This document shows, one piece after another, positions 1 through 64,000 of a stretch of 64,000 nucleotides of DNA. The stretch lies in sequence record OP557969.1. The stretch is one strand, 5' to 3'. The translations under genes and the position numbers were made by a program. The stretch's first letter is position 1. The number at the start of each line of letters is the position of its first letter. This stretch comes from Escherichia phage ph0011. The notes under the pieces are model-generated. The model was not told the origin of the DNA, did no database searches, and saw only the letters and a program-made list of their open reading frames with translations.

Positions 1-3278
<3,278 letters not shown>

Positions 3279-3366
3279 GTAAACCGTCAAAGGAACAATG
3301 AAGTTTCTAAGACAATTGAAGCCAATTAACAAATAACAAAGAAACCCAAAATCAAGGAAGAAATAT

Positions 3367-4425
3367 ATGAAATCTCTAGCTGAAATTCGTGCACACCTAA
3401 AAGCAGAACAAGAAAAAGCAGAAGCACAAAAGAATGGTACATTCACTGGTGAGCGTAAAGCTGATTCGTTTCTAGCTTTCTGGAACGTACCTTACAATGA
3501 ACCACTAAATCTACGTTTTCTACCAGATGCTGATGAGTCCAACCCATTCTTCTGGCGTGAACGTGACATGATTAACCTAACATTCAATGGTGTAGTCGGT
3601 ATGCACACTGATAAAGTAACCGTACAAGTACCTTGTAATGAAATGTGGGTTCCTAAATCTTGTCCGGTACTGAAAGAAGTACGTCAATGGTTCCAAAGTG
3701 CGAATGAAACAGGGAATGAAGAACTAAAAGCAATGGCAGGTCGTTACTGGAAGAAAAAAACCTATCTAATGCAATGCTTTATTGCACCAGATAGTGTTGC
3801 AGTAAAAGACGACATTGCACCAGAAAATCCAATTCGCCGTATTCTAGCTAACAAAGATATCTTTGATAAAGTTAAATCTATCCTACTAAACCCAGGTATC
3901 AAAGAATCCCCAACTCACTACGTTCAAGGTCGTGATTTTGGTATTGTTAAAACTAAGAACGGTGGTGGATATAATAGCTACGACATGTCACAATTCTCCA
4001 TGTCAGAACGTCCACTAAACGAAGAAGAACTAGCAGCAATCGAAAAATATGGTCTATTCAATCTAAATGATTTTATGCCAAAACAACCAACTCCAGAAGA
4101 GTTGAAAGCAATCGAAGAAATGTTCGAAGCATCAGTAAATGGTGAAGCATATGATCCAGCACGTTGGGCATTTGCATATCGTCCAGCGGGTGTACCAAAG
4201 CCTAACACTGGAACTACCACTGTCACTGAATCAAAACCAACTCCTGCTCCAGTACAACAAGAGTCAACACCTGCACCAGTAGCACCTACTGCTCCAGTTA
4301 CACCAGCACCACAAGCTGCTCCTGTAACCCCAGTAGCTACACCAGCAGCATCTACGACTGAAGCACCAAAAGAACAACTATCTGCATCTGCACTAGTTGC
4401 TCGTTTGAAACAACAAGGTAAGTAA
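3367..4425 (+). CDS. 32: Single-stranded DNA-binding protein (T4 gp32-like)
   Basis: RFLP motif and Cys pair (VPCNEMWVPKSCP) resembling the gp32 zinc-binding core; Pro/Ala/Thr/Val-rich repetitive C-terminal region. Confidence 0.65.
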   Translation: MKSLAEIRAHLKAEQEKAEAQKNGTFTGERKADSFLAFWNVPYNEPLNLRFLPDADESNPFFWRERDMINLTFNGVVGMHTDKVTVQVPCNEMWVPKSCPVLKEVRQWFQSANETGNEELKAMAGRYWKKKTYLMQCFIAPDSVAVKDDIAPENPIRRILANKDIFDKVKSILLNPGIKESPTHYVQGRDFGIVKTKNGGGYNSYDMSQFSMSERPLNEEELAAIEKYGLFNLNDFMPKQPTPEELKAIEEMFEASVNGEAYDPARWAFAYRPAGVPKPNTGTTTVTESKPTPAPVQQESTPAPVAPTAPVTPAPQAAPVTPVATPAASTTEAPKEQLSASALVARLKQQGK

Positions 4426-4442
4426 TAGTTTTTTGAAAAGTT

Positions 4443-4470
4443 AAGGGGCAACGGAGTTTGCCCCGTTTTA
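4443..4470 (+). terminator. Rho-independent terminator-like hairpin
   Basis: ggggcaa / ttgcccc stem with 6-nt loop, followed by gtttta ttt. Confidence 0.55.
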
Positions 4471-4495
4471 TTTCATAAAATTCAAGGAGAGAATT

Positions 4496-5614
4496 ATGAA
4501 AATGACAAGTGGTTTTGCAAACATTCTTAAAAACAGTACTGGTAGTGTTAAAAAGAATACTGGTGTTAGTGTTGGATTTCATGATCCAGATACATGGGTT
4601 AGTACTGGTAACTATGCACTAAATTACCGTATTAGTGGTTATTTTGACCGTGGTATCCCACTGGGTAAAGTAACTATGTTTGCTGGTGAATCAGGTAGTG
4701 GTAAATCTTTTATTGTATCCGGTAACATCGCACGTGAAGCTCAACAACAAGGTATTTTTGTTGTAATGATTGACACAGAGAATGCTTTGGATTCAGATTG
4801 GCTACAAGCTCTTGGTGTTGACACTTCTGAAGAAAAACTTCTTAAAGTTAATATGGGTATGATTGGTGATGTAGCCAAATTCACTTATGAATTTATTGAA
4901 GGATATCGCAAAGAGTACGAAAATACACCTAAAGATGAACGCCAAAAAGTATTGTTCATTATCGATTCGATTGGTATGCTTAATACTGAAGTATCTAATG
5001 ATCAAATGAAAGCTGGTAATCTTAAAGGTGATATGGGTCATAAACCTAAGCAGCTAAAAGCATATATTACTAACTGTGTGAATTCTATTGGTTCACTAAA
5101 TATCGGAATGGTTTGTGTGAACCATTCGTATGAATCACAGGATATGTTTAATCCAGATCCTAAAGTGTCTGGTGGTAGTGGTTTGATTTATGCATCATCA
5201 ATGGTGATTGCAATGGGTAAACTAAAACTAAAAGAAGATGAGGATGGTAATAAAACATCCGATGTGAGTGGTATTCGCTCCAAATGTAAAGTTATGAAAA
5301 CTCGTTATAATAAACCATTCGAGGAAGTTGAGATTAAGATTCCTTGGGATAAAGGTATGGACCCACGTAGTGGTCTACTAGATATGTTTGAAAAATACGG
5401 TCTAATCACTAAATCAGGTAACCGTCTATTGTATGTTGATATTGTAACTGGCGAACAGATTCTAAAATATCGCAAAGAGTGGATGCGTAATGAAGATTCA
5501 TGTCTTGATTTGGTAATGCATCAATTTAAAAATCATCCTTTGATTGAAGAAGTTAAAGAAGAAGAAAAAGGTGATGAAACTTTTGGTACTGATGTTGATA
5601 TTAGTGAGGAATAA
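4496..5614 (+). CDS. uvsX: UvsX recombinase (RecA-like)
   Basis: Walker A GESGSGKS, Walker B-like VLFIIDSIG, and C-terminal SGLLDM block matching T4 UvsX. Confidence 0.8.
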   Translation: MKMTSGFANILKNSTGSVKKNTGVSVGFHDPDTWVSTGNYALNYRISGYFDRGIPLGKVTMFAGESGSGKSFIVSGNIAREAQQQGIFVVMIDTENALDSDWLQALGVDTSEEKLLKVNMGMIGDVAKFTYEFIEGYRKEYENTPKDERQKVLFIIDSIGMLNTEVSNDQMKAGNLKGDMGHKPKQLKAYITNCVNSIGSLNIGMVCVNHSYESQDMFNPDPKVSGGSGLIYASSMVIAMGKLKLKEDEDGNKTSDVSGIRSKCKVMKTRYNKPFEEVEIKIPWDKGMDPRSGLLDMFEKYGLITKSGNRLLYVDIVTGEQILKYRKEWMRNEDSCLDLVMHQFKNHPLIEEVKEEEKGDETFGTDVDISEE

Positions 5615-6075
5615 TGAAACCTTGGCATTGGATTATCAAAGATGATAAATCTAAAATTATTGAAATGATTGAGTTCTTTAACAAAGAAATTGAAGAGGCT
5701 CGTCGTGAAGTAAAGAAGATTGGCATCATTGAAAAAATTGCTCAAGAGATTCCTGGCTGGCATGAGACGCGTCTAAGCCAGCTTCAAGAACTTGAAGCAG
5801 TATTGGAAATGTTAGAAATTGAAATGCGTCAGATACAAGCCGAGAAGTTCAAATACTTTCTCGAAGGATACCGCCGTGCACTATCTTCATCTGACTGTAA
5901 AAAGTATGTTGAAGGTGATAAAGATGTTTGTGAGTTAGCAGAACTTATAAACGAGGTATCTTATATAAGAAATACATATTCCAGTATTGTTAAATCCTTA
6001 GAGATGAAAGCTTTTCAGTTAAACAATATTGTGAGACTACGTGCCGCTGGTATCGAGGATGCACGTTTAGAATAA
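5614..6075 (+). CDS. Hypothetical coiled-coil protein (153 aa); possible recombination mediator by position only
   Basis: Start overlaps the uvsX stop (TAATG); no motif recognised. Confidence 0.5.
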   Translation: MKPWHWIIKDDKSKIIEMIEFFNKEIEEARREVKKIGIIEKIAQEIPGWHETRLSQLQELEAVLEMLEIEMRQIQAEKFKYFLEGYRRALSSSDCKKYVEGDKDVCELAELINEVSYIRNTYSSIVKSLEMKAFQLNNIVRLRAAGIEDARLE

Positions 6076-6083
6076 TTATCATT

Positions 6084-6108
6084 AAGGACGCATATCGCGT
6101 CCTTTTTC
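6084..6108 (+). terminator. Rho-independent terminator
   Basis: aggacgc / gcgtcct stem followed by ttttt. Confidence 0.6.
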
Positions 6109-6125
6109 TATGTGAGATTAAAAAA

Positions 6126-6944
6126 ATGACAAAATTAAATGAATTCTTATCAAATATAGCAGTTCTTGATACTGAAACCACTGGCGTTGAAAGTGATGAT
6201 GATATTATTGAATTTAGTATCTCATATCCATATACTTCACATGAAAACATTGATACTATTGATAACTATACATTGCGATATAAACCACTGAAAGATATTC
6301 CACCAGAAGCATCGGCTGTTCACTTTATCAGTACTGAGGATGTAGCTAATTGTGTTGGGTATAAAGATGATTTAGATAACATAGATGCACTTATGGGATG
6401 CCGTAAGTATTTTGTTGGTCATAATGTACAATTTGACCGTAGAATGATGGTAGATAATGAATATAAATATCGTAACTCAGTTTCACAGTACTTACTCGAT
6501 GAAGATAAATGGATTTGTACTCTTCGTTTGGCTAAGAAAATGTTTGCAGAAGATACCGAATATAAAAACTTAACTCTAAGTTATTTGTGGTATAAGTTTG
6601 GATGCCATCGAGATGTTCACAGACCTATTAATGCTCACGCGGCAAAAGATGATGTATTCATGTGTTATCAGGTTCTAATCAAATTGGTTGAAATTGCCAT
6701 CGAACGTGGTCATATTGATTCCAATGGGGATATTGGTGAACAAATAGTAGCTTTTTGTAACACCCCAATGCGTTATCAATTCATGCCATTTGGTAAACAT
6801 AAAGGTGAGCCAATGAATACAGTACCATTGAATTACATTGAATGGATGATCACTAATAGTGACATTTTAGATGCAAGTAACCCTAACTGTGATAAAGATT
6901 TAGTATATACATTTGAGTACGAATATAATACTCGAACTAATTAA
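6126..6944 (+). CDS. DnaQ-like 3'-5' exonuclease (DEDDh family) with C-terminal extension
   Basis: Exo I LDTETTG, Exo II HNVQFD, Exo III HAAKDD. Confidence 0.6.
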   Translation: MTKLNEFLSNIAVLDTETTGVESDDDIIEFSISYPYTSHENIDTIDNYTLRYKPLKDIPPEASAVHFISTEDVANCVGYKDDLDNIDALMGCRKYFVGHNVQFDRRMMVDNEYKYRNSVSQYLLDEDKWICTLRLAKKMFAEDTEYKNLTLSYLWYKFGCHRDVHRPINAHAAKDDVFMCYQVLIKLVEIAIERGHIDSNGDIGEQIVAFCNTPMRYQFMPFGKHKGEPMNTVPLNYIEWMITNSDILDASNPNCDKDLVYTFEYEYNTRTN

Positions 6945-6959
6945 CAAAGGTAATCATGG

Positions 6960-9539
6960 ATGAAAATTTGTAAGTTAACTTTATTGGATGAGGTGAATTG
7001 TAAATTTGAGGGACTAGATCCCTCAATTCGACAAAAGATGATTCGTGCAACTGAATATGTGCTACCATATGCAAAGTTTACACCAGCAGGTCGTATTGGG
7101 CGTTGGGATGGTAAAGTACAATTCATGAACTTAGGTGGAAGCACATACTTTCATATGCTTGATAAACTTTTACCTATTCTTGACGAAGCTAATATTGATA
7201 TTGAATTAGAAGATCATAGACTAAATTACGGTTTCGAATTTGAACCAATTGATGAAAATATTTTTAGCGATGTTGTTTTTGGTCCTGGACACCACATGGA
7301 AGGTAAAAGTATTATCCTACGTGAACATCAGGTAAATGCAGTAAATTCGTGTTTAGCTAACCCACATGGGTTGGTTCTGGCAGCAACTGGTGCAGGAAAA
7401 GCCCAGCCACTTGATGAACCAGTTCTTACCATTAATGGATGGAAACGAATGGGTGACATAAAAGTTGGCGATATAGTAAAATGTCCTGATGGAACAAATG
7501 CTCCCGTCCTTGGTGTATATCCACAGGGAATTAAACCAACAGTACGAATGACATTCTCGGATGGACGAAGTGTCGAATGTTGTGATGAACATTTATGGAA
7601 TATATATAGTATTGCTGGTGAAAAAAACCCTGAAAAACGATGGAGAAACCTTTCTGTTAAAGAAATCATTGAATTACAAAATAAACAAAAACGTCCAGTA
7701 TATATTAAAACAATCACTGGTGATATTTTTGAAGAAAAAGAATTACCAATACATCCATATATTTTAGGTGTATTACTCGGTGATGGATGTTTAAGAAATG
7801 GTAATATAATGTTATCAAGTTCAGATGAATTTGTTATTGATAAGGTATCTTCATTATTACCTGATGGTTATATTATCAAGAAAAAACAATCATCAAAATA
7901 TGATTATAGTATTGTCATGGATGATACAAAAAAGAAAGAATATTTATGTAAAAATAATAAAGAAAGATATAACGAACTTAGGGTTATTTTGGAAGAACTT
8001 GGAATTTATAATAAGTATTCATATGAAAAGTTTATCCCTGAAATTTACAAAATGTCATCAATTGAACAACGTCTGCAACTCATTCAAGGATTAATTGACA
8101 CGGATGGTTATGTTGATAAAAGATTAAAAAACGGAAAGTCCCGAAATGTGGTGGAATTTTGTAGTACATCAGAAAAATTGGTTGATGATTTGAAAGATAT
8201 AATGAATAGTTTAGGTGGTTACGGTATTAAAAAATCTAAACAAACTTATTATACCTATGCAGGGGTAAAACAAAAAGGTCGCCCAAGTTTTAAAATGAGA
8301 ATTGATTATAATAATCTTAATGCCTTGGCTAGTTTACCTCGCAAAAAAGACTTTTTATATTCAGAAAGAAATCGTGTTGAAAATAAACTAAAAATTGAAA
8401 AAATTGAATATATTGAAGATAAAGAATGTCAATGTATCTATATTGATCATCCAGAACATCTATATATTACCAGAGATTATATCGTAACACACAATACAAT
8501 TATTTGTGCTGCTTTGGCGAAATCGGTACAAAAATATGGACGTTCTGTTATCATTGTCCCCAGCACTGACCTAGTACAACAAACATATGATGATTACATT
8601 ATGTGTGGATTAGATGCTGGTATGTTCTATGGTGCACAGAAAGATTTTGGTCATCAACATACTATTACTACTTGGCAATCATTTAACTCTCTATGGAAGA
8701 AAACCAAAAAAGGTGAAATTGAATTAACAGAACAAGACGTAAATGATTTTATTGATGGGGTAGTTTGTGTTATAGTTGATGAGTGTCAAGGTGCTGGTGG
8801 TGATGCATTAGTTCAAGTACTATCTAAAGTTATGAACAACGTACCATTGCGTTGGGGTCTTACTGGTACAATTCCGAAAGATCCGGTTGTTGCAGCGAAA
8901 ATCAAATGTAATGTTGGTGATGTTATATATAAAATCACTGCAAAGGAATTACAAGATAAAAAGATACTAAGTACATGTAATGTGAATTGCATTAAACTAA
9001 AAAGTAGTATGAAGTTTGCATCATATGCTGAAGAGTTGAAATACTTAGTAACTGACAGAGATAGAATGGCATATGTAGCGTCATTGATATCTGCGTTATC
9101 TGAATCAGGAAACACTTTAGTTTTAGTAGATAGACTTGAAGCAGGTGAGTTGCTATGTGAATTTTTAGGCATTCCCAAATCAGAATTCGTTCGTGGAGAA
9201 ACTAAAAAGAAAGATCGAGAATCATCTTATGGTGAAATTCGTTGGGCTGATAATAAAATACTTATTGCGACATACGGCGTTGCCAGTACTGGTATCAGTA
9301 TTTCAAGGCTATACAATGTAGTATTGATTGAACCTGGAAAAAGTTTCGTAAGAACTATACAATCAATCGGACGTGGATTACGCCGTGCTGAAGACAAAGA
9401 CCATGTTGAAATATATGACATTAGTGGTTCTAATAAGTATAGTGCAAAGCATTTACGTGAGCGTCTCGCTTACTATAAGGAAGCACAATATCCTCATACA
9501 GTAATAGACGTTAAAGATTGGGAAAACACAGCGGGATAA
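6960..9539 (+). CDS. uvsW: UvsW-like SF2 helicase interrupted by an in-frame intein
   Basis: Extein motifs: Walker A ATGAGK|T split by the intein, DECQ box, GLTGT, QSIGRGLRR (motif VI). Confidence 0.7.
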   Translation: MKICKLTLLDEVNCKFEGLDPSIRQKMIRATEYVLPYAKFTPAGRIGRWDGKVQFMNLGGSTYFHMLDKLLPILDEANIDIELEDHRLNYGFEFEPIDENIFSDVVFGPGHHMEGKSIILREHQVNAVNSCLANPHGLVLAATGAGKAQPLDEPVLTINGWKRMGDIKVGDIVKCPDGTNAPVLGVYPQGIKPTVRMTFSDGRSVECCDEHLWNIYSIAGEKNPEKRWRNLSVKEIIELQNKQKRPVYIKTITGDIFEEKELPIHPYILGVLLGDGCLRNGNIMLSSSDEFVIDKVSSLLPDGYIIKKKQSSKYDYSIVMDDTKKKEYLCKNNKERYNELRVILEELGIYNKYSYEKFIPEIYKMSSIEQRLQLIQGLIDTDGYVDKRLKNGKSRNVVEFCSTSEKLVDDLKDIMNSLGGYGIKKSKQTYYTYAGVKQKGRPSFKMRIDYNNLNALASLPRKKDFLYSERNRVENKLKIEKIEYIEDKECQCIYIDHPEHLYITRDYIVTHNTIICAALAKSVQKYGRSVIIVPSTDLVQQTYDDYIMCGLDAGMFYGAQKDFGHQHTITTWQSFNSLWKKTKKGEIELTEQDVNDFIDGVVCVIVDECQGAGGDALVQVLSKVMNNVPLRWGLTGTIPKDPVVAAKIKCNVGDVIYKITAKELQDKKILSTCNVNCIKLKSSMKFASYAEELKYLVTDRDRMAYVASLISALSESGNTLVLVDRLEAGELLCEFLGIPKSEFVRGETKKKDRESSYGEIRWADNKILIATYGVASTGISISRLYNVVLIEPGKSFVRTIQSIGRGLRRAEDKDHVEIYDISGSNKYSAKHLRERLAYYKEAQYPHTVIDVKDWENTAG
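7401..8495 (+). mobile_element. Intein (365 aa) with LAGLIDADG homing-endonuclease domain inside the helicase P-loop
   Basis: Begins right after GAGK; LAGLIDADG-like LLGDGCL and LIDTDGYVD; ends IVTHN (N at 8493-8495) followed by extein T; length is a multiple of 3. Confidence 0.75.
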
Positions 9540-9552
9540 TCCCGCTGTTTAT
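9528..9552 (+). terminator. Terminator hairpin overlapping the uvsW stop codon
   Basis: acagcggga-taa-tcccgctgt; the stop codon lies in the loop; followed by ttatg. Confidence 0.55.
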
Positions 9553-9567
9553 GATATAATATGACAT

Positions 9568-10020
9568 ATGACAACAACAAGGATGTATAATAAAATGGAA
9601 TTAAGATCTAGTATTGCTTTTATCTGTGACCAAGAAACGTTAGATGTTATTGATGTATTGTTGAATGATGATGGTATCATGGATGATATGGTGTCTTCTC
9701 TTGACTATATCCCTGAACTAGAAACTGATGATACTAATGTATGGAGGTGTAACATTGATAGTGATTCTTGGATTAATATCTATGAATTGCAATCACGAAT
9801 TGATTCTAAAGTCGAATCATTAAAATATGATATAATCTATGCCAGTACTGACACGAAAACTTTCATCGATGTTGTAAGTCTAAGTGGTAATTTTGATTCA
9901 TATCTGGATACTGATGTTGATAAAATTCAAGAGATGTGTGAAACTTATGGACTTGAATTTTATGGACAAGAAGAACTGGATGATGAAGATTATTATGATG
10001 ATGAAGATTCGCAGTATTAA
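9568..10020 (+). CDS. Hypothetical highly acidic protein (150 aa)
   Basis: ORF with D/E-rich composition and C-terminal DDEDYYDDEDSQY. Confidence 0.55.
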   Translation: MTTTRMYNKMELRSSIAFICDQETLDVIDVLLNDDGIMDDMVSSLDYIPELETDDTNVWRCNIDSDSWINIYELQSRIDSKVESLKYDIIYASTDTKTFIDVVSLSGNFDSYLDTDVDKIQEMCETYGLEFYGQEELDDEDYYDDEDSQY

Positions 10021-10029
10021 GGAGATAAC

Positions 10030-10527
10030 ATGAACGTACTAACACCCGAAAATGTTTCGTTTGATATGGATTTAGTGACAGAACATATCCCCGAAGAAAT
10101 GTATTGTGTTTTGGACCTAAGTCCCAATGGTGAATCTGATTTTTATTTTAGACATATTTTAAACACGGTGTCATTTAATAGTATCAGTGCTGACCTCCAG
10201 ATTGGTGAAAAAGTTATTCAAGTCCCGTTAGGTTGGCAAATTATGTTAGGTGATGAAGATACTGGTATGGTTGAGATGTGTACAATTGAAAACATTCTTA
10301 ACATGAAAGAACCAAAAGCTTTTGTTTACAATCCTATCCGTTCAATGTATCCTAAGTTTGAACCAGTAAAAGTTCTACGTGTATTTGCATTAACTACAAA
10401 GTGGCAAATTCCAATGTTACCTAAGAAGAATTTATTATGTGTACCATTGAATGGTGGTGAAAATCCACCATGTGTGTACTTTGCTGATGAAAATGAAAAA
10501 ATTCAAGATTTATATCTAGGAGTATAA
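10030..10527 (+). CDS. Hypothetical protein (165 aa)
   Basis: ORF; GGAGA RBS upstream. Confidence 0.55.
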   Translation: MNVLTPENVSFDMDLVTEHIPEEMYCVLDLSPNGESDFYFRHILNTVSFNSISADLQIGEKVIQVPLGWQIMLGDEDTGMVEMCTIENILNMKEPKAFVYNPIRSMYPKFEPVKVLRVFALTTKWQIPMLPKKNLLCVPLNGGENPPCVYFADENEKIQDLYLGV

Positions 10528-10531
10528 AATA

Positions 10532-11377
10532 GTGTTTGATTTCAGTGATATTAAAAATAAGTCAGTCGATGATGATAATAAACCAACCCAGCATTCTTTT
10601 TCTATTGCTGAATTTCTAAAACACATTGACCGTGCAGATTATAAGTTCTATAATGAACTGACGGAAAAAGAACAAAAAGAGTTTACGCCATATACTGTAT
10701 TACGTTGGGTAAGCTCTTTGGATGATTCACTACAAGTCACATATCCCAGTAGTAAAGTTGAAAGTGTATTTGGTAAATGGAAAGCTGGTGGTAAAGAAGC
10801 ACTAACTGAACTAGTAACTGAATTAAAGGCTTCTGGGACTAAGGTTTCATCAGTGACGAAGTACTGTCATGGTGATTATGATTGGCGTATTAAATTTGCA
10901 GTCCAATCAAAAGATGATGCACATAAATTAATATCATCAATGATGGAATTTGGTGTCTCTGGTTCTGAAATTATTTCATTAGTAGATACTGAAGTAGTGA
11001 AATACCAACTTATTATGCTAAATGATATGGTTAATGATGGTTTCTGGGATATGAAAGAACATCCAGAATTAGTATATCAGCTTATGTGTTCTGTACATGA
11101 TATGATTGGTGCACAAGAAATGCCACGTAATTGGTTGAATTTTTCTAAAAATTTCAAAAAGGCAAATAATGAATTATTTGATTTGATTAAAAATTCACAG
11201 CCTGATACTATCGCTACTCAAATGAATGAAGATGAGTACAAGATTGTTTTATTACAGTATGATAAAAAAACATTTGAAACATTTCTTGACAATAATGGTT
11301 TTCAAGATAATGAAAAGAAATCTATGATGAAATTATTTAAAGAAGAATGTAAAAAATATGGCAAAGAAATCAAATAA
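10532..11377 (+). CDS. Hypothetical protein (281 aa)
   Basis: ORF; GTG start in track, true start uncertain. Confidence 0.5.
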   Translation: MFDFSDIKNKSVDDDNKPTQHSFSIAEFLKHIDRADYKFYNELTEKEQKEFTPYTVLRWVSSLDDSLQVTYPSSKVESVFGKWKAGGKEALTELVTELKASGTKVSSVTKYCHGDYDWRIKFAVQSKDDAHKLISSMMEFGVSGSEIISLVDTEVVKYQLIMLNDMVNDGFWDMKEHPELVYQLMCSVHDMIGAQEMPRNWLNFSKNFKKANNELFDLIKNSQPDTIATQMNEDEYKIVLLQYDKKTFETFLDNNGFQDNEKKSMMKLFKEECKKYGKEIK

Positions 11378-12068
11378 ACAAGTATATACGTGTAAATTTT
11401 GTGATCGTGAATTTAAGCGAGAAGAAACAGTACAGACACATAAATGCATAAAACGTGACAGATACGAAAATAGACAAAGCCGCCAGATGATGGAGGCGTT
11501 TCGTATCTATATGCAATTTATGGAATTGAACAAATTTACATTTAAAAAAGGCGTAGAGCCTTTTATTGCTTTTATAAAGTCAAAGTACTTTAACGATTTT
11601 TATAGTTTTGCTGAATACTATTTGAATAATAGAGATATTATTAATGTTGACGAGTTTGTAAAGTACTTAATTATTAATAACAGACCAATTACAGAATGGA
11701 GTACTTACAAAGCAAAAGATGAATGGATATTAAAAACGATTCGTTCTGAGCATCCAAAAGAAGCGATTGCAAGAAGTGTGATATCGTTGGTTGAATGGGC
11801 TGAAAAATTGAATGTACAATGGAATACTTTCTTTGAAAATGTGAGTTCTGCCCGTGCAATTGCATGGATTGAGAGTGGGAAAATATCACCATGGATCATT
11901 TGGTTATCTCCAAAACAAAGTACTAATACATTTTTTAAAAAGCTATCAAACTCAGAAATTGAATACATACTTAAATACATTGATCCAAGTTATTTTGAAA
12001 TTAAAACGATCAAATATAAAACGGATTGCGATGAAATTAAGAGTATGCTACGTGAGGCAGGATTATGA
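11358..12068 (+). CDS. Hypothetical protein with N-terminal zinc-finger-like motif
   Basis: YTCKFCDREFKREETVQTHKC (C-x2-C-x12-H-x-C pattern). Confidence 0.5.
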   Translation: MAKKSNKQVYTCKFCDREFKREETVQTHKCIKRDRYENRQSRQMMEAFRIYMQFMELNKFTFKKGVEPFIAFIKSKYFNDFYSFAEYYLNNRDIINVDEFVKYLIINNRPITEWSTYKAKDEWILKTIRSEHPKEAIARSVISLVEWAEKLNVQWNTFFENVSSARAIAWIESGKISPWIIWLSPKQSTNTFFKKLSNSEIEYILKYIDPSYFEIKTIKYKTDCDEIKSMLREAGL

Positions 12069-12394
12069 ATGGAAAAAGTATATATAATAAAATACCAGAA
12101 GGGTATGTACCTGTACCAAAAGAACAAAAAACAAAACAAATATCTCTTCTTAGACAAGGATCTATTACTGAAATAACTTTGGATGGTAAAACATTTCAAG
12201 TTCATGATCCCGCTCGTGTTGAAAAAATAATTTCTTTAGTAGAACGACATGAAGAACGTTTTTTTAGTTTAAGTCAGGAGTTAGCAAAGACGAAACAAAA
12301 TTATAAAATATTAGAGAATCAAATAACCACCTTGACTAATACCGTTAAACAGTTACAGGAGCAAGTAAAAAATGCAGGATTCGACAGATTCTAA
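12065..12394 (+). CDS. Hypothetical protein (109 aa)
   Basis: ORF overlapping the upstream stop. Confidence 0.5.
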   Translation: MNGKSIYNKIPEGYVPVPKEQKTKQISLLRQGSITEITLDGKTFQVHDPARVEKIISLVERHEERFFSLSQELAKTKQNYKILENQITTLTNTVKQLQEQVKNAGFDRF

Positions 12395-13010
12395 ACATTA
12401 CAGAAAAGCCAGAACTGATATTGATATTGACTTCAAGGATAGTAAAAGCGTCATCGCTAAACTTCCATGCGTGCGAAGTACTGAGAAAATTACTGAGGAT
12501 GGTTTAATCCCACACAATAGTGGTGTTCATTTTGATAATATACCAATTGACCCAATCACTGGATTGGCGAGTATACAATATAAAGAAGCTGAAAGGTTAG
12601 GGTATCAAAAAGTTGATATTCTTTCACAGTCAGCTTACATGTATGTTCGCGATAGAGAGCATTTAAAAGAACTAATGAATCAGGAACCGAATTGGGATCT
12701 TTTACTAGAACCCGAAATTGTAGAGCATCTTTCGCAAATTAAAAAACACGTAACTTTATTAAATGTATGGAAGCCTAAATCAATTGACGAACTTGCAATG
12801 TTTATTGCTATGATTCGACCAGGAAAAAGGCAGTGCCAAAGTATGAACACATGGGACGAAGTAAAAGCCACCATATGGGATTATAGTACTATTGGCACTG
12901 ACCAATCAGGAAATAAATTGCGATATTTCAAAAAGCCACATGCTTATGCATATAGCTTAATGATTGTAGTCCAACTAAATGCTTTAGTTGAACACCTTAC
13001 TTCTTCTTAA
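12372..13010 (+). CDS. Hypothetical protein (212 aa)
   Basis: ORF; no confident motif. Confidence 0.5.
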   Translation: MQDSTDSKHYRKARTDIDIDFKDSKSVIAKLPCVRSTEKITEDGLIPHNSGVHFDNIPIDPITGLASIQYKEAERLGYQKVDILSQSAYMYVRDREHLKELMNQEPNWDLLLEPEIVEHLSQIKKHVTLLNVWKPKSIDELAMFIAMIRPGKRQCQSMNTWDEVKATIWDYSTIGTDQSGNKLRYFKKPHAYAYSLMIVVQLNALVEHLTSS

Positions 13011-13350
13011 GTGCCACATTACGACGCTTGATGCGTTTCTGTGGTAAATTGCTTAAAGAAACTTCTGGACCACATACGAAATTCACCGATGGTGTATCAA
13101 ATCTATGTGTATACGGTTCAAATTTCTCCATCTCTTCTTGAAAGAATAGACACACTGGAATGGTTCTATTGCTTTGCCACCACCAATCGTGTGCTATACC
13201 TAACAATTCGTCTTGCATTGACTCATTCATGTCATCGAAACAGTACATAGTAGTATACTGTTTACTTTTGATTTTGATGATACCAATGAACGTTTTACCA
13301 TCATACTGGATTACAGTAATAAATGGTGGAATAGTGTTATATTGATTCAT
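12997..13350 (-). CDS. Hypothetical protein on minus strand (117 aa) with basic C-terminus
   Basis: Longest ORF in a 330-nt gap between plus-strand genes; converges on the upstream plus gene. Confidence 0.4.
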   Translation of the reverse strand: MNQYNTIPPFITVIQYDGKTFIGIIKIKSKQYTTMYCFDDMNESMQDELLGIAHDWWWQSNRTIPVCLFFQEEMEKFEPYTHRFDTPSVNFVCGPEVSLSNLPQKRIKRRNVALKKK

Positions 13351-13392
13351 ATTAGTTCCATAAATATTAGTATAAATTTATACCTATTATTT

Positions 13393-14385
13393 ATGGAAGG
13401 AAAAACTATGGCTCATCACGGCGTGTTTATGTACCCTTATAATCAGGAAGTATCATTGGGCAATTTTAATATGCCATATAGCAATGAAAAACTAACTATA
13501 TATAAAGGGGCAAATAATAATTTATCTTTTACTGTTCACAACGCTGATGGAAAGTATACTTTATTGAAAGAAAATGAATATCTTACATTTATGATTTTTG
13601 ATGTACGAAATAATACTAAACTATTTGATGTTGTTTTGGAAAAACAAGAACCAAGTTGGCTATCCGAAAGCGGTCAGGCCCGACAAACATTGGGAAATAA
13701 AAAGAAAGTATATTATGGATGTATTGTTCCAGCAGGTGTTATCCAAGATACCAGTCCTGGTTCCAAATATAGATGGAGTATCACTAAAGTAACAATGGAC
13801 GGTTCACTTGTAGAACCAACGCAATATCTATATACAGGTATGAACTATGAAGCATCAGCAGAGTTAATTATTTCAGACCAAGCTGTACCTGTATTTGTCC
13901 CTAGTACTGAAATATCTGTCAACCAAAATTCTGCATGGACGACTATTAAGCGTTTATATCATGAGCCTATTGGTAATGGTATGATTGGGGAATATGATAT
14001 TCTTGCATCAACACCCCTCCCTGCACAAATGCAGTTTGGATTGGTTGATGGATTGAGTAGTATAGCAATCTATTTTGATAAATTTATTGGTAGGATACAG
14101 CTTCAAGGGTGTTTGTGTAATGACGTACCAAATGATAATGAAAACTATAAATGGTTTATTATTAAATTAGATGGAAAGGATTATATTGAAAATGGGGTGG
14201 ATGTGGAAGGATTTCCAGAAGAACTCGATGGAATTGAAGCATTTAATTTTAAAGGAAATTATATGTGGTTAAGAATTGTAGTAGCTATTCATCCTAAAAC
14301 TGTTCCAGTACCATATGACTATGCTGCTGTGAGAAAAGTGTATGACCCTTTCTTAACTGTACCTAAAATTTTGATTCGCAGGTGA
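13393..14385 (+). CDS. Hypothetical protein (about 330 aa)
   Basis: ORF; in-frame ATGs at 13393 and 13408, the latter preceded by GGAAGG. Confidence 0.55.
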   Translation: MEGKTMAHHGVFMYPYNQEVSLGNFNMPYSNEKLTIYKGANNNLSFTVHNADGKYTLLKENEYLTFMIFDVRNNTKLFDVVLEKQEPSWLSESGQARQTLGNKKKVYYGCIVPAGVIQDTSPGSKYRWSITKVTMDGSLVEPTQYLYTGMNYEASAELIISDQAVPVFVPSTEISVNQNSAWTTIKRLYHEPIGNGMIGEYDILASTPLPAQMQFGLVDGLSSIAIYFDKFIGRIQLQGCLCNDVPNDNENYKWFIIKLDGKDYIENGVDVEGFPEELDGIEAFNFKGNYMWLRIVVAIHPKTVPVPYDYAAVRKVYDPFLTVPKILIRR

Positions 14386-14411
14386 GACAAAACCCGAAGT
14401 TGTGCTATAAT
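14384..14411 (+). promoter_or_regulatory. Promoter-like element GAGACA-N16-TGcTATAAT upstream of primase
   Basis: Same architecture as the elements at 3251 and 28164. Confidence 0.5.
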
Positions 14412-14440
14412 CATTTGTAAGAAAAGACAAGGATTAACTT

Positions 14441-15496
14441 ATGAACGCTGTACAAAACATAATGGCACAAATAATGAATGACCCAGTACCTGCAATTGGC
14501 ACATGGACACATCACAACTGTCCCGCGTGTGTGTTCAGAGGACATTCGAGGCCGGACATAAAGAACCGTGGTAATCATATGTTCAATGCCGATGGTTCCG
14601 TTTCATATAACTGCTTTAACTGTAGTTTGAAAACTGGCTGGCAACCAGGAAAATATATGAGCAAAGATATGGAGTCTTTGCTCATTTCTTTTGGTGCACA
14701 AGATAAAGAAATTGAATTAGTTAAGTTTTATATTAAAGAAATGGTTGATAGTGGTGAATATGCTACACAAGAAACCGTTGTAACAAAACTATATGACCGA
14801 ATAACGGTACGTGATTTACCATCAAATGCTAAAACATTTTGGGATTGGGCTTCACTACCAGAAGATAAAATTCCGCAAGAATTTTTGAGTGTTTTACATC
14901 ATGTAAATGAAAGAAATCCATATTTGTTGGATTTGGAATTATATTGGTCACCTAATAAAGAACATAAAATGTATGATAGATTTATGATTCCTTATTACAT
15001 GAATGGTAAAATAATTGGTTATGCTGCTAGACATAAATTAAAAGATCCGGGAAGCACATACAGATTTATAAATCAGGTAAGTACTAATATATTGTATAAT
15101 TATGATTTATTGAAAGATGACAGAATAAAAACGATTTTAGTATGTGAAGGGCCGTTGGATGCAGCATTGATGGGCGGTGTATCTGCTAATAACTTTAAAT
15201 TATCAAACTTGCAGATTGACGTATTAAAAGATGCCCAGAAAAAAGGGAAAAGGATAGTTATTGTTCCAGATAGAGACAAAGATGGATTAATAACAATAGA
15301 CCAAGCACTTGAAAATGGATTCAGTGTGTCTTTCCCTGATTTTGGTACAGTAAGAGAAGGTAGTACGATACGTCATATCAAAGATTTTGAAGAGGCGTGT
15401 TCGCGATTTGGTAGGTTATTTTGCTTACAATTAATACATGATAGTATAGTAGATGAGCCATTTTATATTAAAGCTCAAACTGATAAATGGATGTAA
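14441..15496 (+). CDS. 61: DNA primase (T4 gp61-like)
   Basis: N-terminal zinc-binding Cys/His cluster (HHNCPACVFRGH...NCFNC); Toprim-like LVCEGPLDA and IVIVPDRDKDG. Confidence 0.7.
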   Translation: MNAVQNIMAQIMNDPVPAIGTWTHHNCPACVFRGHSRPDIKNRGNHMFNADGSVSYNCFNCSLKTGWQPGKYMSKDMESLLISFGAQDKEIELVKFYIKEMVDSGEYATQETVVTKLYDRITVRDLPSNAKTFWDWASLPEDKIPQEFLSVLHHVNERNPYLLDLELYWSPNKEHKMYDRFMIPYYMNGKIIGYAARHKLKDPGSTYRFINQVSTNILYNYDLLKDDRIKTILVCEGPLDAALMGGVSANNFKLSNLQIDVLKDAQKKGKRIVIVPDRDKDGLITIDQALENGFSVSFPDFGTVREGSTIRHIKDFEEACSRFGRLFCLQLIHDSIVDEPFYIKAQTDKWM

Positions 15497-15518
15497 TACA
15501 TATAATGAGGGAACATAG

Positions 15519-17039
15519 ATGATTCAAAGCACAGTGGATGTGAAACAATATGGGATTAATGCACAACAATACTTATTATCTCAGATTTTCAGTAATCCTG
15601 ATTTGTATGTACGTTGTAAAAATATCCTTAAACCTGAATATTTTGATAAAACATTTCATGAAAGTATTCAATTCGTACATGATTACGCCGCAAAATATAG
15701 TTCTTCTCCAACGTTGAAAGATATTGAAGTTAAAGGTGGTTATCAATACGATCATTATGAAGTACAAGAATTACATAAACAATCAGTACTTGATACCTGT
15801 GGTGAGTTTTGTCGCCATAAAGCATTAGCATTGGCAGTTGAAAAAGGAATGGAACTTGTTCATCAGAAAAAATATGGTGGAATCGAAGAGCTAATCCGAG
15901 AAGCGATGTTGGTAACTGTACAGAATGAGTTAGGTTTGGACATTTTTGAAAATCCAGAAGATACCATTCGCTCACTAAGTTCAATGCAAGGGTCATTTAA
16001 AAGTGGATGGGAAACTCTTGATTATAAACTTTTCGGTGGTTTTGGGCGTAGAGAGTTAGAGATCTTTGCTGCTGCATCAGGTGGTGGTAAATCAGTAGTG
16101 TTGCAAAATTTAGCAGTAAACTTTGCTAAAGCTGGTATGAATGGTGCATACATCTCACTAGAACTAGCTGAAGAGTTGGTTGCAGTTCGTATCTATGGTA
16201 TGATGACAGAATCGAAGCTCAGTAATGTAAAAAATGAAGCTGAAAAGATTGGATTTGCCGTTAAGGTAGAAGGTAAAAATAGTGGCATCTTGCGTATTAA
16301 ACGTTTACCTGAATCTGTAACAACAACAGATGATATTGAAAGCTATTTGCGTGAATTACAAATTAAGTTGGAAATAAAACTTGATTATGTATGCGTGGAC
16401 TATTTGGATCTATTAACTTCTAATCGTCTTGGTCCAAATGATAAATCCAACACATTTACAAAAGACAAATTTGTATCAGAAGAATTACGTGCTCTTGCGT
16501 CCAAAATGGATCTAACAGTTTTCACTGCATCACAGTTTAACCGTAGTGGGATGGATGAAGATAAGAAAAGTCAAAGTCAGATTGCTGGTGGTATTTCTAA
16601 AATTTATACTGCGGATAACGTAATTTATATTGAAGCAAAAAAAGACACTGGTGAATTATGGTTTGATTTTCAAAAAACACGTAACAGTAGTGCTGTTGGT
16701 TCACGTTTGCGTATGTCATATGATATTGATTCATTGCGTGTTCTTGATCATGCAACTACAGTACAACAAATGGAAACTGAAGGTAATGGTTTTCGACACA
16801 GTGGACTCTCTAAGATTGGTGGGGGTAATATGGTGTTACCACCTAGTACAATGCAAACATTGCGTCATACGCTCTCTGGTGCTGCCAAAACACCATCTAC
16901 ACAACCAAACAATCAGATAACACTAAATACTGATAGTGCTCCTAACACCGCAACACAAAATGACTCACAGTCACCGCCACAACACGCGGCTTCTGACCGT
17001 GTTCATGCGATGAAGCAATGGTTAAATCAAAGGAAATGA
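15519..17039 (+). CDS. 41: Replicative DNA helicase (DnaB / T4 gp41-like)
   Basis: Walker A ASGGGKS, Walker B-like VCVDYLDLL, DnaB-like N-terminal region. Confidence 0.75.
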   Translation: MIQSTVDVKQYGINAQQYLLSQIFSNPDLYVRCKNILKPEYFDKTFHESIQFVHDYAAKYSSSPTLKDIEVKGGYQYDHYEVQELHKQSVLDTCGEFCRHKALALAVEKGMELVHQKKYGGIEELIREAMLVTVQNELGLDIFENPEDTIRSLSSMQGSFKSGWETLDYKLFGGFGRRELEIFAAASGGGKSVVLQNLAVNFAKAGMNGAYISLELAEELVAVRIYGMMTESKLSNVKNEAEKIGFAVKVEGKNSGILRIKRLPESVTTTDDIESYLRELQIKLEIKLDYVCVDYLDLLTSNRLGPNDKSNTFTKDKFVSEELRALASKMDLTVFTASQFNRSGMDEDKKSQSQIAGGISKIYTADNVIYIEAKKDTGELWFDFQKTRNSSAVGSRLRMSYDIDSLRVLDHATTVQQMETEGNGFRHSGLSKIGGGNMVLPPSTMQTLRHTLSGAAKTPSTQPNNQITLNTDSAPNTATQNDSQSPPQHAASDRVHAMKQWLNQRK

Positions 17040-17042
17040 TAA

Positions 17043-17315
17043 ATGTCTAGTAAATCCAATAAAAAGAATCTACTTGATAGTATAGTTGACTATACACCAG
17101 AGAAAGACACACTACAAAGTTTTAGTAATCGTGCAGACCACGCGATAAACTCTGTGATTCATTTATTGGAGAGCATTGAAGATGAGTTTAACCAAACTGA
17201 TGCCGAAGATTTAAAAAAACGTTTATTTCTAAGTATAAAAAACCGAGATTATAAAAAGTTTCAAAAAGGGTTAGAAAACATAGCACTTGATGAAAAACGT
17301 AATAAGGGAAATTGA
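17043..17315 (+). CDS. Hypothetical protein (90 aa)
   Basis: ORF. Confidence 0.45.
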   Translation: MSSKSNKKNLLDSIVDYTPEKDTLQSFSNRADHAINSVIHLLESIEDEFNQTDAEDLKKRLFLSIKNRDYKKFQKGLENIALDEKRNKGN

Positions 17316-17316
17316 T

Positions 17317-17481
17317 ATGAAGAAAAAGAATATTAAAGAGAATGCATCATCCGGTGCTACTTCAGCAGGTGCTATTGCATCAGTCAGTACTGGTTTGCAT
17401 TATCCATTACATCGTCGATTGCCTCCAACAGACTTCTTTGGATATAAAGTAGTAGAGACAAAAGATAAGGACACAGAATGA
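17317..17481 (+). CDS. Hypothetical small protein (about 54 aa)
   Basis: In-frame ATG at 17317 right after the upstream stop; track ORF 17287 would overlap. Confidence 0.35.
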   Translation: MKKKNIKENASSGATSAGAIASVSTGLHYPLHRRLPPTDFFGYKVVETKDKDTE

Positions 17482-17870
17482 AACCATATACTTTCTACAC
17501 TATACATACTGTAGTAGATATCGGTGATGGTAAAACTCCAACAATAATAGATTCAAAGTTTACTGGTGCAATGAATTTATCTAGATTGTTGGAGGCAATT
17601 ATGGTATATGATTATCCTATGATGGTAAGTGTTGTTAAAAATGAAGTTGATTTATATAAAGATAATAATTCATCTTTTTATAATATACCAATTTCATGGG
17701 GTAAATGTACAATAAGCACATTTAAATTTGCACTACCAATGGATGTTGAACTTAGATTGAATGGTATTCCATTAGTTCTACCAACTGAATTAAATGGTAA
17801 ACGAATAACTAAATTTATCACATCTGGTGATGATATCAACATTAGCATCAGTAAACAGACCTTTTCTTAA
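17478..17870 (+). CDS. Hypothetical protein (130 aa)
   Basis: ORF with ATGA overlap. Confidence 0.5.
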   Translation: MKPYTFYTIHTVVDIGDGKTPTIIDSKFTGAMNLSRLLEAIMVYDYPMMVSVVKNEVDLYKDNNSSFYNIPISWGKCTISTFKFALPMDVELRLNGIPLVLPTELNGKRITKFITSGDDINISISKQTFS

Positions 17871-17908
17871 TTGTGATAAATATCATAAAGTGAGACAAAG
17901 GTCTTTTT
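17856..17908 (+). terminator. Nested hairpin / terminator-like element
   Basis: agaccttt ... aaaggtct stem around an internal palindrome tgataaatatca; followed by ttttttattttt. Confidence 0.4.
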
Positions 17909-17926
17909 TATTTTTATGGAGAAAAT

Positions 17927-18871
17927 ATGGATATAAACCAAACAGCAACCGAGCTTCAAAAGTTCGCAGATGCACATAATTTAAATGTTGATGTTTCTGT
18001 AATTCTTGATAATATGGATGCAGGTGATTTCATCACCTTAAATTCTGCGATTGATAATTCTGACAATCGTGAAATATTCCAAATTTTACAAAAATACAAA
18101 GCACAGATGAGTGAATGTTATGAATACTTCAGTACTAAAAATGTTAGTAAACATATAAACGAAAGTACTGAACTTTATAGTATTATTGATGCAATGTCAC
18201 TAAAACAATTAGAAGAAATGTATAATAAAAAATATACTTATTCTGATACAACAAAATTAACCACACAGGAATTAAAAGCGATTGTATTTGAGGATTTTCA
18301 AAATCAAACAACACAAATGCAAGCTAAACAAATTGCTAAAATGAATGTTTCTCAAGACCAACAGCAAGTTAATCCACAAACACAAGCTAAAATGAAACAA
18401 GCTGAGCTACAAAGAAATGCTAATAATATAAAGGTTAGTGTTCCTGGTACACAAGACGGTACTGATGCAGTTGAGCCAGTTGTGGGTATTGATCCAGGTC
18501 AAACACCAGAACAATCACTAGTAGTGACAAAGAGTGGTACTAAACCGAATGAATTGAATGTTTTCCCATTAAATGATGTCAATCCTATAGACAATCAAAA
18601 CACGCCAATCCGTGAGGAAAAATCCCCACAAGAAATCAATAGTGAACTAATGGGTAATTCAAGTTTAGAGTCTGATAGTAACCCTGATACACAATCACCA
18701 CTATCACATCACGCCCCTGGTATGGGTGAAATGATTCATGCTATTTCTGATATCGAAAAAGAAGATGATATTTATGGTGATGAAAGTGTAATGGCAAACC
18801 AGTCCCAATCTGAGAATGATGACATGGTGGATCAAATTATTGATTATTGTCATCGTATGCGAGGTCGTTGA
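17927..18871 (+). CDS. Hypothetical protein (314 aa), Gln-rich
   Basis: ORF with GGAGA RBS. Confidence 0.55.
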   Translation: MDINQTATELQKFADAHNLNVDVSVILDNMDAGDFITLNSAIDNSDNREIFQILQKYKAQMSECYEYFSTKNVSKHINESTELYSIIDAMSLKQLEEMYNKKYTYSDTTKLTTQELKAIVFEDFQNQTTQMQAKQIAKMNVSQDQQQVNPQTQAKMKQAELQRNANNIKVSVPGTQDGTDAVEPVVGIDPGQTPEQSLVVTKSGTKPNELNVFPLNDVNPIDNQNTPIREEKSPQEINSELMGNSSLESDSNPDTQSPLSHHAPGMGEMIHAISDIEKEDDIYGDESVMANQSQSENDDMVDQIIDYCHRMRGR

Positions 18872-19089
18872 TGAGAACAGTACTGAATGTGCATGGTCAC
18901 AATACGATAGTTTCCAATGAAGAATATAAACTGTTACAAAAGATAAAAGCACGCGGTACTGTTCCAGTTGAAAAAGTAAATGAATATTATCAGGAACTAG
19001 CTAATAAAATGGTATCGCGTGGTGTTCTACATAAAATAGAAAATGATGATGGTACTGAATCATACCAAACTGTTAGGAGTAGTAAATGA
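18847..19089 (+). CDS. Hypothetical protein (80 aa)
   Basis: ORF. Confidence 0.4.
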   Translation: MSSYARSLMRTVLNVHGHNTIVSNEEYKLLQKIKARGTVPVEKVNEYYQELANKMVSRGVLHKIENDDGTESYQTVRSSK

Positions 19090-19760
19090 ATTACGAATAT
19101 GATCAACAATCCGTTAATCAGATGGCAGATTTATTAAGTGGTCTTAATGATATTGAAGCTGGTGAAACACATAATGCCGCAGGTGTTCCATATAAAGCAA
19201 GTGGTGATATTGGTGCAATGACTGCAATTTTAACTTCATTAAATGAAGCTGGAATGGATTACGGTACTGATCCAGAGAAGATTCATCCGAACGTTGTGCC
19301 ATACAATGCACCATTCAATGAACACATGAATGGACAACAATCTACCATTCAGCCATATAGTCAACCATCTAAGCCGAAAACTAATTGGAGCTTAGTAGAA
19401 GAAAAAGTTCAAGGAACTAAATCTACCAAAGTGTATAGTATCAAGTGTAATCATAGTTCACAGATTATTATGAATAATATTATGATGTATGAAGCTGCAC
19501 TTACATTAGTTAATCTTTTGAATGAAGGACGAATGTTGACAGATGCAAAACTCCTTGGTATAATTAGTTCTGGATTACAATACACAAATGTAATCAGTGA
19601 GGCATTAAAAGCTGCTCAAAGGCGACAACGTGTTCTTAATGAATCAAAGTATGATGAAGCAAAAGAATTAGATATAATTATTGCAGAAAAGAAAGCAGAA
19701 GCTTATAAATTGAAAGAGCGTGTATTGAACTTTCTTAAAAATGAAGGGTATATTACCTGA
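19086..19760 (+). CDS. Hypothetical protein (224 aa)
   Basis: ORF with ATGA overlap. Confidence 0.5.
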   Translation: MNYEYDQQSVNQMADLLSGLNDIEAGETHNAAGVPYKASGDIGAMTAILTSLNEAGMDYGTDPEKIHPNVVPYNAPFNEHMNGQQSTIQPYSQPSKPKTNWSLVEEKVQGTKSTKVYSIKCNHSSQIIMNNIMMYEAALTLVNLLNEGRMLTDAKLLGIISSGLQYTNVISEALKAAQRRQRVLNESKYDEAKELDIIIAEKKAEAYKLKERVLNFLKNEGYIT

Positions 19761-21508
19761 TGTTAGATGAATTGAAGAAATTCTTAAAAAGCAAAAACAA
19801 AAAAACATGGGTTAAGTTGGTAAACAATAATGAATTATATTTTAAATATGTTCGTGAATTGTTCCCAACTAAACCAATGAATGAAGCATTGTATCTTATC
19901 ATGAATGACATGGTGCGTGCACCATCTGCCCCATGTGGTTCTGAATGTAAATTTATTAATGGTTCATATGATAAGTATTGTTCTAAGCCTACAAAACCAA
20001 ACAAAAATCGTGATAATGGGTTTTGTGTAGTATGTAATGAGCATTGGAAGCAAAACAAACTCAAAAATACTAAACAAAAATGTCTTGATGTTTATGGTGT
20101 CGAACATCATTGGCAAAGAAATGATGTAAAAGATAAAATAAAAAGTACTAATATGAAACGATATGGTGTTGAACACAATTCACACGTCGAACATGTACTT
20201 GAAAAAAGAAAGGAAACTTTCATTGAAAGATATGGTGTTGAATCACCGTTATCATCTGTTGAAATTCGTGATAAGATAAAAGCAACAAACATTGCAAAAT
20301 ATGGTGTTGAAAATTATGGAAGTACATGTGAATGTATCGAAAAACGAAATAAAACAATGCAAGAATTATATGGTTTTAGTAATGCACAACATGTAAAGAA
20401 GTTTTCAAATGAATCAAAGATTACTAAATCTAAAATAAGATATGATAAAATTTTATCTATTATTAACCCTTCATATAAAGAACTGTTTGAATATGATGAC
20501 TTGATAGATTCAACCAATGAAAGTAAACTTCCGTACTATTGTGAAATACACAAAGGACTGTTTTATAGTAATTATAAATATGGTATAGTTTGTGATGTTT
20601 GCAACCCACCTGTATATAGTTCAATACAAAATGAAATAAAAAACTTTGTATCAACATTGACTGAATGTAACATTATCATGAATGATAGAAGTAATGGGTA
20701 TGAGTATGATATATACATCCCTGAACTTCAGATAGCAATAGAAGTCAATGGAATGTATTGGCATAAAAGTGATATGGTTGATAAGTATTACCATAGAACA
20801 AAAACAATAAATTCGATAGAACGTGGGATTAGATTGATACATATCTTTGAAGATGAATGGTACTGTAAACAGGAAATTATTAAAAATAGATTAATGAATG
20901 TTTTTCAGTGTTCTAGAAAGATTTATGCCAGAAAATGTATTGTTAAAAAAATTAACACTAATATTTGTTATGATTTCTTAAACACTAATCATATACAAGG
21001 ATATACTAAATCTGGAATAAACTATGGTTTGTTTTATAATCAAGAATTGATTGCAGTAATGACGTTCGGAAAAAGTCGATATGATAAAAAATTTGAATAT
21101 GAACTAATACGATACTGCTCACGTGGAACTGTTGTTGGTGGTGCTAGTAAATTATTGTCTGCATTTGAGCGTGAATACAAACCATTGTCGTTGATGAGTT
21201 ACGCTGACTTGAATTGGGGGTCAGGACAGTTATACATATCTCTTAACTTTGAAAATTTAGGATACACAGAACCCAAATATTTTTATTATGATCCAAAAAC
21301 AAAACAGCGTTTTTCTAGACATAAATTTAGAAAACATAAATTAATTGAAATGGGCTACGACTCATCTAAAACTGAAGAAGATATATGCTTAGGTGAAATT
21401 GGATTGTATAAAATATACGATTCTGGTAATTGCAAATTTGCTAAATATTATTACAACACAAACATTACAGGAGATATTGAAAAATGTCCAAATCGTACAA
21501 AAAACTAA
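19760..21508 (+). CDS. Putative free-standing homing-endonuclease-like protein: zinc ribbon, four tandem KYGVE repeats, endonuclease-like core, unknown C-terminal domain
   Basis: Repeats VYGVEHHW / KRYGVEHNSHVEHV / ERYGVESPLSSVEIRDKIKATN / AKYGVENYG; core YEYDIYIPELQIAIEVNGMYWH resembles a Vsr/DUF559-type PD-(D/E)xK motif; Cys cluster near N-terminus. Confidence 0.5.
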   Translation: MLDELKKFLKSKNKKTWVKLVNNNELYFKYVRELFPTKPMNEALYLIMNDMVRAPSAPCGSECKFINGSYDKYCSKPTKPNKNRDNGFCVVCNEHWKQNKLKNTKQKCLDVYGVEHHWQRNDVKDKIKSTNMKRYGVEHNSHVEHVLEKRKETFIERYGVESPLSSVEIRDKIKATNIAKYGVENYGSTCECIEKRNKTMQELYGFSNAQHVKKFSNESKITKSKIRYDKILSIINPSYKELFEYDDLIDSTNESKLPYYCEIHKGLFYSNYKYGIVCDVCNPPVYSSIQNEIKNFVSTLTECNIIMNDRSNGYEYDIYIPELQIAIEVNGMYWHKSDMVDKYYHRTKTINSIERGIRLIHIFEDEWYCKQEIIKNRLMNVFQCSRKIYARKCIVKKINTNICYDFLNTNHIQGYTKSGINYGLFYNQELIAVMTFGKSRYDKKFEYELIRYCSRGTVVGGASKLLSAFEREYKPLSLMSYADLNWGSGQLYISLNFENLGYTEPKYFYYDPKTKQRFSRHKFRKHKLIEMGYDSSKTEEDICLGEIGLYKIYDSGNCKFAKYYYNTNITGDIEKCPNRTKN

Positions 21509-22119
21509 TGGAAACTGCTTCTCGTGCTGAAGCAATGAAATTTATTAAATTGAATGAATCTAATATTGAAAAGGCAGAAATCGTCCTTTCAGTTAAAGGT
21601 GAAATTGTTGATAAATTACAACGTCAATCAGAGGTTATTAATAACATGGGTGTTGACGTACTAGGCCCACTACTGGATCGTATTAAAGCTGAACAGGGTT
21701 TGGATGCCGCACAAAATTTTAGTGATAATGTTCGTCATCTTCTACAACATGCTGTAGCTACTTTAATGGACGTGAAAGACAAAATCAGTACTGAAACACT
21801 AAAACTAACTGGTGATATTACTGATGGTCCTGATGTTTCTGATATTGGTAGTGAAGATGTTGATATTGACATTGCCAGTGACACCCCAACTTTTGATATG
21901 GATGCTGATGCAGATTTTGAAGATGATATTATTTCTGAGCCTGTTCCAACTGAGCGTGAGATGAAAGAATCGGTTAAGCCACGTAAAGTTGGTGTAAAAA
22001 TGGAAAGTATTCGCGGTACTGTAGGAACTAAATATTTTAGTTCAAAAGACGAAATGAAAACATGGCTATCTGAGAATGAAAAGAAAGTTAAACGAGTTCT
22101 AGGGTATGTTAAAAAATAA
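21484..22119 (+). CDS. Hypothetical acidic protein (211 aa)
   Basis: ORF; D/E-rich central segment. Confidence 0.5.
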   Translation: MSKSYKKLMETASRAEAMKFIKLNESNIEKAEIVLSVKGEIVDKLQRQSEVINNMGVDVLGPLLDRIKAEQGLDAAQNFSDNVRHLLQHAVATLMDVKDKISTETLKLTGDITDGPDVSDIGSEDVDIDIASDTPTFDMDADADFEDDIISEPVPTEREMKESVKPRKVGVKMESIRGTVGTKYFSSKDEMKTWLSENEKKVKRVLGYVKK

Positions 22120-22135
22120 TAAAGGGTGAATCTAC

Positions 22136-22471
22136 ATGAGGTTTAGTGATCTTACTGAAGAGGCTCCTGGAAAAGATATACGCAATATGATCACGACTAT
22201 TGCGTTGTCTTTAATGTCCACTGGTAGAGAAGATGTGAATGTTCAATCTTTAATTTCTGAAATTAAAAAGAGAACCAACATCGATGTTCCATACAATGTG
22301 ATGATGGATATTTTGAATTCCCTACCTTTTGTACAGGATGCTAATTCAGATATTGTAACTTTTGTTGGTAATTCAGCAGAAGGTTCAGGTGAATCTGAAC
22401 AAAATTCGGAAGAGCAAGTTGAAGATTGGGCAACAAAAGCTGCTGTGTCAGCAAATAAACAAAAAAACTGA
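22136..22471 (+). CDS. Hypothetical protein (111 aa)
   Basis: ORF. Confidence 0.5.
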   Translation: MRFSDLTEEAPGKDIRNMITTIALSLMSTGREDVNVQSLISEIKKRTNIDVPYNVMMDILNSLPFVQDANSDIVTFVGNSAEGSGESEQNSEEQVEDWATKAAVSANKQKN

Positions 22472-22510
22472 AACAAATAAAAATATAATGCTATAATTAG
22501 GAGTACACGG

Positions 22511-23230
22511 ATGTACACACCACCAATTGTTAGCAGATATACATACGTTGGTTATAATAGAATTGAAGGCGGCCCAGAAGGTCGCCTTTATTCAACTCCA
22601 ACAGGTAATCTGCCATCAGTAACAACAATTCTTAGTGCGACCTCAAATGATGAGGGTTTAAAGAAGTGGAGAGAATTCGTTGGTGAAGAAAAAGCTAATG
22701 AAATCACATTAGAAGCATGTACAATTGGTACTTTTATGCATGAGAACTTAGAATTTAGATTAGAAGGCAAACCAGACCATGAAGGTGGTATGCCAGTTAG
22801 AGTTCTAGCACGAAGGATGGCTGATAAGATTCAGGAAGAAGCATGGCCTCGAATCAATGAAGTGTGGGGACAGGAAGTCCCCTTGTATTATGAAGGTTTG
22901 TGGGCAGGTACAACAGACTTAGTAGGTGTTCATGATGGAATTCCAACCATTATGGATTATAAAAATTCTCGTAAGGTTAAGAAGTGGTCACAAATTGAAA
23001 ATTATCGTATGCAAATCGCTGCGTATGCATTAGCTCACAATCAAATGTTTGGTACTAATATAGAACGTGGTGTTATTTTCATCTGTGTAAGAAAAGACCC
23101 TAATAATCTACAATATCAAGAGTTTATTATTGAAGGACAAGACTTCAAAGATGCTGTTAATATGTGGATTGAACGTGTAGAACAATACTATATTTTACGT
23201 GGAGAAATTGAATCAAATGGAGCAGCATAA
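22511..23230 (+). CDS. PD-(D/E)xK family nuclease (RecB/Cas4-like fold)
   Basis: GTTDLV ... MDYK arrangement typical of D-(D/E)xK nucleases; upstream TGcTATAAT at 22488-22496. Confidence 0.45.
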   Translation: MYTPPIVSRYTYVGYNRIEGGPEGRLYSTPTGNLPSVTTILSATSNDEGLKKWREFVGEEKANEITLEACTIGTFMHENLEFRLEGKPDHEGGMPVRVLARRMADKIQEEAWPRINEVWGQEVPLYYEGLWAGTTDLVGVHDGIPTIMDYKNSRKVKKWSQIENYRMQIAAYALAHNQMFGTNIERGVIFICVRKDPNNLQYQEFIIEGQDFKDAVNMWIERVEQYYILRGEIESNGAA

Positions 23231-23771
23231 AAAAATGAAACAAGATCTATATACAATTCGTGCTTTAGAAAGTAAAGGGTATGATTTAGAAGAAGTTATC
23301 AAACTAAGTGATGAAGAAATTGACAATCTTGATTTATCACATAAACTGATTCTAAATATTAAAGATTATAAACAGCGTGGTGCTAAACCTGTAGAAGTAA
23401 TTAAAGAACAAATTGCACAAGATATTAGTATCGATGAGGTATCACGTAATGTGCCACCAGAAGTAATCCAAGAGTATGCTGTCAATAGTGAAGAACAGGT
23501 AAAAGTTTCTAAAGAAGTCGAAAGTATGGCAGAAGAACTAGTTCCTGAAGTCAAAGAAGATGAAATTGTTATTGAGCGAGTGGTTTCTTCTAAAGAAGAT
23601 TTGGATATTATCAAAGAAGCACTACAAACTAAAGAGCTTAAAAGTGTATCTAGTTATGTAAAACATTTAAAATCTATCGTCCCAGAACAGATTCTATCTT
23701 CTGTCGATAGTTCAGTAGTATCTCAGTTGATCAATGAGCGTATTACTGAAGTTAAAGAAAAAGCTAAATAA
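23217..23771 (+). CDS. Hypothetical acidic protein
   Basis: ORF; GGAG 12 nt upstream of the ATG at 23217; start uncertain (alternatives 23199, 23235). Confidence 0.45.
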   Translation: MEQHKKMKQDLYTIRALESKGYDLEEVIKLSDEEIDNLDLSHKLILNIKDYKQRGAKPVEVIKEQIAQDISIDEVSRNVPPEVIQEYAVNSEEQVKVSKEVESMAEELVPEVKEDEIVIERVVSSKEDLDIIKEALQTKELKSVSSYVKHLKSIVPEQILSSVDSSVVSQLINERITEVKEKAK

Positions 23772-23798
23772 TCCTATGATACTATAGGAGATAGTTTT

Positions 23799-24380
23799 AT
23801 GGCACAACAACAAATTGCATTACAACAAGTACGAACTGGTAAACAACGAGATTTACCAGATGCATTAGAAAAAGGTCAGATAGGATTTAGTACTGATGTG
23901 GGTCGTGTATTCATTGGTCTACCATCATCATCTGACCCAGCTAGTCTAGTTGCAGGAAGAACATGGACAACTGATCCAAATTCAGGAAAAGAAAACGTAG
24001 AAATAATTACAGAATTTTCACCGTGGAGAACGGTTTCCAAAATAGTCAATAGGCCATTTAAAGTGGATCTCCCACAAAATCAAGATAAAATTGAAGTTAT
24101 TCTTGATAGTGAGAGTCGAGTCTTTATTGATTATATTGCATATGATGATACTGAAGAGGTTTTAGAATCTGGAACAGTCCAAATTGTGGCGATTGGCTCA
24201 AAGGCGATGTTTGCACAGTCTAATAACACAAATCGAAATGATGCGATTATATCTATTACATTTGAAGATCCTGCATATGATCCAACAACTGGAAATATGC
24301 AATTCAATATAGTTAACTCGGATTATTTAAATGCAGGATATCATATAGAATTTGTATATCGTGGGTGGGACAAACCTTAA
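23799..24380 (+). CDS. Hypothetical protein (193 aa)
   Basis: ORF with AGGAG RBS. Confidence 0.55.
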   Translation: MAQQQIALQQVRTGKQRDLPDALEKGQIGFSTDVGRVFIGLPSSSDPASLVAGRTWTTDPNSGKENVEIITEFSPWRTVSKIVNRPFKVDLPQNQDKIEVILDSESRVFIDYIAYDDTEEVLESGTVQIVAIGSKAMFAQSNNTNRNDAIISITFEDPAYDPTTGNMQFNIVNSDYLNAGYHIEFVYRGWDKP

Positions 24381-24399
24381 AAGGCGTCCCGCCTTTTTC
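24379..24399 (+). terminator. Rho-independent terminator
   Basis: aaaggcg-tcc-cgccttttt. Confidence 0.55.
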
Positions 24400-24443
24400 T
24401 TCCACTAAAAAAGTAATTTACATCAAAAAAACAAGGATGACAT

Positions 24444-26762
24444 ATGATTAACGTAACCAAGCGTAATGGAATGAAAGAACCGTTATCATTGGATAAGATC
24501 CATCAGATTTTATTTTTCGCTGCTGAAGGTCTAAGTGGTATTTCAGTTTCTGAAATTGAACTTCGTGCACAACTTCAGTTTTATGAAGGTATTGAAACCA
24601 GTACTATTCATGATATTCTGATTAAAGCAGCCGCAGAACTTATTTCAGAAGATACACCAAATTACCAATATGTTGCTGGTAGATTATTAAACTATAGTAT
24701 TCGTAAGCAAGTATATGGGCAGTATGACCCGATTAAATATGCTGCTCATCTTCAAGAAATGGTTGATATCAAAATATATGATCCTGAAATTCTTGAAAAA
24801 TATACTCTTCAAGAAATAGAAGAGCTTGGGCGTTATATCAAACATAAACGTGACGATAAATTTACTTATGTTGCAATGCGACAATGGGAAGGAAAATACC
24901 TTTACAAAAACCGCGTTACTAAGAAAATTTATGAAACTCCACAAATGGCATATATGACTATTGCCGCAATCATTTTTATGGAGTATGATCGTTCCGTTCG
25001 TATGTCATATGTTAAAAAGTTTTATGATGCAGTAAGTAACTTTGACATTAGTCTTCCTACACCTATTATGGCTGGTCTACGTACAAACACACGTCAGTTT
25101 AGCTCTTGTGTAGTTCTAAATGTTGGTGACAGCTTGGATAGTATTGGTTCATCTAACCACGCCATTCTACGTTATATTTCACGTAAAGCTGGTCTTGGTA
25201 TTAATATGGGCCGCATTCGTGCCCTAGACTCCGAGATTCGTTCAGGTGATGCAGTACATACTGGATTGATTCCGTTCATTGCAGCTACTGCTAAAACTGT
25301 TAAAAGCTGTTCACAAGGTGGTGTTCGTGGTGGAGCAGCAACTGTTCACTTCCCATTGTGGCATTTGGAATTTGATAACTTGGTAGTTCTTAAAAACAAC
25401 AAAGGAACTGAGTTTAACCGTGTACGTCAACTGGACTATTGTTTCCAAGTAAACAAAACTTTGTATCAACGTTTGGTTGATGGAAAGAATATCACGTTCT
25501 TTAGTCCTAATGAAGTTCCTGGGTTATATGATGCATTTTGCTCTGATCAAAAAGAATTTGAAAAGCTATATAAAAAATACGAATCTGACCAAAGCATCCG
25601 TAAAAAATCCGTACCTGCTGTTGAAGTATTCAGTACTCTAATGACTGAGCGTGCAGAAACTGGTCGCATTTATATTCAAAATATTGACCATGCAAACACA
25701 CACTCAACCTTTATTGAATCAATTGCACCAATTGAACAATCCAACTTGTGCCAAGAAATTGCACTACCATCTGTACCATTTGATGATATTAATACAGGTG
25801 AAGGTTTGATTAGTCTATGTACTTTGAGTGCAATCAACTGGGGTAACTTTGATCGCCCAGAAGATATGGAAACTGCATGTGATCTTTCTGTACGTGCACT
25901 TGATTCTCTATTGGACTATCAAGACTATCCAGTGGTTCATGCGGATCGTGCAACAAAAATGTACCGCCCGTTGGGTGTTGGTATCATTAACTTTGCATAC
26001 TTCCTAGCCAAACGTGGGTTACGTTATAATGAGGAAGCATTAGAAACAGTTAACGAGTGGGCTGAAGCATGGTCTTATTATCTAATTAAATCTTCTGTAC
26101 AGCTTGCCAAAGAAAAAGGTAAGTGTGAAGGTTTTGACACATTAAAATATGCTAAAGGTATCCTTCCAATTGATACTTATAAATCTGATATGGATGAATT
26201 AGTAACTAAAGAGCTAAAACAAGATTGGAAATCTTTGCGTGAAGATATCAAACAATATGGTATTCGTAATGCTACAACTATGGCTCTAATGCCAGCAGAA
26301 ACAAGTGCACAAATCAGTAACAGTACTAACGGTATTGAAAAACCTCGTTCTCTTGTAACAAAGAAACTATCAAAAGATGGTATTCTGAAACAAGTAGTTC
26401 CTGAAATCAATAAGTTGAAAAACAAATATGATTTACTATGGGAACAAAAAGATAACATTGGCTATCTACAAATTTGTGGTGTTCTACAAAAATACATTGA
26501 TCAAAGTATCAGCGTTAATACCAGTTACAATCCAGTACATTTCCCTGATGGAAAGTTACCAATGTCAACTCTCCTAACTGAGCTTATGTATGCATATAAA
26601 GTAGGGCTTAAGAACCTGTACTATCATAATACCAATGACGGTTCGGATGAAGTAGATGTTGAAAAAGTACTCAAAGAAGCATCTAAACCAGAATCAGGGC
26701 AGTTTGTGTTACCTACATTACCTGACTTGGATGAAGGTGATTGTGATAGTTGTAAAATCTAA
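24444..26762 (+). CDS. nrdA: Ribonucleotide reductase class Ia alpha subunit
   Basis: N-terminal ATP-cone-like region (VTKRNGMKEPLSLDKI); length about 770 aa; C-terminal Cys pair CDSCKI. Confidence 0.8.
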   Translation: MINVTKRNGMKEPLSLDKIHQILFFAAEGLSGISVSEIELRAQLQFYEGIETSTIHDILIKAAAELISEDTPNYQYVAGRLLNYSIRKQVYGQYDPIKYAAHLQEMVDIKIYDPEILEKYTLQEIEELGRYIKHKRDDKFTYVAMRQWEGKYLYKNRVTKKIYETPQMAYMTIAAIIFMEYDRSVRMSYVKKFYDAVSNFDISLPTPIMAGLRTNTRQFSSCVVLNVGDSLDSIGSSNHAILRYISRKAGLGINMGRIRALDSEIRSGDAVHTGLIPFIAATAKTVKSCSQGGVRGGAATVHFPLWHLEFDNLVVLKNNKGTEFNRVRQLDYCFQVNKTLYQRLVDGKNITFFSPNEVPGLYDAFCSDQKEFEKLYKKYESDQSIRKKSVPAVEVFSTLMTERAETGRIYIQNIDHANTHSTFIESIAPIEQSNLCQEIALPSVPFDDINTGEGLISLCTLSAINWGNFDRPEDMETACDLSVRALDSLLDYQDYPVVHADRATKMYRPLGVGIINFAYFLAKRGLRYNEEALETVNEWAEAWSYYLIKSSVQLAKEKGKCEGFDTLKYAKGILPIDTYKSDMDELVTKELKQDWKSLREDIKQYGIRNATTMALMPAETSAQISNSTNGIEKPRSLVTKKLSKDGILKQVVPEINKLKNKYDLLWEQKDNIGYLQICGVLQKYIDQSISVNTSYNPVHFPDGKLPMSTLLTELMYAYKVGLKNLYYHNTNDGSDEVDVEKVLKEASKPESGQFVLPTLPDLDEGDCDSCKI

Positions 26763-26767
26763 ATAAA

Positions 26768-26790
26768 AATCCCGCTTCGGCGGGATTAAT
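26768..26790 (+). terminator. Rho-independent terminator between nrdA and nrdB
   Basis: atcccgc-ttcg-gcgggat hairpin. Confidence 0.6.
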
Positions 26791-26816
26791 CTTTCCGAAT
26801 ATTTAAAGGAATATAT

Positions 26817-27941
26817 ATGTCAGTTTTTAAAATTAATGAGAAATCTCACCTAGAAAAAAATATGTTTTTTGATGAAAGTGTTGACATTCAACGATTTGAA
26901 AGTGTGAAATATTCAGCACTAGAGAAACTAACTGAACAACAGAAAAGTTTCTTCTGGACCCCTGGTGAAGTTGATGTATCCAAGGATAAAATTGATTTTG
27001 CCAACCTTAATGATTCAGAGAAGCACATTTTTACCTCTAACTTGAAACGTCAAATTCTTCTTGATTCTGTACAAGGTCGTGGTCCAAACCTAATGCTACT
27101 ACCATATGCATCACTACCTGAATTAGAGAACTTTATTGAGACATGGGCATTCTTTGAAGGTGCTATTCATAGTAAATCATATACTCATATTATTCGTAAC
27201 ATTTACCCTAATCCATCTGAAGTGTTTGATACTATGTTGGACATTCCAGAAATCACAGATTGTGCGGCTGATGTGTCTAAGTATTATGATGAACTGGATG
27301 AGCTAGGTACATGGTATAAAGTACTGGGTGAAGGAACTCACAATGTCAATGGTAAAACTATTGTTGTTGATATGTACGAACTTAAAAAGAAAATGTGGTT
27401 GTGTCTGAATAGTATTAACATCCTTGAGGGTGTGCGTTTTTACGCTAGTTTTGCCTGTTCGTGGGCCTACGCCGAAAACAAGCTTATGGAAGGTAATGCC
27501 AAAATTATTCGTCTAATTTGTCGTGATGAAAATTTACACTTAGCGGCAACACAAATGATTCTTCGCCTACTTAAGAAAGAAGATCTAGACTTTGCAAAAA
27601 TTGCAGAAGAGTGTTATGATGAAGTACTGGAAATGTTTATGTCTGCTATTCGCCAAGAAGAAGCTTGGGCAGATTTCCTCTTTAAAGATGGTTCTATTAT
27701 TGGATTGAACTCTGAAATTCTTAAACAGTATGTTCGCTGGATTGGATCTAAGCGTATGACGGCACTTGGTATCAAATGTCCATATACTGTATCCAAGAGT
27801 AACCCACTACCGTGGACTGAACACTGGGTAAGTGGTAGTTCTGTACAGGTAGCACCACAAGAAACTGAAATCAGTTCTTATATCATTGGTGGTATTGTGA
27901 ATGATATTCAAGAAGATACATTCACACCATTCAAACTATAA
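26817..27941 (+). CDS. nrdB: Ribonucleotide reductase class Ia beta subunit
   Basis: Immediately downstream of nrdA; typical length (374 aa); diiron-subunit-like helices. Confidence 0.75.
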   Translation: MSVFKINEKSHLEKNMFFDESVDIQRFESVKYSALEKLTEQQKSFFWTPGEVDVSKDKIDFANLNDSEKHIFTSNLKRQILLDSVQGRGPNLMLLPYASLPELENFIETWAFFEGAIHSKSYTHIIRNIYPNPSEVFDTMLDIPEITDCAADVSKYYDELDELGTWYKVLGEGTHNVNGKTIVVDMYELKKKMWLCLNSINILEGVRFYASFACSWAYAENKLMEGNAKIIRLICRDENLHLAATQMILRLLKKEDLDFAKIAEECYDEVLEMFMSAIRQEEAWADFLFKDGSIIGLNSEILKQYVRWIGSKRMTALGIKCPYTVSKSNPLPWTEHWVSGSSVQVAPQETEISSYIIGGIVNDIQEDTFTPFKL

Positions 27942-27953
27942 AATAAAACTAAC

Positions 27954-27978
27954 AGGGATTCATAGAATCCCTTTTCTT
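27954..27978 (+). terminator. Rho-independent terminator
   Basis: gggattc-ata-gaatccc followed by ttttctt. Confidence 0.6.
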
Positions 27979-27989
27979 ATGGAATTTTT

Positions 27990-28157
27990 ATGAGTGATAT
28001 TTTTACAATTGAGCGTAATGTTATCTATGACTTCTACCTAACTGGTGGATTTAAGGTAACTGGTGCGGTATCTGATGTTTGTCCAAATGGACTTGTACTG
28101 GTCGATGGTACTAGAGTTGTTCAGGCACATATTGTTATGTTTGTACCAACCAAATAA
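27990..28157 (+). CDS. Small ORF (55 aa) absent from the ORF track
   Basis: ATG at 27990 to TAA at 28155-28157, between a terminator and a promoter-like element. Confidence 0.3.
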   Translation: MSDIFTIERNVIYDFYLTGGFKVTGAVSDVCPNGLVLVDGTRVVQAHIVMFVPTK

Positions 28158-28163
28158 AAATTT

Positions 28164-29593
<1,430 letters not shown>

Positions 29594-29595
29594 TA

Positions 29596-29626
29596 AAAAA
29601 GGAGCAACATATTGTTGCTCCTTTAA
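29596..29626. terminator. Bidirectional terminator between convergent genes
   Basis: aaaaaaggagcaaca-tat-tgttgctccttt; perfect 10-bp stem flanked by A-run and T-run. Confidence 0.65.
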
Positions 29627-29627
29627 C

Positions 29628-31030
<1,403 letters not shown>

Positions 31031-31098
31031 TGTTAATCTCCAATTGTATTGTTATTTTTATAAAGTATTTACCCGATTTTACGTTTTATATAGTTTAT

Positions 31099-33791
<2,693 letters not shown>

Positions 33792-33877
33792 AAAAACTAA
33801 ATGCTATACATAAATATTTTTTTGATTTTTAATAATAAATAATCAAGAGTGTTTTGTATTATGGAGAAGAATATACA

Positions 33878-34444
33878 ATGAACAATTTACTACAAGTATT
33901 TAAAATTGAAGTTGCAGGGACAAATCTAGATAATATTCCATATTATATGTATGGTGATTATGATTCGTCTTCCACTACGACTGCACCGACAGATCAGCAG
34001 ACAATTGATAAGTCAGTTGCATTATTGCGTTACCTACAGCTATCTCGTCTGTTATCTACTTATACTGTACCAGTATACAGTACTGTTGAATTTGAGATCC
34101 CAGGAACTGCAAAAACAATCCCAACTGGTGCGACAATTACTGTTGGTTACATTAGTTACGAGCCATTTCTTAGTACACTAAGTGCCACCGAGCAAGCAGC
34201 ATTAAGTACTGAAGAAATGAAAACAGCAAAAGCCGCTGAGATTATCCAAACACTAATCAATGATTCATTGAAAGGTGATGGCACTAATGCAATGGTAAAT
34301 GAAGAGATCACCGTACAGAAAACTATCAATCGCAGTAAGGACGCACTTAGTACAAGTACTGTTGATTTTATTGAATATGAGAACGTGTATCTAGATGTTC
34401 CGTCTGTTACTGACGCATCGGTAGTATCTTACGTTAAACTATAA
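33878..34444 (+). CDS. Hypothetical protein
   Basis: ATG at 33878 preceded by GGAGAAG; Thr/Ser-rich. Confidence 0.5.
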   Translation: MNNLLQVFKIEVAGTNLDNIPYYMYGDYDSSSTTTAPTDQQTIDKSVALLRYLQLSRLLSTYTVPVYSTVEFEIPGTAKTIPTGATITVGYISYEPFLSTLSATEQAALSTEEMKTAKAAEIIQTLINDSLKGDGTNAMVNEEITVQKTINRSKDALSTSTVDFIEYENVYLDVPSVTDASVVSYVKL

Positions 34445-34467
34445 TTTTATAACATGGAGTTCTTGAC

Positions 34468-34662
34468 ATGACTAACAAAACATTTTATGATCGTATTATT
34501 GAAGACAAGGGAGTTTTTGATAAGGTAGTTTATGACTTAGAACTTATGATCAAAGACGCACCGAATCCAAGAGTACGAACCCAAGCAGAGTTTGCAAAAA
34601 CTTATCTTGTTCAAGTACAAGCAATTTGTGAAGCAATCAAAAAACATAATGATAGTGCTTGA
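34468..34662 (+). CDS. Hypothetical small protein (64 aa)
   Basis: ORF. Confidence 0.4.
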   Translation: MTNKTFYDRIIEDKGVFDKVVYDLELMIKDAPNPRVRTQAEFAKTYLVQVQAICEAIKKHNDSA

Positions 34663-34688
34663 CAGAACAAAAGTTCTATCCTATAATT
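34659..34688 (+). promoter_or_regulatory. Sigma70-like promoter (TTGACA-N18-TATAAT) upstream of the IF3-like gene
   Basis: ttgaca 34659-34664; tataat 34683-34688. Confidence 0.45.
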
Positions 34689-34731
34689 ACTATCGAACAA
34701 CACATTAAAATCATATTGGAGTTTTTATTAC

Positions 34732-35794
<1,063 letters not shown>

Positions 35795-35805
35795 AATATA
35801 AACTT

Positions 35806-37973
<2,168 letters not shown>

Positions 37974-37974
<1 letters not shown>

Positions 37975-38765
37975 TGCCTAGTAAAAGCAAAAGTCAAGCC
38001 AAATTCTTTGCTATCGCAGCACATGATCCAGAATTTGCAAAGAAAGCGGGAATTTCACAAAGTACTGCGAAAGAATGGAATACCGCAGATGAAAAGGAAG
38101 GAAATCTTAAAAAAAGTTCTAAACTTCCTAATAAGGTAAAAGAATCAAGTATGCGTGGTTTGGTAGATATAGTAAAAGATGCAGAACTTGCTGATGATAC
38201 AAAAGAAGAACCATGTGATATAATTGATGAATCTGATGATATTGAAAAGTTGGAAGAAATGCCACAACGATTTGATAGTTTTCAAGGTCAAGACCGAGAT
38301 GAGTTTGTCGATAAAACTGCCAAACTAACTGGTAAACATAACATGGTTAAGTTCGCAGAACATAAAGACTATGATGTGTATATTAATAAAAACGGTTCTG
38401 GATTTATCGCTTATGATAAGTCTGGTAAACAGCTTGCTGTCGTTAGTGGTCATTTATCTAATGATGCAGTTCTTGGTGTACAAAATGTATTTGAGATTGC
38501 AGCCACTGCATCTAAAACTGGCACTAAAGGTATCATCTATAACATCTTTATGGATATGGTTGCCCATGGCATTAAAGTGCTAAGCGATAGTTTACACACA
38601 GATGATGCAATTAAATTCTGGACGCGATTGATTGGCTCACATCAAGTTTATGTTGTTGGTGGTGGAGAAGTTCTTTCAAAGGCGAGTCCAGATAAGATTC
38701 ATAAGTACTGGAGTGATGATGAGTCAAGTCCAAGTGCTGAACTTCAACTTATGTTAGTGAAATAA
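37974..38765 (+). CDS. Hypothetical protein (263 aa)
   Basis: ORF with TAATG overlap. Confidence 0.55.
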
Positions 38766-38767
38766 TA

Positions 38768-38797
38768 CATCGGGGCATTTTGTCCCGATATTTTTTG
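38768..38797 (+). terminator. Rho-independent terminator
   Basis: atcggg-gcattttgt-cccgat followed by attttttg. Confidence 0.5.
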
Positions 38798-38824
38798 AGA
38801 CAATAATCACATTGGTGATACAAT
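38797..38824 (+). promoter_or_regulatory. Promoter-like element GAGACA-N16-TGaTACAAT upstream of topoisomerase
   Basis: Same spacing as the other copies of the motif. Confidence 0.4.
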
Positions 38825-38858
38825 GTTTTGTGACAAAGAGACATGATAAGGAATTCAA

Positions 38859-40823
38859 ATGGCTAAGAAAGAAAGTGCTGTCCTACAGGAACATGATGTT
38901 CAACGACTAAACGATTATCAACATGCTCGTTTACGTACTGAGATGTATCTCGGTTCTCGTTCAGTACATGAAAGTCAAGTACTGATTTTTGGTGAATCAG
39001 GATATGAAGTTAAGAACGTAGAATGGGTTCCTGCAATTCTTACTGCTACGCGTGAAATTATTGATAATAGCTTGGATGAATTTAAAAAAGCTGGAACTAA
39101 AGAACCTGTTTTGAAAGTTGATTTCAATGAAGAAGAACTATCATTTGAGATTAGTGATAATGGTCGTGGTATTCCGATTGATTATGTTCCAGAGTATCAA
39201 AAAAACCTATGTACAATGGTAATGACTGAAACAAAAACAGGTCGTAACTTTGACGATTCAAAACGTGATGAAACTATTGGTCAGAATGGTTTGGGTGGTT
39301 CAGTTGCGATGATTGTTAGTTCTAAGGCAGAATTGGAAATTCATCGTCAAGGTCGTCCATATAAAACACAAAGCAGTAATGATGGTTATGATGGGTTTTA
39401 TAAGTTCAATCAGAAGTTCGAAGAAGGAACTATTATGTTCCCTGAACTTCATGTACATGAACCTACAATTAGAAAGGTACAAACCGATAAAACTGGAACA
39501 ACAATTCGTTTTACATTGAGCAAAGAAGTTTTTCCAAATAGAAAATTACCTACTGAATTACTTTACAGTATTCTTAAAGAAATGGCAGCCGCAAACCCGA
39601 CTTATAAAATATTTTTGAATGGTAAACGTATTGTCATTAAAGGTAATACAGAGAAAGCATTGTTCAATGCATCGAAATTAATGCAGTTGCATGTTAAAGA
39701 TGATTCATTCAATTTTAACAGTACTTTTTATATTGTTCCTAATGCAGTATCTAACATGAACACCAACTTTCATATGCATGGTTTGGTTAACAATGCACCT
39801 GCTTTTGATGGCGGTACACATCTTGACACATTTAAAAAATTCTTTTCTTTGGGTGTAGGAGCAGCACTAGAGAAAGAATCCAAGAAACGTAGAATGAAAC
39901 CAAACCGTTCTGACATTGAAGAAGGATTGTTGATTTATAACGTCACGACTATGAAAGCACCTTCATTCAACTCACAGATTAAATCTAAACTAACAAATGA
40001 AAATGTAATTCGTCCTATTCAACAAGCAATGAGTTCTGAGTGGTTTGATGAATTGGTTAAGAAGAATAAAGAGTGGGTTGATGAAATTTTTGAACGCTGT
40101 GCGGCCCGTACTAATAAGAAAGATGCTGAAGAAGATCGCCGTTTGGCTAAAAAGCTTCTAAAAGGTAAGGTTGCAAAATTACTTGATAGTACTGGTACTG
40201 ATCGTTCACAGTGTATTTTATTGATTGCAGAAGGTGACTCTGCTATTTCCAACATGGCAAGTGCTCGTATACCAAGTATTCATGGGATTCTACCATTGCG
40301 TGGAAAGATTATGAACGTCAGTGGTTCTGAAAAGACCAAAGAATTAATGGATTCGATGGCATTGCATGACATAATGGCTAGTATCAATTTAGTACCAGGA
40401 GTTAAAGCTGAACGAGCAGACCTGAACTATGGTAAGCTTTATATTTGTGCAGATGAAGATGAAGATGGTAAGAATATCGGAGCATTAGTGTGTAACTTCC
40501 TGTTCAAATTCTGGCCTGAATTGTTCCAAGATCCAGAAAATCCATTTGTGTACATATTCAAAACTCCATTTATCATTCTAGAGAAAGGTAAGGAAACAAA
40601 ATACTACTATGGTCATGACGTACATGAATACAATCCTGACGATTGGAAAGGTTGGAAAGCAACTCGTGCAAAAGGGCTTGGTACGTTAGAAAAATCAAAC
40701 TTCCGCGACGCATTCACACATAGTGTTGCAGTAGCAATCACGGATGATGGACGTCTTGGTGAAACTCTTGATTTGATTTTCAACAAGAAACGTGCAGATG
40801 ACCGCAAGAACTGGATGGAATAA
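38859..40823 (+). CDS. 39: DNA topoisomerase II large subunit (GyrB-like ATPase + Toprim; T4 gp39-like)
   Basis: ATPase N-terminal region; Toprim motifs LIAEGDSA and ICADEDEDG. Confidence 0.75.
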   Translation: MAKKESAVLQEHDVQRLNDYQHARLRTEMYLGSRSVHESQVLIFGESGYEVKNVEWVPAILTATREIIDNSLDEFKKAGTKEPVLKVDFNEEELSFEISDNGRGIPIDYVPEYQKNLCTMVMTETKTGRNFDDSKRDETIGQNGLGGSVAMIVSSKAELEIHRQGRPYKTQSSNDGYDGFYKFNQKFEEGTIMFPELHVHEPTIRKVQTDKTGTTIRFTLSKEVFPNRKLPTELLYSILKEMAAANPTYKIFLNGKRIVIKGNTEKALFNASKLMQLHVKDDSFNFNSTFYIVPNAVSNMNTNFHMHGLVNNAPAFDGGTHLDTFKKFFSLGVGAALEKESKKRRMKPNRSDIEEGLLIYNVTTMKAPSFNSQIKSKLTNENVIRPIQQAMSSEWFDELVKKNKEWVDEIFERCAARTNKKDAEEDRRLAKKLLKGKVAKLLDSTGTDRSQCILLIAEGDSAISNMASARIPSIHGILPLRGKIMNVSGSEKTKELMDSMALHDIMASINLVPGVKAERADLNYGKLYICADEDEDGKNIGALVCNFLFKFWPELFQDPENPFVYIFKTPFIILEKGKETKYYYGHDVHEYNPDDWKGWKATRAKGLGTLEKSNFRDAFTHSVAVAITDDGRLGETLDLIFNKKRADDRKNWME

Positions 40824-40833
40824 TATAGGCTAA

Positions 40834-40858
40834 TGGGGGACATTGTGTTCCCCTTTTA
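40834..40858 (+). terminator. Weak terminator-like hairpin
   Basis: gggga-cattgtgt-tcccc followed by ttttat. Confidence 0.35.
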
Positions 40859-40873
40859 TAAAGAGACAATGGA

Positions 40874-42286
40874 ATGGCTAAAAGTAAAAAAACAGAAAAT
40901 CATAATATCGATAACCAAACGCTAACTCTACTAGATTATAACAGTTCTGATTATGTGAATACCACATCATTAGAGTATTCAATGTACACACTAGATCGTG
41001 CAATTCCAGGCATTGACGGTCTAAAGAGTTCACAACGAAAAGCAATTTTCACATTATCTAAAATCAGTGGTGAAATTAAAACAGTATCATGTGCTGGTAA
41101 AATGATCAGTGATGGTATCTATCTTCATGGTGACACATCTGCATCAGGAACACTTCAGAACTTAGCATCACCAGTAGCCAATAATTATCCACTAATAGGC
41201 AAACGTGGTGGTTTTGGTACACAAGTAAACAGTACACCAGCATCTGCTCGTTACACATACGTGAAGAAGAATAAGAGTACTGAGATGCTTGTTTTGCGTG
41301 ATGTAGATATTATTCCAATGAAAGAGAACTATGACGGTACAACATACGAACCAGTTCATTTCTTGCCTATCATTCCATTATCATTGTTTGGTAATGATAG
41401 TATGTCAGTTGGTTATAAGAGCACAATTCTACCACATAAAATTGAAGATATTATTGATAACTGTATTCGTGCTATTGATAAAAAACCACTAAAAGAAATG
41501 ACCCCATATTATGTTTCATGTGGTGCAAGTGATGTAGTAACCAAGCTGGATGAAAACAAGTACGAGTTCTATGGTAAAGCACAAGTCATTGATGCAAGTA
41601 CTGTTAAAGTAACAGGATTACCACCTAATTATGGTATTGAGAAGTTCATTGAAAAACTGATCAAAATGAGTGATGATGGGGAAATTCGTGATTATGACAA
41701 TAACAGTACTGATGTAATTGATATTACAATTAAACTTCCACGTGGAACTTCAGCTAAATGGACAGAGATGGATGTTATTGAGTATTTTGGTATTAACAAA
41801 AAAATAACTCAACATTTAACTGTTCTTGGTGAAAATGGTAAAGTAAAAGTTTACGATACTACTATGGATTTGATTAAAGACTTCGTGGATTTTCGTTTCA
41901 AATATTATATCAAGCGTTATGAAAAGAAACTTGATGATTGTGCCGCTGAGGTTCGTTATAAAATTCTAATTAAAGAATGTTTCGATAATGATATGATTGC
42001 GAAAGTAAAAGGATTTGCAAACCGTACCGAAATGGTTAATTTTGTTAAGTCGTTAAATACTGAAATTGAAGCATCTGACGAGAATATCCAAAGTATTGTT
42101 AACTTCCCATCATATCGCTGGACACAAGATAACTACCAATCAGTACTGCAAGATATTCAAGACAATCTAGAATTGATGGATAAGTACAATGAATTACTAT
42201 CCAACCATGATCTGATTTGGGATATTTATAAATCCGAACTTAAAGAACTAAAAAAGATTGATTTCACACCTAAATCTGATAATTGA
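40874..42286 (+). CDS. 52: DNA topoisomerase II medium subunit (GyrA-like cleavage domain; T4 gp52-like)
   Basis: DGLKSSQRK and active-site region SARYTY resembling gp52 AASRYIF. Confidence 0.7.
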   Translation: MAKSKKTENHNIDNQTLTLLDYNSSDYVNTTSLEYSMYTLDRAIPGIDGLKSSQRKAIFTLSKISGEIKTVSCAGKMISDGIYLHGDTSASGTLQNLASPVANNYPLIGKRGGFGTQVNSTPASARYTYVKKNKSTEMLVLRDVDIIPMKENYDGTTYEPVHFLPIIPLSLFGNDSMSVGYKSTILPHKIEDIIDNCIRAIDKKPLKEMTPYYVSCGASDVVTKLDENKYEFYGKAQVIDASTVKVTGLPPNYGIEKFIEKLIKMSDDGEIRDYDNNSTDVIDITIKLPRGTSAKWTEMDVIEYFGINKKITQHLTVLGENGKVKVYDTTMDLIKDFVDFRFKYYIKRYEKKLDDCAAEVRYKILIKECFDNDMIAKVKGFANRTEMVNFVKSLNTEIEASDENIQSIVNFPSYRWTQDNYQSVLQDIQDNLELMDKYNELLSNHDLIWDIYKSELKELKKIDFTPKSDN

Positions 42287-42296
42287 TATATTTAAT

Positions 42297-42328
42297 GGAA
42301 GACCCAATGGGTCTTCCTTGTCCTTTAT
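42297..42328 (+). terminator. Rho-independent terminator
   Basis: ggaagaccc-aat-gggtcttcc perfect 9-bp stem, T-rich tail. Confidence 0.6.
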
Positions 42329-42346
42329 ATAAATAATCTATAGATA

Positions 42347-44767
42347 ATGGTAGCTTGGCTATGGAGAATTACAATGACAACTTTTACCCCACGTTGGGAT
42401 ATAAAAGCCGATGCTCGATATATACAAGAAGGACAAGACATTCTTTTGCGTTTGAGTATCAACAAAAATAGCACAACAGATGCTAGTTATGTATTAAATG
42501 AAGATGAATACTTAGAGATGATTCTTACAATACAATGCTTGGATAGTTCAGGTGCAGTATTTGAGCCAGAATCACATTATACTTTTTTTGTGGGTAATGA
42601 TGAAAACAGTTTTATACCCATTTCTGAAGGAACTACTGGAAATAAATTGGTAAATGGGAAACATAAATGTAAAATTAGTAAAACACAATTTAACTTATCA
42701 GGCAGTACTAATAGTGAAGATATATATTTTATAAAAATTCATTGTAAAAATAACGGAACATTCAACAATACCGAAATTATCAATTTTTATTTACAGGCAG
42801 TAAATGTGATGTATTTTGGTAATATTGCACCTAGTGGTGTGTTGGGAACAACTGACGCATCAGTAACATATGATAGCCAGGAAGTTTGGGTTACACCTGG
42901 TGTAGAGATTGGTGATGATAAAAAACCATACTGCATCGGGGATGTTGATTATGGTTCTAACAGTACATTGTTTGTACAAGGATTTGGAAGAAGACGACCT
43001 TTTATATTTGGGACTGACACTACTCTTGATTTCACCCCACGAGTATTCTACCCAGCTTATAGATTGCTTGATATGGATATATCGGAAGTTCCACAGAATC
43101 ACATCACAAAGGATTATGCCGTTTTTAAACCAGCACAAACTGTATGGCCTATTTCGGGTATAAACAAAGAAGTTAAAGTTAACATTCAAAACAAAAACGG
43201 AAGCACAATTGATACTGGAATGATTTTCAACCCAAATGGTCAATTACTTCAAACATTTTTATACGAATCTGAAGCATGTGACGCATATTTTAAGGTTGAG
43301 ATTGTAGACATTTTAAGTACTTATGTAGATGATAGTGAGAGATTTGCAATAAATCAACGTTACAAAGCATATCAAATGTGGGTATGTCCAGAAGACATAG
43401 ACACTATATATTCAATCTCTGATAAACCATTACCAAATCATTTGTACCAATTAAAAGATAATATAGTTTATCCATATGTAATTAGTGGTGAGTATGACGA
43501 TGGCACACTTAAGCCTGTATATGATAGTAGTGATTGGATAGATTTAGGTTATTACGATCCAACTCTTGGTGAAAATATCATTGGAATGCAAAAAATATTC
43601 AGGGTATTAGTTAATGCAGAAGAAGGGAATAACATAAACTTCATAACTGAGAGTGACTTAGGAACCATTCATGTTGGTGAATACTTTGGGAATAGCGTCT
43701 ATCCTAAGATAGAAACTGATAGTACAAGTCAGGTTTCTTATATATTAGATGGTGGTGATGATATTAGAAAATATGGAATGGACTTAACACCAGATGGTTA
43801 TCTAGTAGGAACTGCATTTGCTAAAAGTGTGGATTTTAGTGCTAATGATGATATTAAACTTTCATTTTACGTTAAAGCATTCAGTTCTGAAGGTGGTGAG
43901 GCAAGAAAATTATTTAATCTTAAAATCATAAGAGGTTTTGGGCAAAATTATTTAAGTGCACATGTTCTACCATCTGTTTCTTTTGAAAGAGATTGGTTTA
44001 AATGTATTAGTACTTCATCATTTACTAACCAATTATTTTTCCGTCAATCCGATGATAGATATGGTCTTCAAAAAGTACCAAAAATGCTATTGAAAGAAAA
44101 TTTTCTAAGTCAAACGTACCCATACACCAATCTTTCTGATATTAAGAAAGTATTACGAAAGAGTATTGTTGATACAAACGGAACCACTATTCCGAATGGT
44201 AAATTTAAAATGGTAATGGGTAATTATAAATTGTTATCAGCACTTGACAATCAAGGAAATTTACAATATGATTTATTGTATCGTGAAGTTTTACCTGAAG
44301 GTTCGTTGGTGTCAGTGTCTAAAAATCCACGCCAGTACACACAAATTGACAATGGCCTACTGGGTGAACTGTTTGGTTTACGACAAAACATATTCAAAGC
44401 AATTGGTGAAGATACAACCAACTTGGTCAAAGATCCTACAGATTTACAAAACCGTGGTATGTATGTTGATGCTATACCTAGTGTTAGTGATGAGATGCTT
44501 GATACTGTTCCTAGGTTTATGAATCATCCCTATATTGAAAATAACCTACAGAAAAAATTCATGCCTATAATTCCAGTTGCATATTGTCTGCCAGGCAAAG
44601 GTGAAGCATTTTTCAACACTTTACTACAGAATAATGAACATGGTACAATGGTCGGTCTAGAATTTGAAATTACATCGGTGGAGTTTGGGTATTTTTCACA
44701 TGAATCAGATAATTATGTACCTGATACATTTGTAATTACATTACCAAACAATAACATAGGAGTTTAA
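42347..44767 (+). CDS. Hypothetical large protein (about 800 aa)
   Basis: Long ORF; start may be the ATG at 42374 (MTTFTP); no motif recognised. Confidence 0.55.
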   Translation: MVAWLWRITMTTFTPRWDIKADARYIQEGQDILLRLSINKNSTTDASYVLNEDEYLEMILTIQCLDSSGAVFEPESHYTFFVGNDENSFIPISEGTTGNKLVNGKHKCKISKTQFNLSGSTNSEDIYFIKIHCKNNGTFNNTEIINFYLQAVNVMYFGNIAPSGVLGTTDASVTYDSQEVWVTPGVEIGDDKKPYCIGDVDYGSNSTLFVQGFGRRRPFIFGTDTTLDFTPRVFYPAYRLLDMDISEVPQNHITKDYAVFKPAQTVWPISGINKEVKVNIQNKNGSTIDTGMIFNPNGQLLQTFLYESEACDAYFKVEIVDILSTYVDDSERFAINQRYKAYQMWVCPEDIDTIYSISDKPLPNHLYQLKDNIVYPYVISGEYDDGTLKPVYDSSDWIDLGYYDPTLGENIIGMQKIFRVLVNAEEGNNINFITESDLGTIHVGEYFGNSVYPKIETDSTSQVSYILDGGDDIRKYGMDLTPDGYLVGTAFAKSVDFSANDDIKLSFYVKAFSSEGGEARKLFNLKIIRGFGQNYLSAHVLPSVSFERDWFKCISTSSFTNQLFFRQSDDRYGLQKVPKMLLKENFLSQTYPYTNLSDIKKVLRKSIVDTNGTTIPNGKFKMVMGNYKLLSALDNQGNLQYDLLYREVLPEGSLVSVSKNPRQYTQIDNGLLGELFGLRQNIFKAIGEDTTNLVKDPTDLQNRGMYVDAIPSVSDEMLDTVPRFMNHPYIENNLQKKFMPIIPVAYCLPGKGEAFFNTLLQNNEHGTMVGLEFEITSVEFGYFSHESDNYVPDTFVITLPNNNIGV

Positions 44768-44768
44768 T

Positions 44769-45080
44769 ATGTTTAATCCATTTTTTGACCCGTCTGGGAT
44801 GACGGATAAAGAATTACAGTTAAAAATCAACGAGCAATCATTACGTTTGACATCTGCACGTGCGGCTGGTATGAGTGATATGATTATTGGTAATATGCAA
44901 ATGGTGCTAAATCAATGTTATGCTGAACTAGAACTTCGCCAGGGACATAAAGAGAAAAATGTTTATGATGAAGAAGACCCGTGTATCTTCGACATGGACT
45001 CGTATCTAACTGACAACGAAGAGGCTCAGAAGAAGAAAAATGAAAGTACAAGGAAACAGATTTATAAGTCCCAATGGTGA
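44769..45080 (+). CDS. Hypothetical protein (103 aa)
   Basis: ORF. Confidence 0.5.
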   Translation: MFNPFFDPSGMTDKELQLKINEQSLRLTSARAAGMSDMIIGNMQMVLNQCYAELELRQGHKEKNVYDEEDPCIFDMDSYLTDNEEAQKKKNESTRKQIYKSQW

Positions 45081-45558
45081 TGTGAAATGTAATCTTAATG
45101 CAGTTGTTTATGCAATCAACTGTGGTGCAGATATCCAGTACTTACAATTACAGGAAATCGATGAACCTGAAAGGTTAAAATTCAATGATAACTGTAAAAA
45201 ATTTGGTTTAGAGCAACGTATGCTGGATTATACCATTGAACATGATAAAAATCATGAACTTTGGCGTTATGATCCAGTATATGATAATATAAATCTACGT
45301 GACTTTTTTTTACAAAAGTGTACATCTGATGAAGCACGAACACGTGTTGAGTATGAGCTTGAATTATATGAATATTATAATATGACAAAACTATTAAGAT
45401 GTATGATCTGGCTCGTTGATTACATGGAAGAACATGAAATCTTTTGGGGTCTGGGGCGTGGAAGCTCTGTTGCATCATATTGCTTATACTTGATTGGACT
45501 ACATATGGTAGATTCATTGAAGTATGACCTTGATGTGAACGAATTTTTGAAATGGTAG
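45040..45558 (+). CDS. Hypothetical protein (172 aa)
   Basis: ORF; start uncertain. Confidence 0.45.
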   Translation: MKVQGNRFISPNGDVKCNLNAVVYAINCGADIQYLQLQEIDEPERLKFNDNCKKFGLEQRMLDYTIEHDKNHELWRYDPVYDNINLRDFFLQKCTSDEARTRVEYELELYEYYNMTKLLRCMIWLVDYMEEHEIFWGLGRGSSVASYCLYLIGLHMVDSLKYDLDVNEFLKW

Positions 45559-45566
45559 ATAAACAT

Positions 45567-45600
45567 GTGATATAATGTGTATTGTAGTTATTATATCACA
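45567..45600 (+). promoter_or_regulatory. Extended -10 (TGaTATAAT) embedded in a perfect 11-bp inverted repeat
   Basis: tgtgatataat ... attatatcaca separated by 12 nt, just upstream of the ORF at 45623. Confidence 0.45.
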
Positions 45601-45622
45601 CATAAAATAAAAGGATTTTGAT

Positions 45623-45967
45623 ATGTCTAAACATACAACTTATCGTGGTACAACAATTGACATGGATATGCTCAAGTACCAAAATCAACACCAGGTAGCA
45701 TTGGGTAATGCAAATCTAAATGCACGTGGTGATAAAATTGGCTCAGGTGGAACAATTATCAAAACTCGTGAAGAGTTACTTCAAGAAAAAGAACGTGAAA
45801 TGCAAATTCCTGATTTTATTCCTGAACATCAACTTCATAGTACTGAACATAGTACTGAAGAAGTATGGGATGATGAAAGCTTTGAAGTTATGCCCGAAGT
45901 AAAAGAAGCTGAGGTTTCTGAAGAAAAGAAAGCCCCACGTCGAGCAAGAACTAAAGAACAGGAGTGA
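45623..45967 (+). CDS. Hypothetical protein (114 aa)
   Basis: ORF with AAGGA RBS. Confidence 0.5.
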   Translation: MSKHTTYRGTTIDMDMLKYQNQHQVALGNANLNARGDKIGSGGTIIKTREELLQEKEREMQIPDFIPEHQLHSTEHSTEEVWDDESFEVMPEVKEAEVSEEKKAPRRARTKEQE

Positions 45968-46302
45968 TGTGTCAAATGACTAATAAAGTAATGACTGCAT
46001 GTAAAGGTAAAGTTCTAGTAACTGATCTGGAACATGGTGAACGTAAAACAGCAGGTGGGATCGTTTTAACGAACGATGATGGCAAAATCAGGGGCATTCG
46101 TTCTCGCTGGGCAAAAGTCTATTCGGTCGGTGAAGACATTACTGATATTAAAGAAGGACAATGGATTTTAATCGATCACGGTCGATGGTCAAGAACTATT
46201 GAAGTTGATGGCATTGAATTGAACTTGGTTGATTACCCTGCTGCTGTTAGTTTAGTATCAGATGAAGATCCAAGAACAAAAATGCTAACCTTTGGACGTT
46301 AA
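45964..46302 (+). CDS. 31: GroES-like co-chaperonin (T4 gp31-like)
   Basis: KGKVLVTDLEHGERKTAGGIVLT parallels GroES ([20 protein letters not shown]); length about 110 aa. Confidence 0.55.
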   Translation: MMCQMTNKVMTACKGKVLVTDLEHGERKTAGGIVLTNDDGKIRGIRSRWAKVYSVGEDITDIKEGQWILIDHGRWSRTIEVDGIELNLVDYPAAVSLVSDEDPRTKMLTFGR

Positions 46303-46359
46303 CAAAAAATCAATTGAAGCTCGGATAGAAATCTGGGCTTTTTATTTGGACAAAAAATA

Positions 46360-46629
46360 ATGATAACTGATGATGGTAAATTTAGTTTCAAAGATGTAAC
46401 ATTAGTGTCAAAGAATGGAAGATTCATGTTTGAGGATAGAAAAAATACCAAATATGTATATGAAGTTTCACATGATATGTTTAAAGTTTTATTAGTTGCT
46501 TCAGCACAAGCTGAAAGTACTGGAATTAAAAATAAGGCAAATTCTTTTAATTTTTTATTAAATCAACTTGAGATGACAGAAGAACTTTTCACGGCTTTAT
46601 TATATGATTCAGCCGATTGGATTCTATAA
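46360..46629 (+). CDS. Hypothetical protein (89 aa)
   Basis: ORF. Confidence 0.45.
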   Translation: MITDDGKFSFKDVTLVSKNGRFMFEDRKNTKYVYEVSHDMFKVLLVASAQAESTGIKNKANSFNFLLNQLEMTEELFTALLYDSADWIL

Positions 46630-46652
46630 CACGTACACAGAAGGAAATACAC

Positions 46653-47606
46653 ATGACCACACTATGGACTGAAAAATATCGCCCACAAACAATGGAAGAT
46701 TATGTATCAAAAAATGATGCTCTACGTCAGAAAATGGAAGAATGGATTAAAACTGGCGACATTCCACATATTGGTTTTTTTGGCCCAGCAGGAACTGGTA
46801 AAACATCTGCAATTAAAGTACTTATTAATGGTTTGGTTCAGAACGGACACCTCGACCCAAGTGACGTAACCACACTTAATATGTCAGATGAAGGTATTGA
46901 TGCTGTGCGTGATAAAATTGATGCCGCAGCAAAACTATCATGCTTTGGACGATATCGTATTTTTGTTCTTGAAGAAATGGAACAAATGAACCATAAAGCA
47001 CAAGGTAGCTTGAAGCGTGTCATGGAAGACTATCATGAAAATGCTCGCTTTATTTTAACAAGTAATGAACCACATAAAATTCAAAAACCTATTATCTCTC
47101 GCGTTCAAGTCATTACAATTGAAAAACATGACATGGAACAGTTCATGACAAGAATTTATAATATCCTTCTCGCTGAAGGTGTTGATCTGAGTAGTGATGA
47201 TAGTGTTGAACAAGTTCAAAAGTACATCAATGCTTCATATCCAGATTTTCGTAAAACGCTAAACGTATTGCAAAGTTCAGTTGTTGATGGTAAACTAGTC
47301 AAACTTGAGGATAGTATTGAAAATTCTGCCGGATATCGCACTGCAATCATTGATGCGTTGAAGGCAGGAAATATCCGTCAAATGCGAGAGCAAATTGTTC
47401 AATCTATCCCTGATGATGAAATGGATGCATTTTTTTCGTACTTGTACCGAAATGCGGAAATGTTCAGTACTGACGAAATCACACTGATGAAGATTAAAGT
47501 TAAAATTCGTGATGCTGTTGTTAAGCAAGCAACAGTATCCGACCGTGAAATGAATCTTAGTGCATTGTTGTGTGAGATTGATCTAATTTGTTCGGGGAAC
47601 ATGTAA
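46653..47606 (+). CDS. 44: Clamp loader large subunit (AAA+; T4 gp44-like)
   Basis: LWTEKYRP, Walker A GPAGTGKTS, Walker B-like FVLEEMEQ; AAGGA RBS before the ATG at 46653. Confidence 0.7.
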   Translation: MTTLWTEKYRPQTMEDYVSKNDALRQKMEEWIKTGDIPHIGFFGPAGTGKTSAIKVLINGLVQNGHLDPSDVTTLNMSDEGIDAVRDKIDAAAKLSCFGRYRIFVLEEMEQMNHKAQGSLKRVMEDYHENARFILTSNEPHKIQKPIISRVQVITIEKHDMEQFMTRIYNILLAEGVDLSSDDSVEQVQKYINASYPDFRKTLNVLQSSVVDGKLVKLEDSIENSAGYRTAIIDALKAGNIRQMREQIVQSIPDDEMDAFFSYLYRNAEMFSTDEITLMKIKVKIRDAVVKQATVSDREMNLSALLCEIDLICSGNM

Positions 47607-48232
47607 TGAAGCCACGTTGTATTGTTTTTGATTGTGACGAAGTTCTATTAGACCACATCGGTATGCTTTCAGAGTATGTTAAACAAACTTATAACATAAC
47701 CCCATCAACACCATATCCAACAGAATATGACCTATCAGATTGGTTGGGTGTTCCTCAAACTGAAGTTAAAAAAATTCTTGAACGTTTCAATCAACAATCG
47801 TATTTGTTTGGATTGTTAAAACCTGTTGAACCAAATACTGTTGATATTGTTCAAGAATTACGTGACCGTTTTTATAAAGAAAAGTTTGTGGTTCTGACAA
47901 AATGTGGTAAGAAAGGATATGGTGAAGTTTTGCGTAATGTGAATCTCATGCGAGAATTTGGTGAAAATTGTTTTGATGAGATCATCATCATTGAAATGGA
48001 TGAAACAAAGAAAAAGGCATTGGAGGATTTACAAGAGAAGTACGATGTGAAATTGATGATTGATGATTATATCAACAACATTGAAACTGCATTGGAGCTT
48101 GGTATTCCTTCAGTTATGATGGGATGCTCACATAATACTGCATACAGGAACAGTCGTGATTTTGAATATATCGAGAACTGGACCGAGCTTAGACTGAAAA
48201 TTTATTCAGTTCTGGGTAAATATTATAAATAA
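47606..48232 (+). CDS. HAD-superfamily hydrolase, possibly 5'(3')-deoxyribonucleotidase-like
   Basis: N-terminal FDCDEVLLD (DxDx[VT] HAD motif I); TAATG overlap with upstream stop. Confidence 0.4.
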   Translation: MKPRCIVFDCDEVLLDHIGMLSEYVKQTYNITPSTPYPTEYDLSDWLGVPQTEVKKILERFNQQSYLFGLLKPVEPNTVDIVQELRDRFYKEKFVVLTKCGKKGYGEVLRNVNLMREFGENCFDEIIIIEMDETKKKALEDLQEKYDVKLMIDDYINNIETALELGIPSVMMGCSHNTAYRNSRDFEYIENWTELRLKIYSVLGKYYK

Positions 48233-48245
48233 TACTTTTTAAATT

Positions 48246-48274
48246 AAGGGGTTTGTTTCAAACCCCTTTTGTTG
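48246..48274 (+). terminator. Rho-independent terminator
   Basis: ggggtttg-ttt-caaacccc followed by ttttgttg. Confidence 0.65.
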
Positions 48275-48331
48275 TATTTTAAAAGTAGTAAATAGTATTA
48301 TATGTGCTAGTTTTTGAGGATAATATAAAAT

Positions 48332-48898
48332 ATGGAAGATTTAGATTATACAGATAATGCTATTCAGCAGTTGTATGATAATAGTGGTATGTTAGATATA
48401 CTTCTTGCTGTTGAGAAATACTTCGATGATAATGATTTATACGCTTATAAAGGTATCATCGAGGGTGAATTAGTTGAGGGACCAATTGTAAGTAAATATT
48501 GGTGTACAGTTACATTTAAATATTATCGTGAAAACTTTCCCGATCCTACAGCGTTCTCAATATTGGAGAAACATGGCACTAAAGTATACGTCAAAGCGGA
48601 TTATGAAATAACACCAATTGAAGAACCAAATCGACAAGCAGATATGAAAAGTATTGCAACACAGACTGGTTCTGTGCGTATACCAAAAAATGAACGAATT
48701 CCGGTTCTATTGGTTAGAGTTCAAATACCACGAAATTTAATTAATCCAGAAAGTTTTGATGAATATAAACTTATGGCATCTGAATTTAATAGTAACCCAA
48801 TGAATTCTCCTGAAAATATTGAAGAACCCGTTACTGGGGATGATGTTGACTTAGATGTTGATGTAACTGACAATACACAAGAAGGTGGAATGCAATGA
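48332..48898 (+). CDS. Hypothetical protein (188 aa)
   Basis: ORF. Confidence 0.5.
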   Translation: MEDLDYTDNAIQQLYDNSGMLDILLAVEKYFDDNDLYAYKGIIEGELVEGPIVSKYWCTVTFKYYRENFPDPTAFSILEKHGTKVYVKADYEITPIEEPNRQADMKSIATQTGSVRIPKNERIPVLLVRVQIPRNLINPESFDEYKLMASEFNSNPMNSPENIEEPVTGDDVDLDVDVTDNTQEGGMQ

Positions 48899-49575
48899 AA
48901 ACTAAATTAAATGAGCAAGGATTACGTCCCCAGGTTCTTAAAGATTTGATTCATCCTATTATTAGTGTTGATGAATATACTCCTAAAATTGAAGATAGTA
49001 ATATTGTAATTATGTTTCAGGTTCTGAATAATTTCGATGCTGCATATGATTTATCTTCTTTCATCGAAAAATCACCGATTGATGCGATTGACACTGAGGC
49101 GGCAGAAACTCCTAATTTGGATGGTCGCTATCAAGTTTATGTGGAAATGGAACGAAATGCGGAGTTTCCTGAAAAACTTTTACGTTTAATTAAAACTATC
49201 GAAAATATTTGTCCTGATCCTGGTTGGAAAATCCAACTATATGGTGTCAATGATCCAATTGATGTTGATTTCGATGAAATACAACAAAGAATTGACTTGG
49301 GTATCCCAAGTTCAATTAGTGAGTTTCTTGACTATGCTGGTGTTTCGGTGATTAAAGAAGGTAATATGTTGACATTGAAAACTGCATATGGTAAATTGCA
49401 TTATAGTTCAGGGAGTGGTTTTGTTTCTGAATCATATGTTAAGAAACTATTAAAAAATGATACACAGTTGGATACATCACGTCTTAGTTCTATCTTGGGT
49501 GAAAGCTATACAGTACTACGCAGTGGTGATCAATACGTGATTGGAAGAAATGGGAAATATTTGGTGTTACGATGA
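48895..49575 (+). CDS. Hypothetical protein (226 aa)
   Basis: ORF with ATGA overlap. Confidence 0.5.
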   Translation: MKTKLNEQGLRPQVLKDLIHPIISVDEYTPKIEDSNIVIMFQVLNNFDAAYDLSSFIEKSPIDAIDTEAAETPNLDGRYQVYVEMERNAEFPEKLLRLIKTIENICPDPGWKIQLYGVNDPIDVDFDEIQQRIDLGIPSSISEFLDYAGVSVIKEGNMLTLKTAYGKLHYSSGSGFVSESYVKKLLKNDTQLDTSRLSSILGESYTVLRSGDQYVIGRNGKYLVLR

Positions 49576-50390
49576 GAATTTTAAATATGCTTAAATCTCT
49601 TCACGAAACGACGAAATTGGTTCAGGATGAAAAATATCGTCGAAGTATTACAAAAGATTTAGCATGTCGAATGTATATGCGTAGATTCGAAATTTCTCGA
49701 ATTGGTAAAAAATGGGATAATATAAATCGTGAAGACATTGACCCAGATGCTATTTTTAAAGCATACATGGCAAGAAAAGTTTTCATAAATGAAAAAACTT
49801 TTTATATAGATAGTGATAGAGTTCTAGAAGATAAATTCACTAAAGGTTTATGGAATATATGGTGTATTGAAATATTTGGAGAAGTTCTCCCTGAACCACC
49901 TGTTCCTAAAACGTATAAAGAATTAAAAAATATTTTTGATAATGAACACATACATTCAAACTTCTCATTATATGACACTGTATCAGAAGCTGTATTTTAT
50001 GGTGAGTTGCATGGTCATAACAAATATTTTGATAGTATGGTTAGTTTTGATTTGTTTTGCCACTTACCAGGTGTGTCTAGCTGGACCAGTGATCAACACC
50101 GAGCTAGTAAGGTTGATAAACGTAAATTCTCTGCTCAAAGATTTATGCAAGTTGCAATGAGTATGTATAAACTTGATTATCTTGGTTGTCCAGAACCATA
50201 TACTCATTTCTGGAAAGAAAAAGCACAAAAATGCTTAAACTACTGTATAGTTCGTTTGATGGACACATACATTCTTAAGTTTAGGAATGCAACAGTATAT
50301 GACATGCCAGAACCACCAGAGAATGAAAAGTATCCACCAGTCAAAACATTTGTATGGTACAGGGATAAAAGTAACAAAAGGATGCACTAA
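49572..50390 (+). CDS. Hypothetical protein (272 aa)
   Basis: ORF with ATGA overlap. Confidence 0.5.
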   Translation: MRILNMLKSLHETTKLVQDEKYRRSITKDLACRMYMRRFEISRIGKKWDNINREDIDPDAIFKAYMARKVFINEKTFYIDSDRVLEDKFTKGLWNIWCIEIFGEVLPEPPVPKTYKELKNIFDNEHIHSNFSLYDTVSEAVFYGELHGHNKYFDSMVSFDLFCHLPGVSSWTSDQHRASKVDKRKFSAQRFMQVAMSMYKLDYLGCPEPYTHFWKEKAQKCLNYCIVRLMDTYILKFRNATVYDMPEPPENEKYPPVKTFVWYRDKSNKRMH

Positions 50391-50408
50391 TGTGTATCCT
50401 TTTTTCGT
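50379..50408 (+). terminator. Terminator hairpin overlapping the stop codon
   Basis: aggatgcac-taat-gtgtatcct (one G-U pair) followed by tttttt. Confidence 0.5.
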
Positions 50409-50486
50409 TTCATGTATTGACATATGGTGTACCAGTATGTATAATACCCACGTTATTTAAATTTTAATTGATTACGAGGTTTTATA

Positions 50487-51614
50487 ATGAAAGGTAAATA
50501 TTTTTTTGTTGAAAATGGGAAAGAAGTCGAAATTCAAGAATTCAACTATAATTATGTACTGAACTCTTTATTAAAACAATATGACCGTTCATCAAACAAA
50601 AAATACATTTACAATGTGATTGTACGCCGTACTTATGATTCGTTAGGTAATCCATCATTCGATGTAAAATCATTGTCATTGGATGAAATCTATTTTGATA
50701 ATAGACGCTTAAATGTATTTGATTTAATGAAAGATAAAATTCATTTTAGTAATGTTAGAATTGACCCTAACATGCCAGTACCACCATTGGAGCGTGAGTA
50801 TCGTGAATGGAAAGAAGGTCGTGCAAAACCGCGTCTGGATTTGGTAAAAACATCACCCGACGTTCCTGCACCTATTGTTCTTAAGAAAAAACCAATCAGC
50901 CCAGACGATACCCGAATTAAGGATATTGAATGTGTTGTTGAATTCCCAGATACTATTGAAAAGAACCCAGTCAAAGTGTTAGATTGGTTTATCAACTTAC
51001 CAGTTTGTGCACAAGAAATTGGAACTAAGATTCAACAAGTTTCAGAACGACAACTGGAACTCAGTTCTGCATTACAACAGCATAGTGATTATATCAGAAT
51101 GCTCATGGATAACTTAACAGTAGCTTTGGAAACCTTGTTCCCACTGAAACCGACATTCACCCAGAAATTATTTGGTAAAACTGATATCAAAGTACAACCG
51201 TCTGATTTACCAAAAGTGATGAAAAAACTCAATGAAGCTGTAAAGTATGATACCAACAAGTTTAGTGGTTTAAATTCTATGTTTTCTGAAATCAGAAAAG
51301 AAGTTAACGAAATCAAAAATGAACTTGAATATGGTAAGTTGGGCTGTGAATACGCACTATGCAGTGTGGATGATGCATTTGAATATGAATTAACATTAGA
51401 ACGTATTATGAAAATGAGCATTACCACGTCTATGACAGAAACAAGTATTATTGCTACAAACAAACAATATCAAGTTGATATGAATCGTATGATTGACATT
51501 CAAACTATCACTATTCCTTTGATTATCAATCGTTTACAGTCACAGGTAGGTAAGGCAGTAGATACAAGTACTGTTGAGATTATTCGCAACCTTGCATATG
51601 GTAACAAAGAATAA
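50487..51614 (+). CDS. Hypothetical protein (375 aa)
   Basis: ORF. Confidence 0.55.
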   Translation: MKGKYFFVENGKEVEIQEFNYNYVLNSLLKQYDRSSNKKYIYNVIVRRTYDSLGNPSFDVKSLSLDEIYFDNRRLNVFDLMKDKIHFSNVRIDPNMPVPPLEREYREWKEGRAKPRLDLVKTSPDVPAPIVLKKKPISPDDTRIKDIECVVEFPDTIEKNPVKVLDWFINLPVCAQEIGTKIQQVSERQLELSSALQQHSDYIRMLMDNLTVALETLFPLKPTFTQKLFGKTDIKVQPSDLPKVMKKLNEAVKYDTNKFSGLNSMFSEIRKEVNEIKNELEYGKLGCEYALCSVDDAFEYELTLERIMKMSITTSMTETSIIATNKQYQVDMNRMIDIQTITIPLIINRLQSQVGKAVDTSTVEIIRNLAYGNKE

Positions 51615-51623
51615 AAAAAACAC

Positions 51624-51652
51624 TTGACTTGGATATGTGCTGAACGTATAAT
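51624..51652 (+). promoter_or_regulatory. Near-consensus sigma70 promoter TTGACT-N17-TATAAT
   Basis: ttgact 51624-51629; tataat 51647-51652; overlapping dyad gtgctg ... cagcac. Confidence 0.6.
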
Positions 51653-51700
51653 GTTTATCACTGAGCAGCACATCATATTAACTTAAACGAGGAACTCTCA

Positions 51701-52837
51701 ATGGCAGAGAAAGAAATCAATCCAAAAAAATCGTCAACAGTCACTAAAAACACCAAACGTTCTTCCAAAACTGCGACGAAGGGTCACACAATTGATGCAA
51801 GTGATATTTTCAACCAAACAACAAAGTCACTCCCAGTTCTAAAAGATGTAAAGGGTAATACCATGTCACTAACAGTTCAAAACATCAACACTGTTGGTAC
51901 AACTGCTGGTGCGGCGGTTGGTCGTTTGGCTGATGAAATTATGTCTAAGGTTAACGTAACCGATGACAATACCGAGTTTGGTAAATCAATCACTACAATT
52001 CTCACATTGACCCGTGCGGTTGATATTGATAGTCTTCAGGAAGATAAATCAATTGTTGGTCGCATTAAGAAATTCTTTGTTAATGCCCAACAGAAAGTTG
52101 GCGATCAATACAAAAATAGTAAAGAACAAATTGATGAAATTATGAAAACTCTACAAACTGGCATCAATCGCCAACATGGAGAGTGTGAGTGGCTTGATAA
52201 AGCATATAATGAAAACAAAGAATATTTGTTCGAATTACGTGATACATTAGTTGGTTTAGAAGAAGTAACTAAAGCACAAGATGCAGTACTGGCAGAAATG
52301 CAAGCAAACAAAGATGTGGACTCTTTTGCTATTCAAGAACAAAAGATGATTTGTGAAGCACTTTCTAAGCAAGAAGACAAGATTCGCCGACTTATCATGA
52401 TGTGTGAACTGAGTGGTCCACGATTGATGAGTATGAAAAAAGTAAACTTAAACACTGTTTCTAAGTTTGAAGATTTGAAATCAGTAGTAATTCCCGCATG
52501 GAAATCGCAATTGGCTGAACAGCTAATCTCTGAGCGTCAACGTAAGGATAATGAATTGGGAAATCTAATTGACAATGAAACAAATCGTTTATTAGAGACT
52601 AACTCTAAGATGGTTGCAGCTAATATGCTGGATGCTGCAAAGGCAAACAATCGTGGTATTGTGGATATTAAAACCTTGCGTAATGTACATAAAACAATGA
52701 TTGACAGCATTGAAGCTGTTATTGAAGAAGAGAAAAAAGGTAAAATGGAACGTGAACGTGCGAAACAAGAAATCGCACAACTTTCACACGAACTCGAAGA
52801 CACACTTCGTGAAATTGCAGAAAAAGCTAACAAGTAA
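51701..52837 (+). CDS. Hypothetical coiled-coil protein (378 aa)
   Basis: ORF with GAGGAA RBS; helical and charged throughout. Confidence 0.55.
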   Translation: MAEKEINPKKSSTVTKNTKRSSKTATKGHTIDASDIFNQTTKSLPVLKDVKGNTMSLTVQNINTVGTTAGAAVGRLADEIMSKVNVTDDNTEFGKSITTILTLTRAVDIDSLQEDKSIVGRIKKFFVNAQQKVGDQYKNSKEQIDEIMKTLQTGINRQHGECEWLDKAYNENKEYLFELRDTLVGLEEVTKAQDAVLAEMQANKDVDSFAIQEQKMICEALSKQEDKIRRLIMMCELSGPRLMSMKKVNLNTVSKFEDLKSVVIPAWKSQLAEQLISERQRKDNELGNLIDNETNRLLETNSKMVAANMLDAAKANNRGIVDIKTLRNVHKTMIDSIEAVIEEEKKGKMERERAKQEIAQLSHELEDTLREIAEKANK

Positions 52838-52850
52838 TAGTTGACACATG

Positions 52851-52898
52851 GGTGCGTTTTTCAATATAATATTATTATTGAAAACGCACTCTTTTTAA
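52851..52898 (+). terminator. Long hairpin / terminator
   Basis: gtgcgtttttcaat ... attgaaaacgcac with AT-rich loop, followed by tcttttt. Confidence 0.5.
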
Positions 52899-52922
52899 TA
52901 TACAGATAAGGAACAAATATAT

Positions 52923-53612
52923 ATGAAGCGTAGGCATATTAGTGTTGATATTGAGTCTCTTGGTACTCCTGAAAATTCAGGATATGATATTATTATTCCA
53001 AATTACGCAGCAGTTGTTGTTCCAAATAAACCTGAAAATGATATCAGGAATTTTATATATGTTAAGTTGCCATACCAAGCACAAGTTAACGCTGGACTGA
53101 AATCAGATTCAGGTGCAATGGATTTCTGGATGAATACGTGTCAGAAAGAATATCCTAATGCATATGCAGAAGTTGCCAGTACTATGACTCTTCGTGCACC
53201 AGAATTGTACGGACCTAATGGTAAATCCAAACAAATCTTTACATCTAATAGTATTGTCGATTTCTGGAAAGATATCCGTTATGATATCTATGGTAAAGAG
53301 GTTGAACATTCAATTTGGGGAAATGGTTGTAACTTCGACTGTAGTATTTTACAAGCTAATCACTTAAAACTATTGAATGTTGGTGATTTATGGAAATATG
53401 ATGCACCAGAAAATGCACGAACATTAAAACGTTTATTGAATGAAGATGCTCGTACCGAAATGGATGAGATTGTGTCAGTGCAGTTAGCTAAATTCGTGAA
53501 GTATGCAGAACAATGTGGTATTAATGGTTTGGAATTACATCACCCTCTGTATGATGCAGCACGTGAAGCTATCCAAATCTCCTACTGTCTCAATAAACTT
53601 AAACTGGACTAA
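52923..53612 (+). CDS. dexA: DEDDh 3'-5' exonuclease (T4 DexA-like)
   Basis: Exo I ISVDIESLG; C-terminal HHPLYDA (H-x4-D). Confidence 0.5.
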   Translation: MKRRHISVDIESLGTPENSGYDIIIPNYAAVVVPNKPENDIRNFIYVKLPYQAQVNAGLKSDSGAMDFWMNTCQKEYPNAYAEVASTMTLRAPELYGPNGKSKQIFTSNSIVDFWKDIRYDIYGKEVEHSIWGNGCNFDCSILQANHLKLLNVGDLWKYDAPENARTLKRLLNEDARTEMDEIVSVQLAKFVKYAEQCGINGLELHHPLYDAAREAIQISYCLNKLKLD

Positions 53613-53615
53613 TAC

Positions 53616-54710
53616 ATGAATTTTATTATTCTGTTGATTCCTTCACTTATCGTTGTATTTGTTATGAAATACATGTATGATAAGCATATCAGTACTAAAG
53701 AACTGTTGATTCATATTGGTTGTTGTATAGTTGGGGCTGCTCTTGTGCTTGGTATCTCATATGCAATCAACTACAGCCAATTGTACGATGTAGAGATTCT
53801 AAATGGGCAGGTAACATCCAAATATAATCACAAGGAGTTTTGTACACAATCAAGCTCATGTAAGCATTACACGTGGCACGAGAAATGCAGAACTCGTTAT
53901 GATAGTAAGGGGAAATCCCATCGTGAATGTGAGTCCTATAAGGTATTTGATTATTCATACGAAGTTGACTGGTATGTAAAAAGTACTGTAGGGAAGTTTG
54001 AGATTGAGCGAGTAAACCGTCAGGGTACAATGACCCCTCCACGCTGGCAACAGGTTAACATTGGGGATTATGCTGCCGCAGAAAGTTCTTATATTAACTA
54101 TCTGTTCGCTGATAAAAACTCATTGTTTAGTCCTGATGAATTACATGAAATGTATGATGAGAAATATCTTAGTTCTTTACCAGAATATCCAAGTATTAAT
54201 GATTATTACATAACACATCATGTTATTAACAAAACAAATTATAATGTATATGGATATGAAGAATATTTACGTAACGTTTTGAAAACTATGGGTTCACGTA
54301 AAGAAGTCAATATCTTAGTTATTGTATACAATTATAAAGACAGTGATTTTGTTGATGCTACCTTAGCAAAGTGGCGTGGTGGTAAGAAGAATGATGTTAT
54401 TATGTTCTTTGGTATTGATGGTGATGGTAATATTATTAAATTTAACAGCACATCATTTGCCCAGGGAATGAAAAATGAAGGATTACATGCAAAGATGCGT
54501 ATGGACGCATTAAATGAAAAATTAACGATTGACTTATTAGCAATAGAAGTGCATAATATTGATACACAGTTCGTGAGACTCTCTAATAAAGAGTTTGAGT
54601 ACTTGTCTATTAAAATGGAACCACGCAAAGATGTTCTCATCGGTGCTTCTATTTTATTACTAATTATTTCTATTTTTATTGGCCTTTATATGAGGGATAA
54701 CGAATTATGA
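53616..54710 (+). CDS. Hypothetical membrane protein (N- and C-terminal hydrophobic segments)
   Basis: Hydrophobic N-terminus IILLIPSLIVVFV and C-terminus LIGASILLLIISIFIGLY. Confidence 0.55.
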   Translation: MNFIILLIPSLIVVFVMKYMYDKHISTKELLIHIGCCIVGAALVLGISYAINYSQLYDVEILNGQVTSKYNHKEFCTQSSSCKHYTWHEKCRTRYDSKGKSHRECESYKVFDYSYEVDWYVKSTVGKFEIERVNRQGTMTPPRWQQVNIGDYAAAESSYINYLFADKNSLFSPDELHEMYDEKYLSSLPEYPSINDYYITHHVINKTNYNVYGYEEYLRNVLKTMGSRKEVNILVIVYNYKDSDFVDATLAKWRGGKKNDVIMFFGIDGDGNIIKFNSTSFAQGMKNEGLHAKMRMDALNEKLTIDLLAIEVHNIDTQFVRLSNKEFEYLSIKMEPRKDVLIGASILLLIISIFIGLYMRDNEL

Positions 54711-55261
54711 ATGGTAAAGTTTTTGCATTAATTGGTATTATTGTTGTATTTGGTCTTATGGTAATTGGGTCTATTAGCATGTATGTAGGAACATATGATC
54801 GTGCGGTGGAATTTGAAGGTAATATTCAAAAGTATTACGATGCTTCAGAAAGTCAATTAAGTACTTATACCCTTACAATCCAAGAAAAGGTTCAAGTATC
54901 AGATAAGTATAAAGATGCATTGAAAGAAACAATTGAATCGTATTTCAAAGGACGTGAAGGTGTTGACCAGAAATTTGTAATGTCACAGATTCAACAGCAG
55001 GTTCCAAATCTTGATCCTAAAATTTACCAGGAGCTTATGGTAACAATTGAATCAGGACGTACAAAGTTCAACAATCTTCAAAAAATGAAAATCGACCAAT
55101 GTACAGAATATTCCAAATTCCGCAAAGGATTCTGGAATTCCAAAATTCTTGATGTTAACACGTTTCCAAGTGAAAATATTGCACATCTTTGCACGGTAGT
55201 ATCAGATACCCGCACAAAGAAAGCAATGGATACTGGTATTCAAGAAGTAATTAAACTATAA
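54707..55261 (+). CDS. Membrane-anchored protein, possibly LemA-like
   Basis: N-terminal TM helix then helical soluble domain with FPSEN; resemblance to the LemA family is tentative. Confidence 0.35.
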   Translation: MNGKVFALIGIIVVFGLMVIGSISMYVGTYDRAVEFEGNIQKYYDASESQLSTYTLTIQEKVQVSDKYKDALKETIESYFKGREGVDQKFVMSQIQQQVPNLDPKIYQELMVTIESGRTKFNNLQKMKIDQCTEYSKFRKGFWNSKILDVNTFPSENIAHLCTVVSDTRTKKAMDTGIQEVIKL

Positions 55262-55310
55262 TCTAAATCTGGGAGTACAAAACGTACTCCCATTTTCTAT
55301 AGGGTTTATT

Positions 55311-55883
55311 ATGTTTTTAAAAAATACTTATGAATTAATTAAAATGCTTCAAAATATGAATTCTGGTGGTCTATTTCCGTATCATTCAGAGGATAAAACA
55401 CATCGTTTAGTTTTGAAATTGGATGAAACTGGACGTATTGCATCACTAAGAACGGTTATTCCCAATATGGAGCAAGTAATCACACAAACAACTCCGAAGT
55501 CAGGCACTGCTGTTAATACACCACAAACATATAATCCACAGATATATACTATTAGTTCTCCACCTATTACACGAGTTGCCTGTATTGTGAATATAAAAGT
55601 ATCTAAGGACTATCGTGACTTAATATCAGTTGAATGGTCAGAAATAACATCATCATTGGTAGCAAATGGGTTTGTAGTAACAAATACAGGTCTAGCACAA
55701 AATGTGAAAGAAGGACAGCAGATCATGAGTGCATTGTATATTAGTAATGGTTGTGTTATCATCAATGGCAAGTTGTATAGAGATACTGAACCTGATGCAT
55801 TCACTGAAGATTTGGTTGGTGAAAAAGAATACAGCATTCTGGAAATTATGAATTTGAAAAAGGTATATGAAAACGGTGTTTAG
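55311..55883 (+). CDS. Hypothetical protein (190 aa)
   Basis: ORF. Confidence 0.5.
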   Translation: MFLKNTYELIKMLQNMNSGGLFPYHSEDKTHRLVLKLDETGRIASLRTVIPNMEQVITQTTPKSGTAVNTPQTYNPQIYTISSPPITRVACIVNIKVSKDYRDLISVEWSEITSSLVANGFVVTNTGLAQNVKEGQQIMSALYISNGCVIINGKLYRDTEPDAFTEDLVGEKEYSILEIMNLKKVYENGV

Positions 55884-56448
55884 ATTTCATCAAGATGATT
55901 TACCATTTATCCAAGAACTTGAGGAACTGGTAATAAGTACTATGGATGAAATTAGTACTTGGGATATAACCGTTTTTCGAAATGTATATGATAAAGTGGT
56001 GAATTTTAAAAATGTTAATATTGAAGTAAAGCATAATAATTTTTACTTAACGAAGCAATTCATTCTAACTCGTCCAGGACACAAACCTGTTAAGCGTAAT
56101 TTGTCATTCGGACACATCATTGGTACTGAAAAGGTATATGATGAATGGGTTGATTCAATCTATTCGTATACAAAAGAACTTATTCCAGATATTGAGAAAA
56201 GATATTATCTAAGTATCACATTAGATGAAAACGGAAATCTTAATGCGTATTCAATAAATTCTTCATCAAATGTTCCATTACATTCGGTGACGATTGGTGA
56301 TAAAAAATTACTAATAAATTCTGAAACATGGTATAATAGAGAAAATTTCGCAGCAGAAACATTTCAGTACTCTGTATCAGAACCAAAGTCACCTTTTGAC
56401 TTAGTTTTTGTTAATAATATTATTATACGTTATGGCGTAGGAGTGTAA
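55867..56448 (+). CDS. Hypothetical protein (193 aa)
   Basis: ORF. Confidence 0.5.
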   Translation: MKTVFRFHQDDLPFIQELEELVISTMDEISTWDITVFRNVYDKVVNFKNVNIEVKHNNFYLTKQFILTRPGHKPVKRNLSFGHIIGTEKVYDEWVDSIYSYTKELIPDIEKRYYLSITLDENGNLNAYSINSSSNVPLHSVTIGDKKLLINSETWYNRENFAAETFQYSVSEPKSPFDLVFVNNIIIRYGVGV

Positions 56449-56450
56449 TT

Positions 56451-56801
56451 ATGCTAATATATTTAAGTGTGCTTGTTTTTTCGTTACTGTTGTCACTGAT
56501 TATTTTAAAAATTATTGCTATTGTTCGAAGTAAGATTGATTGTTCTGAAACTGGTTCAGTTATTGACTTGGTTCTTGATTATCCAAAGCGATGTGGTGTT
56601 ATTGTGTTAATTGTTCTCCTTATGAATACATACATCGTCAGAGAACATTTATATAATATGTATGATTGTAGTGTTCGTTCATTTTCACAAGGTGTGGACA
56701 CGGACTATAGTTGGTACTATAAGAAATGTCGATTTAAAAACCAACACGGTATTTGGGTTGATTTTGATAAATTACGTGGAACCCCTACTGGAGAAGAATA
56801 A
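56451..56801 (+). CDS. Hypothetical membrane protein (116 aa)
   Basis: Two hydrophobic segments. Confidence 0.45.
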   Translation: MLIYLSVLVFSLLLSLIILKIIAIVRSKIDCSETGSVIDLVLDYPKRCGVIVLIVLLMNTYIVREHLYNMYDCSVRSFSQGVDTDYSWYYKKCRFKNQHGIWVDFDKLRGTPTGEE

Positions 56802-56803
56802 TT

Positions 56804-57295
56804 ATGTTTGTCTTCCCTGAAGAGTCATTTAATTTCATTGATCCTACAGATGATGGGTATAGACATATTAACATTTATAGTAAAGCCAGAACTAAGCTAG
56901 GTAGAGATCTATCTAATTTTTCTTCGTATAGCTTCACACTGGAACCATATGGGTGGTTCCCATCAGTTGAAACGTTTTACTTTTGGTTTTTAACTGGTCA
57001 AAAACATGATGATCTTAGAAAAGTATCTGGTGCAGCAGCAAAGGCTGCTGCTAACAAATATATGCATGATAGAATTATAATGACTGATGATTGTATCTCT
57101 ATTATTCAAGATGCAATTTGTGCTAAGATAATTCAAAACCCAGAGTTATCTGAAAGATTAAGAAAAAGCAAATTACCATTTTACCATTACTATGTTTATG
57201 GTGGGAAGGTTGTTGATGTATCTGATGAGCATGACTGGTTTGTTAAAACATTCGAAGATATAAGAATTGTTTTAAAGGAGAATCACAATGACTAA
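56804..57295 (+). CDS. Hypothetical protein, possibly NADAR/YbiA-like
   Basis: LSNFSSYSFTLEPYGWFPSVETFYF loosely resembles the NADAR core; weak. Confidence 0.3.
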   Translation: MFVFPEESFNFIDPTDDGYRHINIYSKARTKLGRDLSNFSSYSFTLEPYGWFPSVETFYFWFLTGQKHDDLRKVSGAAAKAAANKYMHDRIIMTDDCISIIQDAICAKIIQNPELSERLRKSKLPFYHYYVYGGKVVDVSDEHDWFVKTFEDIRIVLKENHND

Positions 57296-57566
57296 ATGTT
57301 GGGTATGTTGTAAGCATTTCGATGAAGAATATGATATTTCTTTGGATGTATACCATCAGCAATACATGATATCATCGGGAAAATATAAACTAGATACCTT
57401 CCCAACTCCTAAGTATATGGGGATTTGTCCATTGTGTAATGGGAATGGTGTATTAGACATTGTTATTGAATTCACAAATACACAAACTACTGATTGTGTT
57501 GCCGCATATATAAGAGATAATCTTGATTTTTTCACTAGGAGATTATATGAACGAGAAAATATTTAA
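57288..57566 (+). CDS. Hypothetical Cys-rich small protein (92 aa)
   Basis: CWVCCKHF ... CPLCNGNG. Confidence 0.45.
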   Translation: MTKCWVCCKHFDEEYDISLDVYHQQYMISSGKYKLDTFPTPKYMGICPLCNGNGVLDIVIEFTNTQTTDCVAAYIRDNLDFFTRRLYERENI

Positions 57567-57783
57567 TTCATATAATATGGAAGATTTACTAATACCATCC
57601 GAGAACAGTACTGTTAAGATGCAAATGTATTGGTTAGTAAAAGATGGTAAAGTATTTCAACACAAAGTTACAAAAGTATGGCAATGTAACAAAAACAAGT
57701 CAATAGTTGATACACTAGCAACTGCATTTCCAGGGGTGGAGGTTGTATTTTTACCAGTTGCTTATATTAAGGAAATAAAATGA
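57547..57783 (+). CDS. Hypothetical protein
   Basis: ATG at 57547 preceded by GGAG. Confidence 0.45.
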   Translation: MNEKIFNSYNMEDLLIPSENSTVKMQMYWLVKDGKVFQHKVTKVWQCNKNKSIVDTLATAFPGVEVVFLPVAYIKEIK

Positions 57784-57947
57784 AAAAAACATGGACAATA
57801 TTCGTAATACCTATTATAATGTTGTTATTGGTAATCACGGTTCCACAAGTATACGTTGTTGCTTTGAATGTGGTGGAAATTATTCTTCTTGTAATTCATT
57901 GCCTTGTGTGTTATTACTACGTAAAATGGGATGATAAAAAAATATGA
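57780..57947 (+). CDS. Small membrane protein (55 aa) absent from the ORF track
   Basis: ATGA overlaps at both ends link it to the neighbours; hydrophobic core IFVIPIIMLLLVITVPQVYVVALNVVEIILLVI. Confidence 0.4.
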   Translation: MKKTWTIFVIPIIMLLLVITVPQVYVVALNVVEIILLVIHCLVCYYYVKWDDKKI

Positions 57948-58366
57948 AGTACTATCGAATTCGAGTTGGTGTAAGCTCAGGTTTTAGTAATTGGGTATAT
58001 TATGATTTGCCTGATAGCTATACCGTAGAAGATGTAATTAACTTATATTATGAAGAAGAGACATGGGTACTCAGTACTGAAACACATAGTGTAGTGTGTG
58101 AAGAGCTATGTGCCGAAGATTACAAGCACTGTGTCCAAGCAATGAAGTATTACAGTAAAGAAGTGAAGATGTTATCTGAAAACATTTTTCCGGTAAAAGA
58201 ATGGGCAATTTTACTTGCAAATCCTAACAAACCTGTTAGAATTGGTTATCCAAACAATCATATGGTTTATCGAATGAATAACAAACGTGAGCTAAGTTAT
58301 CAGTATGATTACAGTGCTTCTAAGTTTGGAGTTCTACCACAATTTAAAAAGGCTTATCCAGTATGA
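57944..58366 (+). CDS. Hypothetical protein (140 aa)
   Basis: ORF. Confidence 0.5.
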   Translation: MKYYRIRVGVSSGFSNWVYYDLPDSYTVEDVINLYYEEETWVLSTETHSVVCEELCAEDYKHCVQAMKYYSKEVKMLSENIFPVKEWAILLANPNKPVRIGYPNNHMVYRMNNKRELSYQYDYSASKFGVLPQFKKAYPV

Positions 58367-58698
58367 GCAATGACAGCAAAGAATTTATAGTACGTTGTAG
58401 TTGTGGTGATAATACTGAACATTGTATTCACATTGCACAATATGACTTGACACAAGAAGATGGAGATGGTAAACTTGGTCAATGTTTGGTGAGTATGCGT
58501 TTGAATCCTTTCTTAAAATGGCACAAACGTATATTGGTTGGGTTGAAGTATATTTTCGGTGTAAACGATTTTCAATACAAAGAAGCAATGATTGATGTTG
58601 ACATTCTGAAAGAAGTTGTGTTACAATTAGAAGACACCCGTCCCGATGAGGTAAAGAAAGAAGAAAGAGATAAACGTAGTGATGTGAAGGTTTTATGA
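58363..58698 (+). CDS. Hypothetical protein (111 aa)
   Basis: ORF. Confidence 0.5.
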   Translation: MSNDSKEFIVRCSCGDNTEHCIHIAQYDLTQEDGDGKLGQCLVSMRLNPFLKWHKRILVGLKYIFGVNDFQYKEAMIDVDILKEVVLQLEDTRPDEVKKEERDKRSDVKVL

Positions 58699-58889
58699 GT
58701 ACTGAACTTTATGAAAAAAAGTACTGTACAAATTGCTCAACTGAGTATACAATACAAGGTATGTTAATTTGTACAATATGTAAGTCAAAAGAATCAGCTA
58801 CATTCATAGTTGATGATAGATTTAGTGATTTAAAACAGTTTAAAGCAAACCGCAATCTTCGTATTTTTAGCAATCTAAATAAGGAATAA
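58695..58889 (+). CDS. Small zinc-ribbon protein (64 aa)
   Basis: CTNCSTEY ... CTICKS (C-x2-C ... C-x2-C). Confidence 0.45.
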   Translation: MSTELYEKKYCTNCSTEYTIQGMLICTICKSKESATFIVDDRFSDLKQFKANRNLRIFSNLNKE

Positions 58890-58895
58890 CATTTT

Positions 58896-59324
58896 ATGAA
58901 TATCGAACAAATCATCCGTAATCATTCTTTCTTCGCCCCAGAGACTGGTCGTGTAATTGAGAATGTCAAAATCGAAGAACTTATGGTGAATGTTAAATAC
59001 AAAGAACCAAATGATGAGATTAGTAGCACTTTTTGTGCACTTCGTGCACCATTCCGCAATGAAAAAGCAAAAAAACCAGCATATGTTCTTGCAATTGCTT
59101 TAGGATGTGTTGTTAAACTTGCAGTTGATGAAAATATTATTAATATCAAAGTCGCCCCTACCAATGACGAAGAAAACATTGATTTGAACTTTGATGGTAA
59201 TCTCGACGAAGATGTATTTTTTCAACAGTCACTTGTTTATGACTTCCGTACCGTGACATATTCACATATTAACTTCGTCAATGAAATGGTTGATATTGTA
59301 GCCAAATATGAAGAATCTCTATAA
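58896..59324 (+). CDS. Member of FQxSL paralog family
   Basis: C-terminal DEDVFFQQSLVYDFRTVTYSHINFV shared with the genes at 60538-62643. Confidence 0.55.
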   Translation: MNIEQIIRNHSFFAPETGRVIENVKIEELMVNVKYKEPNDEISSTFCALRAPFRNEKAKKPAYVLAIALGCVVKLAVDENIINIKVAPTNDEENIDLNFDGNLDEDVFFQQSLVYDFRTVTYSHINFVNEMVDIVAKYEESL

Positions 59325-59334
59325 TTAAATCATA

Positions 59335-59360
59335 AAAGCCTCCATGTTGGAGGCTTTTCT
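59335..59360 (+). terminator. Rho-independent terminator
   Basis: agcctcca-tgt-tggaggct followed by tttct. Confidence 0.6.
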
Positions 59361-59381
59361 CACATAAGGAAATGAAGAAAT

Positions 59382-59933
59382 ATGATTGAACAAATTAATA
59401 TTCTCACACAACAAATTACCGACTTTCTCTCAGATAAAGAAGGTTTCAAAACTGAAGTGAAAATGCACGGCGTTAGTCTTGATGTAATTTCACCAGATGG
59501 AAATGTTACAAATTATGATATGTACGAATTGTTTCTTTACACTTTAGCAGTACGTAAACTAGGAAGTGACATTGAACTAAACATTAACACTGATAGTGAT
59601 GGAAATAAAATTTTTGCAATCAATACAAGTGCTAAGTATGATGTTAGTGCAGAAATTAAAAAAATTAACGATAGCTTTGTTGGTTTCACCCATGATTCAA
59701 TTCAAGGTGTTTTTGTAGGTAAACAAACTTCATCAAGTCAATGTCCATTTTGTATTATGACTTTATATAAAAATGGTGATTGGATGCGACAAGACTTGGT
59801 ATATGCTGAAATGTTGTATGCATTTACACATGGTCTAGAAATTGAATTAGATGATAGTGCTTTTTGCTTTAAGAAAATCCGAAAACTCACAAATGATATT
59901 CAAAAGCAACTTAAAGAATTAAATGATAAATAA
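59382..59933 (+). CDS. Hypothetical protein (183 aa)
   Basis: ORF with AAGGAA RBS. Confidence 0.5.
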   Translation: MIEQINILTQQITDFLSDKEGFKTEVKMHGVSLDVISPDGNVTNYDMYELFLYTLAVRKLGSDIELNINTDSDGNKIFAINTSAKYDVSAEIKKINDSFVGFTHDSIQGVFVGKQTSSSQCPFCIMTLYKNGDWMRQDLVYAEMLYAFTHGLEIELDDSAFCFKKIRKLTNDIQKQLKELNDK

Positions 59934-60042
59934 ATGTACCAGAAGTGGTTAACATATCATGTTATTTTCCTCCCTTACATAATAATGATGCGTTATTAGA
60001 TTTTCATTTTATTATTTCTTTTTTGTACAAAATCATATTAGT

Positions 60043-60068
60043 ACTGCCCCGTATATCGGGGCATTTTA
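60043..60068 (+). terminator. Rho-independent terminator
   Basis: tgccccg-tatat-cggggca followed by tttta. Confidence 0.55.
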
Positions 60069-60090
60069 TTATCTAAAATATGGTGATTTT

Positions 60091-60482
60091 ATGAAAAACA
60101 TTGGCTCTTCTATACAAAAAGACCTTTCATTTTACCTTAATAAATTCAGAAGTATAAATGGTAATAAATTTAATAGTATCTATCAGTTCACACATAAAGA
60201 ATATATTACTATTGATCCCTTTTCAAAAAACTGATGTATGTTAATGATAATAATTATAGTGTTAAATTATCATTCGATATTGTGTTGGATAAATTAACAT
60301 TTACGGAATACACTACCAATAAAACTTCATTTTTACACAAGTATAATAGAAAGGTATATAATCATATTTCTAGTTATTTAAATGAAGAATATTACTTTCA
60401 ACAATCTACAATAGAAAAAGTATTATTCAGTACTGAAGAATTAAAAGAATTATATTATTGGTATGAGAAATTTACATCTTGA
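60091..60482 (+). CDS. Possible split or frameshifted member of the FQxSL family (47-aa ORF 60091..60234 plus 82-aa ORF 60234..60482)
   Basis: Two adjacent ORFs in different frames joined by TGATG; the downstream part carries EYYFQQSTIEKVL. Confidence 0.35.
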
Positions 60483-60537
60483 CATTATGGTGGTTTCATC
60501 TTACAATACAAGATAATGATGCGTTGAGGACAAATTC

Positions 60538-60948
60538 ATGAGTATAGATTTACACAATGAACTACAATATTTTTTTGATTTGGATATATCACGTTTGAAC
60601 AGACATGTCAATCATATATCCAGAACTATATGGTGGTCTGATGAGGCTGATGAACCAAGGATTCAGATTTGTGATAATTTGTCAGTTTTAAGATTGTATG
60701 TTCTTGATACCGAAATGAATATTATGATAACATACGTACCACCCACAAACAAACTTCTAATCAACACACTAAACCCAGATACAGTACTGAAAATTTTTGA
60801 TTTGGATACGATACAGTCAAGCGAAACACTATTCCAACGTTCATTGGTTGATGATCTAGGGGGTATTTCTTTTGACGATATATTAAAATTGAAGAAGATG
60901 TATAATGAATTATTAGAGATTAAAAATACCGTTCTAATGGGGATTTAA
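60538..60948 (+). CDS. FQxSL paralog family member
   Basis: SETLFQRSLVDDLGGISFDDI. Confidence 0.55.
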   Translation: MSIDLHNELQYFFDLDISRLNRHVNHISRTIWWSDEADEPRIQICDNLSVLRLYVLDTEMNIMITYVPPTNKLLINTLNPDTVLKIFDLDTIQSSETLFQRSLVDDLGGISFDDILKLKKMYNELLEIKNTVLMGI

Positions 60949-60949
60949 T

Positions 60950-61354
60950 ATGGTAAGTTTATTAGATATTGATAATACTAGTCTGGTTCTGGTGAAAAAA
61001 GGATTAATTCCAAATTCTAACAAGATTGATTATGCTGTTATTGAAACAAATATTGGGAATATCTGGTACGACTCTGAAAGAGACATTGTGTTTAGCTGTG
61101 TAGATAGTGATCGTTCTGAGTGCTGTAGGGTTGGGCATGACGGACAATTTATTTTCGAATTTCGTTTCTGGAAAGATTCCAGATTTCACCAGGAGCATGT
61201 TTCAATTACAAATGTAAATTGTAATGAAGAATCATTCTTCATGGAAAGTACTATTAATGATTTTGGCTCAGTTACTTTTGAGTACTATAAAAAAGTATAT
61301 AACTTGTACAGAGAAGTAATTCGAATCATAAGAACCTCTGAGGGTCAAGATTAA
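60950..61354 (+). CDS. FQxSL paralog family member (variant motif)
   Basis: NEESFFMESTINDFGSVTFEYY. Confidence 0.5.
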   Translation: MVSLLDIDNTSLVLVKKGLIPNSNKIDYAVIETNIGNIWYDSERDIVFSCVDSDRSECCRVGHDGQFIFEFRFWKDSRFHQEHVSITNVNCNEESFFMESTINDFGSVTFEYYKKVYNLYREVIRIIRTSEGQD

Positions 61355-61355
61355 T

Positions 61356-61733
61356 ATGACTACTACCATATATAATATTTTAGGTAACTTGAATAAAAAC
61401 ATAGATAATGATTTTGTTATAGTTGAAAACACTAAAAATATAATTCATCTACCATTGGGTACACCAGATAGGTTAATTTTTAACATATACGCTAACACAC
61501 TGACATACATACACGATGGTATGGTTATCGTTGTGCTTGATATTAAAGAAAATACAATACGATATGCATATGACTTTAACGTTTATTGGTCAAGAACTCA
61601 TAGTATTGATATTGAGGAAGATGAACTTTTTCAATTATCGTTAATTGAGAAAAATGTAATAGGAGTTACCGAGATTGGTATTGTTAAAAAAGCTTTGGAA
61701 TATGCAAATAAAAAAATAAATGGCGAACTATGA
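61356..61733 (+). CDS. FQxSL paralog family member
   Basis: EEDELFQLSLIEKNVIGVTEI. Confidence 0.5.
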   Translation: MTTTIYNILGNLNKNIDNDFVIVENTKNIIHLPLGTPDRLIFNIYANTLTYIHDGMVIVVLDIKENTIRYAYDFNVYWSRTHSIDIEEDELFQLSLIEKNVIGVTEIGIVKKALEYANKKINGEL

Positions 61734-62194
61734 TGAACATTGAGGAAATAAAAAATCATTTTGAAATTGCATTGTCTTGTGATTTTGATAGTTGTTATGT
61801 TACTGAACCAGAAGATATAATTAGAATTTCCACATCGTTTTCAGAAGAATACAATATACTCATTGAGAAATCATATGACAGAACCGAACTCTCATTTTAC
61901 AATAAGGATTTACGAACAACATCATTTATATTATTATATAACACAACATCGGATATAATAGAGATTATAACAAGTAAAACAGGTAAAACAAGTAAAGATG
62001 TACATTATGAGACTATACCAAATGTAAGTTATTGTTCAACAGAAGAAGGATACTTCCAGGAATCACTTATTAAAAATTTATCAGTTAGCTATTCTGATTT
62101 AAGCATTATAGTCAATTATGTGGAAAAGTTAAATGATTTCGTTCTATCGATGTTTGATATCACTGAGCAAAAACCAAAGGAAATCAAATGTTAA
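61730..62194 (+). CDS. FQxSL paralog family member
   Basis: TEEGYFQESLIKNLSVSYSDL. Confidence 0.5.
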   Translation: MMNIEEIKNHFEIALSCDFDSCYVTEPEDIIRISTSFSEEYNILIEKSYDRTELSFYNKDLRTTSFILLYNTTSDIIEIITSKTGKTSKDVHYETIPNVSYCSTEEGYFQESLIKNLSVSYSDLSIIVNYVEKLNDFVLSMFDITEQKPKEIKC

Positions 62195-62643
62195 ATCCTG
62201 GACATTTTTTTCATTTACTGGACATTACACCTATACCCGATTTGATCAGCGAGACTAATCATTATCGTGATATTGGAATTGTATCAATGGAATATGATTC
62301 ACCTGACTTTAAATGTTACGTAACATACGATCAGGTGGCTTATGAGTCAGAGCCTGAGATTAAAAAACCATCATATATTTTTGTGTTCATATATAATGAT
62401 TATAGTGGTGATGTACTGAATGATGTTCATATTGACACATTTGAAATATGTGGTAATATTATATCAGATGATTCAGCATCCACATTTGATTTGGAATTAA
62501 ACAGTACTGAAGAGTCACTTTTTCAGTTGAGTACTATATGTGATACTATATTAACTCTAGATGACATTGAGAAATTTAAAGAACAGCTTGACGCAGTTCG
62601 TGAGATGTTCTATAATCATTATCCAGAAGTAGAGTTCAATTAA
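62188..62643 (+). CDS. FQxSL paralog family member
   Basis: TEESLFQLSTICDTILTLDDI. Confidence 0.5.
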   Translation: MLNPGHFFHLLDITPIPDLISETNHYRDIGIVSMEYDSPDFKCYVTYDQVAYESEPEIKKPSYIFVFIYNDYSGDVLNDVHIDTFEICGNIISDDSASTFDLELNSTEESLFQLSTICDTILTLDDIEKFKEQLDAVREMFYNHYPEVEFN

Positions 62644-62657
62644 CTAAAGGTAATAAA

Positions 62658-62918
62658 ATGACAAAAGTAGTTCGTAAACGCCACATGATGAATATGGATG
62701 AATTTCGTACATTTGACAAATATCGTACTATGTTTCGTATGCTGTCACAGGGTCGCCCAATCGTCATTGTAACAGAGAATTACATGTCACCTGAGATTAT
62801 GTTTGGTAATTACGAAAAGGTCTTCATGTTGTACGTGAAGCGTGGATTGCTTACAATCAAGACATTAGCTGAAGCAACTGATGATGATATGGATGGAGAT
62901 AATACCTTTACCATGTGA
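62658..62918 (+). CDS. Hypothetical protein (86 aa)
   Basis: ORF. Confidence 0.45.
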   Translation: MTKVVRKRHMMNMDEFRTFDKYRTMFRMLSQGRPIVIVTENYMSPEIMFGNYEKVFMLYVKRGLLTIKTLAEATDDDMDGDNTFTM

Positions 62919-62996
62919 GGAAATATATGTCTGAAAAACCAAAAGAACCTTTAGATCGTGATGATGATTTTTATGACGAACGATATGGAGATGATA

Positions 62997-63248
62997 ATGA
63001 GTAAAAATAGTGCGGTGCTTAAAAAGATTTTAAAGGAAATTGATGGTGAATTTAATGTCACAGAAGAAGAATATCAGCATTGGAAGAAAGATTTCGAACA
63101 ACTAACCGAGTATGATAAAGTGTTCAATATGATTGGCGTAATTAGCCAGTACTTACTTGGTGGAGGACGTGCAAGTGCTTCAATTCTGGCATCTGCAATC
63201 ATCTGCACATCACGATGGTGTGATGAAAAAAGTTTGGAAGATTTCTAA
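62997..63248 (+). CDS. Hypothetical protein
   Basis: ATG at 62997 preceded by GGAG; the track's 62958 start runs through Met-rich upstream codons. Confidence 0.45.
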   Translation: MSKNSAVLKKILKEIDGEFNVTEEEYQHWKKDFEQLTEYDKVFNMIGVISQYLLGGGRASASILASAIICTSRWCDEKSLEDF

Positions 63249-63254
63249 ATAAGA

Positions 63255-63263
63255 TGCTATAAT
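63255..63263 (+). promoter_or_regulatory. Extended -10 element TGcTATAAT upstream of the methyltransferase gene
   Basis: gatgctataat at 63253-63263. Confidence 0.35.
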
Positions 63264-63300
63264 ATATCAGAGTACCTTAACAATATAAAAAGGATTTTAT

Positions 63301-64000
63301 ATGAAACCTATCCGAGTACTATCTCTTTTTAATGGAATGAGTGTAGGATACATGGCATTAAAAGATGCTGGTATCCCTGTTGAAAAATATTATTCATCCG
63401 AAATTGACAAATTTGCTATAGCTGAATCCCAAGCTAACTTCCCCGATATAATCCAATTGGGTGATGTAACTAAGTGGAGAGAATGGGATATTGAATGGGA
63501 CAAGATAGATCTACTGATGGGTGGTTTTCCATGCTTCCCAGCAGGAACTATGATAATGACAAATAAAGGTCATAAAGATATAAAAGATATAAAAATTGGT
63601 GATATGGTTCTTACACACACTGGACAGTACCAAAAAGTATTGAGTACTGGTGTTAAAAAGGCTCCCACTCGTATTATTACGGGTCAAGGTCACCTTCCAA
63701 TTGAATGTACCGATAATCATCCATTTTGGAGTAGGGAACGTCTAGCCAATAAATGGAATAATCAACGCCGAAGATATGATTCTGTGTTTTCTGAACCGCA
63801 ATGGGTAAATGCTATAGATCTTACTAAACAAAGTTATATTTGTAATGTTAAAAATATTACACATAATACTGTAAGTGATAAAGATGAAAAATATTGGTAT
63901 TTTGTTGGTCGTTTTATGGGTGATGGATGTGCTAGTGTATCTAATAACAAATACAGTATTACTATTGTAGATTCATTAGATAAAGTTGATGAATTGAAAA
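63301..64000 (+). CDS. DNA (cytosine-5) methyltransferase, N-terminal part, interrupted by an intein; 3'-truncated at window edge
   Basis: Motif I region VLSLFNGMSVGYMAL and motif IV GGFP-C parallel M.HhaI (FIDLFAGLGG ... ILCAGFPCQ); frame open to nt 64000. Confidence 0.6.
   Translation, partial: MKPIRVLSLFNGMSVGYMALKDAGIPVEKYYSSEIDKFAIAESQANFPDIIQLGDVTKWREWDIEWDKIDLLMGGFPCFPAGTMIMTNKGHKDIKDIKIGDMVLTHTGQYQKVLSTGVKKAPTRIITGQGHLPIECTDNHPFWSRERLANKWNNQRRRYDSVFSEPQWVNAIDLTKQSYICNVKNITHNTVSDKDEKYWYFVGRFMGDGCASVSNNKYSITIVDSLDKVDELK
63532..64000 (+). mobile_element. Intein N-terminal part with LAGLIDADG motif inserted at the methyltransferase Pro-Cys motif; continues beyond the window
   Basis: Begins CFPAGTMIMTNKGHKDIKDIKIGDMVL (intein block A-like); LAGLIDADG-like FVGRFMGDGC near 63900. 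Confidence 0.6.

Follow-up and report, generated by a model that had tools for sequence, protein, structure and literature searches.

The stretch of DNA analysed here, which we call the window, comprises 64,000 nt of Escherichia phage ph0011; it is AT-rich (33.6% G+C), and its plus-strand genes are closely packed. At the locus described below, a gene read in two pieces lies between a strongly conserved block and a tight array of small genes, and a 13-mer occurs once in the block and once in the predicted leader of the array. The features are as follows.

59907..59995, plus strand: ultra-conserved block, made up of the last codons of gene 59382-59933 and intergenic DNA, and holding the first copy of the 13-mer
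59982..59994, plus strand: first copy of the 13-mer ATAATGATGCGTT, exact match
60045..60070, plus strand: intrinsic-terminator-like hairpin, TGCCCCG-loop-CGGGGCA with a T-rich tail, found by the scan with 7 pairs, 6 of them G-C
60091..60234, plus strand: N-terminal fragment (47 aa) of a broken ortholog of 121Q gp83 (phrog_33313), ending at a TGA created by the frameshift
60225..60230, plus strand: A6 tract, where all near-identical relatives have A7; together with the C after it, a zero-frame A_AAA_AAC (60225..60231) that runs directly into TGA
60234..60482, plus strand: C-terminal fragment (82 aa) of the same gene, in the -1 frame
60479..60507, plus strand: predicted sigma-70-type promoter of the downstream gene array, TTGACA-N17-TACAAT, matching the consensus at 11/12 positions
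60513..60525, plus strand: second copy of the 13-mer, within the predicted 5' leader of gene 60538-60948, after the -10 hexamer and before the Shine-Dalgarno sequence GAGGA (60526-60530)
60538..62643, plus strand: tight array of five genes (136, 134, 125, 154 and 151 aa) with a C-terminal EExxFQxS(L/T)I as in the split gene

A search with positions 59300-62700 matched 33 phage records, all of them Escherichia or Salmonella jumbo phages of the 121Q/PBECO4 group (Asteriusvirus, Rak2-like). Since nucleotide identity to these records is just 81-83% at the locus, and reaches up to 93% to phage records in a different part of the window, we consider the lineage of the window to be, by sequence comparison, related to the phages in the phage collection but separate from them. 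Over the window as a whole, phages in the GenBank phage set of August 2025 reach only about 81-93% identity to the lineage. Other public assemblies (ENA, Logan, NCBI) commonly contain it; the neighbouring 136-aa protein occurs there in exact form on 23 contigs, and the lineage is also seen in numerous metagenome and run assemblies, as well as in two genome assemblies at NCBI, JBLGDS010000004.1 (GCA_047444555.1) and ABQUSV010000014.1 (GCA_037431425.1). The comparisons suggest that the lineage may represent a fairly widespread, undescribed Asteriusvirus-like species. Its close relatives are nine contigs from the ENA, Logan and NCBI assemblies (L005-L013), which are 98.1-99.9% identical to the window. 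The sister genomes compared at the locus are those of fEgEco12, 121Q, UE-S1 and G17, and the comparison further takes in UB, CMSTMSU, L024, JNE01 and A4.

Several other places in the window deserve mention. At its end (approximately 63302-64000, running off the end) the calls made in relatives are of a DNA methylase with Hint and LAGLIDADG (intein) domains. The corresponding call in contig L005 is much shorter, at 286 aa, and the alignment of that contig to the window ends at 63525, which together suggest that presence or absence of the intein is polymorphic here. LAGLIDADG matches also fall on a terminase and a helicase at the start of the window (79-1854 and 6960-9539). Within the open reading frame at 19760-21508, the sequence ATATGGTGTTGAA occurs three times between 20160 and 20311 at a spacing of 69 nt, forming a tandem repeat of 23 codons; the ortholog of this protein carries a DUF7487 domain.

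The interrupted gene

The two open reading frames at 60091-60234 (47 aa) and 60234-60482 (82 aa) occupy different frames, as the preliminary description had it, the second lying in the -1 frame. They overlap by a single base, the ATG of the second resting on the TGA of the first (TGATG). The further claim that the two together equal one family-sized protein also holds: with one A restored, they become a protein of 130 aa that matches phrog_33313 end to end, with residues 2-130 aligned on profile positions 3-131 of 131 (E 3.4e-63). This repaired protein is 100% identical to a protein from other assemblies, P0001, which is found on 7 contigs, and 71-78% identical to 121Q gp83 (AIT13980.1) and its orthologs. 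The orthologs in 121Q, fEgEco12, UE-S1 and G17 are each a single CDS of 131 aa. Gene order is collinear with the annotated genomes of these four phages, the gene lying between the orthologs of gp81 and gp84, and the order of gp84-88 is conserved. On these grounds we identify the gene, from its sequence and position, as a ~130-aa ortholog of Escherichia phage 121Q gp83. It shares with the gp83 group the same gp81/gp84 position and a profile match over 129 of the 131 positions. It differs in that the frame of the group is unbroken, whereas that of the window is broken at 60232-60234 by one lost A, and in that the window belongs to a separate lineage, with ~83% nucleotide identity at the locus.

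The position of the lost base is well defined. When the DNA is aligned to the sister genomes, the window needs one gap, of 1 nt, and this falls precisely on the A tract. The junction reads TCAAAAAACTG (A6) in the window, TCAAAAAAACTG (A7) in contigs L005-L013 and TCAAAGAAACTA in 121Q; in the alignment, 121Q has TCAAAGAAACTAATG and fEgEco12 has TCAAATAAACTTATG where the window has TCAAA-AAACTGATG. The sister species carry AAAGAAA or AAATAAA at the tract, in frame. All nine of the near-identical contigs have TCAAAAAAACTGATG, that is, A7 with one more A at the junction, and each has a called and intact 130-aa gene, so that the earlier reading of a frameshifted copy is borne out. Once the A is restored, the gene of the window is base for base that of L006, L008, L012 and L013. 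Over the 4.6 kb from 57539 to 62163, compared in 10 sequences, the missing A is the sole allele private to the window, which has zero private substitutions there. Searches for either the A6 or the A7 junction pattern gave no match in the viral, genome and metagenome contig collections, which appear not to contain this lineage.

Two open reading frames that meet in this way could also be two genuine genes, translationally coupled through the overlapping UGAUG. Phage genes are commonly coupled through overlaps of the TGATG type, a genuine ATG codon stands at 60234 and corresponds to an internal Met conserved in the intact orthologs, and annotated products of 82 and 83 aa that start from this Met exist in two relatives, one of them phage UB and the other a metagenome contig of 250 kb. 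The loci of these two apparently split relatives, however, both hold an intact ORF of 131 aa, and UB is the same as 121Q across the junction; the 82/83-aa products are therefore short-start gene calls from the internal Met and reflect choices of start site. Neither a true split nor the stop codon occurs in any of the relatives compared. The small frames are thus not conserved as separate genes in relatives, and neither fragment is on record as a gene product, the large assembly collection having no call for either. There is also no Shine-Dalgarno sequence before 60234. The AlphaFold model of the intact protein (pLDDT 70, pTM 0.65) consists of a helix, a sheet of 6-7 strands and a C-terminal helix, and residue 47 falls between two strands of that sheet. 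Since the break thus falls inside a predicted beta-sheet, neither fragment is a domain. A coupled pair of genes is contradicted by the comparative data and is, in our judgement, extremely improbable; the two frames are a single disrupted gene.

We note that short-start calls such as these (L022 1233-1481, phage UB, AXC36679.1; L024 1501-1752, P0010) imitate the split seen in the window, and that calls of this kind in relatives, here phage UB and one metagenome contig, are able to mimic a split gene. The opposite artefact is seen in P0006 (181 aa), a call that joins the upstream intergenic region in frame to the gene.

The relation of the split gene to its neighbours is less firm than its orthology to gp83. 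The C-terminal motif EExxFQxS(L/T)I, shared by the split gene and the downstream array, is also found in gene 58896-59324. When profiles of the gp83 orthologs were set against profiles of the neighbours with hhalign, the probability was 76.8% and the E value 2.1e-5 over 84 columns, a result driven by the C-terminal motif. PHROG searches gave no cross-matches between the split-gene protein and its neighbours. Homology is, at the level of sequence, supported only moderately. The PHROGs matched by the split gene and by the array are all of unknown function; a Pfam search with the split-gene protein gave nothing above the cut-off, fold searches with it yielded no assignable function, and only 8 cluster representatives were found among 1.84 billion proteins. 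Inside gene 60538-60948, the first of the array, an exact 15-mer, TTTTTGATTTGGATA, occurs at 60572-60586 and 60794-60808, 222 nt apart, and codes for FFDLDI and IFDLDT, a hint that part of the protein is duplicated within it.

Noncoding elements and the 13-mer pair

The block at 59907-59995 stands out from its surroundings. In five diverged genomes 83-93% of its columns are invariant, as compared with ~55% in flanking coding DNA. It contains the invariant sequence TTCCTCCCTT and a -10-like hexamer, CATAAT, at 59978-59983, which varies among relatives as CATAAT, TATAAT or TACAAT. An ATAAATA motif is found at the stop codon that precedes the block. The block occurs once in the window and is single-copy per genome in 36 Asteriusvirus-like phage records. 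Some 50 nt downstream, between the block and the split gene, lies the terminator hairpin, the stem of which is conserved in 9/9 aligned relatives and which is an annotated terminator in UE-S1 and G17. A search of the whole window against Rfam returned nothing at gathering thresholds, and the only sub-threshold, sRNA-like matches fell around this terminator.

Three more specific readings of the conserved stretch were considered and set aside. A promoter of the form cTTACA-N17-TAGATT (59974-60002), with the 13-mer as its spacer, is rejected because its -10 hexamer is lost in JNE01 and its -35 hexamer in A4. An RNA hairpin at 59950-59995, with the 13-mer as the 3' arm and the loop UUUCCUCCCUUAC, is unsupported: A4 shows one compensatory change and three broken pairs, JNE01 has two pairs broken, and covariation support is absent. 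A small ORF at 59945-60076, annotated as gp82 in 121Q, is rejected as coding because indels of one and three bases change its frame in fEgEco12, L024 and G17 and the nucleotides are still conserved. The block could act as a regulatory site in the DNA, or it could encode a small RNA. The value of a transcript map of this locus would lie here, in the conserved block, and not in the 13-mer repeat.

Downstream of the split gene, the promoter predicted at 60479 ranks among the top three sigma-70 matches within 5 kb, and its -35 hexamer shares bases with the codon that ends the split gene. Both TTGACA and TA[C/A]A[A/C]T are kept in 18/18 loci inspected, while the neighbouring bases drift. In the Rak2-like phage CBB, RpoD-like promoters have been predicted ahead of runs of short hypothetical early genes (PMC5259590). 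The window fits this picture in that its TTGACA-N17-TACAAT stands directly before a run of short hypothetical genes, the promoter being an in silico prediction only. A region of small genes with a sigma-70-type promoter suggests early expression, and we suggest that the region of the split gene is expressed early. In a different part of the window, the intergenic stretch 3200-3370, upstream of a gene for a single-strand DNA-binding protein, is near-invariant between the window and PBECO4 and includes TTGACA and a -10 element of the CTATAAT type.

The 13-mer links these two noncoding contexts, at least by its letters. That an exact 13-mer is present twice proved correct: ATAATGATGCGTT occurs on the plus strand of the window twice and only twice, each copy lying 3 nt from where it had first been placed. 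CTTACA does precede both copies, at 59974-59979 and 60500-60505, but at distances of 2 nt and 7 nt, respectively. The second copy is indeed just upstream of the family member at 60538, 12 nt from its ATG, and starts 6 nt past the -10 hexamer of the 60479 promoter.

The preliminary description took this pair to be the scar of a recombination or duplication. It is true that the exact 13-mers are 531 nt apart, that both are intergenic and follow CTTACA and a -10-like hexamer, and that ungapped similarity around them amounts to 70% over 40 nt, a value a little higher than random AT-rich DNA would give, so that the two upstream regions may conceivably share a remote ancestor. Close 13-mer pairs are also more numerous in the window than in simulation (16 observed against 2.9 simulated), most of them belonging to paralogs and tandem repeats. 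Yet second-order Markov simulations yield ~2.9 exact direct 13-mer pairs within 600 nt per window, so that about three such pairs are to be expected by chance, and near-matches are not in excess, with 3 matches at up to two mismatches in the window against 3.6 expected. The 13-mer itself is of low complexity, with a trinucleotide period (ATA-ATG-ATG).

The placement and history of the two copies argue further against a scar, or against a regulatory site shared by the two ends of the gene. The copies sit at non-equivalent sites, 96 nt and 12 nt upstream of start codons, and beyond the 13-mers themselves there is just the 70% over an ungapped 40 nt. The first copy is invariant in the window, fEgEco12, 121Q, G17, CMSTMSU and L024, has one change in UE-S1, and is altered in the more distant JNE01 and A4. 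The second is exact solely in the lineage of the window (10 contigs); in fEgEco12, 121Q, G17, UB and UE-S1 it is substituted or carries a 3-nt deletion, and L024 has nothing similar. Nowhere in the locus is conservation lower than in the leader around it (27-30% invariant columns), and as the first copy lies in the most conserved stretch, the two copies are under opposite constraint. The frameshift, finally, is a single-base poly(A) contraction ~240 nt and ~290 nt away from the 13-mers, a point event unconnected to either copy.

We conclude that the 13-mer pair is a coincidental match between unrelated noncoding contexts, a conserved block on the one hand and a fast-drifting mRNA leader on the other, perhaps helped by the fact that both copies follow -10-like hexamers (CATAAT and TACAAT). 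A recombination or duplication junction, or a shared regulatory site bounding the gene, is very unlikely, and the 13-mer should not be taken as a mark of recombination.

Translation across the junction and origin of the missing base

If the A6 tract is real, translation would yield the 47-aa N-terminal fragment; some of the 82-aa fragment might arise by reinitiation at the overlapping UGAUG, and incidental -1 slippage on A_AAA_AAC would supply a trace of the full-length protein at most. In E. coli, heptamers without stimulators promote frameshifting at just 2-10 times a background of ~0.055% (PMC4066793), and any rescue of the gene by such slippage would therefore be incidental and well below 1%.

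A stronger role has to be weighed for this heptamer, namely programmed -1 frameshifting at 60225-60231, before the UGA, giving the 47-aa and full-length products in a set ratio as in IS1 insA-insB'. The sequence is a canonical heptamer in the zero frame and conforms to X_XXY_YYZ; a stop codon follows it directly, and the second open reading frame lies in the -1 frame and is open from 60198. Moreover, A_AAA_AAC is proven in IS1, where no stimulator is established (PMC4066793). The two-frame layout, however, is not conserved. The tract is A7, in frame and with the same flanks, in nine near-identical contigs, and AAAGAAA or AAATAAA, again in frame, in the sister species. Nor do the surroundings offer a stimulator: the fold of 60224-60330 has an energy of -13.3 kcal/mol (z -0.21 against shuffles), indicating no downstream structure, and the 20 nt upstream, read by eye, contain no Shine-Dalgarno-like element. 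We regard a programmed site as highly improbable. There is somewhat more, though still only a slight chance, for a joint proposal that a real A6 tract serves as a slippage-prone switch or dimmer of an early gene, with the off allele present in part of the population, and that this off allele is partly restored by -1 ribosomal slippage at A_AAA_AAC, which would make it a newborn, unfixed recoding site.

As to how the tract came about, a synonymous AAG-to-AAA change of a Lys codon in the lineage of the window (TCA AAG AAA to TCA AAA AAA) created the A7 run. Runs of this kind gain or lose a base when a polymerase slips, be it in the phage itself or while the DNA is sequenced and the consensus built. 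It is very likely that we are dealing with a homopolymer contraction private to one sequence in one gene, together with a coincidental 13-mer, whichever origin the deletion had; and with either origin the split would be neither a conserved gene pair nor an evolved recoding site.

The two origins are closely matched. The consensus may have under-called the homopolymer by one base, the true genome having A7 and an intact gene. A deletion in a 7-base homopolymer is a classic site of consensus error, the missing A is the sole private difference in 4.6 kb and is accompanied by no private substitution, the gene is otherwise the same as in four relatives, and it is intact in all other genomes, which implies purifying selection. 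On the other side, the assembly is otherwise clean. The window contains 47 runs of at least 7 bases and 144 runs of at least 6, and the long ORFs listed across it (up to 859 aa) do not suggest frequent frameshifts; a platform that often miscalled A7 would be expected to leave several more of them. The other homopolymer differences examined are intergenic or gene-end polymorphisms, or are common to other genomes.

These differences come from a comparison of indels over ~47 kb of the window against L015, L016-L019, L006 and L008, with 20.5-39.5 kb falling outside the near-identical comparison. Every indel in the ~47 kb compared is a change in the length of an A/T homopolymer or AT repeat. Among those compared in detail, the only one that interrupts a gene in its middle is that at 60225, and several others are private to a relative. 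The other indels, at 3165, 3240, 46304, 51613, 52857, 52917 and 57936, are changes of one or two bases in A/T runs or AT repeats and, where checked, are intergenic or at gene ends. This pattern suggests that slippage is the main indel process in the lineage and that mid-gene events are removed by selection. For the coding-end difference at 3165, the window agrees with PBECO4, and that allele is therefore not an error of the window. An error-ridden assembly is unsupported in the regions compared: the intergenic and gene-end placement of the indels, the agreement with PBECO4 at 3165 and the long ORFs are together not what an assembly of that kind would look like, and one residual homopolymer error is compatible with all of them.

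We therefore treat a consensus error as a serious possibility that falls a little short of an even chance. Our preferred reading, to which we give about an even chance, is that slippage has very recently produced a genuine mutation in one isolate or population, by which a dispensable gene is inactivated; a real mutation is, by our estimate, slightly more likely than a consensus error. If reads show A7, a single 130-aa gene is the right annotation. The finding is an ordinary one, a one-base homopolymer contraction in a hypothetical gene and a chance repeat, and its value is mainly for annotation, where two ORFs become one disrupted gene, and little for biology.

Comparison with known systems

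Three known systems offer points of comparison. The insA-insB' site of IS1 and that of the window both place A_AAA_AAC in the zero frame ahead of an ORF in the -1 frame, and for neither is a stimulatory structure known (PMC4066793); this shared anatomy, a phased heptamer and then a stop, makes some functional rescue possible by analogy. The IS1 site, however, is conserved and required, whereas that of the window is present in one sequence, where it replaces the in-frame A7 of 99.9%-identical relatives.

Phase-variable contingency loci resemble the window in that one base gained or lost in a mononucleotide run turns a gene off. In contrast to such loci, the tract here is short, and recurrent switching is not evident, with one off allele seen against at least 17 intact alleles. 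No feature sets the case of the window apart from the ordinary class of homopolymer-tract frameshifts, whether slippage pseudogenes or consensus errors, with which it shares a one-base change in an A7 run, identical flanks and an indel private to one sequence.

Follow-up and report, generated by a model that had tools for sequence, protein, structure and literature searches.

A predicted intein at the catalytic Pro-Cys motif of a C5-cytosine DNA methyltransferase in Asteriusvirus jumbo coliphages

Sequence comparison confirmed that a methyltransferase gene at the end of the window (the whole 64,000-nucleotide stretch of Escherichia phage ph0011, record OP557969.1, that was analysed) is interrupted by a predicted intein, exactly at the catalytic Pro-Cys motif. 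Very probably the gene encodes the precursor of an orphan C5-cytosine DNA methyltransferase, from which a class 1 intein would excise itself, and this intein would home into intein-less alleles of the same gene. The window belongs to Asteriusvirus, that is, to a 121Q/PBECO4-like jumbo coliphage, in agreement with the first-pass annotation of this DNA, which had assigned the gene to a phage.

The open reading frame starts with the ATG at 63301-63303 on the plus strand and stays open through base 64000, the end of the window, giving 233 translated amino acids. Direct reading of the sequence revealed a Shine-Dalgarno-like AAGGA at 63290..63294 (+), 6 nt 5' of the ATG, and the record of the related phage UE-S1 has a ribosome binding site annotated at the corresponding position. 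A promoter-like site was picked up further upstream by a consensus scan (TTGGAA, 18 nt, TG-TATAAT; 63234..63263, +; 10 of 12 matches, with the TG of an extended -10). The region holds no more such sites than shuffling would yield, and this one is only suggestive. No terminator-like sites were found in the methyltransferase gene region, and the window has neither tRNA genes nor Rfam families at gathering score.

The window ends within the intein; the C-terminal junction and the C-terminal half of the gene were read in L015, a metagenome contig from ENA (ERZ27258023:k141_54157), and in UE-S1, a 93%-identical phage. Over window positions 57302-64000, L015 shows 99.8% identity (6700 nt aligned, with 13 mismatches and 1 gap). 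It encodes the whole precursor, at L015:6001-7881, and differs from the window at one of the 233 amino acids. For UE-S1, 231 of the 233 are identical. Window and L015 together give a precursor of 626 amino acids, made up of a 77-aa N-extein, a 340-aa intein and a 209-aa C-extein. The full intein lies at L015:6232-7251 and L001:6480-7499. When L015 was compared by BLAST with the intein-less phage 121Q, the alignment broke at 6234 and resumed at 7252, in agreement with the first of these intervals.

Both exteins carry the motifs of a C5-methyltransferase. The N-extein (63301..63531, +) matches the Pfam C-5 methylase profile (PF00145, 324 positions), window residues 4-80 lying on positions 1-73 (E = 3.1e-10), and this match bears out the earlier assignment of the first 77 residues to C5-methyltransferase motifs I-IV. 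It contains motif I (LSLFNGMSVG, where LFNGMSVG is a variant of the SAM-binding FxGxG), the motif II region (SSEID) and motif IV as far as GGFP. Against a cutoff of 22 bits, the window fragment scored 40.5, the UE-S1 precursor 101.4 and the intein-less 121Q orthologue 131.9 bits. In amino acids, the N-extein is 94–97% identical to the products of the intein-less genes of 121Q, G17 and vB_Ec-M-J. Motifs VI-X lie in the C-extein, whose first residue is the motif IV catalytic Cys (CQAWS). Numbered along the spliced protein, ENV is found at 120-122, RQR at 153-155 and GNGW at 269-272 (motifs VI, VIII and X) in L015 and UE-S1 alike. Among C5-methyltransferase structures, the intein-less orthologue matched the DNMT3 catalytic domains (E = 3e-23) as well as M.HaeIII and M.HhaI (∼1e-17). 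These are the features of a small orphan C5-cytosine DNA methyltransferase, which we predict to be the gene product, with the N-extein as its SAM-binding half.

The window translation across the N-terminal junction reads ...IDLLMGGFP/CFPAGTMIMTNKGHKDIKDIKIGDMVL... (a slash marks a junction throughout), and window residues 77-134 cover the start of the Pfam family Hint_2 (E = 9.6e-9; 36.2 bits against a cutoff of 28.4). The intein therefore starts at the expected catalytic Cys, as the first-pass annotation had proposed. Since the PF00145 and Hint_2 scores both lie above the curated thresholds, the matches are not due to chance. In L015 and UE-S1, the 340-aa intein ends with ...NNIVVHN and is followed by CQAWSVAGKQGG; at this junction, VVHN/CQAWS, the motif IV catalytic Cys occupies the +1 position. 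The motif IV sequence GGFPC is present only after in silico splicing. Removal of residues 78-417 from the UE-S1 precursor leaves 286 aa, the length of 121Q gp91, with GGFPCQAWSVAGKQGG uninterrupted. The spliced product is colinear with the intein-less 121Q gene across GGFP/CQAWSVAGKQGG, and the sequence of the 121Q allele at the insertion point is GGTGGTTTCCCA/TGCCAAGCCTGGTCA. As the exteins rejoin colinear with intein-less 121Q, the catalytic Cys would also be the +1 nucleophile of the intein.

We infer that the intein is removed after translation by the canonical four steps, in which an N-S acyl shift at Cys1 would be followed by trans-thioesterification onto Cys+1, cyclisation of Asn340 and an S-N shift. 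The outcome would be a Pro77-Cys78 peptide bond, and with it the Pro-Cys dipeptide of the active site. Because 340 residues interrupt its catalytic loop, the precursor should be unable to methylate DNA, and the methyltransferase is predicted to be active only after splicing. The first-pass annotation had set this dependence on splicing against the alternative that the catalytic Cys is intein residue 1 with a second Cys at +1. The second Cys is there and the dependence on splicing is predicted; it is the either/or that falls, as the two hold together.

Had the insertion instead inactivated the gene, the intein would no longer splice and the methyltransferase would be a dispensable, pseudogene-like relic. 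The methyltransferase is an accessory gene, and the interrupted gene of Mannheimia phage 587AP2 does look broken, with a frame that stops 16 residues past the junction (CQSDKGG...) and two annotated CDSs. However, the 1.9-kb frame is intact in L015, UE-S1, TH47, JNE01 and A4 despite an intein divergence of up to 45%, and every splicing residue is conserved. The exteins are, moreover, 76–97% identical in amino acids to the intein-less alleles (91–97% for the N-extein and 76–92% for the C-extein), with all the catalytic motifs kept, and inactivation is very hard to reconcile with this picture. The placement of the intein on the catalytic nucleophile, with cysteines at both junction residues, raises another scenario, in which the phage has turned the intein into a switch: splicing would depend on conditions, for example on the redox state of a Cys1-Cys+1 disulfide or on infection timing, and would gate the methylation of phage DNA. 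Other inteins, the RadA intein among them, are known to splice conditionally in broadly this way. We consider such a role improbable here: no sequence feature demands it, ∼89% of the related phages do without the intein, and hundreds of unrelated methyltransferases show the same layout, which is what a selfish element aimed at a conserved motif would produce. A methyltransferase precursor matured by a self-excising intein is the reading that we prefer.

The part of the intein that lies inside the window comprises the N-terminal 156 of its 340 residues (63532..64000, +), all 156 of which are identical in the UE-S1 intein (99.6% identity at the DNA level). Block A (CFPAGTMIMTNKG; 63532..63570, +) opens with Cys1, which is residue 78 of the precursor (codon 63532-63534), and its C1, G5 and G13 are invariant in an alignment of 20 inteins. 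Block B (IECTDNHPFW, with the TxxH motif; 63700..63729, +) holds Thr60 (codon 63709-63711) and His63 (codon 63718-63720); T60, H63 and P64 are kept by at least 90% of the aligned family members. The first LAGLIDADG motif, YFVGRFMGDG (63898..63927, +), has the G126 and D131 that are invariant in this alignment, the codon of the catalytic Asp131 being 63922-63924. The second motif, FIKGYMDADG, with D223, lies past the window in L015 and UE-S1 (Pfam LAGLIDADG_3, E = 3.4e-10), and in both the C-terminal blocks F/G read VYNIEVAVDNTYTANNIVVHN, ending in His-Asn. The first-pass annotation had staked its reading on what lies past the window end, and there the F/G block, the +1 Cys and the ENV, RQR and GNGW motifs were all found. 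The signature residues C1, T60-x-x-H63, D131, D223, K198, H339-N340 and C+1 are all present. The alignment of 20 same-site inteins shows no variation at C1, D131, K198, D223 and N340, and at least 90% conservation at T60 and H63. The presence of H339 and C+1 was established by direct reading; the penultimate residue varies in the wider family, where it is His in 104 of 111 members.

Searched by sequence against the PDB, the intein matched nothing but the gp41-1 mini-intein, and that weakly; we therefore used structure prediction and fold search. The AlphaFold2 model of the intein has a mean pLDDT of 91.1 and a pTM of 0.89, with the endonuclease half modelled at high confidence. The best matches of the model in a Foldseek search of the PDB were PI-SceI from yeast VMA1 (E = 2e-18) and the Thermococcus litoralis VMA intein (TliVMA; TM-score 0.73 to 7qsu), and after these came PhoVMA and PI-PfuI. 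The endonuclease half matched I-DmoI and I-Tsp061I at E around 1e-6, and residues 119-263 of the model follow the alpha-beta-beta-alpha-beta-beta-alpha pattern of the pseudo-dimeric LAGLIDADG fold. Like the model, PI-SceI and TliVMA consist of a HINT domain with an inserted double-motif LAGLIDADG endonuclease. They differ from the window intein in sequence (14–17% identity) and in host protein, which is a V-ATPase subunit. The window intein is 85–110 residues shorter than either, and PI-SceI has an extra DNA-recognition region. Motifs and fold together point to a class 1 intein of the HINT fold, carrying a predicted homing endonuclease with two LAGLIDADG motifs.

Among 37 Escherichia/Salmonella Asteriusvirus-like records, four have the intein (UE-S1, TH47, JNE01 and A4) and 33 lack it; the four inteins form one clade with a bootstrap of 100 in a neighbour-joining tree. 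TH47 resembles JNE01 from the insertion point as far as nt 414 of the spliced gene; past nt 414, it is 95–100% identical to the intein-less vB_Ec-M-J allele in each 60-nt bin to the end of the gene. The window phage and UE-S1 have in common a 2.7-kb island of 93–99% identity that spans the methyltransferase gene, and the flanks of this island are 63–78% (upstream) and 84–95% (downstream) identical. These values were taken from gapped BLAST alignments, the MAFFT global alignment being unreliable upstream of 62400. Recombination footprints thus appear to flank the intein, as homing would leave. A candidate intein-specific co-conversion tract, made up of residues common to all intein-bearing alleles within the first ∼62 C-extein residues, was rejected, as the intein-less EJP2 and Hallingskeid alleles have these residues too.

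In the homing step, the freed intein would cut intein-less alleles at the sequence encoding GGFP/CQAW during co-infection by Asteriusvirus phages, and repair off the intein-bearing copy would transfer the intein together with neighbouring extein sequence. Such site-specific cleavage is predicted from sequence and is supported indirectly by the scattered occurrence of the inteins, by their monophyly and by the recombination footprints. The identity island could alternatively be the product of ordinary recombination and not of endonuclease-driven homing, because these phage genomes are mosaic throughout.

A related possibility, which we regard as real although not the favoured one, is that, in the window/UE-S1 lineage, the intein still splices while its endonuclease is decaying or already dead. 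The element would then be inherited vertically and moved by ordinary recombination, and would be turning into a mini-intein. The window/UE-S1 endonuclease is the most divergent among the Asteriusvirus inteins: the domain is ∼55% identical to the TH47/JNE01/A4 type, with the splicing blocks nearly identical. Seven residues are missing just after the first LAGLIDADG motif, and the sequence reads IKNKLVNQ in place of the IEGRxVNQ that is nearly invariant in the family. This divergence, the deletion and the substitutions suggest that the endonuclease may be losing activity, and shortened inteins and mini-inteins of 140–289 aa at the same site in other methyltransferases indicate that endonuclease loss does occur in the family. 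On the other hand, this lineage keeps both catalytic aspartates (D131 and D223) as well as K198 and the glycines in each of the two motifs, and the endonuclease half is among the confidently modelled parts of the intein. The near identity of the intein DNA (99.6%) in two phages whose upstream flanks are so dissimilar also points to a recent transfer. We keep an intein that both splices and homes as the preferred reading.

The insertion point is not peculiar to Asteriusvirus. A search of 1.84 billion representative proteins returned 5,600 strong matches to the intein, and among the best 150 of these 5,600, 111 have the same junction, P/C...N/C[QTK]xxS, of C5-methyltransferases. All nine same-site proteins tested proved to be PF00145 members, in which the profile match restarts at position 71 past the intein. 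The same Pro/Cys insertion point is used in Dmt of the P1-like RCS47, in gp50 of Propionibacterium phage B22, in Lactobacillus phage Nyseid, in Mannheimia phage 587AP2 and in at least 111 metagenomic clusters. These inteins have the same junction signature (P/CF.AGT ... HN/CQ..S), likewise a class 1 plus LAGLIDADG layout, and a similar length (312–367 aa). They are only 25–34% identical to the window intein and reside in phages and bacteria belonging to other phyla. No intein is annotated in the deposited records of RCS47, B22, Nyseid and 587AP2, NCBIfam has no dedicated model for the same-site intein, and our literature search turned up no account of an intein at the C5-methyltransferase Pro-Cys motif or in Asteriusvirus. 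Judged by their sequences, inteins at the P/C site of C5-methyltransferases are common in the databases, and the Asteriusvirus intein is a further example.

Several known inteins invite comparison. The methylase inteins of actinobacteriophages (PMC5050341; PMC9957025; bioRxiv 10.1101/2025.01.02.630785) are likewise of the LAGLIDADG type and reside in orphan phage DNA methyltransferases; like the window intein, they are patchily distributed, with evidence of horizontal transfer. In the table of Kelley et al. 2016 (PMC5050341), the methylase inteins are in N6/N4 methylases (PF01555), unlike the C5 host of the window. C-5 methylases (IPR001525) are among the intein hosts of the 2025 survey (bioRxiv 10.1101/2025.01.02.630785), the text portion of which does not describe the insertion site in them. 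The methylase intein in gp75 of mycobacteriophage DocMcStuffins occupies another site (HV/C...KN/CPLQF) and is 24% identical to the window intein. In the same broad jumbo-phage group, the Rak2-like phages RaK2 and K64-1 have terminase inteins (PMC5259590) of the Hint plus LAGLIDADG type, in a different host gene. The window terminase also carries a Hint plus LAGLIDADG intein; the terminase and helicase inteins of the window end with THN/T, which is class 3-like and not class 1.

The thymidylate synthase intein of Aeromonas phage PS1 is related to the window intein (30.5% identity, E = 2e-23) and likewise splits a catalytic Pro-Cys (LTP/CHFSF, at the PCH nucleophile of ThyA), although the host enzyme family is different. 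In both C5-methyltransferases and thymidylate synthase, a Cys attacks C6 of the pyrimidine to methylate C5. The neighbour-joining tree puts the PS1 intein among the methyltransferase inteins without bootstrap support. A specific nesting of the ThyA and NrdD inteins within the methyltransferase inteins was not supported, the deep nodes of the tree having no bootstrap support; a switch of host protein is therefore offered here as conjecture. It is conceivable, but on our estimate rather unlikely, that a LAGLIDADG intein lineage has specialised on the Pro-Cys of pyrimidine-C5-methylating enzymes, where the catalytic Cys serves as +1 and Pro at -1 is tolerated. Such a lineage would have moved between enzyme families that are unrelated to each other, the C5 DNA methyltransferases with PCQ in motif IV and thymidylate synthase with PCH, by way of the short coding motif CCN-TGY-CAN that both have. 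The Asteriusvirus intein would then be one tip of a large radiation linking DNA modification and nucleotide synthesis genes in phages of at least three bacterial phyla.

The interrupted gene is labelled as a plain methyltransferase in UE-S1 and A4 and as a hypothetical protein in JNE01, and is unannotated in TH47. The UE-S1 paper counts it as a protective methyltransferase and does not mention a need for prior splicing. The intein offers a handy natural marker of genetic exchange among jumbo phages that are candidates for therapy. Many engineered inteins handle a junction with Pro at -1 and Cys at +1 poorly, and the wider family, a large set of predicted inteins with a native Pro at -1 and the catalytic Cys at +1, could be useful in protein engineering. 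The finding does not overturn current understanding, in which inteins are expected at the conserved catalytic motifs of phage DNA-metabolism genes.

The methyltransferase ORF starts on the + strand at ATG 63301 and is still open at the end of the window (63301-64000), 233 aa being read from it. An AAGGA sequence is located 6 bases upstream of this ATG, and a promoter-like TTGGAA-18-TG-TATAAT (63234-63263, + strand) is present upstream of the ORF. Residues 1-77, running from MKPIRVLSLFNGMSVG through LLMGGFP, were aligned by Pfam with its C-5 methylase profile (profile positions 1-73, E = 3.1e-10), and from residue 77-78 on the translation matched the beginning of the Hint domain models (Hint_2, E = 9.6e-9), both above the curated cutoffs. 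These two matches confirmed the first-pass annotation, which had described a C5-methyltransferase N-terminus up to GGFP followed by an intein-like block; the text quoted for that block, CFPAGTMIMT...IKIGDMVL, is present exactly in the window translation.

The gene region is matched by 35 phage records, all from Escherichia/Salmonella jumbo phages belonging to Asteriusvirus, the 121Q/PBECO4 group, and nearly all the matches end at 63533-63535, the first codon of the intein. The match of phage UE-S1 reaches the window end, and a 626-aa "cytosine specific methyltransferase" is annotated there; the intein-less gene of 121Q codes for 286 aa. A metagenomic protein from the profile search, also of 626 aa (P0049), differs by 1 residue from the 233 aa of the window. 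Its source contig, ENA ERZ27258023:k141_54157 (L015), shares 99.8% identity with window 57302-64000, the 6700 nt containing 13 mismatches and 1 gap, and is effectively the same phage. It also extends beyond the window end, into the sequence called for in the first-pass annotation.

From L015 and UE-S1, the precursor was divided into an N-extein (residues 1-77), an intein of 340 aa (residues 78-417, CFPAGT... to ...VYNIEVAVDNTYTANNIVVHN) and a C-extein (residues 418-626, starting CQAWSVAGKQGG). Deletion of the intein in silico yielded a 286-aa protein colinear with 121Q gp91, with the canonical motif IV at GGFP/CQAWS (a slash marks an intein junction) and the later motifs ENV, RQR and GNGW at 120-122, 153-155 and 269-272 of the spliced numbering. 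Consistent positions were observed in a BLAST comparison of L015 with 121Q, where the gap (6234-7252) is coincident with the intein (6232-7251), and a Pfam search with the full precursor gave Hint_2, Intein_splicing and LAGLIDADG_3 as well as DNA_methylase, the last broken into separate pieces. As a separate observation, the 286-aa 121Q gp91 (L002:4879-5739, the intein-less orthologue) aligned end-to-end with the eukaryotic DNMT3A/B/C catalytic domains (E = 3e-23), and by sequence is less close to bacterial M.HaeIII and M.HhaI (E ~1e-17).

We aligned 20 inteins inserted at the same site of other methyltransferases. C1, G5, G13, G126, D131, K198, G218, D223, G224 and N340 were invariant, and T60, H63 and P64 were at least 90% conserved; therefore, the window intein is complete for the class 1 splicing residues and for both LAGLIDADG aspartates. 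An AlphaFold2 model of the intein, with this alignment as input, had a mean pLDDT of 91 and a pTM of 0.89. Its best PDB matches were PI-SceI (E = 2e-18), the TliVMA intein (TM 0.73), PhoVMA and PI-PfuI, and the endonuclease half of the predicted structure was matched by I-DmoI. We concluded that the catalytic Pro-Cys of this phage C5-methyltransferase is very probably interrupted by a genuine class 1 intein that carries a LAGLIDADG endonuclease. In the window phage and UE-S1 the endonuclease is of uncertain activity: 7 residues are missing after motif 1, and IKNKLVNQ stands where IEGRxVNQ is conserved; with both aspartates in place, a decaying endonuclease is a possible reading, but a doubtful one.

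The splicing steps can be inferred from the well-established chemistry of inteins together with the residues conserved here. Intein Cys1 takes the place of the catalytic Cys in the precursor, the true catalytic Cys being the +1 residue. In the class 1 pathway, a thioester at Cys1 would be transferred to Cys+1, followed by Asn340 cyclisation and an S-N shift, and Pro77 would thereby be joined to the catalytic Cys, creating the active site. The precursor is expected to be inactive because 340 residues are inserted within the catalytic loop. A second Cys at +1 and activity only after splicing, offered earlier as alternatives, would thus hold together.

The intein is present in just four (UE-S1, TH47, JNE01 and A4) of the 37 Escherichia/Salmonella records with this methyltransferase, and it is absent from the more distant relatives EJP2 and Erwinia phage Hallingskeid. 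The four inteins form one clade (bootstrap 100) and are of two types, ∼55% identical to each other, whose divergence lies almost wholly in the endonuclease domain, the splicing blocks being nearly identical. In phage A4 (L010:2270-4168) the intein is a mosaic: over the first 196 nt it has 86.7% identity to the window/UE-S1 type (window 63532-63727), and in the endonuclease domain it belongs with TH47/JNE01 (77% aa identity), which suggests recombination inside the intein. At informative sites, TH47 resembles JNE01 between the insertion point and nt 414 of the spliced gene; from nt 438 to the gene end it resembles almost exclusively the intein-less vB_Ec-M-J allele, to which it is 100% identical over nt 420-540. 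Such a pattern is what homing would leave if ∼190 nt of the 3' flank were co-converted. The window phage and UE-S1 also have in common a 2.7-kb island of 93-99% identity (window ∼62400-64000, continuing to L015:7800), comprising the methyltransferase gene and 900 bp upstream with three small ORFs; identity outside it is 63-78% upstream and 84-95% downstream, and the intein DNA itself is 99.6% identical. The evidence for mobility is tempered by the mosaicism found everywhere in these genomes. An intein-specific block at the protein level was dropped as a candidate, as intein-less outgroups have the same block.

Two further inteins, in a terminase and a helicase, are present within the window. 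The large terminase subunit ORF is open from base 1 (stop 1852-1854), and bases 1-480 code for the last 160 aa of a LAGLIDADG intein ending IPTHN/TTVAAAF, its N-terminal part being upstream of the window. This intein is covered in only 3 of 37 relatives, most of which, 121Q and PBECO4 included, match only from ∼477-490 on. The helicase intein (365 aa with a LAGLIDADG domain; 7401-8495, in ORF 6960-9539) interrupts a UvsW-like helicase within its Walker A motif, with junctions LAATGAGK/AQPLDEPVLT...YIVTHN/TIICAALAK. Its residue 1 is Ala, not Cys or Ser, and the Trp, Cys and Thr of blocks B (DEHLWNIY), F (CQCIYID) and G, respectively, make up the class 3 pattern. None of 43 related phage records has this intein; all align in two segments that together cover 56% of the gene. 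Among the replication and nucleotide-metabolism proteins encoded in the window are gp32-like, RecA/UvsX-like and DnaB-like proteins, topoisomerase II subunits, a clamp-loader protein, a class I ribonucleotide reductase and a TelA-like protein; the last (378 aa, 51701-52837; TelA toxic-anion-resistance family, E = 2.4e-38) is an unusual cargo in a region of phage replication genes.

Related inteins were also observed in other enzymes. A 337-aa intein of Aeromonas phage PS1, 30.5% identical to that of the window, is inserted in thymidylate synthase (L013:781-3039; annotated just as 'putative thymidylate synthase') between Pro and Cys of LTP/CHFSF, the ThyA catalytic PCH motif (MSLTP/C...THN/CHFSF), a site of the same kind as that of the methyltransferase. 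Pro-Cys nucleophile chemistry is common to C5-methyltransferases and ThyA. Lactococcus phage 949 NrdD has a related intein at RV/CGY, beside the glycyl-radical site. In a neighbour-joining tree both inteins fell among the methyltransferase inteins, without support. A switch of host protein through the coding motif CCN-TGY-CAN, common to C5-methyltransferases and ThyA, is a hypothesis, and a rather unlikely one.

An intein at the Pro-Cys site of a C5-methyltransferase is not very unusual. The first database search, with the intein alone as query, found 31 metagenomic proteins, most with PF00145 and Hint domains and 25 with the junction [ST]P/CF.AGT...N/C[QTK]..S. An exhaustive profile search of 1.84 billion representative proteins gave 5,600 hits at E <= 1e-30; the P/C...N/C[QTK]xxS junction was present in 111 of the best 150. 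The median length of these 111 inteins is 344 aa; 108 of them have Phe as residue 2, and in 104 the last residue but one is His. All nine same-junction proteins checked are C-5 methylases whose profile match picks up at position 71 past the intein. P1-like phage RCS47 Dmt, Propionibacterium phage B22 gp50, Lactobacillus phage Nyseid and Mannheimia phage 587AP2 have inteins at this same site, none annotated as such. In vB_MhS_587AP2 the intein-bearing gene is annotated as two CDSs (genes 35 and 34, L005:1264-3100); its frame ends 16 residues past the C-terminal junction (HN/CQSDKGG...) and the remainder of the methyltransferase is in another frame, due to either gene decay or a frameshift error.

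Mycobacteriophage methylase inteins are known, but in N6/N4 enzymes and at another site (PMC5050341); that of DocMcStuffins gp75 likewise differs in site from the Pro-Cys of the window. PMC9957025 is another study of actinophage methylase inteins, and a 2025 preprint (bioRxiv 10.1101/2025.01.02.630785) includes C-5 methylases in its list of actinophage intein hosts, the accessible text giving no detail. Our literature search found no description of the Pro-Cys insertion site in C5-methyltransferases or of any Asteriusvirus intein, and the UE-S1 paper mentions no intein. The window intein is therefore a previously unremarked example of a known element type, one of a large, essentially uncharacterised family whose members can be seen in the databases.
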